Made by a program: the position numbers and the translations under genes. A stretch of DNA of 32,000 nt from Candidatus Heimdallarchaeota archaeon B3_Heim (GTDB taxonomy: Archaea; Asgardarchaeota; Heimdallarchaeia; Hodarchaeales; Hodarchaeaceae): the NCBI GenBank assembly GCA_003144275.1, contig NJBF01000003.1, forward strand, positions 90,001 to 122,000, in the 5' to 3' direction. Under the pieces are notes generated by a model that was not told where the DNA came from, searched no databases, and was given only the letters and a program-made list of their open reading frames with translations. Position 1 is the stretch's first letter. The number at the start of each line of letters is the position of its first letter. Of the stretch, positions 1-32,000 are shown one piece after another.

Positions 1-2
1 AG

Positions 3-569
3 TCGAGAATATCTTGTGTATGTTTTTTTGGTGGGTCTCCAGACCCCCAATTACCATTTGCCATTCGAGTGGCTAGAAAGGCTTTGAGTAATCTTGATGA
101 GTCCAGGTCGATCTTAAGAATCTGTTGGGAATGGAATGGGTCAGGAAATGCAAAATTACTTTTAAATGCTGTAAAACTTTCGGCAAAATCGGGTGGTAAT
201 GCCAAATTTGATCTTAAATACTCATCTTCCGCATTATCTGAAGTAATAAGTGGTGTTTCAAATCAACAATCATTTCGCAACTTCAAAGCATGTTATGATA
301 AGTTCTATGCAACGAGACCAGATTATCCACTGCTGAGTGCGACGACATTATTAATACCTGGATATGTGAATGAGGATGAAGTTGAAGGTATAGCAAGTTT
401 TCTCTCCTCATTAGATAGATCTATTCCCTATTCTTTATTGATATTCCACCCTGATTCCTTCTTATCCGATTTACCGATTACACCGCGAAAACAAGTAAAA
501 AATTGTTATAAGGTTGCACAAAAATATTTAGATAACGTCCATATAGGGAACAAGCATTTACTCTACTAA
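3..569 (+). CDS. Radical SAM (PflA/COG1180-like) protein, C-terminal part; 5' end lies outside the window
   Basis: The frame is open from position 3 (SRISCVCFFGGSPDPQLPFAIRVARK...). It carries the FFGGSP, RICWEWNG, KFDLK, TTLLIPGYV and IPYSLLIFHP motifs of archaeal PflA-like radical SAM proteins. The CxxxCxxC motif would lie upstream of the window. Confidence 0.75.
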   Translation, partial: SRISCVCFFGGSPDPQLPFAIRVARKALSNLDESRSILRICWEWNGSGNAKLLLNAVKLSAKSGGNAKFDLKYSSSALSEVISGVSNQQSFRNFKACYDKFYATRPDYPLLSATTLLIPGYVNEDEVEGIASFLSSLDRSIPYSLLIFHPDSFLSDLPITPRKQVKNCYKVAQKYLDNVHIGNKHLLY

Positions 570-607
570 AATTCTTATATCGGAAATCTTATGGTTGTGA
601 TGATTAG

Positions 608-1198
608 ATGTTTCACCAGATTCCTACAGTGATTAAAGAACGAATGGAGCTATTAGAAAAAGCAGATGCAAAAGATAGACAGGATGATACTCCGAGGTTA
701 CAACGATTACGTCAAATCCCACCTGAATCGGGAAAAGCTATTTCAATATTGGCTGCATCTGCTCCTGAAGGAGAAATTGTAGAGATTGGGACGAGTGCGG
801 GATATTCAACATTATGGATCATCCTTGCTTGCCGCTACTTGGAAAAAATCGTAAAAACCTTTGAAATCCTTCCTGCAAAAATTAAACTTGCTGAAGAAAC
901 ATTTAGTAAAGCAAAAGTAGAGTCATATGTAGAATTGATTTATGGAGACGCAAGAGTCCATTTAAAAAATGTTGATAATATTTCTTTTTGCTTTTTAGAT
1001 GCTGAAAAAGAGTATTATGATGATTGCTATGACTTAATCATTCCAAAGCTTGTGAAAGGAGGATTTTTTGTCGCGGATAATGTAATAAGTCATGAAGAAG
1101 AGCTACAACCCTTTATAGAGAGAACTATGACTGATCCTAGGGTAGATACCCTTATTCTCCCGATTGGAAAGGGATTGCTACTTTCTCGAAAAATATAG
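608..1198 (+). CDS. Class I SAM-dependent O-methyltransferase (caffeoyl-CoA OMT/YrrM-like)
   Basis: EIGTSAGYSTLW SAM-binding motif, GDA, FLDAEKEYY and ADNV motifs. Confidence 0.85.
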   Translation: MFHQIPTVIKERMELLEKADAKDRQDDTPRLQRLRQIPPESGKAISILAASAPEGEIVEIGTSAGYSTLWIILACRYLEKIVKTFEILPAKIKLAEETFSKAKVESYVELIYGDARVHLKNVDNISFCFLDAEKEYYDDCYDLIIPKLVKGGFFVADNVISHEEELQPFIERTMTDPRVDTLILPIGKGLLLSRKI

Positions 1199-1218
1199 TC
1201 TTGAATTATTAGACTATT

Positions 1219-1650
1219 TCACAGGACTTCTTCAAGTATTTCAACCGTGCTAGCAACAAATTTGGGGCAGTTGTGAAAAACTTTCTTATCGTGAGCAAGC
1301 TTTCGGTTTTCAGGAGTGGTCAAATCAAATTGGATAAGTTCTTTACAATAAACTGTCCCATACTGATCCTCGAACTTTTTTAACACCTTATCTGCTATAT
1401 CATGAGCAGATCTCAGAGGTGTTGAATTGGTATCGTTCTTTCCACCATAACGTAGTCCAATCACCATTAATGCACCACTTAATGCACCGCAAATATTACC
1501 TCTCCTAGCAATTCCCCCACTGAATACTTCTGCTATCTTAAGAGCAGTTTTTTTTCCAATTCCATATTGATTTGCATAGGTAGCTAGTACGGCCTGGGAG
1601 CAATTGTCTCTTTCTTTGAACAAATTTACTGCATGTTCCACTCGTGACAT
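1219..1650 (-). CDS. C_GCAxxG_C_C family putative redox-active protein
   Basis: Four spaced Cys motifs: NCSQAV, CGALSG, CKEL, NCPKFV. Confidence 0.85.
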   Translation of the reverse strand: MSRVEHAVNLFKERDNCSQAVLATYANQYGIGKKTALKIAEVFSGGIARRGNICGALSGALMVIGLRYGGKNDTNSTPLRSAHDIADKVLKKFEDQYGTVYCKELIQFDLTTPENRKLAHDKKVFHNCPKFVASTVEILEEVL

Positions 1651-1834
1651 TTCTGGTAAGTCTCTCCTTGCATATCGGTGGTTTTGAATATCTGATTAAA
1701 GATTATTCTTTTCAGAGTTATTCAGTACTTCCGTAAGTTTGTAACCTCCACATTTCTTCTGCCAAAAGGAGTTTCAGATCAGCCAAAATCCAAAAATACT
1801 TATATTCAAGGAACAAAAGATTAGAATAATAGGA

Positions 1835-2728
1835 ATGTATACCCCCATGGTTGCCCCACAGTCACCGTTTGACTCTAAACACAAGCTTCGTGAGTTTATG
1901 ACCATATCGTTAGAAGGAATCGTGGATCTGATGAATTCTCTTGCACATCCAAAAAGGCTGGAAATGCTGATTTCCATGATAGGTGGAGACAATATCACGT
2001 TTAAGGAATTACAAGGGAAAACAGAGTTACAAAAGAGTGCACTAGCTCATCATCTGAGTGTACTAACTGATAAATCACTTATAGAGAAAAAAGAAAAGGG
2101 AATTTATCAAATAACTATTGATGGTGACGATTTACTAGAAAAAATTGCTCACAGCTTTCTTGAATCGAAGCTTAGAGAACAACAACGACTGGAGCGACTT
2201 TTACAACTGATAGGGAAAACGAGTCCCTATATCAATCAAGAGGTATCTAAAATGGGTAAAGAAAAAGAAATTTTAAAAATAGTTCAGCTCCCTAAATTGA
2301 GAGTTGTTTCCTTTCATGCGAAGGATAGTAAATCTCCCGAAGAAGAAGCTTGGAGCATGCTAGAAAATTGGGCGAAATCTAAGGGTATGTTTAATAGACC
2401 AGATATTCATCAAATATACGGGTTTAATAATCCTGACCCTACAAAGGAGCAACCTTTGTATGGATATGAATTTTGGATAACGGTCAATGATGATTTTGAA
2501 GTGGAGTCTGCGAAAACAGTTAAAACCTTTGATGGAGGTTTATACGCTGTTATGAGCTGTAGTGGGGTCGAAAATATTACTCCCACTTGGGGTAAGCTTG
2601 TTGAAAGAGTTTCAGAATCAAAATATAAGTTAGTGAAAACTCATCAATGGTTAGAACATCACGTTGATCCCCATAACACAGATCTTAATACATTTGTATT
2701 AGATCTTTATGCTCCCATTACTGAATAG
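1835..2728 (+). CDS. ArsR-type wHTH regulator fused to a GyrI-like effector-binding domain (start may be ATG 1898)
   Basis: N-terminal LAHPKRLEML...LAHHLSVL...GIYQIT (ArsR wHTH). C-terminal IYGFNNPDP...YGYEFWITV...GGLYAV...WLE (GyrI-like). Confidence 0.85.
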   Translation: MYTPMVAPQSPFDSKHKLREFMTISLEGIVDLMNSLAHPKRLEMLISMIGGDNITFKELQGKTELQKSALAHHLSVLTDKSLIEKKEKGIYQITIDGDDLLEKIAHSFLESKLREQQRLERLLQLIGKTSPYINQEVSKMGKEKEILKIVQLPKLRVVSFHAKDSKSPEEEAWSMLENWAKSKGMFNRPDIHQIYGFNNPDPTKEQPLYGYEFWITVNDDFEVESAKTVKTFDGGLYAVMSCSGVENITPTWGKLVERVSESKYKLVKTHQWLEHHVDPHNTDLNTFVLDLYAPITE

Positions 2729-2759
2729 GATTCTTCTTTTCAGAATCCTTCCTTTTTTT
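2727..2759 (+). terminator. Hairpin plus U-tract terminator
   Basis: AGGATTCT (2727-2734) pairs with AGAATCCT (2742-2749), followed by CCTTTTTTT. It lies between convergent genes. Confidence 0.6.
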
Positions 2760-2785
2760 ATTCGTAATGAACAAGTCTACAACTC

Positions 2786-3379
2786 TTAAGGTGATAGGTA
2801 TTTATTCTTGAATATTAAAGCGCTAATAGCAAGTATACCGAAAAGGGTTATTATCGCATTGAATCCATCCAATCCTTTTGGTGTAGTGCTCTTTGTCTCT
2901 GAAGTAGGAAATGAGTCAAATGCGGTATTAAGAAATTGATAGTTACCACTTCCACTTTCTGTTGTGTCTGCTAACTCATAGTAAAAGTTAATTGGGGAAG
3001 CTTCACATGAGCAGACAACAGATCGATATATATAACTGTGGTTATAGAGGAAAGTACGAGTCTGACCAGGTGCTATGATGAATTCATTCTCACCAGAAAT
3101 AGTAGAAATCCCAGAATTATGAAAAAGTGTGAAAACGAAATTAGAACTAGAATTAGTATCTACACTGATAGTTAAACTCCATTTAATATCTTTAACGTAG
3201 GCCTGATAATAATCATTGAGCAGTAATTTCTTTTCATTATTATCAGATATGTAAAAAGATCCGAATTCACCTACTGGATCAGTGGTTTCATCCACTACTA
3301 AAGCCATAGACATTTGACTAAAATTAAGTAAAAAAATAGCAAATAGAATACCCGAAACAATTTTTTTCTCAAGGTTCAT
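2786..3379 (-). CDS. Secreted/surface protein with C-terminal membrane anchor (PGF/Heimdall-CTERM-like tail)
   Basis: N-terminal signal peptide; Ser/Thr linker followed by DGF + hydrophobic helix + basic tail (KGLDGFNAIITLFGILAISALIFKNKY); CSC motif in the ectodomain. Confidence 0.7.
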   Translation of the reverse strand: MNLEKKIVSGILFAIFLLNFSQMSMALVVDETTDPVGEFGSFYISDNNEKKLLLNDYYQAYVKDIKWSLTISVDTNSSSNFVFTLFHNSGISTISGENEFIIAPGQTRTFLYNHSYIYRSVVCSCEASPINFYYELADTTESGSGNYQFLNTAFDSFPTSETKSTTPKGLDGFNAIITLFGILAISALIFKNKYLSP

Positions 3380-3404
3380 CTCAAGTCGTACTTTGTGTTT
3401 TTTG

Positions 3405-3429
3405 TATTAAAGTCAATCTCTTTGACTTT
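3405..3429 (-). promoter_or_regulatory. TATA box overlapped by a perfect 8-5-8 inverted repeat (candidate operator)
   Basis: AAAGTCAA-tctct-TTGACTTT at 3409-3429. Minus-strand TTTAATA at 3411-3405, about 26 bp upstream of ATG 3379. Confidence 0.5.
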
Positions 3430-3611
3430 CGCATCTATTCTTCTTTAATGCGTCAACGCTGGTTAAATTACTTCCGAGATACTTTGGATGGGAAACATAA
3501 ATATGTCTAGTGAATGGTACGGGGTTAAAGTGGGAAGAATGTTGGATAGGATCAAGTAAATATGGTGAAGAAAGTGGGATTCATAATAAAACTTTGAAAT
3601 AATTCCCAATT

Positions 3612-4940
3612 TTAATTTCTGACTTTTTTAATCATTTTAGAGACAAAAAAACCGATAGTATGATGGTCTGCTGGTAAAAATCGGCCACTCCCTTTCATGG
3701 TTGAACCATCAATCGTATAGCTTGGAGGTAGCCAAGAGGGCGTATCTGCAAATTTTACCTGATCATCCAGTATCTTTTTTATTTGATACTCTCCTTCCTC
3801 AGGATAAAGGCTGCATGTTGAGTAAACAAGAGTCCCTCCTTCTTTTAGAAGGCTGAGAGCACTCTTCAAGAGTTTTTCCTGAAGTACGATATGCCTATTT
3901 AAAAACTGTCCACTTTGTTTCCACTTTAACACGGGATTAGCAGTAAAGGTTCCACTGCCAGTACAAGGAGCATCAAGAAGAATCTTATCAAATAATTTGT
4001 TTCGTAAGGGGGGTTGTATACCATCCCATTGTACGAACCCGACATTGGTTACTCCAACTGACTTCAGTAATGATACCATTTCATTTGTCCGGTTGTGGTG
4101 AAAATCCCCAGCCACAACAAATGCCTTATCACTTGTTTGCTGAGAAATCAAGCTTGTCTTGATACCTGGAGCGGCACACAAATCACACACTATTTCGTTT
4201 GGTTGAGGATCAAGGAGTAGAACAGAAGAAAAAGATGCTTTATCCTGGATGATTATCATCTTCTTCCGATAATATTTGCTTTTGAGAATTTTCGATTTAT
4301 CCCTTACGCTTGCTTGTAGGACTAGAGGAAAATTTTCGTCTGATCGTACCTTTACTCCGATTTTACTGAAATCTGCATTAATTTTTGCTGTTAATTCTGA
4401 AAATGGTACAGTAGATTTAATTAAATTATTAACTCGAAAATAAAAAATTCCTTTTCTGGCTCTTTCATCCATAGCTGTAACATTTTCTTTAATGCTCTTG
4501 TAATCCATGACGGGTAATAACGTGTTAATTGTAAAGGTAGGAATGGCATGTTTTATACTTAATTTTTCGGTTGTTGCCTTTTTCTGAAGAGCAATATCCC
4601 ATTTGAATGAAGAGAGCTTCTTATAGAAAGAATGTACCAGATTTCTATCTGAAAATTCTTCATTTTTGCTTATTTCCTTGATTACACTTGAGAATTGCGC
4701 TTCCTCCCAAAAATACCGATACGTAATGTAAAGACAAGCCTCAATCTTTAAAATATCCCTCATACCGTCTTTTTGTAAGGATCTAAGCGTTTTTTTGGCA
4801 ATAAAGTTCAGATGGTTCCAATATCGAATAATTTCTGTAAGATAATGATGATAAGCAAGGCTATGTTTTGTGGAAATCTTGTTGAGATTGAGATCTTCAG
4901 AATTTGACGCCCATTGCCTAATTAATTCCACGATATTCAT
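3612..4940 (-). CDS. RsmB/NOP2/NSUN family RNA m5C methyltransferase
   Basis: DLCAAPGIKT (motif I), LDAPCTGSG (motif IV) and YSTCS (motif VI), with both catalytic Cys present; helical NusB-like N-terminus. Confidence 0.9.
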   Translation of the reverse strand: MNIVELIRQWASNSEDLNLNKISTKHSLAYHHYLTEIIRYWNHLNFIAKKTLRSLQKDGMRDILKIEACLYITYRYFWEEAQFSSVIKEISKNEEFSDRNLVHSFYKKLSSFKWDIALQKKATTEKLSIKHAIPTFTINTLLPVMDYKSIKENVTAMDERARKGIFYFRVNNLIKSTVPFSELTAKINADFSKIGVKVRSDENFPLVLQASVRDKSKILKSKYYRKKMIIIQDKASFSSVLLLDPQPNEIVCDLCAAPGIKTSLISQQTSDKAFVVAGDFHHNRTNEMVSLLKSVGVTNVGFVQWDGIQPPLRNKLFDKILLDAPCTGSGTFTANPVLKWKQSGQFLNRHIVLQEKLLKSALSLLKEGGTLVYSTCSLYPEEGEYQIKKILDDQVKFADTPSWLPPSYTIDGSTMKGSGRFLPADHHTIGFFVSKMIKKVRN

Positions 4941-4971
4941 GTGAACATCAAAAGAATTGCTACATGGACTT

Positions 4972-4979
4972 ATTATATA
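4972..4979 (-). promoter_or_regulatory. TATA box for the RsmB-family gene
   Basis: TATATAAT on the minus strand 32-39 bp upstream of ATG 4940, preceded by purine-rich sequence. Confidence 0.4.
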
Positions 4980-5058
4980 TCTCTACTCTAATTTAATTAA
5001 AACTCATGAATACAAATTTTAATTCGAAAAAGTAAACTAGATTTGGATACTGAGGTTT

Positions 5059-6885
5059 TCAGCTTAAAGAACTAATAAATCGTGTAATGTATCTTTCTAC
5101 GAGTATTGATATCATAATAAAAGAAAGAGTAAGTACAAACCATGAAGAAAATGATGGAAGAGTTGGTTGAGGTAATAATAGAGAATAAGAGGTGCTGAAT
5201 CCAAGTAAAAGACCCGAAAAAATCCCTTGAAGACTAACAAATATGTTTATCCAGATAATAATTCGTTTCATTACCTTAGCTTTACAACCGAGGACTCGCA
5301 TAATGTATAGATCTTTTTTTAGAATTATAATATAGAGACTCGAAAACGCAACTAATGATAAACCTATAGAAAGAATCACAGGCAAAAACACAATATTTGA
5401 GATCATCCAGAATTGATCACTAAACGATTGGTAAATTTCAGCAAAAGAACTCAAATAGAAATAATCAAGATCTAATGCTTTTACCATATCTAGAATGTCT
5501 GAACTAGGATTTTTGATAAAAACAACATTTCGCTGCGAATTATTAATATGCCAACTCAAGTCCGATAATGAGTTAATATGAATATAACAACAGAATCCTT
5601 TGGCAAATGGATCCAGTAGAACTCTTTGTACCTCAAATCTTTGCAGTTCGAGTTCTACTCCATTAATCATTTTCGGGATCGCTTTCATTACTCCTTGATT
5701 GATAACGAACTGGTGGTACCCATCCGCCATAAACATATAGTTCTGGTTTGGATAAGAGGATGAACCACCAACTGAATAGTAACTAAAAATATTCGAGAAG
5801 GATGAATCAACTCCCCAGATATAACTATTGAATATACTACTTACCGATGAAATGACATCATTGACCTCTCGAAGAGCTTCTAATAGACGGATGGTTCCTA
5901 TCGTCAGTAACCTTGATTCGAAGATCGTTTCAGGCGGTAAAATACTAAGAAATTCTTCTGGAATAAATTCATCCGCAAAATTTGTAGGAGGACTAAAGCT
6001 AAGTTTTTCATAAGGATCATAACATTTCTTTACAATATAGGAGAAAGAAGGAGAGGGAGTGATAACAATAACATCTCTCCCTCCATATCCACGATCCACA
6101 TAGGAATCAGCTGTATTTTGAATTATAGAACCTCCTAATATTCCGAAAGAAGAAATTAACGTTAAAACAAGAATACCTATAATCATAATTCGTGAAACCA
6201 ATCTAGCGCGTGTTTGAAGAAGATGTCCTAATCGAAAAGCAGTTCTCTTCTTGGTAGAAATTCCCCATATTCTGTTCGGGTTTGTAGGTGTGACAACGTA
6301 CTGACTATCTAAAATTTCACGAAATTTTTTTCTGATTAATACGTTTACAAAGAACCCTGCTGCAAAATAAGTTCCGATTGCAGAAAAAAATAAAAATCCT
6401 ATTGAAAAAATGATGAGTTCCACTAAAGATAAGTGTATGATTGAAAAACCTAAGAACGAAAGGAGAACAAAACCCAAAACAGATCCTTCTATAATTCCTA
6501 CTATCCCTCCGATCGTTGTGATAATAAATATCTCTGCGAGTGGTATTCGGTTAATCTGCTTGAAAGTTCCTCCTAGGGATTGGAAAACGGCTAAATCGTT
6601 CATTCTCGATACTGCAAGCAAAGAAGCAAGAACGCTTGCCGAAATAATGGATGCTAGAAATGAAAACAACGTTAAAAATGTCAGGTACGAATCCATGATG
6701 CGAATGATTGATCCGTTAAACATTTGTGTGGCTTCTTCAACTTGTAAATGTAGAACAGAAGATATAAGGAAGATATTGATACCTGTAGCCACTAGTAATG
6801 AATGTGTAATGATATAGAGAAAAGATCTCTCTCGTTTCCTAGTAACATCTTTCCAAGCTATGCTAAGAGAGCCCATTTTTTTCAC
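5059..6885 (-). CDS. FtsX/MacB-like ABC exporter permease (two FtsX-type TM clusters)
   Basis: TM clusters ending in RMNDLAVFQSLGG and KKDLYIMRVLGC (FtsX-type motifs), with a large extracytoplasmic loop between them; overlaps the ATPase gene by 23 nt. Confidence 0.8.
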   Translation of the reverse strand: MKKMGSLSIAWKDVTRKRERSFLYIITHSLLVATGINIFLISSVLHLQVEEATQMFNGSIIRIMDSYLTFLTLFSFLASIISASVLASLLAVSRMNDLAVFQSLGGTFKQINRIPLAEIFIITTIGGIVGIIEGSVLGFVLLSFLGFSIIHLSLVELIIFSIGFLFFSAIGTYFAAGFFVNVLIRKKFREILDSQYVVTPTNPNRIWGISTKKRTAFRLGHLLQTRARLVSRIMIIGILVLTLISSFGILGGSIIQNTADSYVDRGYGGRDVIVITPSPSFSYIVKKCYDPYEKLSFSPPTNFADEFIPEEFLSILPPETIFESRLLTIGTIRLLEALREVNDVISSVSSIFNSYIWGVDSSFSNIFSYYSVGGSSSYPNQNYMFMADGYHQFVINQGVMKAIPKMINGVELELQRFEVQRVLLDPFAKGFCCYIHINSLSDLSWHINNSQRNVVFIKNPSSDILDMVKALDLDYFYLSSFAEIYQSFSDQFWMISNIVFLPVILSIGLSLVAFSSLYIIILKKDLYIMRVLGCKAKVMKRIIIWINIFVSLQGIFSGLLLGFSTSYSLLLPQPTLPSFSSWFVLTLSFIMISILVERYITRFISSLS

Positions 6886-7561
6886 GTAATCTCAAGTTCT
6901 CTGGAACGAAAATTCGATCTGCCTGTGGAAATATGTCACGAGAGTGAGTAACTACGAGAATAGTTTTTTCACCTTTAAGCTGTGCAAGCTTCTGAAAGAT
7001 AGCGGCCTTAGTTCTCTCGTCTTGGTTTGCTGTTGGTTCATCAACAAGTAGAATTTGAGGATCTAAAATTAAAGCACGAATAAATGCCACACGTTGATAT
7101 TCTCCTCCGCTAATCATCCGTGGAAGTGAATGAGCTCGATGTGCCATGTAAAATTCTTCTAGTAAATCCCACGCGCGTTTTTCATAATCCTTTTCCTCTC
7201 TCTGGGCTAATTCAACGGGAAGTAAGATATTTTCCAGCACCGTGAGTGTTTCTATCAAATGGCCGAGTTGAAAAACTAGGCCAATAGTTGAGGAACGGAA
7301 TAAGGCGAGAGATTCTTCATTAAAATCGTTAATATTATGATCAAATACGCGCACTGTACCTTGATCGACTCGTGTTAGTCCTGCAATAATCTGTAGAATG
7401 GTAGTTTTTCCACAACCACTCGGACCTGTAAACACAACAAATTCATTCTCATTACATTGAAATTCTAGGCCTTTAAATAGTTCTATTTTTTCTTTTCCTA
7501 CTTTAAAGTGTTTGCTAATGGTTTTTAGTTCAATTATTGGAGTAGGAGAGGAAAGTTGCAA
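6863..7561 (-). CDS. ABC ATP-binding protein, LolD/MacB type
   Basis: Walker A GPSGCGKTT, Q-loop LVFQ, signature ISGGEYQRVA, Walker B LVDEPT, H-loop VTHS. Confidence 0.93.
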   Translation of the reverse strand: MQLSSPTPIIELKTISKHFKVGKEKIELFKGLEFQCNENEFVVFTGPSGCGKTTILQIIAGLTRVDQGTVRVFDHNINDFNEESLALFRSSTIGLVFQLGHLIETLTVLENILLPVELAQREEKDYEKRAWDLLEEFYMAHRAHSLPRMISGGEYQRVAFIRALILDPQILLVDEPTANQDERTKAAIFQKLAQLKGEKTILVVTHSRDIFPQADRIFVPENLRLREKNGLS

Positions 7562-7748
7562 TTCTATTACCTTTTTTTGTGTAAGAATTCAATTTATAAC
7601 TTATTTAACCTTTGTGGTACAATACTAAGTTCTATCACATTCCTTGTTGTAGGTGTGGGAATATTTATTCCTAGTACAATTTTTGAACCAAAATTTGCCT
7701 TTGGAGAAATAATTAAAAGGAGTAGTAGCATTTTGTCAATTGTGGGTG

Positions 7749-8570
7749 ATGAGAATTCCTCAAAAAAGGGTCTGGCAATATCTTTCTATTTTTACATTAT
7801 TTTTCATGATAAGTTATTCCTTTGTTACTGTTTTTGAGAATCCGTCCTTAGATCTATCTTCTTCTGACTCCAATCCTGAATTTCTTGTATTTTCCCTAAA
7901 ACTAGGTATTTCTTACGGGACCCATCCATTAATAGATGTTGGAAGTTTTTCCCATATGAGTAACGGTGCTCAGCATTCGATTGTCGTTATCAGTAGGCCT
8001 GATCAATCTACATTAGTTCTTGATTCATTTTTGAAGTCTTTTGACATTCTTAGTGATATATCTTGTGTCTTATTAGGAACTCTGTCCTATCAGCTATACA
8101 AACTTCTCTATTCTTCTAAAACGAAAAAGGATTGGGGAAACAACAAATCTCTAATTAGAACTACTATAACATTGAACCCAGGAATTTCATTACGCGGCTT
8201 ATCCCGTACTTCCGGATTAGCAATGGGTTCTACTCAATACTGGGTTCGGATTTTAGCACAAGAAAATTACATTGACATGGTTTCAGTTGGTAAATCGAAT
8301 CACTATTTTACACGAGAGCAGGATTTTTCTCTCAACGAGAAGCTGTATTATTCCCTTATACAAAATAAAAGAATATACGAAATCCTTAGTTTGCTGAACG
8401 ACAATCCCAGTATACGAACGCAAAAGGCTCTGTGCACAAGACTTGGATACAACAAATCGTTATTGTCGTATTATATTAAAATCTTGAAAAATTATAATAT
8501 TGTTGAGTCAGAATCTCAGGACTTACTAATTGCCAAGGATTTCAAAAGTTATCTTGACAATAAAGCTTAA
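7749..8570 (+). CDS. Membrane-anchored winged-helix transcriptional regulator (two TM segments plus tandem wHTH)
   Basis: Hydrophobic segments at the N-terminus and near CVLLGTLSYQLY; C-terminal NPGISLRGLSR...TQYWVRIL and NPSIRTQKALC...LSYYIKIL repeats. ATG 7749 is preferred over TTG 7740. Confidence 0.75.
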   Translation: MRIPQKRVWQYLSIFTLFFMISYSFVTVFENPSLDLSSSDSNPEFLVFSLKLGISYGTHPLIDVGSFSHMSNGAQHSIVVISRPDQSTLVLDSFLKSFDILSDISCVLLGTLSYQLYKLLYSSKTKKDWGNNKSLIRTTITLNPGISLRGLSRTSGLAMGSTQYWVRILAQENYIDMVSVGKSNHYFTREQDFSLNEKLYYSLIQNKRIYEILSLLNDNPSIRTQKALCTRLGYNKSLLSYYIKILKNYNIVESESQDLLIAKDFKSYLDNKA

Positions 8571-9301
8571 TATTGTCGTGTGAATACATGGGCATTTTTT
8601 TTCTTTCCTACACGTTCGAGGAGACCTAATTGACACAATGAATAGGTCATTTGTCCTGGGAGTCGCCAATTACGTCGAGACTTCTTCTTAAAGTTTAAGC
8701 TATTATGCAAATCCTGATTTGTGAACAAAGAGGGCAATTCATCAGGAAGAAGTTTGTAAAAATCCTCCGCTGTTCTGATCTTATAGGTTGAATCGACACG
8801 GACTAAATCACGGTTGGCTACTCGAAATCGTCGTCTTCCACTTCGTTGAGAATAACCAGTAAATTCTCGAATTAAATGTTCATATATCATCAAAATATCA
8901 AATTGAAGACGATTTTGATATCCAACTTTAAAATGAACCAAATGTTCAAAGAATTGATAAACAGTGGAATATAAGTTCCGATATGAGGTTGAGAGAACCT
9001 CATCTCCATTCAGTCGTGTCACTTTTTGTTTATATACGATGGGATGTATAATCCTAATACGGTAGTTAGTTGAATCCAATAATATTTGAATTTTTTGAGA
9101 GAAACGTCCTCCGAAACTGGCTCTTTGAATTTCAAAAATTATCGTTTCATCATCATTTAACAAATCAAACCGAAATTTTCTCCCATTAATGTTTTGTGTT
9201 ACTTCTTTTTTCACATTTTCGCTATTATCGTAAAGGGCTTTTATTTTGTGATGTAGAAGAGTCTCATTACGTTTTGGAGATGAAATTCGTGTGGACTTCA
9301 A
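8567..9301 (-). CDS. Uncharacterised PD-(D/E)XK-like nuclease-fold protein with a C-terminal HTH
   Basis: LLHHKIK..KEV..RFDLL..IFEIQ pattern (E...D...ExQ); C-terminal LPSLFTNQDL...YSLCQLGLLERVGKKKNA resembles a widespread bacterial hypothetical family. Confidence 0.55.
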   Translation of the reverse strand: MKSTRISSPKRNETLLHHKIKALYDNSENVKKEVTQNINGRKFRFDLLNDDETIIFEIQRASFGGRFSQKIQILLDSTNYRIRIIHPIVYKQKVTRLNGDEVLSTSYRNLYSTVYQFFEHLVHFKVGYQNRLQFDILMIYEHLIREFTGYSQRSGRRRFRVANRDLVRVDSTYKIRTAEDFYKLLPDELPSLFTNQDLHNSLNFKKKSRRNWRLPGQMTYSLCQLGLLERVGKKKNAHVFTRQY

Positions 9302-9388
9302 TTTGCCTCGAACCCAATGAGAAAAAGTTCAACTAGAAAAGATAAATAGTTTCTTCTAGCTAAGAATGCTATTTTGTGGACGAAAACC

Positions 9389-10300
9389 ATGTTGAAACTC
9401 ATACCTTTAGGAGAACCCAGACCCGTTCCATTTGAAACTATGCCTGAAAAATTAGAATTCAGAAGTCCCAGTTCTAATTTATCGATCGTATTTCATTCTG
9501 TCAAAGAAATTCGTATGGCTCATTATGTTTGGAAGATCTCAATATTTGATGGTGAAACGGATATTACTGAAGAGCATCCGTTTGAGGAGGACAATTTTTT
9601 TCTCCCTATCTACTATTCCTCACTTATCCGATCCTATTATGCTCCTTGGGGGTATGAAGGGAATATTCTATGTTTATACTGTGTAACAGATGAATTAGAA
9701 ATTCTAACGAAATTTTACTCTTTTAAAACAAAATCCTATGTATCTCCTCCTCTACTGAGTGTTACAACTATCCTTTGTTCTCCAACTAGTTCAGATGTTC
9801 TAACTATTAGTTATGACTCTCAGGTTTCAGCCTGGAGACCTTTTATAGTTAATCTCGATGGAAAAATGAATATTGGATTACCCTTTGCAAGTATTCCGTT
9901 GGATCTATTCATAAGTTGGTTAAATCCTTCTCCTAATTATTTTGTAATTTTTCGTGATCCAGAGGAAAAAAAGACAACTCTTTATTATTATGAGGGAATT
10001 TCAGAAACTTTTAAGGGGAAGATTTCCTTAGAACCCTCTGAATTTGTTCCGTTTAAAGAAGAGGAGATTTTAGCTGAAAAAATCAATCGAAGCGCTCCAT
10101 CGGCATTAAAGTCTCTTGCCTACGGTGATTTTCTCAACAAATGGGATGAAATTGGGTTTGATTATAGTTCTAATACGCTCATACTCAAGTATGTGCGACC
10201 CAATGGCCAATCGTTTATTGAGGAAGGCCAGGAATACGTGAATATCCTGAAATATGAGATACAATACAGATTTGAAGTGGTACAGGAGGAAGAGAAATGA
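9389..10300 (+). CDS. Hypothetical protein, possibly beta-rich/propeller-like
   Basis: Long ORF of about 300 aa. Its stop overlaps the MazG start (ATGA). ATG 9389 is preferred over TTG 9374. No family recognised. Confidence 0.6.
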   Translation: MLKLIPLGEPRPVPFETMPEKLEFRSPSSNLSIVFHSVKEIRMAHYVWKISIFDGETDITEEHPFEEDNFFLPIYYSSLIRSYYAPWGYEGNILCLYCVTDELEILTKFYSFKTKSYVSPPLLSVTTILCSPTSSDVLTISYDSQVSAWRPFIVNLDGKMNIGLPFASIPLDLFISWLNPSPNYFVIFRDPEEKKTTLYYYEGISETFKGKISLEPSEFVPFKEEEILAEKINRSAPSALKSLAYGDFLNKWDEIGFDYSSNTLILKYVRPNGQSFIEEGQEYVNILKYEIQYRFEVVQEEEK

Positions 10301-10665
10301 CTGAAACAACAATTGGTGAATTATCCTCATTAGTTGCAGATTTTATTAGCAAACGAGATTGGAATAAGTATCATACACCAAAAAATCTTGCCATGTCAAT
10401 TTCGATTGAGGCAGCTGAAATCATGGAATTATTCCAATGGGTAACAAATGAAGAAGCATCAGAAAACGTACAAAATGATCCATCTGTGAAAATTGCGTTG
10501 GAAGATGAGCTCGCTGATGTAATGATTTACTGCTTAAGTATGGCTAATACCTGCGATATAGACATTGCCCATTCTATTAGACGGAAGCTTACAGAGAATG
10601 AAAGTCGTTTTCCTGTTGAAATTGTAACAGGGAAACTAGGACCATATAAAATTGATAGAAAATAA
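10297..10665 (+). CDS. MazG-like nucleotide pyrophosphohydrolase (RS21-C6/DCTPP1 type)
   Basis: RDWNKYHTPKNLAMSISIEAAEIMELFQW and EDELADV (ExxE...ExxD metal ligands). Confidence 0.9.
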   Translation: MTETTIGELSSLVADFISKRDWNKYHTPKNLAMSISIEAAEIMELFQWVTNEEASENVQNDPSVKIALEDELADVMIYCLSMANTCDIDIAHSIRRKLTENESRFPVEIVTGKLGPYKIDRK

Positions 10666-10678
10666 CTTTTGTACTCTT

Positions 10679-11734
10679 TTACTGCTTCCTTAAATCATAC
10701 ACGCTGAGAGATAACTTTTTTCCCGCAACCCATTCAGTCAGCTTGGTTAGAGCTTCTTGTAATGAATCTGTCCGGCCACCTGCTGCTCGAGGATGGCCTC
10801 CTCCTGAAAATTCAGCTGCAAGCGTATCTACACGATATTCTGATAGATTTGAATCTGAAATTATAGAATTCACTCGAAAGGAAAGGCCTGTAAACCGTTT
10901 ACCAGGATAAAGGACACAGGTTATTTTTACATCTTTCTGAAAAAGCCTGTGGACTAATGAAGAAGTTATAACCTTCTCCTTTCCTTGAATGACAAGTATT
11001 ACATCAGCATGGGGAATAGTATCTGCTATTTCGAAGCTTTTCTTTCGTAAGCTATATAATTTGTGTAATCTTTCTTGATATTCAGGTTGATCACAGATTT
11101 GCAGTTGTCGTGAAGAAAGATCCTGAACAAGGGTTAAGACCTCTTCAGGAGTATTCACAGTTCTACACAAATCATCTAGAAGCCATGCTAGTTCCTCTTC
11201 AGAGGCTTGATCCACATCTTTGGGAAGCTCTATTGGAGGGGGGCTGGTATATCCAGCAGTATCTGTGATTACAGTGAGTTGAGCTAGAAATTGAATTTTT
11301 GTTGGTAAATGAGCATAGAAGTGTTGTGCAAGTAGAAAAGAGGCACTTGGTGCTCCTGCTTGAAAAAGAACTATATCAGCGTTTTTAGGTAATTCTTTAG
11401 ATGTTTGATGATGATCACAATAAAGAGTAATTCTTTTCGAGTGAAAAGGGGCTAGATCGGCAATGGCCTTCCATTCGACACTCGATAAGAATGAACCGAA
11501 CTCTGGATGTCGAAGTTCTTGATACCCTAAGGGTATAAACACATATTTCCGAAAAGGGGAGAGATTTTTTAGGATAACTGCTGAAACGATTCCATCTGCA
11601 TCACTAGAATGAAATGCCACTTTTTTTTTGGGTAGTAATGAGAGTGCATAGACATATCTAATTGTTTGTTTCATTTGATCAGAAAAATCATCCAGAATCG
11701 TATCAAGATCAAAGAGTAAGGACATTCTATTCAT
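10679..11734 (-). CDS. DHH/DHHA1 family phosphoesterase
   Basis: HSSDADG, ADL, CDHH and C-terminal GGGHPRAAGG motifs. Confidence 0.88.
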   Translation of the reverse strand: MNRMSLLFDLDTILDDFSDQMKQTIRYVYALSLLPKKKVAFHSSDADGIVSAVILKNLSPFRKYVFIPLGYQELRHPEFGSFLSSVEWKAIADLAPFHSKRITLYCDHHQTSKELPKNADIVLFQAGAPSASFLLAQHFYAHLPTKIQFLAQLTVITDTAGYTSPPPIELPKDVDQASEEELAWLLDDLCRTVNTPEEVLTLVQDLSSRQLQICDQPEYQERLHKLYSLRKKSFEIADTIPHADVILVIQGKEKVITSSLVHRLFQKDVKITCVLYPGKRFTGLSFRVNSIISDSNLSEYRVDTLAAEFSGGGHPRAAGGRTDSLQEALTKLTEWVAGKKLSLSVYDLRKQ

Positions 11735-11787
11735 CTACAACCTTAATTTGGAATTTGACCTATCCACGGGGGAATTATTATGTGTGT

Positions 11788-12456
11788 TTATAATTCAATG
11801 ACTCGGTCTATTGGAATATTTCTTTTTTTTAGGAAGTTCAGCGCCCCACTGATATTACCAAGTTGTTCAAGGTAATGTGCATCCGACCCAACAGAAAATA
11901 TATTTTCTTCATCTAAATAATTGAACCATTGATCCAAATAATTTTGGTAACCAGTATTCAGCTCAATGATAAGGTTTTTTTCGCGTATCACACTCATGAC
12001 TTCATCAAATTTGGCATGTGTCACTCGTGAAAAGCGTGTATGGGCAAATCCAACATTCTTATTCGGGAAATCATGTGAAAATTTTCTAACCTCGGAAAAA
12101 ATCCTATCCCAAGTTGGTAAATTAAATACATACTCAAAGAGGATTAGATCCCATGAATAATACCCAAGTTTAGAAAAATCTGTAACTGAAGAAGTATCAA
12201 CTTCAATCCCCACAAATATCTGGATTTTTTTCGCAAATTTCTCTTTTAGGCTTTGAATTGTATCGAAGTATTGATTCATAGTTTCATTAGTTACAGCAGG
12301 TTTAAAATAAGAATAATGATCTGTAAAACAGATTTGCTCGATTTTTTTCTTAATTCCAAGGTTGATAAATTCTTCTGCAGAGGAAAACCCATCAGAGAAG
12401 TTAGTATGGATATGAAAGTCACGTTTGATCTCAAAAGAAGTCATTATATTCAACAA
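11788..12456 (-). CDS. PHP-domain phosphoesterase (HisK/YcdX-like)
   Basis: DFHIHT..SDG, TDH, GIEVD, AH and GSDAH motifs. Confidence 0.88.
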   Translation of the reverse strand: MLNIMTSFEIKRDFHIHTNFSDGFSSAEEFINLGIKKKIEQICFTDHYSYFKPAVTNETMNQYFDTIQSLKEKFAKKIQIFVGIEVDTSSVTDFSKLGYYSWDLILFEYVFNLPTWDRIFSEVRKFSHDFPNKNVGFAHTRFSRVTHAKFDEVMSVIREKNLIIELNTGYQNYLDQWFNYLDEENIFSVGSDAHYLEQLGNISGALNFLKKRNIPIDRVIEL

Positions 12457-12570
12457 ACGGAAAAACTACTGAGAAATAAATTTGTGGGTAAAGATAATTT
12501 TTTATGTTAAAAAAAAAGCTGATTTATCAGAGATAGAAGATAGAAGGTGGAGTAAATCGCGAAATTAGCC

Positions 12571-13317
12571 GTGCTTATTGACCCAAATAAAGGTCGCGCA
12601 ACAGAACGGATGTATAAAGCTCTAACTGAAATACTTATGGAGCATGAAGATCCTTCCCAGCTTCCACTTGAAATTTGGGTGGGAGATTCGCACGAAATCA
12701 TGAGAGGAGTGCACAAATACCTTCGCCGTCTCAAAAAGCTTGATTTAGTTCTTCCACCAGTAGTGATCTTTCCAGGGCACCCGCTCCAAATATCTTCTTT
12801 GTCTGATTACATTATGATGCCTACATTACTAAATTGTTATCGTTTTCGGATCAAAGTTGTACTCAAACTTGGTAAGAAATACCATTGGTTGTTTAAATGG
12901 ACCAGACGTCTGATTTTTGGGCAATTTCCGAAGGATCGGAAATATGGGTACCTAGTCTTAAGTCCTCAATCCACCGTTGGCAGAAAACTCCATGCAAAAG
13001 CACTAAAGGATGATGAAGCATATGACGAGTTAACACAAAAATGGCGTCCTTACTGGGAAATGTGCTATATAGAAGCAGGTTCAGGAAATTTCTCTGCTTC
13101 AATTGCCAATAGATTAGATCTTGTTAAGCGTGCATCGTTCTTCGCACATGGAAAACAAGCTAAGTTAATTACTGGAGGGGGAATTAGAACAAAAGAGCAA
13201 GTTGAAGGTTTAGTAAAAGCAGGCTCAGATTTGATAGTTGTTTCCTCAGTATTGGAAAAAGCTGACCATCCCAAAGAACTGATGAAACAATTTTTACAGG
13301 CTGTAAAACACCAGTAA
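12571..13317 (+). CDS. Geranylgeranylglyceryl-phosphate synthase (GGGPS) family, group II-like, divergent; 5' end irregular
   Basis: LIDP, IFPG, GYL, YIEAGSG and GGGIR motifs. An in-frame TAA at 12553-12555 limits the ORF; see findings. Confidence 0.8.
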   Translation: MLIDPNKGRATERMYKALTEILMEHEDPSQLPLEIWVGDSHEIMRGVHKYLRRLKKLDLVLPPVVIFPGHPLQISSLSDYIMMPTLLNCYRFRIKVVLKLGKKYHWLFKWTRRLIFGQFPKDRKYGYLVLSPQSTVGRKLHAKALKDDEAYDELTQKWRPYWEMCYIEAGSGNFSASIANRLDLVKRASFFAHGKQAKLITGGGIRTKEQVEGLVKAGSDLIVVSSVLEKADHPKELMKQFLQAVKHQ

Positions 13318-13328
13318 TTGTAGTTCTA

Positions 13329-13862
13329 TCATTCCAGACTTTTGCCATACTCGAATAGGTTTCCAGCATTATAGATATCGAGTTGTACCTTTGATAATGG
13401 TGTAACTTGCTTTGATTGAACATCTTCCTTTTCAGATGTAATTTCCCCTGTTGTTAGGTCAATAGTCATTTGATCACCAGAATTTAATGTAGTTGTCATA
13501 ATATCAGGGGCCAAAATTAGTGGTATTCCAGAATTGATTGCGTTTCGTTTATAAATAGCTCCAAACGATTCGCCAATAATTACGATTACTCCTAAAGCTT
13601 TGAAACAGTCAACAGCTTGCTGTCGTGAAGATCCTGCCCCAAAATTTTTCCCAACAATTAAAATAGTGTTTGCTGTTACTATTGATGGAAACTCCTCCCA
13701 CCCTGGGAGGTTGCCAAATGTATGTTGACCCATTTCATTAATATCGGTAATATGGAGGTGTTTGTTATGGAAAATCATGTCCGTATCGATATCATCGATA
13801 CCTTTACCTTGTGTATCCTTGATTACAATTGCTTTACCACTTAGATTAGTAGGTTTTTTCAT
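13329..13862 (-). CDS. LeuD-like aconitase-family small subunit (non-canonical pair)
   Basis: DIDTD, NFGAGSSRQQA and IYKRNAIN motifs; AGGAG ribosome-binding-like site upstream. Confidence 0.85.
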   Translation of the reverse strand: MKKPTNLSGKAIVIKDTQGKGIDDIDTDMIFHNKHLHITDINEMGQHTFGNLPGWEEFPSIVTANTILIVGKNFGAGSSRQQAVDCFKALGVIVIIGESFGAIYKRNAINSGIPLILAPDIMTTTLNSGDQMTIDLTTGEITSEKEDVQSKQVTPLSKVQLDIYNAGNLFEYGKSLE

Positions 13863-13883
13863 AATGCATAACTCCTAGCGTTT

Positions 13884-15137
13884 TCAAATTTCTGGAACAA
13901 TTATTTCTCCTGCAAGAGCACAGGCTGCAGCTGTTGCTGGAGAAGCTAGATAAGTATCTCCTTTGCCTTGTTTTCCTGCAAAGTTTCGATTCCCAGTCGT
14001 AATTTGCACTTCTCCTTCACCTGTCATTCCAATTTGTCCACTTGCACAGCTGGCGCACCCAGGATTACTTATAATAGCTCCAGATTGATAAAATAATTCA
14101 ATAAGACCATTCTTTAGCATTTGTCCATATACTTCTTGTGTTGCAGGGACAATCTTCATCATGACGTCATTATGAACTTTTCTACCTTTGAGGATTCGAG
14201 CAGCTACCGCAAAATCTTCATATCGACCATTTGTGCAAGAGGCAATGACAACGGAGTCCACTTTTATTCCTGTAATCTCTGCGACTGGTTTTACATTAGC
14301 TGGATTAGGTGGTAAAGCAATTCTAGGTTCTATCCCTCCAAAATCATATTGAATATCCTCTACATAGCTAGCATCAGCATCGGCTTTGTGAATAGGAAAA
14401 TCTTTTCCACTTCTTTTCTTGCAATAATCAATAATTCTTTCATCGGGTGTGATTAAACCAATAATTCCTCCCATTTCTGTAACTTGACTGGCCAGCGTAA
14501 TACGTCCTGCTAAGTCAAGGGCATCAACTGTAGTCCCATAGAATTCTACCGATTTGCCCAATGCTCCTTTTGAACCTAATTGTTCTAATACTCCTAAAGT
14601 AACATCTTTGGCAAAGGAATTTTTAGCCGGGATCCCATCAATGGTGACTCGCATAGTATAGGGCACTTCAAACCATGTTTTACCTGTTTTGAAGGTAAAA
14701 GCAATATCTTGATCGCCCATTCCCTGTCCAAAGGCGCCTATGGCGCCAAGAATATTCAAATGAGAATCAGTACCAACAACAGTACTGTTTGGAGTTGCTA
14801 CTCCTTTTTCTATCATAACGTGAGATCCTATTCCTGCGTTCACATCATACAGGTTTTCCCGTGGTAAGTTATTCCGGGCAAATACTCTAGCGATTTGTTG
14901 ATTTTCAGCATAACCTAGATTATTTGCAGGAACTACACAATCAAATGTGAAAAAGGTTTTCTTGGGATCGGCAACATGTGATTCACCTGGATAATTAGTT
15001 TCAAGATTTTTGACTACATTGGCGCCACCGAAATCACGAGCGGATCGCACATCGATATCTAACCAAACGATCTTTTCTGGAGCAACTTCTTCCGATGTAT
15101 GGTCGGCAATTATTTTTTCAATTATTGGTTTACCCAT
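13884..15137 (-). CDS. LeuC-like aconitase-family large subunit with altered active-site motifs
   Basis: GTDSH, SCTNGR, NPGCASC and GNRNF are present (three cluster Cys). The start is more likely ATG 15137 (MGKPIIEKII) than 15155. Confidence 0.85.
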   Translation of the reverse strand: MGKPIIEKIIADHTSEEVAPEKIVWLDIDVRSARDFGGANVVKNLETNYPGESHVADPKKTFFTFDCVVPANNLGYAENQQIARVFARNNLPRENLYDVNAGIGSHVMIEKGVATPNSTVVGTDSHLNILGAIGAFGQGMGDQDIAFTFKTGKTWFEVPYTMRVTIDGIPAKNSFAKDVTLGVLEQLGSKGALGKSVEFYGTTVDALDLAGRITLASQVTEMGGIIGLITPDERIIDYCKKRSGKDFPIHKADADASYVEDIQYDFGGIEPRIALPPNPANVKPVAEITGIKVDSVVIASCTNGRYEDFAVAARILKGRKVHNDVMMKIVPATQEVYGQMLKNGLIELFYQSGAIISNPGCASCASGQIGMTGEGEVQITTGNRNFAGKQGKGDTYLASPATAAACALAGEIIVPEI

Positions 15138-15333
15138 TCTAATTTGACACCCCATAGATTATACTCTGATTTACAAAAAGAGTATCTGTGTCTTCATTTT
15201 AACTGAATTCACGGAAATTTTTTCCTCGAAAAAAACCTTCCTCCTTGATGATTACAAAACCAAGAAGGAGCGATAAGAATTGCTAAGAATCAACTAGATT
15301 TATTAGATTAGAACCGTTCATCGCTCTGTTCGC

Positions 15334-15591
15334 TTGGAGAAGGTTGGTGTTCTCTCTCGACAGTTTTTTCGGATGGTGAGGAAGATTGGCAGTAATATGA
15401 CGAATATACATGAAGCCTTACAAGAGTTTTCCGGGCAATCTGAAGAATTTAGTGCATCTAGTGAGCAGGTAGCTGCTGCAACTGAAGAGCAGACAGCATC
15501 TATGAATCAAATGACGTTTTCGGCACAGGCATTAACCCAACTTGCCGATAATCTTTCAAAAATGGTAGCAATTTTCAACCTAAATACTTAA
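15334..15591 (+). pseudogene. Isolated C-terminal helix of a methyl-accepting chemotaxis protein (remnant or mini-protein)
   Basis: Heptad pattern SEEFSASSEQVAAATEEQTASMNQM...AQALTQLADNLSKMVAIF typical of MCP C-termini. No hairpin-tip, HAMP or sensor region upstream. Confidence 0.6.
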
Positions 15592-15629
15592 ACCTCCACC
15601 CTTTTCTTATCTTTTTTTAAGGTAAGGAT

Positions 15630-16895
15630 ATGGTAGGTCAAACTTTAATCCAAAAAATTTTAGCAAAAGCTTCAGGTAAAGAGACTGAAGGAGTTGTCGA
15701 AAATGAAATTGTTTTTGTCTCACCTCACAGGATATTATCTCATGATAACTCAGCAGCTATTTCTAAAACGTTTTATAAGATGGTGGGGCCAAATGGGAAA
15801 ATTTGGGGTCCTGAAAAAATCTTTATTGCATTAGATCATGCTGTTCCCCCGCCTGACGCAGTAAAAGCGGGAAACCATACAGTCATCAGGAAGTTTGTTA
15901 AAGATCAAGGTATTAAATATTTCTACGAGGGTGGTACGGGCATTTGTCATGAAGTCTTGCCTGCTAAAGGACACGTTCCTCCTAATGTTGTAATCCTCGG
16001 CAGTGATAGCCACACTACCACTCATGGTGCGTTTGGTGCAGCAGGTATTCCTATTGGAAGAACTGAAACCGCTTCTGTATGGGCTATTGGGGAAACATGG
16101 TTGAAAGTACCAGAATCTATCAAGATCATTCTTGATGGTTCATTACCAAAAGGTGTTTATGCGAAAGATGTCATCTTAGAAATTATACGACAAATAACAG
16201 CTGCAGGAGCAACGTATAATTCCATTGAATTTTATGGTTCCTCTGTAAAGAAGTTATCCATGAGTGAACGGATGACATTAAGCAATCTGACTGCAGAAAT
16301 GGGTGCCAAAGCAGGCATTTTTCCAGTGGATGATGTAACTGATGAATGGAACAAACAATTTGGGTTTCAATATGATCGAATAACTGCAGATGAAGATGCG
16401 AAGTATATCAAAACTCTGGAATTGGAGGTGTCTAACTTAACCCCTCGTATAGCCAAACCTCATAAAGTGGATAATGTAGTTCCCATAGAAGAATTAGGAA
16501 AAACCACTATAGATGTGGCATTAATTGGAACTTGTACAAATGGGCGGTTAGATGATCTTGAAATTGCAGCCAATATCTTGAAAGATAAAACCATTCATCC
16601 CAATATTCGATTATTAGTATATCCAGCTTCTCAAGAGATTCTTCTCCAAGCAACACGGGAAGGGATACTTGAGATTCTTGTAGCTGCTGGAGGCCAAATT
16701 GGAGTTCCTGCCTGTGGTCCTTGTTTAGGAGCATATGGTGGATGTATTGCATCAGGAGAAAAAGCTATTTCCTCGGCGAACAGAAATTTCAAAGGTCGTA
16801 TGGGTAGTAAAGAAGATACGGGAATTTATTTAGCTAGTCCAGCAACAGTGGCGAAATCAGCCCTTGCAGGGTACATAACTGCAGAGGAGTCATAA
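15630..16895 (+). CDS. LeuC/HacA-like large subunit, probable homoaconitase
   Basis: SHDN, LDH, GICHE, GSDSH, GTCTNGR, CGPC and ANRNFKGRMG motifs; all canonical aconitase-family residues present. Confidence 0.85.
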   Translation: MVGQTLIQKILAKASGKETEGVVENEIVFVSPHRILSHDNSAAISKTFYKMVGPNGKIWGPEKIFIALDHAVPPPDAVKAGNHTVIRKFVKDQGIKYFYEGGTGICHEVLPAKGHVPPNVVILGSDSHTTTHGAFGAAGIPIGRTETASVWAIGETWLKVPESIKIILDGSLPKGVYAKDVILEIIRQITAAGATYNSIEFYGSSVKKLSMSERMTLSNLTAEMGAKAGIFPVDDVTDEWNKQFGFQYDRITADEDAKYIKTLELEVSNLTPRIAKPHKVDNVVPIEELGKTTIDVALIGTCTNGRLDDLEIAANILKDKTIHPNIRLLVYPASQEILLQATREGILEILVAAGGQIGVPACGPCLGAYGGCIASGEKAISSANRNFKGRMGSKEDTGIYLASPATVAKSALAGYITAEES

Positions 16896-16897
16896 AA

Positions 16898-17425
16898 ATG
16901 CGTTTCAAGAGTCAAAAAATATGGATTTTTCCAGAAGATGATATTAACACGGATGTAATATTCCCAGGACGGTATACGTATGAGCCGCTAACACCTGATG
17001 AAATGGCTCGTCACGCCCTAGAAGATTATGATTCTAAATTCATTGAAGAAGTGGAAGAGGGAGATATCATCGTGGCAGGCAATAATTTTGGAGCTGGTTC
17101 AAGTCGAGAGCAAGCAGTTACCTGTTTACAAGCTGCTGGAATTAGTTGTATTATTGCAAAATCGTTTGCACGTATATATTTTCGAAATGCTATCAACCAG
17201 GCGCTTCCCCTCGTTATTTCGCCGGAATGTTCAGACTTTATAACAAAGAATAAGAAAAATCTATTATCCTCTAAAGAAAAAATTGATGTAGATTTTGATA
17301 ATGGCCTCCTTAAGATTAAAGATAAAGTGTTTTCATTCCCCAAACTTGATGATCAGGCACTTCAAATCTTTAAGGCCGGAGGTTTAGTTGAATATACTAA
17401 AACTAGGTTAAAGAAAAGTACGTGA
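16898..17425 (+). CDS. LeuD/HacB-like small subunit, probable homoaconitase
   Basis: DINTDVIFPGRYTY, NFGAGSSREQA and IYFRNAIN motifs; 2 nt after the large-subunit stop, with GAGGAG upstream. Confidence 0.85.
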   Translation: MRFKSQKIWIFPEDDINTDVIFPGRYTYEPLTPDEMARHALEDYDSKFIEEVEEGDIIVAGNNFGAGSSREQAVTCLQAAGISCIIAKSFARIYFRNAINQALPLVISPECSDFITKNKKNLLSSKEKIDVDFDNGLLKIKDKVFSFPKLDDQALQIFKAGGLVEYTKTRLKKST

Positions 17426-17700
17426 TACTTGGCGCATAATTCAGCCACTTTTTCTCTTTTCTTTATCATTTACTCTTATATTTATGATAACATAAGTAAA
17501 GATCAAGTTTTTCCCTTATTATCGAACATAGGTAAATGTATTAATTTTCATATACCTTTCTATATTGCGATAAACGCAATTCATGCTCAACCACAAGTGA
17601 AAACCGGATTTCTGGTGTTTTTACAGAGAATTTTAAACCAATCTATATACCACCCATCATTCCTTGATGACTTAGATATCAAGTTAAACGGTGAAAAAAT

Positions 17701-18840
17701 ATGATAACAAAACTAAGTTATATGAAAAGGCATTTATTTGCCTTGTTGGCAATACCCCTACTTTTAGGGATAACATTTGCAGCAATTCTTCCTGCAACAG
17801 GATTCACAGGAATGATAGTTGCTGAGGATGACGAAAGTGATGAACTCAGTGAAACTGAAACCTCTGAGGTCGAAGATGAGGATGATGAGGATGAGAAGAT
17901 TGAAGACTCTGACGATGATGAGGTAGACGATGAAATTGAAGAGAAAAATGAACGTGAAGTCGAAATCGAAGTTGAGGATTATTCAGTTCAGATCAAAACG
18001 CAATTGAAACTTGGTGAAAACAAAGATGAAATCAAGGTGAAATTCACGGTTGATGATAATCCAAAATTCAAATTAGAGTATGAATCGGAAGTTGGTGATA
18101 CAGAAACAGAATTAGATTTTACTATCAAATTCAAAAGTATCACAGAATATTTAGATATTGACTCAAATGGTGTGTATAACAAATCCGTAGATGAAGAATT
18201 ACAGGTCCTGAAATTTGAGGATATGGAGTTTCTTCCCATTGAATATTCAACATCAACAGTATCTAATACAACAGTTCACCTGTTCAAATCCTCATCTGTA
18301 GATGGAATGTTTACACTCCAATTTTATGTTGCTGGAGAATTTACCCCAGTTAATGGATCGCTTGTAGCTCCAACAGAGGTAAAAATCGATATAGGTATCC
18401 ATGATTTTCCTTATCTTAACGAAAGTTCCCGCTTAGCCCTTTACACGAAGCTCGAAAGTGAAGCGGAATATGAACATGATAGTGATACTGAAGATGAAAC
18501 CAAAGGTCTCTCGTCAGATGAAGAAGAAGAAGTGGAAGTTGAAATGAGCGGATTCGTAGGGTTCTTTTCATGGAGTGAACTAGTGGTTGTAGATGGACAA
18601 AATATGAGCATTATATCAAGTCCTGTGGGAACTGATGATATTGATGCCAATGAGCAGAAAATCTATCTTAACTATCCCCATGGTGCTGAGATCATCCATG
18701 ATCCAAAAGTTGGAGTTGCGGGAATATTACAAATGGATGTCATCCAGACCCCAACGAATATACCTGGATTTGAAACATTAATTGCTGCTTTTGCTTTTTT
18801 GACTGTAGCTATAGTAACTGTTTACCGTCGTCGACGGTAA
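17701..18840 (+). CDS. Acidic surface glycoprotein candidate with PGF-CTERM-like sorting signal (paralog 1)
   Basis: Signal peptide (start may be ATG 17722), long D/E tract, five N-x-S/T sequons, DIDSNGVY loop, C-terminal IPGF + TM helix + RRRR. Confidence 0.75.
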   Translation: MITKLSYMKRHLFALLAIPLLLGITFAAILPATGFTGMIVAEDDESDELSETETSEVEDEDDEDEKIEDSDDDEVDDEIEEKNEREVEIEVEDYSVQIKTQLKLGENKDEIKVKFTVDDNPKFKLEYESEVGDTETELDFTIKFKSITEYLDIDSNGVYNKSVDEELQVLKFEDMEFLPIEYSTSTVSNTTVHLFKSSSVDGMFTLQFYVAGEFTPVNGSLVAPTEVKIDIGIHDFPYLNESSRLALYTKLESEAEYEHDSDTEDETKGLSSDEEEEVEVEMSGFVGFFSWSELVVVDGQNMSIISSPVGTDDIDANEQKIYLNYPHGAEIIHDPKVGVAGILQMDVIQTPTNIPGFETLIAAFAFLTVAIVTVYRRRR

Positions 18841-18842
18841 CC

Positions 18843-18871
18843 TTTTTTTACTTTTTTTTCCTTTTTTTTTT
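18843..18871 (+). terminator. Oligo-U archaeal terminator
   Basis: T7, T8 and T10 runs immediately after stop 18840. Confidence 0.65.
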
Positions 18872-18948
18872 AACCATGTTTCCCAGGAGTATTCGAATAG
18901 TAGGATGCTAATGGCCTGAAAAACTATCAAACACGAGAGAGAAAGAAC

Positions 18949-20061
18949 ATGTTGAGACAAATCAAAGAACTAAGTGTCAAGAAATCATCACTTCTTTCCC
19001 TTTTACTGCTCTATTTATTCATCTTACTAATTTTCTCATCTATTATGGTCCCCTCAGGGGTCTCTGGTTGGATTTCTGAAGATGATAAAATCATGGATGA
19101 TGAGGATGATGATGGTTTAGATGATGAAATAGAGGATTTAAACGAACGGACTTTACAGATAGAGGTAGAAGAAGACCAGGTTGAAATTCAATCCGAACTA
19201 AAAAACGGGACAACGAATGATAAAATTAATATTATCTTTAAGTCATCTGGCGGACCTGAATTTCGCTTAGAATACCAATCAGAGTCTGATTCGGATGAAA
19301 TCGAACTTAGTTTCGATGTACAGTTTTTTTCTATAATAGAATTTATTGATACAAATGGAAATAATGTACTTGATGAAGGTGAAGAAATTCAGGAATATGA
19401 GCTTGAAACAGATTTTACCCCAATTTCTTATAATATCAGGAATGATGGATTTGGTTATGAGATTCACACTTTCAATACAACTTCTGAAGATGGAGTATTT
19501 TCTCTGCAATTTTATGTGTTCACCAATATTTCCTCATTGAATGGAGGAATAGTAGTACCAAGTGAAATAAAAATGGATCTTGCAATACGAGATTACCCAT
19601 TTCTTGAATCCACATCAAAACTAGCTCTTTATACACAACTAGAGGCCGAAAGTGAATTCGAAATTGATGATCAGACTGAGGATGAAGAGCATAATCGCAC
19701 ATCCGATGAAAAAGAGGTTGATGTGACAGTAGGTAATTTCACAGGCTTTTTTTCATGGTATGAATATGCTTTAGTGGATGGAATCAACAAAACAGTCTAC
19801 CATAGTAATGTCGAAAGCGATGAATCTGACAAGGAAAAGATATTCCTCATTTATGAGAACGGAAGTCGAATAATCCATGATCCGAAAATAGGGTTTGAGA
19901 ATATAACAAAATTAGAACTTCCCTTCATTCCACCTGAGATAATACCTAGTATCCTTTCAGTATTAGCCCTTCCTGATGATAAGTATCTCCTAGCAGTAAT
20001 CATACTAACAACAATTATGGTGCCCAGTGCATGGTTGCTTTACAGAAAGAATCAAGTGTAG
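18949..20061 (+). CDS. Acidic surface glycoprotein candidate with C-terminal TM anchor (paralog 2)
   Basis: Shares NER..IEVE, DGxFxLQFYV, LALYTxLE, TEDE, GFFSW and IIHDPK motifs with paralog 1; eight sequons; DTNGNNVLD loop; TM + RK tail without PGF. Confidence 0.75.
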   Translation: MLRQIKELSVKKSSLLSLLLLYLFILLIFSSIMVPSGVSGWISEDDKIMDDEDDDGLDDEIEDLNERTLQIEVEEDQVEIQSELKNGTTNDKINIIFKSSGGPEFRLEYQSESDSDEIELSFDVQFFSIIEFIDTNGNNVLDEGEEIQEYELETDFTPISYNIRNDGFGYEIHTFNTTSEDGVFSLQFYVFTNISSLNGGIVVPSEIKMDLAIRDYPFLESTSKLALYTQLEAESEFEIDDQTEDEEHNRTSDEKEVDVTVGNFTGFFSWYEYALVDGINKTVYHSNVESDESDKEKIFLIYENGSRIIHDPKIGFENITKLELPFIPPEIIPSILSVLALPDDKYLLAVIILTTIMVPSAWLLYRKNQV

Positions 20062-20125
20062 TAAGATAACTACACGGTATGCCTGGTTCATTCTGAGCAA
20101 ATTACAAGATTCGACGTGATTCAAA

Positions 20126-20953
20126 GTGAATTCTAACGAAGTCTCTGAAGAGGAACAAAATATCAATGAGTCAGTCATCAAAGCTTTGAATCATAAAATT
20201 AGAAGAGCCCTTTTACTAGAGTTGTATAAACATGGATGGGGTGGGTACTCCGAGCTTTCAAAATCATTAAATATTAAGGCTGGTAGTTTCTACCATCATA
20301 TGCGATTATTAGAAGAATCAGGATTGGTTAAGCAATTAAAAGATAAATTATATGAAATTACTCCTCAAGGAGCGCAAGCGTCAGAATTCATTAGGGGAAG
20401 CTTTTCTCCGCTTGAGGAGAGTCGATTTACAAAGATACTTCAGATATTTACTCCAATTTCCTCACAAATTACTTCATTTCCGAAGGCTAGCTTGCTAGTT
20501 CTGCTTCTAATTCACATTGTAGGACTGTTTTGGCTTGCTTCTGACCAAAAGACAAGTATTATTGGTTTTTTTATCGTACAGTCAAATGATCCTATCCTTG
20601 CTTTGATGAATAGCATACTTTATACTTCGCTAGGCTTGATAGGTTTGTATTCTTACTTTCAATATATGTATAGGCGAGTAGTAACCAAAATTAATCTAGC
20701 GTCACATATCTTATTTCCAGAATCTGTTTTTGTTGGTTTCTTTGCGTTACTAAGTCTTACTCCATCATTAGAGATTTATAATTCAATTCCTTTAGAAATT
20801 GTTATTATATTTACAATTGTATATCAGTTAGTCAGCATTTCTTATTATGTTCATGTTTTTCAGAAAGCTAATATACAATTACTGGGAAGTGTACTAATCG
20901 TATTGCTTCTTCTACAGTATTACCACTTGTTAATTCTTTTTTGGCTTCTATAA
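20126..20953 (+). CDS. ArsR-type wHTH fused to a multi-pass membrane domain
   Basis: KALNHKIRRALL...YSELSKSL...SFYHHMRLL...YEIT, followed by about five hydrophobic helices. GTG start. Confidence 0.8.
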   Translation: MNSNEVSEEEQNINESVIKALNHKIRRALLLELYKHGWGGYSELSKSLNIKAGSFYHHMRLLEESGLVKQLKDKLYEITPQGAQASEFIRGSFSPLEESRFTKILQIFTPISSQITSFPKASLLVLLLIHIVGLFWLASDQKTSIIGFFIVQSNDPILALMNSILYTSLGLIGLYSYFQYMYRRVVTKINLASHILFPESVFVGFFALLSLTPSLEIYNSIPLEIVIIFTIVYQLVSISYYVHVFQKANIQLLGSVLIVLLLLQYYHLLILFWLL

Positions 20954-20995
20954 TTAAGGGATAAATTTATCAATTGGAGTCTCCTCCTTTACTTG

Positions 20996-21472
20996 ATGCC
21001 TTTAGATAAAGCCAAACTGGACGCTCTATTGGAAGAGATCGCTCTTTTAGATAAAAAAATTGACTCCCGTAAACCTATTCGAAAAAAACCACGCTTAACA
21101 ACAACCCCTCATAGTTTATCCCCATTAAAACAACCGGAACTACTTGAAACTGAAAAAATGTTATATTTTCAGTTCTGTCATTATTTCAAATTAACTATGC
21201 TCTCTATTGAACATACTGAAGTTGCATTAGAAATTTGGATTAAAGGGGTTCTTCCTCATCTTCTCAAATTGTTTAATCTCGAAAATGAAGAATGGGAAAG
21301 ACTGTGCGAAATCGGAGATAAAGACACTCAGACACAAAAGGAGCTTGATGAGGATTGGGTCACTTTTTTCCGTGAGGTAGTCGAAAATGGAAGGATTGAA
21401 GAGGAGGTTCTTTCATTTATCCATGAAGGAAAAAAGAAAAAAGAATATCTTACTCGTACAAATATAAAGTAA
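20996..21472 (+). CDS. Hypothetical helical protein
   Basis: ORF of about 158 aa with an N-terminal heptad/basic segment and an acidic C-terminus. No family recognised. Confidence 0.55.
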   Translation: MPLDKAKLDALLEEIALLDKKIDSRKPIRKKPRLTTTPHSLSPLKQPELLETEKMLYFQFCHYFKLTMLSIEHTEVALEIWIKGVLPHLLKLFNLENEEWERLCEIGDKDTQTQKELDEDWVTFFREVVENGRIEEEVLSFIHEGKKKKEYLTRTNIK

Positions 21473-21498
21473 GATAGCAACTTCTACTTATATTTTAC

Positions 21499-22074
21499 TT
21501 ATCCTTTTTTCTTCTGCTGTGGAGAGGGAACCAGAATAAGGTCATATTCACGTGAACCTATTCCTTGAGAATAAGCAGCAGCTAATTGTGTTTCTGCAAT
21601 AATGGGTCGAGATACAGGATCAACAAATCGGCTATATAAACCCAATTTTTGATTTTCAGCTTCCAATGCTCGTTCATTCGGTTCAATTCGTCCACTTGGA
21701 GAATTCATTCCAGTTTCCGCAGGTGACATGGGTAGTCCCCGAGCTTTAGTGACAAGATCCACACTTGCTTGATCTATAGCAATTGGATCTTCAGAATACA
21801 AGATGCCCTGGTCTGGAACGAGAAGATGTCCACCTGCAGACATACAATCACAATGGCTTGTGATATCAATTGCGATGTTGAAATATCTTAATCTCTCCTT
21901 TCCAGTCCCTTTTACTACTCCTCCAGCATTATCCATCATTCTTTCTACTTGTTCCACACTGGGAACCCGGCGTCTTAATGCAAAAACTCGTTCTTTTTCC
22001 ATATCCTTTCCGTGATGACATTTATCAAAACACATGATCATTTTTGTCCGACAAAGCGAGATTACTCGTATTCG
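21499..22074 (-). pseudogene. 5'-truncated DUF362 (4Fe-4S) protein, C-terminal half only
   Basis: ERM...GVVK, NIAIDITSHCDC and VPDQGILYSEDPIAIDQASVDLV match the DUF362 C-terminal region. A residual C..CFDKC ferredoxin motif remains. In-frame TAG at 22077-22075, and no N-terminal DUF362 domain upstream. Confidence 0.7.
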
Positions 22075-22165
22075 CTAACCTCTCCCTCTCTCTTACATTC
22101 ATAAAAAGCCTCCCTCCATAACCTCTTCCAAGCGAGGTGATGAAAAGAAAAATTCCTAACTTCTT

Positions 22166-22380
22166 GGGTCTTATTCACTTGTAACTACGTGAGACGAGTT
22201 ACCCGTCAAAGGCAAGAGAAGAATGACCCTTTAGACGTGAGAGGTATTAGCGCTGGGGATATCAGCAGTAAGGATGCTTCAAGTAGTCCCAATGAATAGT
22301 AACCCTTTTAGTGGTGCTAATCTGCTGGATAGCGGATGTGTGACTCATCCTGTCCAGAACTCTTTTCAAGAGTTGTCTGA
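22166..22380 (+). ncRNA. Candidate structured non-coding RNA, family unassigned (partial omega-RNA/HEARO resemblance)
   Basis: At least seven abutting helices read by eye. Five G-U pairs favour the + strand. About 45% GC by hand count (97/215) in otherwise AT-rich DNA. No ORF of 60 aa or more. Confidence 0.6.
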
Positions 22381-22403
22381 CAAATCTAGTCATGAACCAA
22401 AGC

Positions 22404-22411
22404 TATAAAAA
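22404..22411 (+). promoter_or_regulatory. TATA box for the bactofilin-like gene
   Basis: TATAAAAA 34-41 bp upstream of ATG 22445, preceded by CCAAAGC. Confidence 0.45.
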
Positions 22412-22444
22412 TAGTAATGTAAGAGAATTACATAATCATTTTTC

Positions 22445-23113
22445 ATGGTGAAATTACTAATGAGATTCGGTCCAACTTCTTTTTCTAGTGATACAGAACT
22501 TACTAAACCCTTAACCTCTTTCGGCCCACTAGTTGCTAAAGGTAATCTTTATGCTTCGGAGATAAAAACTAATGGTCCTTGTTCGATAGGAGACAATTTA
22601 GAGATAGATTTATCGCTAAAGGTGAATGGTCCTCTAGTTGTAAAAGGATCCTTAACCTGTCACAAAGAGGCGGCTGCCAAAGTTAATGGCCCTGTAAACA
22701 TCAATAATGGCATCATTGGTGGAAAAATCAAAATAAACGGCCCATTGAAAGCACGGTATGTAGAAGTCAATAATTTCAAGGTGAATGGACCATTAACCGT
22801 TGAGGAAGACATTATAGCTGAAGAAAATATTATTATTGGAGTAGGACGGTCAAGCAAAGGACGTGAAGGTCAATCTGTGTCAGTAGGAGGAGTTATTGCA
22901 GCGCCAGTAATTCGGATCACCAATTATTCTTCTATGTTTTCAGCTGCTAAAATCATTAAAAAAGTAATAGGATTAAAGGATAACTTTGAAAGAGTATTAA
23001 TTCTTAAAGATCTAAAATTTAAAGCTGAAAAATTAGAGTTAGAGGGAATCGAATTAGAAAATTGTGACACAACTGAAGTTGGAGAAATTATTCAGATTCA
23101 TTCTAAAAAATAA
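22445..23113 (+). CDS. Bactofilin-like / polymer-forming cytoskeletal beta-helix protein
   Basis: Seven (F/N)GP repeats, with GP at residues 9, 27, 44, 62, 82, 99 and 115 (16-20 aa period), and alternating beta-strand hydrophobics. Confidence 0.65.
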   Translation: MVKLLMRFGPTSFSSDTELTKPLTSFGPLVAKGNLYASEIKTNGPCSIGDNLEIDLSLKVNGPLVVKGSLTCHKEAAAKVNGPVNINNGIIGGKIKINGPLKARYVEVNNFKVNGPLTVEEDIIAEENIIIGVGRSSKGREGQSVSVGGVIAAPVIRITNYSSMFSAAKIIKKVIGLKDNFERVLILKDLKFKAEKLELEGIELENCDTTEVGEIIQIHSKK

Positions 23114-23205
23114 GTTACAAGAATTGACCTTTTTCTTATTTGTTTTTCAAAGAATGTTTTTTAGTAACAATCGAAAATTCCTATATGCTTTCTTAATACA
23201 GGGAG

Positions 23206-23221
23206 GAGAAAAATTTAAATA
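23206..23221 (+). promoter_or_regulatory. BRE-TATA promoter of the BMP gene
   Basis: GAGAAAAA-TTTAAATA, with the TATA box 37-44 bp upstream of ATG 23258. Confidence 0.55.
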
Positions 23222-23257
23222 TTCACATCATCCTTTCACTTAGGCGGATGATAGTTT

Positions 23258-24421
23258 ATGTCAAACATGAAAAATAGTCGAGTTTTATTAATATGTGTAG
23301 TTCTAGTAGGTGTCGTCCTGCTATCTGGTTGTACTACAACTAGTAGTGGCAAGATTAAGGCAGGATTTATCTATGTTGGTCCTATTGGCGATTATGGGTG
23401 GACTAATGCCCATGATGAAGGTAGAACTATCGTAGAAGATAAATATGACTGGTTAGAAACAGTTTATATTGAAAGTGTTGCAGAGGACACTGCGAGTGTA
23501 GTCGCAGCGGCTGATACGCTGGTAGAAGTGGAACAATGTGATGTAATATTCACGACATCCTTTGGATTTATGGATGGTACACTAGCAGCTGCTGAAAAAT
23601 ACCCCGATGTATTATTTTTCCACTGTTCAGGATTTATGAGAGGCGCAAATGTTGGTAATTATTTTGCTGATTTTTACCAGCTTTATTACCTTAATGGGTT
23701 GATGGCTGGCGCCCTAAGTCAAAGTGGTGAACTCGGATATGTTGGCGCTTTTCCAATACCTGAAGTTATTCGTCATATCAATGCATTTACGTTAGGGGCT
23801 CGAGCTGTGAACGCAACAGCTACCGTTGACGTTCGTTGGATTTACAGCTGGTACGATCCTACATTAGCAACTAATGCCGCAGATGCACTTGTCGCTGCTG
23901 GTGTCGATATGCTTGCATTTACTGAAGATTCTCCTGCAGTGATTCAAGCAGCAGAAAAGTATGATGATGTTTATGCTTTTAGTCATTATTCACCCATGCA
24001 ATACTATGGGAATGATAGTACAATTTCTGGTCAATTAGTCCATTGGGATATCTTATATGATGAGATTTTGTCAAAAGTGAATGATGGAACATATAACAAT
24101 ACCAATTTAGCTGATGTTGACTATCTCTGGTTCCTTAAAGAAGACGCAGTAGAATTAGGTGGGCTTTTTGGTGTTCCAATAAATACCATATTTGAGGATG
24201 ATCTGAAAGCAGTTGATGTCAGTGGTGAAACAGCCTATGCACTTGTGATGCGCCGTCTGGATGAGATGGATGGACCTACTGTTACATTTGACCCTTTTAC
24301 TGGTCCGATTAAGGCCCAAAACGGTACCATAATGTTTGCTGATGGAGTACAAGCAACAATACCTGATTTGTTTGCATTTATGGACTGGTTTGTTGAAGGA
24401 GTTATTGGTTCACCTTCTTAA
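23258..24421 (+). CDS. BMP-family ABC substrate-binding lipoprotein (nucleoside/purine type)
   Basis: Lipobox LLSGC (Cys25); GFIYVGPIGDYGWTNAHDEGR, TSFGFMD, HINAFTLGA and WYDP motifs. Confidence 0.92.
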   Translation: MSNMKNSRVLLICVVLVGVVLLSGCTTTSSGKIKAGFIYVGPIGDYGWTNAHDEGRTIVEDKYDWLETVYIESVAEDTASVVAAADTLVEVEQCDVIFTTSFGFMDGTLAAAEKYPDVLFFHCSGFMRGANVGNYFADFYQLYYLNGLMAGALSQSGELGYVGAFPIPEVIRHINAFTLGARAVNATATVDVRWIYSWYDPTLATNAADALVAAGVDMLAFTEDSPAVIQAAEKYDDVYAFSHYSPMQYYGNDSTISGQLVHWDILYDEILSKVNDGTYNNTNLADVDYLWFLKEDAVELGGLFGVPINTIFEDDLKAVDVSGETAYALVMRRLDEMDGPTVTFDPFTGPIKAQNGTIMFADGVQATIPDLFAFMDWFVEGVIGSPS

Positions 24422-24429
24422 AAAGTCAA

Positions 24430-24459
24430 ATAGGGAAATTTTCCCTTCTATTTTTTTTT
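24430..24459 (+). terminator. Hairpin plus U-tract between the BMP gene and the ATPase gene
   Basis: AGGGAAA-T-TTTCCCT (24432-24446), extended by ATAG/CTAT, followed by T9. Confidence 0.5.
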
Positions 24460-24550
24460 ATTAATTCATCACAATTGGTCGGAATGTCTATATACTCTCA
24501 CATTTGATATTCTATTTCACTAATAGCGTTGGAATTGAAGAGGAACTATT

Positions 24551-26137
24551 ATGGAAACTGTCCTTGAAATGCAGAATGTATGCAAAACATTTTATGGGGA
24601 TGGAGTTGAGATTCATGCGAATGACAATGTAAATTTTTCACTGAAACATGGGGAAATTCATGCTCTTTTAGGCGAAAATGGTGCTGGGAAGTCAACTCTC
24701 GTAAATAATCTCTTTCGGAAACCTGACAGTGGAACCATTTTATTACGAGGTAAAGAAGTTGAACTCAGTAATCCAATTGCAGCCCTTAGGCATGGGCTTG
24801 CTATTGCCCGTCAGGATCTTTCAAAAAGCCTGATAGAACGGCACACAGTTGCCGAAAATATTCTGAGTATATCAGAAGGTTTTTTCCTCTCCTTATCACG
24901 TATTGAACGAGAAATAACGAGTGCTCTGAATAAATATGAGTTGGGAGATATTGATCCTAAAACTAAAATCTGGAAACTTTCGGGAGGAGAAAAACAAAGA
25001 GTAGAAATCTTAAAGGCGCTTATTACGGATCCAGAAATAATAATTCTTGATGAACCAACGTCTATGCTCACACCTCCTGAAATTGTTAATCTTTTCAGTC
25101 TTCTTAATTCCCTACGCTCTCAAGGAAAAAGTATCATTATTATCACTCACCACCTTGAAGAGGCAATTAATTACTGTGATCGCATTACTGTGATGAGACA
25201 TGGAGAAGTTGTGGCTACTCTCGAAACTGAAAAAGAAAAAAACGCCTGGGTTTCCGAAGAGGAGGGAATCCGGCGTTTAGCCACCTTAATGGTTGGTAAA
25301 GAAGTATTATATGAATTAGCTCGAAAGAAAATGGAACCTGGAAAGTTAACGGCGGAAATCCAGGGCCTTTTTACTACGAATGATATGGGAGATACTGTTG
25401 TAAACGGAGTGAGTCTTCAATTAAAGGAAAATCAAATATTAGGGATTGCAGGAATATCAGGTAATGGTCAACAAGAATTAGTTGAGGCAATGCTACATTG
25501 GCGCAAAGTTGATTCTGGAAAAGTACTTATTCATGGAAAAAAAATTGATGGTGTGTCCATTGTCCAAGATATTACAGGTAAATCAATAAGAGAAATTAGA
25601 GATTTAGGAATTGCGTATATTCCAGAAGATCGTCGAAAAGCTCTTATTCTGGATTTATCGATACGAGAAAATCTTATCCTTAATTCTTACCGAAAATCAG
25701 GTGGTTTATTCATAGATCAGAAATCTATCGTGAATGTAACAGAAGAATTGATATCCATTTTCAAAATTAAAACTCCTAGTGCCCTTTCATCCGTTCGGAG
25801 TTTATCTGGGGGTAATAGACAGAAAGTAGTAGTGGCACGCGAAACAACACTCGCTCCTCCAGAAGGACGAAAATTGATTTTAATAGCAGAAAATCCGACT
25901 TTCGGACTTGACGTTGGTACGACCCAATTCGTTCGAGAAGAACTATTACGGCTAAGGGAAGAAGGGGCTGCTATTATGTTGATTTCTAGTGATTTGACAG
26001 AGGTTTTAGCTCTCAGTGATCGGATAGCTGTTATGTATAAGGGGAAAATTATGGGTATTTTGAATTCACAGGAAGCTACAAGAGAGAAAGTAGGTTTAAT
26101 GATGGGAGGATCTACACTTCAGGAGGTCATTGAATGA
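24551..26137 (+). CDS. Nucleoside/sugar ABC transporter ATP-binding protein (tandem NBD, CUT2/NupA type)
   Basis: GENGAGKS, LSGGEKQRVEI, LDEPT; second domain AGISGNGQQE, IPEDR, LSGGNRQK, ISSDLTE. Confidence 0.92.
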   Translation: METVLEMQNVCKTFYGDGVEIHANDNVNFSLKHGEIHALLGENGAGKSTLVNNLFRKPDSGTILLRGKEVELSNPIAALRHGLAIARQDLSKSLIERHTVAENILSISEGFFLSLSRIEREITSALNKYELGDIDPKTKIWKLSGGEKQRVEILKALITDPEIIILDEPTSMLTPPEIVNLFSLLNSLRSQGKSIIIITHHLEEAINYCDRITVMRHGEVVATLETEKEKNAWVSEEEGIRRLATLMVGKEVLYELARKKMEPGKLTAEIQGLFTTNDMGDTVVNGVSLQLKENQILGIAGISGNGQQELVEAMLHWRKVDSGKVLIHGKKIDGVSIVQDITGKSIREIRDLGIAYIPEDRRKALILDLSIRENLILNSYRKSGGLFIDQKSIVNVTEELISIFKIKTPSALSSVRSLSGGNRQKVVVARETTLAPPEGRKLILIAENPTFGLDVGTTQFVREELLRLREEGAAIMLISSDLTEVLALSDRIAVMYKGKIMGILNSQEATREKVGLMMGGSTLQEVIE

Positions 26138-27270
26138 AAATTGCAAATTATGAACTAATATTTCAAAAAAGAACTTTCTCAATTACTGGATTCCGCGCTA
26201 TTGCTTATAGGATACTTTTCGTCATATTTGGGTTAATGACTGTTGGGTTCATATTTTTGTTAAATGGAATAAACCCTCTGGATCTATTCTTCTTGTCAAA
26301 TCGATCTATGCTCCGTATTATCTTGATATTACTCCCTCATACATTTGTTTCATTCATACCGCTTCTTTGTATTGCCATAGGGCTAGCCATCCCTTTTAAA
26401 GCACGAATAGACAACATTGGAGCGGAAGGACAATTTATTATGGGAATGCTAGCAGCAACATGGACTGCAATGGAATTTCCCGATCTTCCATCAATTGTCC
26501 TTATACCCCTAATGTTTCTTAACGGATTCATTCTTGGAGCTATTTGGGCTCTTCCAGTTGTTTTTTTCAGAGCAAAAGGAGGATTCCAAGGCGCCGATGT
26601 AGTTGTTTCTTTTCTAATGGTTTTTCCAGCTCTTTATTTAATGCAGTACCTTGTTAGTGGTCCTTGGCGAGATCCAGCGACTGGTTTTGCTTTTTCCAAA
26701 ATCTTACCCGAATCTGCACAAATTCCAGGAATACCAATTGAAATCTATGTACCTTTTCTAGATGCCACATGGAATTTCGATCCTGTGCACATATCTATAT
26801 TTTTGGTTCTGATAATTGCACTCGTAACGTACTACTACTTATTCCGTACTGAAGAGGGAATTCCAAAAACGAAGATTGGTTATGAAATCAACGTCACAGG
26901 CAAAAATCCTTTAGCTGGACGGATGGCAGGTATAAGTTTTTTCAAGGTAATTTTGATCAGTATGATAATTTCAGGAGGTCTCGCTGGAATAGCAGGAGTT
27001 GCTGAAATTGCAGGTAATAAATTACGACTTACTGTTAATTCGGCAGGTTATGGTTTTACAGCAATTGTTGTTGCGTATCTGGGTGGCCTAAATCCGATAG
27101 GGATAATTTTTAGTGCATTATTTTTTGCCGCATTGATTTCTGGTGGAACAGCAATCAACTTAACAGGTCTACCCGTATCTGCACTAGATATGTTCAGCGG
27201 TATCATTTTGTTTTATGTCCTACTATCAGAATTTTTCTTTCGCTATACAATCAAATGGAGGCGTTCTTAA
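26134..27270 (+). CDS. Nucleoside ABC transporter permease 1 (NupB type)
   Basis: NIGAEGQFIMG, ISGGLAGIAG, GYGFTAIVVAYLG and NPIGI motifs; ATGA overlap with the ATPase. Confidence 0.9.
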   Translation: MKIANYELIFQKRTFSITGFRAIAYRILFVIFGLMTVGFIFLLNGINPLDLFFLSNRSMLRIILILLPHTFVSFIPLLCIAIGLAIPFKARIDNIGAEGQFIMGMLAATWTAMEFPDLPSIVLIPLMFLNGFILGAIWALPVVFFRAKGGFQGADVVVSFLMVFPALYLMQYLVSGPWRDPATGFAFSKILPESAQIPGIPIEIYVPFLDATWNFDPVHISIFLVLIIALVTYYYLFRTEEGIPKTKIGYEINVTGKNPLAGRMAGISFFKVILISMIISGGLAGIAGVAEIAGNKLRLTVNSAGYGFTAIVVAYLGGLNPIGIIFSALFFAALISGGTAINLTGLPVSALDMFSGIILFYVLLSEFFFRYTIKWRRS

Positions 27271-28221
27271 ATGGTAGAACTTCTGAATCCGATACTGTGG
27301 CACTCAATAGTTGCAGCTGCTACCTTTTTTGTTCTTCCAACTCTTGGTGAGATTTATGCTGAGCGTTCTGGTATATTGAATTTAGGTATTGAAGGAATGG
27401 TAATTGCTGGAGCTGCGGGGTCGTACGCAATTGCGTACCAGACTCAGGATATTTTATTGGGAGTCCTTTTTGGAATGTTTATAGGCGGCCTACTCGCCAC
27501 GATCCATGCAATTCTAACGATAACCTTCAACAGGAATCAAGTGGTGTCTGGAATAGGCTTGACTATCTTAGGAACAGGACTTAGCGGATTGTTAGGGGAT
27601 GCAGTTGTTGGAAAAGCCTTAAAAGGCATTGATTCTACTCCTATTCCAATTTTAAAAGATATTCCAACGATAGGTGAGGTATTTTTTGATCAAAATATTT
27701 TTGTATATCTTAGCTTTATTTTAGCACCAATCTTGTGGTTTATTCTGTATAAAACTCGAATTGGTATCCTGATCAGGTCAGTTGGAGAAAATCCTTCTGC
27801 CTCAATGAATCAAGGTGTAAATGTGAGACTGATCCGATATCTTTGTGTTATCTTTGGAGGAATGATGGCTGGACTTGGAGGGGCATATCTTTCACTTGGG
27901 TGGTTAAATTTCTGGACTGATGGAATGACACAAGGAAGAGGATGGATAGTCATTGCTCTAGTAGTAGTGGCATTATGGAATCCCTTAGGAGCGTTCATTG
28001 GATCCTATCTTTTTGGAATGTTTGATGTCTTACAATTTTCTTTCCAACACGAGGCAATCCCGTTCATCTTTCCTACTGGAATCCCCCCATCTGTATTAAA
28101 AATGATGCCTCCTGTTTCCACAATCTTATTCTTAGCAATTTGGGGAATCATCTTATCACAACAGAAAGTAAAGAGTATTGTTGGCGCACCTACAGCGTTA
28201 GCAAAACCTTTTGAAGATTGA
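27271..28221 (+). CDS. Nucleoside ABC transporter permease 2 (NupC type)
   Basis: ERSGILNLGIEG, NQVVSGIG, RSVGENP and GRGWIVIALV motifs. Confidence 0.9.
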   Translation: MVELLNPILWHSIVAAATFFVLPTLGEIYAERSGILNLGIEGMVIAGAAGSYAIAYQTQDILLGVLFGMFIGGLLATIHAILTITFNRNQVVSGIGLTILGTGLSGLLGDAVVGKALKGIDSTPIPILKDIPTIGEVFFDQNIFVYLSFILAPILWFILYKTRIGILIRSVGENPSASMNQGVNVRLIRYLCVIFGGMMAGLGGAYLSLGWLNFWTDGMTQGRGWIVIALVVVALWNPLGAFIGSYLFGMFDVLQFSFQHEAIPFIFPTGIPPSVLKMMPPVSTILFLAIWGIILSQQKVKSIVGAPTALAKPFED

Positions 28222-28256
28222 CCGTCACTTGTACAATCAGAAAATGAGATTCGAAC

Positions 28257-29147
28257 ATGAGCAAAACAGAACCAACGATCCCTTTTTTCCATACTCTGCA
28301 GGGACTAATAATTCTTGGTAGGCCCGTCGATGGAATTATTATTGGAAGTACAGCTGTTCTCGGTATGATTGTCAGTTTACGTTCAATGCCTTCTTTCACC
28401 CAATTATCTTTTGGATTACTATGTGGGATCTTAGTACTTGCAGGAATGGACACTCTTAACGATTATTTGGATATTGAGATAGATAAAATTTCCAAATCAT
28501 GGCGGCCTTTACCACAGGGGACAGTTAGTCGTCAATTAGCTTTATTAGCAGCCATAATAGAAACTATGCTAGCATTAACCTTGGGTTATTTCCTTTTTAA
28601 CTATCAAGCAATTCTTGTTGGGCTAATTGCTATTACAGCGGCAGTAGTATATTCGAAATGGTTAAAACCTATATTTTTAGCAAAAAATATCATCGTAGCA
28701 TTTAGTTTATCATTAGCATTCCTAGGTGGTGCCCTTTCTGTTAATTCGGCACCCCAAATTGATTTAACGTTTCTCTTACTACAACTACTAACATTTGTGG
28801 CAGCTTTCATATTTGAAGTTCATAAGGATCTTGGAGATTTACGTGGAGATTCACTTCATGAAGTTCAAACTCTCCCTACAAGATTTGGACCAATAAAAAC
28901 AGTGAAATTGATTATTTTGGGATATACAATGGCATGGATGATTGCTGTTTCATTTATCTTTATTATGGAAGTAGACCTCATCTACGTTCTAATTCTTTTA
29001 CTCACTTTAGTCCTACTCATCCTTGTTCTCTATTTATTGGATAAAGATCCCTTAAATAATATTGAATCTACTAGACGCATTATGACGTTAGTTATGGGGT
29101 TTATTCTTCTTGGTTTGGCTAGATTGACTCTTTTAAACCTTAACTAA
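28257..29147 (+). CDS. UbiA-family prenyltransferase, digeranylgeranylglyceryl-phosphate synthase-like
   Basis: NDYLDIEID...RPLP and EVHKDLGDLRGD aspartate-rich motifs; multi-TM. Confidence 0.8.
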   Translation: MSKTEPTIPFFHTLQGLIILGRPVDGIIIGSTAVLGMIVSLRSMPSFTQLSFGLLCGILVLAGMDTLNDYLDIEIDKISKSWRPLPQGTVSRQLALLAAIIETMLALTLGYFLFNYQAILVGLIAITAAVVYSKWLKPIFLAKNIIVAFSLSLAFLGGALSVNSAPQIDLTFLLLQLLTFVAAFIFEVHKDLGDLRGDSLHEVQTLPTRFGPIKTVKLIILGYTMAWMIAVSFIFIMEVDLIYVLILLLTLVLLILVLYLLDKDPLNNIESTRRIMTLVMGFILLGLARLTLLNLN

Positions 29148-30578
29148 ATTCACTTGGCTCAATTTGGTTAAATTTTCTTTTATCGCTCTTCCTGCAATCA
29201 ATCCTGAAATACTCGCTTGGACCAGTGACCGAGTGACTCCAGCTCCATCTCCTACCGCATATAATCCTGTAATTTTCGTTTCAAGATTATTGGATACTTT
29301 TATTTTACTAGAATAATATTTTGTTTCGATCCCATAAAGCAAAGTATTAGATGAATTCACTCCAGGCATAATATTGTCAAGTGCTTCTATCATCTCAAGA
29401 ATACTACATAAATGTCTGTAAGGAAGTACAAAAGATAAATCTCCAGGGATAGCTTCTTTTAATGTTGGTTCAATGGCTGATCTCTTGATTCGCTCGAAAT
29501 TTGAACGTCTTCCCCTCTTTAGGTCAGCGAGTCGCTGTATAATTACATTTCCCTTTGTTAACAAATTTGCTAATTTACTTATAGATCGGCCATAAGCTAA
29601 CGGGTCATCAAAAGGTTCAGTAAAGCGACTACTAACTAATAATGCGAAATTCGTGTTTTTTGTTTCTTTTTCTTGAATCGAGTATGAGTGGCCATTGACA
29701 GTTATCCATTTTTCTCGAGTTTCAGGATCATAAACTACTTCTTGAGTTACTATTCCCCTTGGACAAACACAAAATGTTCTGCATTCTTGTTCAAAGGTAG
29801 GAGAATAATATTTCGCTTTGAATTCATATAGGAGGTCTGTGAGATGGGAACTTATCTCTGCAGGTAATTCTATTCTAACTCCAATATCAACAGGATTATT
29901 TTCTAACGACAAACCAAGTCTTAATGATTCTTTTCTAGCCCATGCGGCTCCAGATCGACCTGTAGCAATTATCACGAATTTTCCTTTGTATATACCTTGA
30001 TCTGTCTTTACTCCTCTAACTTGATAGTTTTCAACCAAGATTTCTTTAGCTGTTTCACTGAAATTGACTTTTATTTTTAAAGAGGCTTTAAGATGATCAT
30101 ACATAGTCAGTAAGACTTGAGAACATTTATCTGTCCCAATATGCAACAGGCGATAAGGTATAAGAGTAATCCCATACTTTAATGCCGTTTTTCGTGCCTC
30201 ATCAACATCTTTTCCTTCACCCGTAACTAAGCGATCCCTAGAAGCCCCAAAACTAATATAAATCTCTTCAACCTCACTGATGTATTCTTCGAGTTTATTA
30301 ATGGAAATATAGTCTGATAAATGTCCTCCTATGTCAGCAGTTAGAGTCAGTTTTCCATCTGAAAAAGCTCCTGCTCCTCCCCATCCTTGCATCACATCGC
30401 TCTTTTGAATGTTACGATTTTCTACCCGATTGGCTAAATCACTACCGCTTTCAATCATCAAAATGTTTAAATTATCCTCGGAGAATTTTATCAATTCTAA
30501 TGCTGCAAAAATCCCTGCTGGCCCAGTACCAATTATGATGACGTCATAGTATTTCGAATTATCTAATCTAGAGTTCAT
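29133..30578 (-). CDS. FAD-dependent oxidoreductase (COG2509-like)
   Basis: IIIGTGPAG dinucleotide fold, GWGGAGAFSDGKL, ATGRSG, RTFCVCPRG, VNGHS, YGIETKYY and GDGAGVTR motifs. Confidence 0.85.
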   Translation of the reverse strand: MNSRLDNSKYYDVIIIGTGPAGIFAALELIKFSEDNLNILMIESGSDLANRVENRNIQKSDVMQGWGGAGAFSDGKLTLTADIGGHLSDYISINKLEEYISEVEEIYISFGASRDRLVTGEGKDVDEARKTALKYGITLIPYRLLHIGTDKCSQVLLTMYDHLKASLKIKVNFSETAKEILVENYQVRGVKTDQGIYKGKFVIIATGRSGAAWARKESLRLGLSLENNPVDIGVRIELPAEISSHLTDLLYEFKAKYYSPTFEQECRTFCVCPRGIVTQEVVYDPETREKWITVNGHSYSIQEKETKNTNFALLVSSRFTEPFDDPLAYGRSISKLANLLTKGNVIIQRLADLKRGRRSNFERIKRSAIEPTLKEAIPGDLSFVLPYRHLCSILEMIEALDNIMPGVNSSNTLLYGIETKYYSSKIKVSNNLETKITGLYAVGDGAGVTRSLVQASISGLIAGRAIKENLTKLSQVNLVKV

Positions 30579-30607
30579 TAGAATATTAACCCGTCCATTT
30601 TGGGTAG

Positions 30608-31999
30608 TTATTTATCAGTAATTCCTGCTAAATATTTGGCAATTGATTTTCTCGAATCGATATCATATTGCTTGAGAATTGCTATATCTTCCATAACAGG
30701 AGAACCACCTCCATGAACTCCTGCTATAGATATTACACCACCAATAGATGAACAAAGTACATCAGAAAGGGTTCTATAAAGTTTATAGACATCTTCAGCA
30801 GGTATATCCGCTTTTCGCTTGATATATTTCTGGAGGAGCGGTCCTATCTTTTCCTCATCGAAAAAATCCTTTTCAAATGGTAGTGTCGCAGGTAGACCTC
30901 CAGATAAATCGGCGAGAGTTTCAAGTTCATGATAGTAATTCTTTCCTGCATGTTTTCTACCCACATTACAGAACATAGGATCTGGAATCATGGTGCCACA
31001 ATCATCTTTAGTTGCTTTGTATGCAGCGGCAATTCCACTTGCGTATACAAGTTCAGCGACACTTATTAAATCTGCAAGTTTTGATTGCACATGCTTCTTA
31101 TCTTCTATCCCATTATATTCACTAACCAGTGCAGAATAGCCCAAGAGGATGTCTGTGGATGAGGGTTTACATCCAGTATAACTATGACGATGATATAAGG
31201 CAAACAAAAGAGCAAGCCATCCTCCAAACTGATGTTCTCCCTCATAACCGCCTAAAAAGACTCGCTCGTTAGGAATAAAGACATCATCAAATATTACAGT
31301 GTTCTCAACATCGCCAAACGTCCCAGCAGGACAAGGTACATTTTCTCGCTGTTTCATATTTGACGCACGAGTAACAAGATACACACCATCCCAATCTCCT
31401 GGAATGGCAAATGATACAGCATACTCATCTTCTTCAGGTGTTAAAAAACGAGTCGGTGTAACGATTATCTCCTCAGCCACAGCCGCCGCCGTTATGTGAT
31501 GTTTGGCACCTCTTACAACAATTCCATCCTCTCTATGTTCAATTACACGTAAATATAAATCAGGGTCTGCCTGCTGATGGGGCCTTAGTGAACGATCCCC
31601 CTTTGGATCTGTTTGTGCACAACAACCTACCGTATCATTTGTTTGCCATTCTTTCAAATACTTCAGAAATCTCTGATTATAAGGCCGCTCTGTCATCGAT
31701 TCAGCTCTAGCTGTAATTATTGATAAGGCATTCATCGCATCTACTCCCATACATCGAAAGATACACCCTCCTGTGTAATGGCAAATCTGACGGGTCATAT
31801 CCTGTTTCTTTAATAGGTCTTCCACCGACTGGTGGATATGAGTAAACCTATTTATAGTATCACCCGTGATATGGGACTCTGCAGTGATTAAATCCTTAAA
31901 TTCTGGGTCTTTAACACTATCGAAGGTTTTACTGATAGTGGTTATAGAACCTGCAAGTCTTGAATCATCTCTCCCGACTTGTTCTCCATTAATATAGAT
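30608..31999 (-). CDS. 4-hydroxybutyryl-CoA dehydratase (AbfD)/HpaB-fold protein; 5' end outside the window
   Basis: The frame is open to the window edge (IYINGEQV...INRFTHIHQS). CIFRC and HRHSYTGC cluster ligands, QTDPKGDRS, VRGAKHHIT and HGGGSP motifs. Confidence 0.85.
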   Translation of the reverse strand: MYINGEQVGRDDSRLAGSITTISKTFDSVKDPEFKDLITAESHITGDTINRFTHIHQSVEDLLKKQDMTRQICHYTGGCIFRCMGVDAMNALSIITARAESMTERPYNQRFLKYLKEWQTNDTVGCCAQTDPKGDRSLRPHQQADPDLYLRVIEHREDGIVVRGAKHHITAAAVAEEIIVTPTRFLTPEEDEYAVSFAIPGDWDGVYLVTRASNMKQRENVPCPAGTFGDVENTVIFDDVFIPNERVFLGGYEGEHQFGGWLALLFALYHRHSYTGCKPSSTDILLGYSALVSEYNGIEDKKHVQSKLADLISVAELVYASGIAAAYKATKDDCGTMIPDPMFCNVGRKHAGKNYYHELETLADLSGGLPATLPFEKDFFDEEKIGPLLQKYIKRKADIPAEDVYKLYRTLSDVLCSSIGGVISIAGVHGGGSPVMEDIAILKQYDIDSRKSIAKYLAGITDK

Positions 32000-32000
32000 A

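Follow-up and report, generated by a model that had tools for sequence, protein, structure and literature searches.

In aconitase, His101 is used in both half-reactions. In the methylcitrate cycle the isomerisation is shared by AcnD/PrpF and AcnB, dehydration and hydration being carried out by separate family members, and the Aks enzymes of methanogens run iterative rounds. In the aminoadipate pathway of fungi and Thermus one isomerisation is divided between two aconitase-family enzymes (PMC3556520). AcnX uses a non-homologous lysine (Lys530) in the role of His101 and keeps the serine base and the Fe-S Lewis acid (PMC8184944). The closest solved relatives of the enzyme described here are the M. 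jannaschii isopropylmalate/citramalate isomerase LeuCD (PDB 4KP1/4NQY, 3VBA) and homoaconitase HacAB (4KP2, 2PKP), matched at E=1e-90 and 9e-80 for the large subunit and 3e-22 for the small. The two-subunit architecture, three cysteine ligands, DSH, NRNF and the GSSR base motif are held in common with them. The large subunit differs in that the histidine of D-H is gone, H-D is R-D, G-x-C-H is G-I-G-S-H and the arginine of NRNFxGR is lysine. The small-subunit loop is F-H-N-x-x-L, as opposed to P-A-R-Y-L-V or P-G-P-Y-L-R, and in contrast to the M. jannaschii enzymes the pair has no leuA/leuB or aks context. No published description of the clade or of its gene module was found in full-text literature searches.

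The gene pair and its active-site motifs

The window is the whole 32,000-nucleotide stretch of DNA that was analysed; the sequencing runs listed for it are of DNA from marine sediment and cold seep only. It contains a two-subunit hydro-lyase without the general-acid histidine (the His-less pair) and, head to head with it, a canonical pair (Table 1). The same arrangement is present in two relatives (L015 and L019) and in the genomes G058 and G119. Identity between the two pairs is 34% for the large subunit and 38% for the small (pairwise alignment of translations).

The frames were re-translated and aligned to the canonical neighbour. Every motif listed in the preliminary description was recovered in place, and DSH, Cys307, Cys367, Cys370 and NRNF were intact, as it had reported. 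In the large subunit LSHDNS is replaced by SARDFG, LDHAVP by FDCVVP and GICHE by GIGSH; in the small subunit GSSRE is replaced by GSSRQ and the loop FPGRYTY by FHNKHLH. Two replacements at known active-site positions had not been listed before: NRNFxGR has become NRNFAGK, with Lys for aconitase Arg452, and SNLTAE has become ASQVTE, with Ser for Asn258. The change from GICHE to GIGSH is real, and loss of the His147 equivalent need not follow from it. Ungapped alignment places Ser111 at that position; HMMER, by a one-residue insertion, aligns His112 onto aconitase His147 and the corresponding histidine of M. jannaschii HacA.

Table 1. Positions of the two gene pairs and of active-site motifs in the window (residue numbers of the large subunit follow ORF P0001).
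Feature	Position	Strand	Remarks
Large subunit, His-less pair	13884-15137	-	417 aa counted from Met7, where homologues start
Large-subunit ORF P0001	in-frame ATG at 15155	-	Upstream ATG; P0001 numbering begins here
Small (swivel-domain) subunit, His-less pair	13329-13862	-	Matches PF00694 and TIGR02087
Cys73 codon	14937-14939	-	Site of aconitase His101 (general acid); ungapped alignment with M. jannaschii IPMI FDHQVPA
ARDF, Ala39-Phe42	15030-15041	-	Arg40 for His of canonical S-H-D-N (aconitase Gln72 region)
GIGSH, Gly108-His112	14820-14834	-	His one residue off relative to canonical GxCH(Q/E)
Asp130-Ser131-His132	14760-14768	-	Retained, invariant; aligned to aconitase Asp165-Ser166-His167
SQVTE	14475-14489	-	Ser223 for aconitase Asn258; Glu227 (Glu262) retained
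Cys307	14235-14237	-	First [4Fe-4S] ligand, invariant; aligned to aconitase Cys358
Cys367-x-x-Cys370	14046-14057	-	Second and third cluster ligands, invariant; aligned to aconitase Cys421/Cys424
NRNFAGKQ	13968-13991	-	Asn389-Arg390 retained; Lys395-Gln396 for canonical Arg-Met (aconitase Arg452)
Small-subunit substrate loop HNKHLH, His32-His37	13752-13769	-	Pro here in canonical enzymes
Small-subunit GSSRQ	13620-13634	-	Catalytic Ser (aconitase Ser642) and Arg644 retained; Glu to Gln
Large subunit, canonical pair	15630-16895	+	Full canonical catalytic residue set
Small subunit, canonical pair	16898-17425	+	Loop FPG[KR]YTY
Divergent intergenic region	15138-15629		Common to both pairs

The large subunit matched PF00330 (E=1.3e-76) and the small subunit PF00694 (E=2.1e-13). 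NCBIfam matches were confined to subfamily level (NF001614 and TIGR01343 among those passed), and every equivalog cut-off was missed: TIGR02083 (344.5 against 610.65) and TIGR02084 (90.4 against 245.85) for IPMI, NF040615 (341.2 against 550) and NF040604 (92.6 against 230) for methanogen-type HacAB homoaconitase, and NF005558 (225.9 against 612) and TIGR01342 (215.3 against 719) for aconitate hydratase. The HacAB Y-L-R-T loop is absent from the small subunit, with F-H-N-K-H-L-H in its place. Traits of the LeuCD/HacAB branch that are present comprise both domains, the three cluster cysteines and G-S-S-R on the swivel domain. Absent are the general-acid histidine (Asp72 of the Asp-His pair is kept) and the carboxylate-binding Arg452, for which Lys395 stands.

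Conservation and phylogenetic placement

A set of 203 orthologous large subunits was collected from archaea, Asgard lineages among them, and from many phyla of anaerobic bacteria, covering at least 572 species genomes, together with 71 small subunits. Orthologues of the large subunit share 60-95% identity. Archaeal and bacterial members share 55-63% identity, and the clade is among the most conserved of the aconitase family. In the sequence tree a single branch (SH-aLRT 100) parts 34 His-less from 73 canonical sequences, which places the pair in a deep monophyletic clade within the archaeal-type LeuCD/HacAB branch of the superfamily. Fused large and small subunit forms also exist.

Every cluster, base and triad residue is kept across the 203 large and 71 small subunits. 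Arg40, Asp41 and Phe42, all clade-specific, are invariant among the 203, as are Gly110 and His112, with Ser or Thr at position 111; Ser223 is invariant or nearly so. Lys395, where 96-100% of canonical relatives have arginine, occurs in 203/203 and Gln396 in 202/203. GSSRQ is present in all 71 small subunits. At eighteen clade-specific positions one residue is found in 95% or more of 80 orthologues and in no more than 5% of 147 canonical relatives. The divergence of these motifs from canonical relatives is far beyond chance.

The His101-equivalent position is Cys in 146, Leu in 51 and Thr in 6 of the orthologues (72%, 25% and 3%), and never His. A sister subfamily, which occupies the same operon slot, has the motifs RDFG, FDYQAP, GIGQH and GKL, with Tyr at this position in 119 of 120 members; its small subunits keep the loop histidine (His32 position). 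Judged from these alignments, the conserved trait is the absence of histidine and not the presence of cysteine. The special role that had been proposed for the cysteine of DC, and the fourth cysteine suggested near the cluster, are thus unsupported: Cys73 was rejected as a fourth cluster ligand or a new catalytic acid because Leu, Thr or Tyr takes its place in many orthologues and in the sister subfamily.

Of the replacements DC, GIGSH and GSSRQ, the last two proved invariant among homologs (with S/T at position 111) and DC did not. The replacement of the loop by HNKHLH is present, with only His32, Asn33 and Leu36 of the loop invariant among the 71 small subunits. The substitutions, which might have been sporadic among homologs, are mostly family traits. 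dN/dS for the large subunit was 0.117 and 0.027, and 0.125 for the canonical neighbour. The near-invariant motifs, the low dN/dS (0.03-0.12) and the monophyly uphold the earlier view that this is an enzyme with a changed active site which is being maintained, and not an IPMI copy in decay.

The gene module and pathway context

The His-less pair is the signature part of a widespread module adjoining citrate-cleaving enzymes in anaerobic bacteria and archaea. This pathway context, absent from the preliminary description, is the principal result of the analysis. Besides the His-less and canonical pairs the module comprises a dehydrogenase of the Iso_dh family that is dedicated to it, a small protein with an HD domain, and a system that cleaves or forms citrate. 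In bacteria this system consists of a citryl-CoA synthetase-like enzyme and citryl-CoA lyase; some Heimdall archaea have ATP-citrate lyase. Two gene orders, ccsA-ccsB-ccl-HD-can-idh-var and ccsAB-ccl-HD-var-can-idh, are found repeatedly in different phyla, and an archaeal order is HD-idh-var-fused can-AclB-AclA; archaeal modules can be without a ligase nearby. In 23 of 80 loci no more than 400 bp separate the end of idh from the variant gene. The window's canonical pair is orthologous to that of the bacterial operons.

Co-occurrence was sampled genome-wide in 28 carriers. An orthologue of the canonical small subunit (at least 51% identity) was present in all 28, a single-copy HD protein in 27, its gene often directly beside the variant genes, and an intact module idh in 26, with one further split copy. 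Of 151 Asgard genomes only seven, every one a carrier, have a canonical orthologue at 61% identity or more. The module dehydrogenase and HD genes are missing from the window's own genome and from the nearest relative, both of which keep the two pairs under constraint; the pairs can therefore persist without those genes. TsaB, GNAT and TruA genes are recurrent neighbours and were discounted as module members, as they look like lineage-specific housekeeping synteny.

The citryl-CoA lyase matched Hydrogenobacter CCL (6HXP) at E=3e-59, and the catalytic His, Asp and Arg motifs of citrate synthase are conserved in it. In the module dehydrogenase the isocitrate determinant of the Asn115 type is missing, the sequence being S-P-I-V-R-L-R; the enzyme's top-scoring models are those of AksF2/homoisocitrate dehydrogenase, whose cut-offs it does not reach. 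The HD protein is predicted by AlphaFold to form a confident HD domain (pLDDT 93), and PDB profile, atlas and Foldseek searches returned only generic HD phosphohydrolase relatives, YhaM being the best (TM 0.70).

Sources annotate the His-less enzyme as 3-isopropylmalate dehydratase. Membership of the leucine pathway was ruled out by gene context in its own genome and in the 28 carriers. LeuA-family synthase is absent from 16 of the 28, and leu operons, where present, carry their own LeuCD. The window's own genome has a single HMGL-like locus, short and stop-interrupted; a third LeuC-like gene elsewhere in it has an in-frame stop. A link to the LysW/LysX aminoadipate pathway was dismissed, LysX occurring in only six of the 28 carriers. 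In most carriers the module is additional to leu genes and to ordinary aconitase and ICDH, and most bacterial carriers also have citrate synthase or ACL. The module as the sole TCA branch was accordingly ruled out for most bacterial carriers. It is possible in one Heimdall family, f2, in five genomes of which the only aconitase-family and Iso_dh genes are those of the module.

Proposed function and alternatives

The reading to which most weight is given, held at slightly below an even chance, is that the His-less pair is a functional [4Fe-4S] hydro-lyase dedicated to one half-reaction of a citrate-type tricarboxylate, the other half falling to the canonical pair. The enzyme retains the cluster as Lewis acid, Glu262, the Asp-Ser-His triad and Asn446/Arg447, together with the Ser-alkoxide base and its Arg on the small subunit; the His101 general acid has been lost. 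The substrate cage appears remodelled, with Arg37 and Arg40 new, the histidine near His147 displaced, Asn258 changed to Ser, Arg452 replaced by Lys-Gln, and a new invariant His-Asn in the loop. The module would convert a tricarboxylate of the citrate type to a 2-oxoacid or the reverse, with two of its enzymes sharing the isomerisation. The His-less enzyme would take the tertiary-alcohol half, from citrate-like acid to ene-acid, and the canonical pair the secondary-alcohol half, feeding the module dehydrogenase. The leaving hydroxyl might be protonated by another residue, candidates being small-subunit His32, His112 and Lys395. Because both aconitase half-reactions use His101, its loss alone does not predict which half is catalysed. 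It is the neighbouring genes, and these only, that suggest the substrate class; since most bacterial carriers have ordinary aconitase, ICDH and citrate synthase or ACL, the module may act on a homologue of citrate and not on citrate. The HD protein has no explained role in the split-isomerisation reading.

Each pair might instead catalyse a whole isomerisation, the two serving different chain lengths or rounds of 2-oxoacid elongation (citrate and homocitrate, for example), with the His-less pair specialised for the second substrate. The Aks precedent of iterative rounds, the sub-threshold AksF2-type scores of the module dehydrogenase and the ordinary aconitase and ICDH of most carriers point this way, yet the module has a single dehydrogenase and a single condensing or cleaving system, LysX is scarce, and loss of the general-acid histidine is unexpected in a complete isomerase; this is considered unlikely. 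Use of a ligase-made CoA thioester or phosphorylated derivative, with the HD protein acting on the same intermediates and dehydration or elimination proceeding without a general acid, is distinctly unlikely. It would fit the clade's gain of invariant Arg37 and Arg40 and loss of the carboxylate-binding Arg, and the near-obligate, confidently folded HD partner. Use of a thioester or phosphoester is not known for any enzyme of the aconitase family; moreover, the ligase can be missing near archaeal modules, and the fold searches with the HD protein led to generic relatives only.

An ordinary isopropylmalate or homoaconitate isomerase isoenzyme, its odd residues due to neutral drift, would agree with the source label and with the passing of NF001614 and TIGR01343. 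The missed equivalog cut-offs (344 against 610, 341 against 550), the carriers without LeuA-family synthase, the separate LeuCD of leu operons and the invariance of the differences, at catalytic positions, make it very improbable. That the pair is a non-catalytic Fe-S sensor, regulator or scaffold subunit for the canonical pair has only a slender chance of being correct: the general acid is gone and co-occurrence with a catalytically complete paralogue is strict, but the Ser base with its Arg, Asp-Ser-His and Asn-Arg, all invariant, would be superfluous in such a protein, and the pair has its own dedicated small subunit and fused forms. A decaying duplicate (pseudo-enzyme) in the window's genome could be imagined from the loss of the module dehydrogenase and HD genes there and in the nearest relative, and from the interrupted third LeuC-like gene. 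The frames are nevertheless intact, all family-invariant residues are present, and dN/dS is 0.12 against the relative with the same gene losses; decay appears largely refuted by this conservation and its probability is close to negligible.

More broadly, and tentatively, the module may be an undescribed, horizontally mobile variant of the route from citrate to 2-oxoglutarate, or a close homologue of it, in hundreds of anaerobic lineages, with the aconitase reaction split and the acid moved off His101, possibly to the small-subunit loop histidine; this is judged less likely than not. The clade breaks the family rule at four or five positions, yet is highly conserved. The blanket annotation as 3-isopropylmalate dehydratase silently distorts reconstructions of leucine, lysine and TCA metabolism in Asgard, Bathyarchaeia, Anaerolineae, Aminicenantes, Cloacimonadota and other sediment lineages. 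In the one Heimdall family, the module is the sole candidate for the steps from citrate to 2-oxoglutarate. The reaction, once defined, would show an Fe-S hydro-lyase working without the canonical acid and could reveal a new central-carbon branch in organisms near the eukaryotic ancestor.

Like the aconitase and homoaconitase (Lys4/HACN) of fungi and Thermus, of which one member dehydrates the tertiary alcohol and the other hydrates the ene-acid (PMC3556520), the module always pairs two family members, here a variant and a canonical one. In both the Lys4/HACN and AcnD/AcnB systems the two enzymes have the full catalytic set, whereas here one partner is without the general-acid histidine; unlike in those systems, the partners are co-encoded in one operon, and here the split is proposed from sequence and gene context. 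AcnX, which belongs to the same superfamily, resembles the His-less enzyme in being a dehydratase with the Ser base but no His101. Its identity to other members is below 10% and its cluster and substrate sites differ, whereas the His-less clade is a clear LeuC/HacA relative at 34-47% identity. Compared with reductive or oxidative TCA clusters (ACL or CCS/CCL, aconitase and isocitrate dehydrogenase), the module brings the same families of enzymes together in one operon. It differs in having two LeuCD-type hydro-lyases where those clusters have one aconitase, in its additional HD protein and in the divergence of its dehydrogenase.

The two enzyme pairs of the window

Two aconitase-family large/small subunit pairs lay head to head in the window, with 34% identity between their large subunits and 38% between their small subunits. 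All motif differences listed in the preliminary description (DH to DC, GICHE to GIGSH and SHDN to ARDF in the large subunit, GSSRE to GSSRQ and loop PGRYTY to HNKHLH in the small) were present, and the coordinates were confirmed by re-translation. Two further changes were found at classical active-site positions of the His-less large subunit. NRNFxGR reads NRNFAGK, placing Lys at aconitase Arg452, and the equivalent of aconitase Asn258 is Ser. Among NCBIfam profiles, both proteins passed only generic subfamily models and fell far below all IPMI, homoaconitase and aconitase equivalog cut-offs.

HMMER alignment placed His112 on aconitase His147 and on the M. jannaschii HacA His via a one-residue insertion; in an ungapped alignment with M. 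jannaschii LeuC, Ser111 rather than His112 occupied that position. Given the HMMER placement, the His147 equivalent may be retained on a bulge. The divergent intergenic region contained an ORF similar to the signalling portion at the C-terminus of methyl-accepting chemotaxis proteins; it is probably a gene fragment.

Coordinates of features in the window, the rest of its genome (C contigs) and other loci (L numbers)
Feature	Location	Strand	Description
His-less pair	window 13329-15137	-	large 13884-15137, small 13329-13862
Canonical pair	window 15630-17425	+	large 15630-16895, small 16898-17425
Chemotaxis-protein-like ORF	window 15334-15591	+	85 residues
PcrB and PHP-domain genes	window 11788-13317		syntenic with L015 11858-13452
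DUF362 fragment	window 21499-22388		180 residues, C-terminal; adjoins a MITE
Third LeuC-like gene	C19:70967-72316 (L099 6983-8319)		canonical motifs; one in-frame TAA, codon 311, just before first cluster Cys
CitF-type and citryl-CoA-lyase-like genes	C11:57755-61775 (L098 4755-8775)		~1.6 kb apart
Module dehydrogenase, example	L004 8835-9956		Iso_dh family
ThiS-like sulfur-carrier gene	L015 1237-1527		Heimdall archaeon
ThiS-like sulfur-carrier gene	L101 14241-15376		unrelated metagenome contig; TtuA-like gene next

Conservation and phylogeny of the His-less clade

Well over 100 orthologues with 60-94% identity were recovered from 5.8 billion searched proteins; they belong to Asgard archaea, Anaerolineae, KSB1, Riflebacteria and Planctomycetota. 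When one genome was scanned for each species, carriers numbered at least 572, and the range widened to Bathyarchaeia, Thermoplasmatota, Bipolaricaulota, Aminicenantes, Cloacimonadota, Eubacteriales and others. Within Asgard the gene was patchy (9/151 genomes).

Arg40, Asp41, Phe42, Asp72, Gly110, His112, Asp-Ser-His130-132, Asn134, Glu227, the three Cys, Asn389-Arg390 and Lys395 were invariant in 203 distinct large-subunit orthologues; Ser223 and Gln396 were each present in 202, and position 111 was Ser or Thr. The preliminary description had raised the invariance of GIGSH and DC among homologs. The former held as GIG[S/T]H; the latter did not, the His101-equivalent position being Cys in 146, Leu in 51, Thr in 6 and His in none. 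DTD, His32, Asn33, Leu36 and GSSRQ were invariant in 71 small subunits. At 18 large-subunit positions the clade was at least 95% conserved for a residue that no more than 5% of the 147 canonical relatives share. Nei-Gojobori dN/dS was 0.117 for comparison with a relative of 95% identity and 0.027 with one of 89%; the canonical neighbour gave a similar value (0.125). Decay of the His-less gene would have left sporadic substitutions; the conservation among orthologues and these ratios instead show that it is maintained, as earlier proposed.

An exhaustive search of cluster representatives confined the R-D / D-[CLTY] / G-I-G-x-H / G-K signature to a handful of 50%-identity clusters, some of them fused large+small forms of 610-637 residues. 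In a maximum-likelihood tree, one branch (SH-aLRT 100) separated 34 His-less from 73 canonical sequences, and the window's canonical neighbour fell within a clade on the canonical side. A large sister subfamily carried Tyr at the His101 position in 119/120 members, with motifs GIGQH and GKL; its small subunit retains His in the loop but has the canonical GSSRE. Across the superclade, the common traits are the absence of His101 and the presence of Arg40, His112, Lys395 and a His in the small-subunit loop. The sister subfamily occupies the identical slot in the operon described below.

A module with citrate-cleaving genes

Two operon orders recurred in bacterial loci of unrelated phyla: ligase beta, alpha, citryl-CoA lyase, HD, canonical pair, Iso_dh-family dehydrogenase, His-less pair; and ligase, lyase, HD, His-less pair, canonical pair, dehydrogenase. 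The ligase is succinyl-CoA-synthetase-like, its beta subunit bearing an ATP-citrate-lyase-type extension. The lyase (258 residues) matched Hydrogenobacter citryl-CoA lyase at E=3e-59 and keeps the citrate-synthase catalytic motifs; the HD protein has ~180 residues. At least one partner gene was present in 49/80 loci, and the dehydrogenase ended <400 bp from the His-less gene in 23/80. One Heimdall family (f2) had the order HD, dehydrogenase, His-less pair, fused canonical enzyme, AclB-like and AclA-like ATP-citrate lyase subunits. Three Krumholzibacteriota-like loci (L058, L079, L091) had 2-oxoacid:ferredoxin oxidoreductase, malic enzyme, dehydrogenase, a fused His-less enzyme (609-640 aa) and the canonical pair. 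ThiS-like genes following the module dehydrogenase were sporadic among the 80 loci.

The operon canonical small subunit has an FPG[KR]YTY loop identical to that of the window neighbour, and the window's twin pairs are thus a piece of this module. PcrB (geranylgeranylglyceryl-phosphate synthase) and PHP-domain genes adjoin the window's His-less pair and show synteny with a complete Heimdall genome (L015); they were absent from bacterial loci and are therefore read as lineage synteny, outside the module. The canonical pair is part of a large family marked by the small-subunit loop NTD(V/Q)IFPG(K/R)YTY, with many fused members (625-717 residues), and fell short of every IPMI and HACN equivalog cut-off. 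The dehydrogenase, likewise below all equivalog cut-offs, has an invariant substrate helix S-P-I-V-R-L-R, with Ile at the ICDH Asn115 position and an Arg one position away from where Thermus homoisocitrate dehydrogenase has Arg85. A natural fusion from an ENA metagenome (P0301, 532 aa) joins a LeuD-type (PF00694) small subunit to an Iso_dh domain, connecting this hydro-lyase class with the dehydrogenase; its loop is FPGRYLE, not GKYTY.

In 28 carrier genomes, the canonical small-subunit orthologue (at least 51% identity) was present in all, a single-copy module HD in 27, and the dehydrogenase (at least 57%) intact in 26 and split in one more. A LeuA-family synthase of any sort was found in only 12 and LysX in only 6. 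Only 7 of 151 Asgard genomes, all of them carriers, had canonical orthologues with 61% identity or more. Most carriers had an ordinary fused aconitase, AcnA or AcnB adjoining ordinary ICDH, plus citrate synthase or ACL; in carriers with ordinary aconitase/ICDH the module adds a third such pathway. Five f2 genomes (88-95% complete) had no aconitase-family or Iso_dh genes outside the module, and are the best evidence that it can serve the steps from citrate to 2-oxoglutarate.

The window's genome encodes an aconitase of AcnA type and a single unrelated Iso_dh; its third LeuC-like gene, interrupted by TAA, is a pseudogene unless the stop is an assembly error. The same genome's CitF-type citrate CoA-transferase gene and 253-residue citryl-CoA-lyase-like gene possibly form an ATP-independent citrate lyase of unusual parts. 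No module dehydrogenase, HD or ligase was found in this genome, and the closest relative's genome likewise had neither dehydrogenase nor HD. Three more distant congeners had adjacent HD and dehydrogenase genes, ~6 kb beyond the canonical pair in the only assembly with both on a single contig. In the window, the DUF362 fragment and a known MITE occupy the place where Heimdall locus L015 carries a complete DUF362-ferredoxin gene of 425 residues close to the canonical pair. This suggests a rearrangement that took out the HD and dehydrogenase genes, and their loss is thus probably real. Both pairs have remained under constraint since.

Proposed function and comparison with known systems

Membership of the His-less pair in the aconitase superfamily is clear from its sequence; assignment to IPMI, HACN or aconitase proper failed in the tests run. 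As shown by residue conservation, the protein keeps all residues required for an aconitase-type cluster with open iron and for proton abstraction by the small-subunit Ser. It lacks the His that donates a proton to the leaving hydroxyl. The protein would then be a hydro-lyase with a relocated acid function, performing one half of an isomerisation of which the canonical partner would perform the other. The substrate may be a citrate-type tricarboxylate, because the neighbouring genes point that way. No description of the clade or module was found in the literature searched, and there is a realistic chance that they mark an undescribed pathway. Among solved structures, M. jannaschii LeuCD and HacAB are the nearest relatives. 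Precedents exist in AcnX for a relocated acid function (PMC8184944) and in the aconitase/homoaconitase system for an isomerisation split between two enzymes (PMC3556520).

Follow-up and report, generated by a model that had tools for sequence, protein, structure and literature searches.

In transposons that encode TnpB, the omegaRNA (reRNA) is located at the 3'-end of tnpB and at the right end of the element, an architecture that is well established (PMC10691335, PMC10055086). Members of the IS1341 group of IS200/IS605 elements and their reRNA (e.g. ISDra2) combine a single TnpB with OrfB_IS605 and TNB domains and D-E-D motifs with an RNA module overlapping the 3'-end of the open reading frame (ORF), and they insert beside a fixed short motif without duplication. 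The PATEs of Haloquadratum and Geobacillus (PMC3119063, PMC10055086) offer no room for a protein-coding gene, carry palindromes close to their termini, cause no target duplication, have boundaries in common with IS1341-type (TnpB-only) elements and originate by internal deletion. Derivation from IS1341-type elements was described for the haloarchaeal PATEs (PMC3119063), and according to Meers et al. PATEs often encode omegaRNAs (PMC10055086). Standalone omegaRNAs of OMEGA/TnpB systems, as far as the work of Altae-Tran et al. (2021) is covered in PMC10691335, are mobilised multi-copy scaffolds between transposon ends without a nuclease gene. Effector-encoding copies reside in the same genome, and the guide would be the flank beyond the right end. 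Such mobilised standalone omegaRNAs function in trans with their effectors (PMC10691335).

The locus described here shares the structural properties among these with one or the other group. It is located in a 32,000-nt stretch of the genome of Candidatus Heimdallarchaeota archaeon B3_Heim (the window). In an earlier note, made from the letters alone, positions 22166-22380 had been regarded as a highly structured, independently transcribed ncRNA and as the best candidate for an undescribed system in this window. Instead, these positions form the inner and right-hand part of a mobile, TnpB-derived mini-element of 362 bp, which is a known type of element and not a new RNA system. With good confidence, we interpret window positions 22033-22394 as a standalone omegaRNA on a PATE-like non-autonomous mini-transposon, which has its own promoter and would be served by TnpB in trans.

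In some respects the mini-element departs from the described systems. Unlike the standalone omegaRNAs cited above, it occurs in an Asgard archaeon and still has the complete tnpB promoter together with a relic from the middle of the gene; trans function is a prediction here. In contrast to the PATEs, its palindromes are very short with 11 nt, and at either end 7-8 nt separate them from CATG, so that the ends have the look of inverted repeats; the target is CATG. In contrast to the IS1341 group, no Y1 TnpA partner was found, the RNA has no relative in Rfam, and there is an extra conserved block in the RuvC-I coding region.

The repeat unit and its parent TnpB element

BLAST comparison with the genome of origin placed the stretch 22166-22380 inside a 362-bp repeat extending from CATG to CATG (window 22033-22394). 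The 3.95-Mb assembly contains at least 19 full-length copies with 67-99% identity in the BLAST search. At least 5 copies share 98-99% identity with the one in the window; the remaining ones constitute subfamilies at 67-79%. Out of 21 genomes of the same genus that were searched, 4 contained full copies and 4 further ones partial matches, and none of 39 genomes of other genera contained the repeat. Among the GTDB species genomes scanned, an exact 24-nt core of the right end was confined to MAGs labelled Candidatus Hodarchaeota or Heimdallarchaeota. The copies occur in unrelated contexts and in both orientations. The features of the window copy and its surroundings are as follows.

21499-22032, minus strand: 3' part of a DUF362-family gene; left flank, stops abruptly at the element
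22033-22036, plus strand: CATG, left boundary; target motif and likely TAM, present in uninterrupted sites
22037-22077, plus strand: left end (LE), common to the 1.4-kb TnpB elements L021-L024
22044-22054, plus strand: 11-nt subterminal palindrome TTGTCCGACAA, part of LE
22098-22107, plus strand: TATA-like box TTCATAAAAA, retained tnpB promoter, presumably active and directed rightward
22134-22143, plus strand: GAGGTGATGA, near-invariant relic of the tnpB translation start; probable region of the transcript 5'-end
22166-22229, plus strand: 5' structured domain, contains the first three helices of the earlier note
22175-22225, plus strand: core of the 5' domain, relic of the tnpB RuvC-I coding stretch LVTTSDGLLVKG; most conserved part of the mini-element
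22230-22279, plus strand: variable linker, in which small remnants of the zinc-finger coding sequence of tnpB persist; least conserved part of the 34-copy alignment; helices of the earlier note that involve it are not family-wide
22280-22394, plus strand: omegaRNA 3' module together with the right end (RE); homologous to the terminal ~115 nt of the TnpB element
22280-22290, plus strand: CAAGTAGTCCC, start of the omegaRNA 3' module
22297-22319, plus strand: covarying hairpin in the omegaRNA 3' module
22325-22357, plus strand: near-invariant hairpin in the omegaRNA 3' module
22358-22374, plus strand: covarying hairpin; contains the tnpB stop codon in the parent element
22373-22383, plus strand: palindrome TTGTCTGACAA of the right end
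22391-22394, plus strand: terminal CATG, right boundary
22395-22414, plus strand: predicted guide portion, flanking DNA read through from RE, by analogy to the known architecture of TnpB omegaRNAs

The same end motifs were also found in pairs 1.4 kb apart, which enclose a single ORF of about 420 aa. Its product matches the Pfam families Cas12f1-like_TNB (2.4e-22) and OrfB_IS605 (4.5e-19) and aligns with solved TnpB and Cas12f structures, including the D, E and D motifs. A rearranged RuvC domain was considered and rejected: the glutamate (NIETL) aligns on the VEDL motif of the PDB entry 9yyg, a TnpB-like AI-designed RNA-guided nuclease, and hence this TnpB looks canonical. At least 6 intact close copies of the parent tnpB are present in the genome.

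LE and RE are common to the mini-element and the four 1.4-kb TnpB elements, and both types of element are collinear, with LE, promoter, start relic, mid-gene relic, and 3'-end/RE following each other in the same order. Between LE and the CT-rich stretch with the TATA box, 44 nt are deleted relative to the parent. The column block "CTTAAAAGG" of the TATA region is kept in 34 of 34 copies with two A columns being invariant, and aligns on a TTATAA/TTAAAT box that precedes the start codon of tnpB by about 30 nt in four full-length elements. GAGGTGATGA aligns on GGAATGCG(C/T)AC, which represents the tnpB start codon, and is not followed by a conserved ORF. Positions 22162-22213 match the middle of tnpB (79-86% identity, BLAST), where a relic of about 50 nt of the LVTTSDGLLVKG coding stretch adjoins the RuvC-I aspartate. 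Positions 22280-22394 are 85% identical to L021 over their full length, and for the final ~73 nt two further full-length elements reach 96% and 90%. No such match to the scaffold of the parent is seen in the part of the mini-element that lies upstream of 22280. In the parent, the last hairpin carries the tnpB stop codon in its loop, at a distance of 27 nt from the element end, which is the usual position of an omegaRNA. From these alignments, the mini-element is considered to have arisen by internal deletions from a 1.4-kb TnpB-only element of the IS200/IS605 family (IS1341 group) in the same genome.

The suggestion that the stretch is a host gene for an ncRNA of undescribed kind, independent and confined to one locus, was understandable from its own TATA-like box, its compact set of helices and the lack of an Rfam match. 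This reading is refuted by about twenty copies with transposon ends and by the closest relative, whose orthologous site, with flanking DNA of 93% identity, lacks the element. Moreover, the parts of the supposed gene are collinear tnpB relics, and we consider this reading practically untenable. A small-protein gene was rejected as well, because a start codon and a conserved frame are lacking: the ORFs within the 362-bp element comprise only 30-44 aa and are not retained in other subfamilies.

Several contigs of the assembly stop inside copies of the repeat (C50:1-160, C31:78230-78356, C41:10-127, C86:10-128, and C45:115-426), i.e. the family breaks the assembly. A derivative of about 150 bp (C57:96042-96190) is reduced to 97 nt from the left end plus 51 nt from the right end. 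Another copy (C88:109509-109868) is inserted at a CATG-like site in a tnpB gene of the same family in opposite orientation and is a satellite nested in its own helper.

Element ends, target site and mobilization

Every copy has the 5'-end CATGATCA..TTGTC(C)GACAA and the 3'-end TTGTC(T)GACAA..TAGTCATG. The motif TTGTCNGACAA was found at both ends of nearly all copies, 7-8 nt inside each CATG. Apart from CATG and TTGTCNGACAA the two ends do not mirror each other, and the resemblance to inverted repeats results from the fact that both motifs are palindromic. In the flanks only CATG is conserved, preceded immediately by a mild A/C preference and A-richness, and the sequence past RE is different in each copy.

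Three uninterrupted sites were available for comparison, each with one CAT(G/A/T) at the junction. These were the paralogous tnpB genes in case of the copy inserted in tnpB, the intact ortholog of the left-flank gene, and the orthologous intergenic site of the closest relative. At the latter site the element is absent, and homology of 93% begins exactly at the terminal CATG of the window copy. Direct repeats between left and right flanks were no longer than in shuffled pairings of the 38 copies compared. Hence, target-site duplications of 6-9 bp, being not beyond chance in these 38 copies, were rejected. The sites point to insertion at CATG without target duplication; a single CATG is equally compatible with a 4-bp duplication of CATG itself. 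A short invariant target, subterminal palindromes and the lack of a duplication correspond to the IS200/IS605 pattern, which makes CATG the likely TAM.

Alternatively, the copies may be classical MITEs mobilised by a DDE-type transposase, with true terminal inverted repeats and a target-site duplication of 4 bp (CATG), which would leave room for a working omegaRNA part. The mirrored-looking ends (CATGATCA..TTGTC.GACAA and its reverse complement), CATG at both boundaries and in a single copy at empty sites, and the failure to find either a Y1 or a serine TnpA are in line with such an origin, and TnpB linked to DDE transposons with symmetrical ends has been described (PMC10691335). On the other hand, direct repeats of palindromic motifs such as CATG and TTGTCNGACAA necessarily look inverted, the sequence between them does not match, and no duplication is seen outside CATG. 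Furthermore, the larger ORF-bearing pairs with the same end motifs have tnpB alone, and the solitary sites inspected are devoid of transposase-like ORFs. We therefore regard a DDE-type MITE as improbable and retain the interpretation as a PATE-like satellite of TnpB elements.

No suitable mobilising enzyme emerged from the searches. Y1 TnpA (PF01797) was not found in the 94%-complete assembly. It is encoded in 2 out of 22 genomes of the genus, and the one match examined adjoins an unrelated TnpB without the end motifs described here. No IS607-type recombinase was found, the sole serine recombinase being a resolvase-type gene next to a reverse transcriptase, and no Cas1 was found as a possible mobilising enzyme. 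The larger end-motif pairs that carry an ORF contain tnpB alone, and no transposase-like ORF was detected in more widely spaced pairs or at the solitary end-motif sites inspected. Mobility without a working Y1 transposase was likewise seen for the Haloquadratum PATEs (PMC3119063). The resolvase-type gene is arranged tail to tail with a reverse-transcriptase-like ORF of 416 aa (L065; C2:5532-7731). This context looks like a retron or group II intron and seems unconnected with the mini-element.

To the left, the element coincides with the truncation of the DUF362-family gene. In the ORF predicted at 21499-22041 (minus strand), the first three codons (M-I-M, 22033-22041) come from LE. The C-terminal 176 residues remain, and the Pfam match covers only profile positions 147-200 of 200. 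Orthologs in three relatives comprise 425-445 aa, and where the gene is broken off in the window they read ATCATG|TGTTTTGAT. A search of the 94%-complete assembly for the 248 N-terminal residues that are lacking gave no match, which is only suggestive. The sequence on the right side of the element shows synteny with another contig of the closest relative. Together, the flanking sequences suggest a deletion or rearrangement between two element copies in direct orientation, which would explain the hybrid flanks.

To the right, the element ends 8 nt before the TATA box (22403-22413) of a bactofilin-like gene (22445-23113; weak Pfam match, E 0.0027). Domestication of the element as a promoter or 5' leader of this gene was taken into account, as the promoter of the element points to the gene and the right end is located 50 nt before its start codon. 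However, the gene keeps a TATA box of its own, as had been noted before, and shares it with a relative that lacks the element. Other copies of the element reside in unrelated contexts in both orientations. Such a domestication is very improbable.

RNA structure and transcription

All nine helix strings quoted in the earlier note were found at their positions, the TATA-like TTCATAAAAA was confirmed at 22098-22107, and the GC content, given as about 45%, is 0.435-0.445 over 22100-22399. The minimum free energy (MFE) fold of 22166-22380 as a single sequence recovers six of the named helices. These are GGGTC/GACCC, part of ATTC/GAAT, and GTAACT/AGTTAC on the left, and TTAGAC/GTCTGA, the CTGGATA+GGATG hairpin, and AACTCTT/AAGAGTT on the right. 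Folding energy itself gives no support to the description as highly structured. For 22166-22380 the z-score is -1.78 on the plus strand, with 9 out of 200 dinucleotide shuffles being as good, and -1.97 on the minus strand. For the likely transcript (22133-22394) it is -1.12, and for a sister copy -1.37. These values are unremarkable on both strands and for the longer transcript. The earlier note had named an unremarkable z-score together with a lack of homologs with compensatory changes and of a plus-strand transcript as refuting. By energy alone the proposal would fail; homologs with compensatory changes, however, do exist, and as a multi-copy repeat the feature far exceeds chance. Rfam families were not matched at gathering scores anywhere in the window, and a permissive search returned only a chance-level snoRNA match (15 bits at a threshold of 60).

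Conservation of the helices was determined by counting paired cells in an alignment of 34 related full-length copies. Only 32% of the cells are paired in the long-range closure TTAGAC/GTCTGA, 36% in GGAT/GTCC, and 67% in ATTAGCGCT/GGTGCTAAT. Hence, these helices are confined to the subfamily of the window copy, and of the nine helices present in the window three, including the closure of the multiloop, are not kept across related copies. GTAACT/AGTTAC and the CTGGATA/GGATG hairpin are near-invariant and therefore uninformative either way. Pairing in AACTCTT/AAGAGTT survives double changes at 5 out of 7 pairs in the 34 copies.

A consensus fold of the right two thirds of the 34 copies is 95% paired and includes 16 pairs with double changes, compared to 6.1 +/- 1.7 in column shuffles and 9-14 in slid-partner controls; these figures lean in favor of the consensus fold because it was derived from the same sequences. 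Less dependent on this derivation are the results for the hairpin 22297-22319 and for the rebuilt helix that closes the 5' domain. The sequence of the former varies freely among 48 mini- and full-length copies while its pairing is kept, with double changes at 6 out of 6 pairs; in the last hairpin 4-5 pairs show double changes in the same set. Pairing amounts to 97% in the helix closing the 5' domain, where 4 out of 6 pairs show compensatory changes, and the two most divergent subfamilies rebuild this helix from CUUG/CAAG to CUCG/CGAG or CUUUG/CGAAG. The two best-conserved hairpins are beyond support by covariation since they hardly vary. The excess of G-U over A-C cells (126 vs. 31) fits folding of the plus strand. 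The covarying hairpin next to RE could equally act as a single-stranded DNA hairpin in transposition.

In the near-invariant hairpin, the loop GUGACU (22340-22345) is complementary to the terminal AGUCAU (22388-22393), and RNAalifold on the 48-copy alignment favors this pairing. This is a candidate pseudoknot next to the guide, which is beyond the reach of covariation because both sides hardly vary. A pairing GUCAGAC/GUCUGAC between the mid-gene block and the palindrome of the right end was rejected, as it does not covary and is broken in the C8 and window copies.

RNA sequencing data comprised a 151-nt contig from a poly(A) RNA-seq metatranscriptome, which spans 22191-22341 with three differences, carries no strand or end information, and may be DNA carry-over. 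Two runs labelled as metatranscriptomic WGS probably represent DNA. The summed contig depth of the best DNA run amounts to ~1000-1350 on two bins of the 5' domain and one bin of the central hairpin, in comparison to ~4 in the unique flanks. Thus, the 5' domain and the central hairpin are widely shared cores.

The structural data are also relevant to the question whether the mini-element is an inert relic, i.e. a mobile deletion remnant with hairpins acting as DNA only and without a functional RNA. Ordinary folding z-scores are consistent with this view, the RNA-library support consists of one unstranded 151-nt contig, and the best-covarying hairpin adjoins the right end, where IS200/IS605 transposases recognize DNA hairpins. 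In contrast, the promoter block and the start relic are kept in all subfamilies, and compensatory changes maintain the 5' domain. A second covarying hairpin is situated 75-98 nt from the end, past the typical end-recognition site, and covaries in full-length elements too. Moreover, functional standalone omegaRNAs are known elsewhere (PMC10691335). An inert relic is therefore rather unlikely, and a standalone omegaRNA remains the favored interpretation. Of the proposed independently transcribed ncRNA, an own promoter and an RNA from the plus strand are probably correct, but a single-copy host gene is not.

Proposed function and the conserved RuvC-I block

In this interpretation, the mini-element retains the parts that act in cis, namely each end with its subterminal palindrome, the promoter of tnpB and, proximal to the right end, a guide-RNA scaffold. 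Transcription, TnpB loading, use of the guide and mode of transposition may be envisaged as follows. The transcript would start about 25 nt past the TATA box, near 22130, proceed through the 5' domain and the omegaRNA module, and extend beyond 22394 into the flank. The transposon would thus carry a compact guide-RNA gene consisting of a promoter, a scaffold of ~265 nt, and a guide from the flank (22395-22414), in which the sequence past the right end would provide 16-20 nt of guide. The intact copies, of which the genome has at least 6, would supply the TnpB that binds the RNA of the mini-element in trans. This TnpB would cleave element-free alleles that have CATG and the guide-matching flank, and repair would restore the element. 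Movement itself would consist of insertion next to CATG without target duplication by a separate transposase.

The most conserved part of the mini-element is subject to constraint in the parent gene as well. A 42-nt core (L021:1326-1371 in a full-length element, C61:11725-11770 in the genome; window counterpart 22175-22225) is 95-100% identical in six tnpB genes with only about 67-90% protein identity, and is absent from more distant TnpB genes of the same genome. Constraint on synonymous sites was expressed as the ratio of identical codons to identical residues in nine tnpB genes averaging 69% protein identity. This codon-identity fraction peaks at residues 209-232 (0.70-0.86) and in the overlap with the omegaRNA (0.69-0.86), above a background of 0.3-0.55. 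In one tnpB gene, GACGG/UCGUC is replaced by GAUGG/UCAUC in a compensatory manner. It may tentatively be speculated that the 5' domain (22166-22229) is more than debris and represents a second functional nucleic-acid element of the TnpB family. Conceivable roles are an additional domain of the omegaRNA, a site of regulation or processing, or a site in cis for a transposase that is neither of the Y1 nor of the serine type. If the last were true, this transposase would be the mover of TnpB elements in Hodarchaeota-like Asgard archaea.

The start relic GAGGTGATGA resembles a Shine-Dalgarno sequence followed by ATG and is near-invariant in all subfamilies despite the lack of a downstream ORF. Archaeal C/D box sRNAs of about 50-70 nt are characterized by box C (RUGAUGA), box D (CUGA), a terminal stem, and internal C'/D' boxes. 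A C/D box sRNA or K-turn was rejected for the window copy, where GUGAUGA (22137-22143) and CUGA (22377-22380) are ~235 nt apart with non-complementary flanks and no terminal stem. CUGA at this position is part of the right-end palindrome, and we judge the likeness of GAGGTGATGA and CUGA to boxes C and D to be a coincidence.

A false lead is removed by this study, since what had been the best candidate for an undescribed system is part of a transposon. Our data predict a CATG-type TAM and a compact unit of promoter plus scaffold, which is potentially a small genome-editing system. Furthermore, they document that Hodarchaeota-like Asgard archaea, which attract wide interest in evolutionary studies, harbor a TnpB/omegaRNA family accompanied by guide-only satellites. 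Copies with 98-99% identity, an element at the truncation point of a gene, and contigs ending in copies indicate that this family has been active recently.
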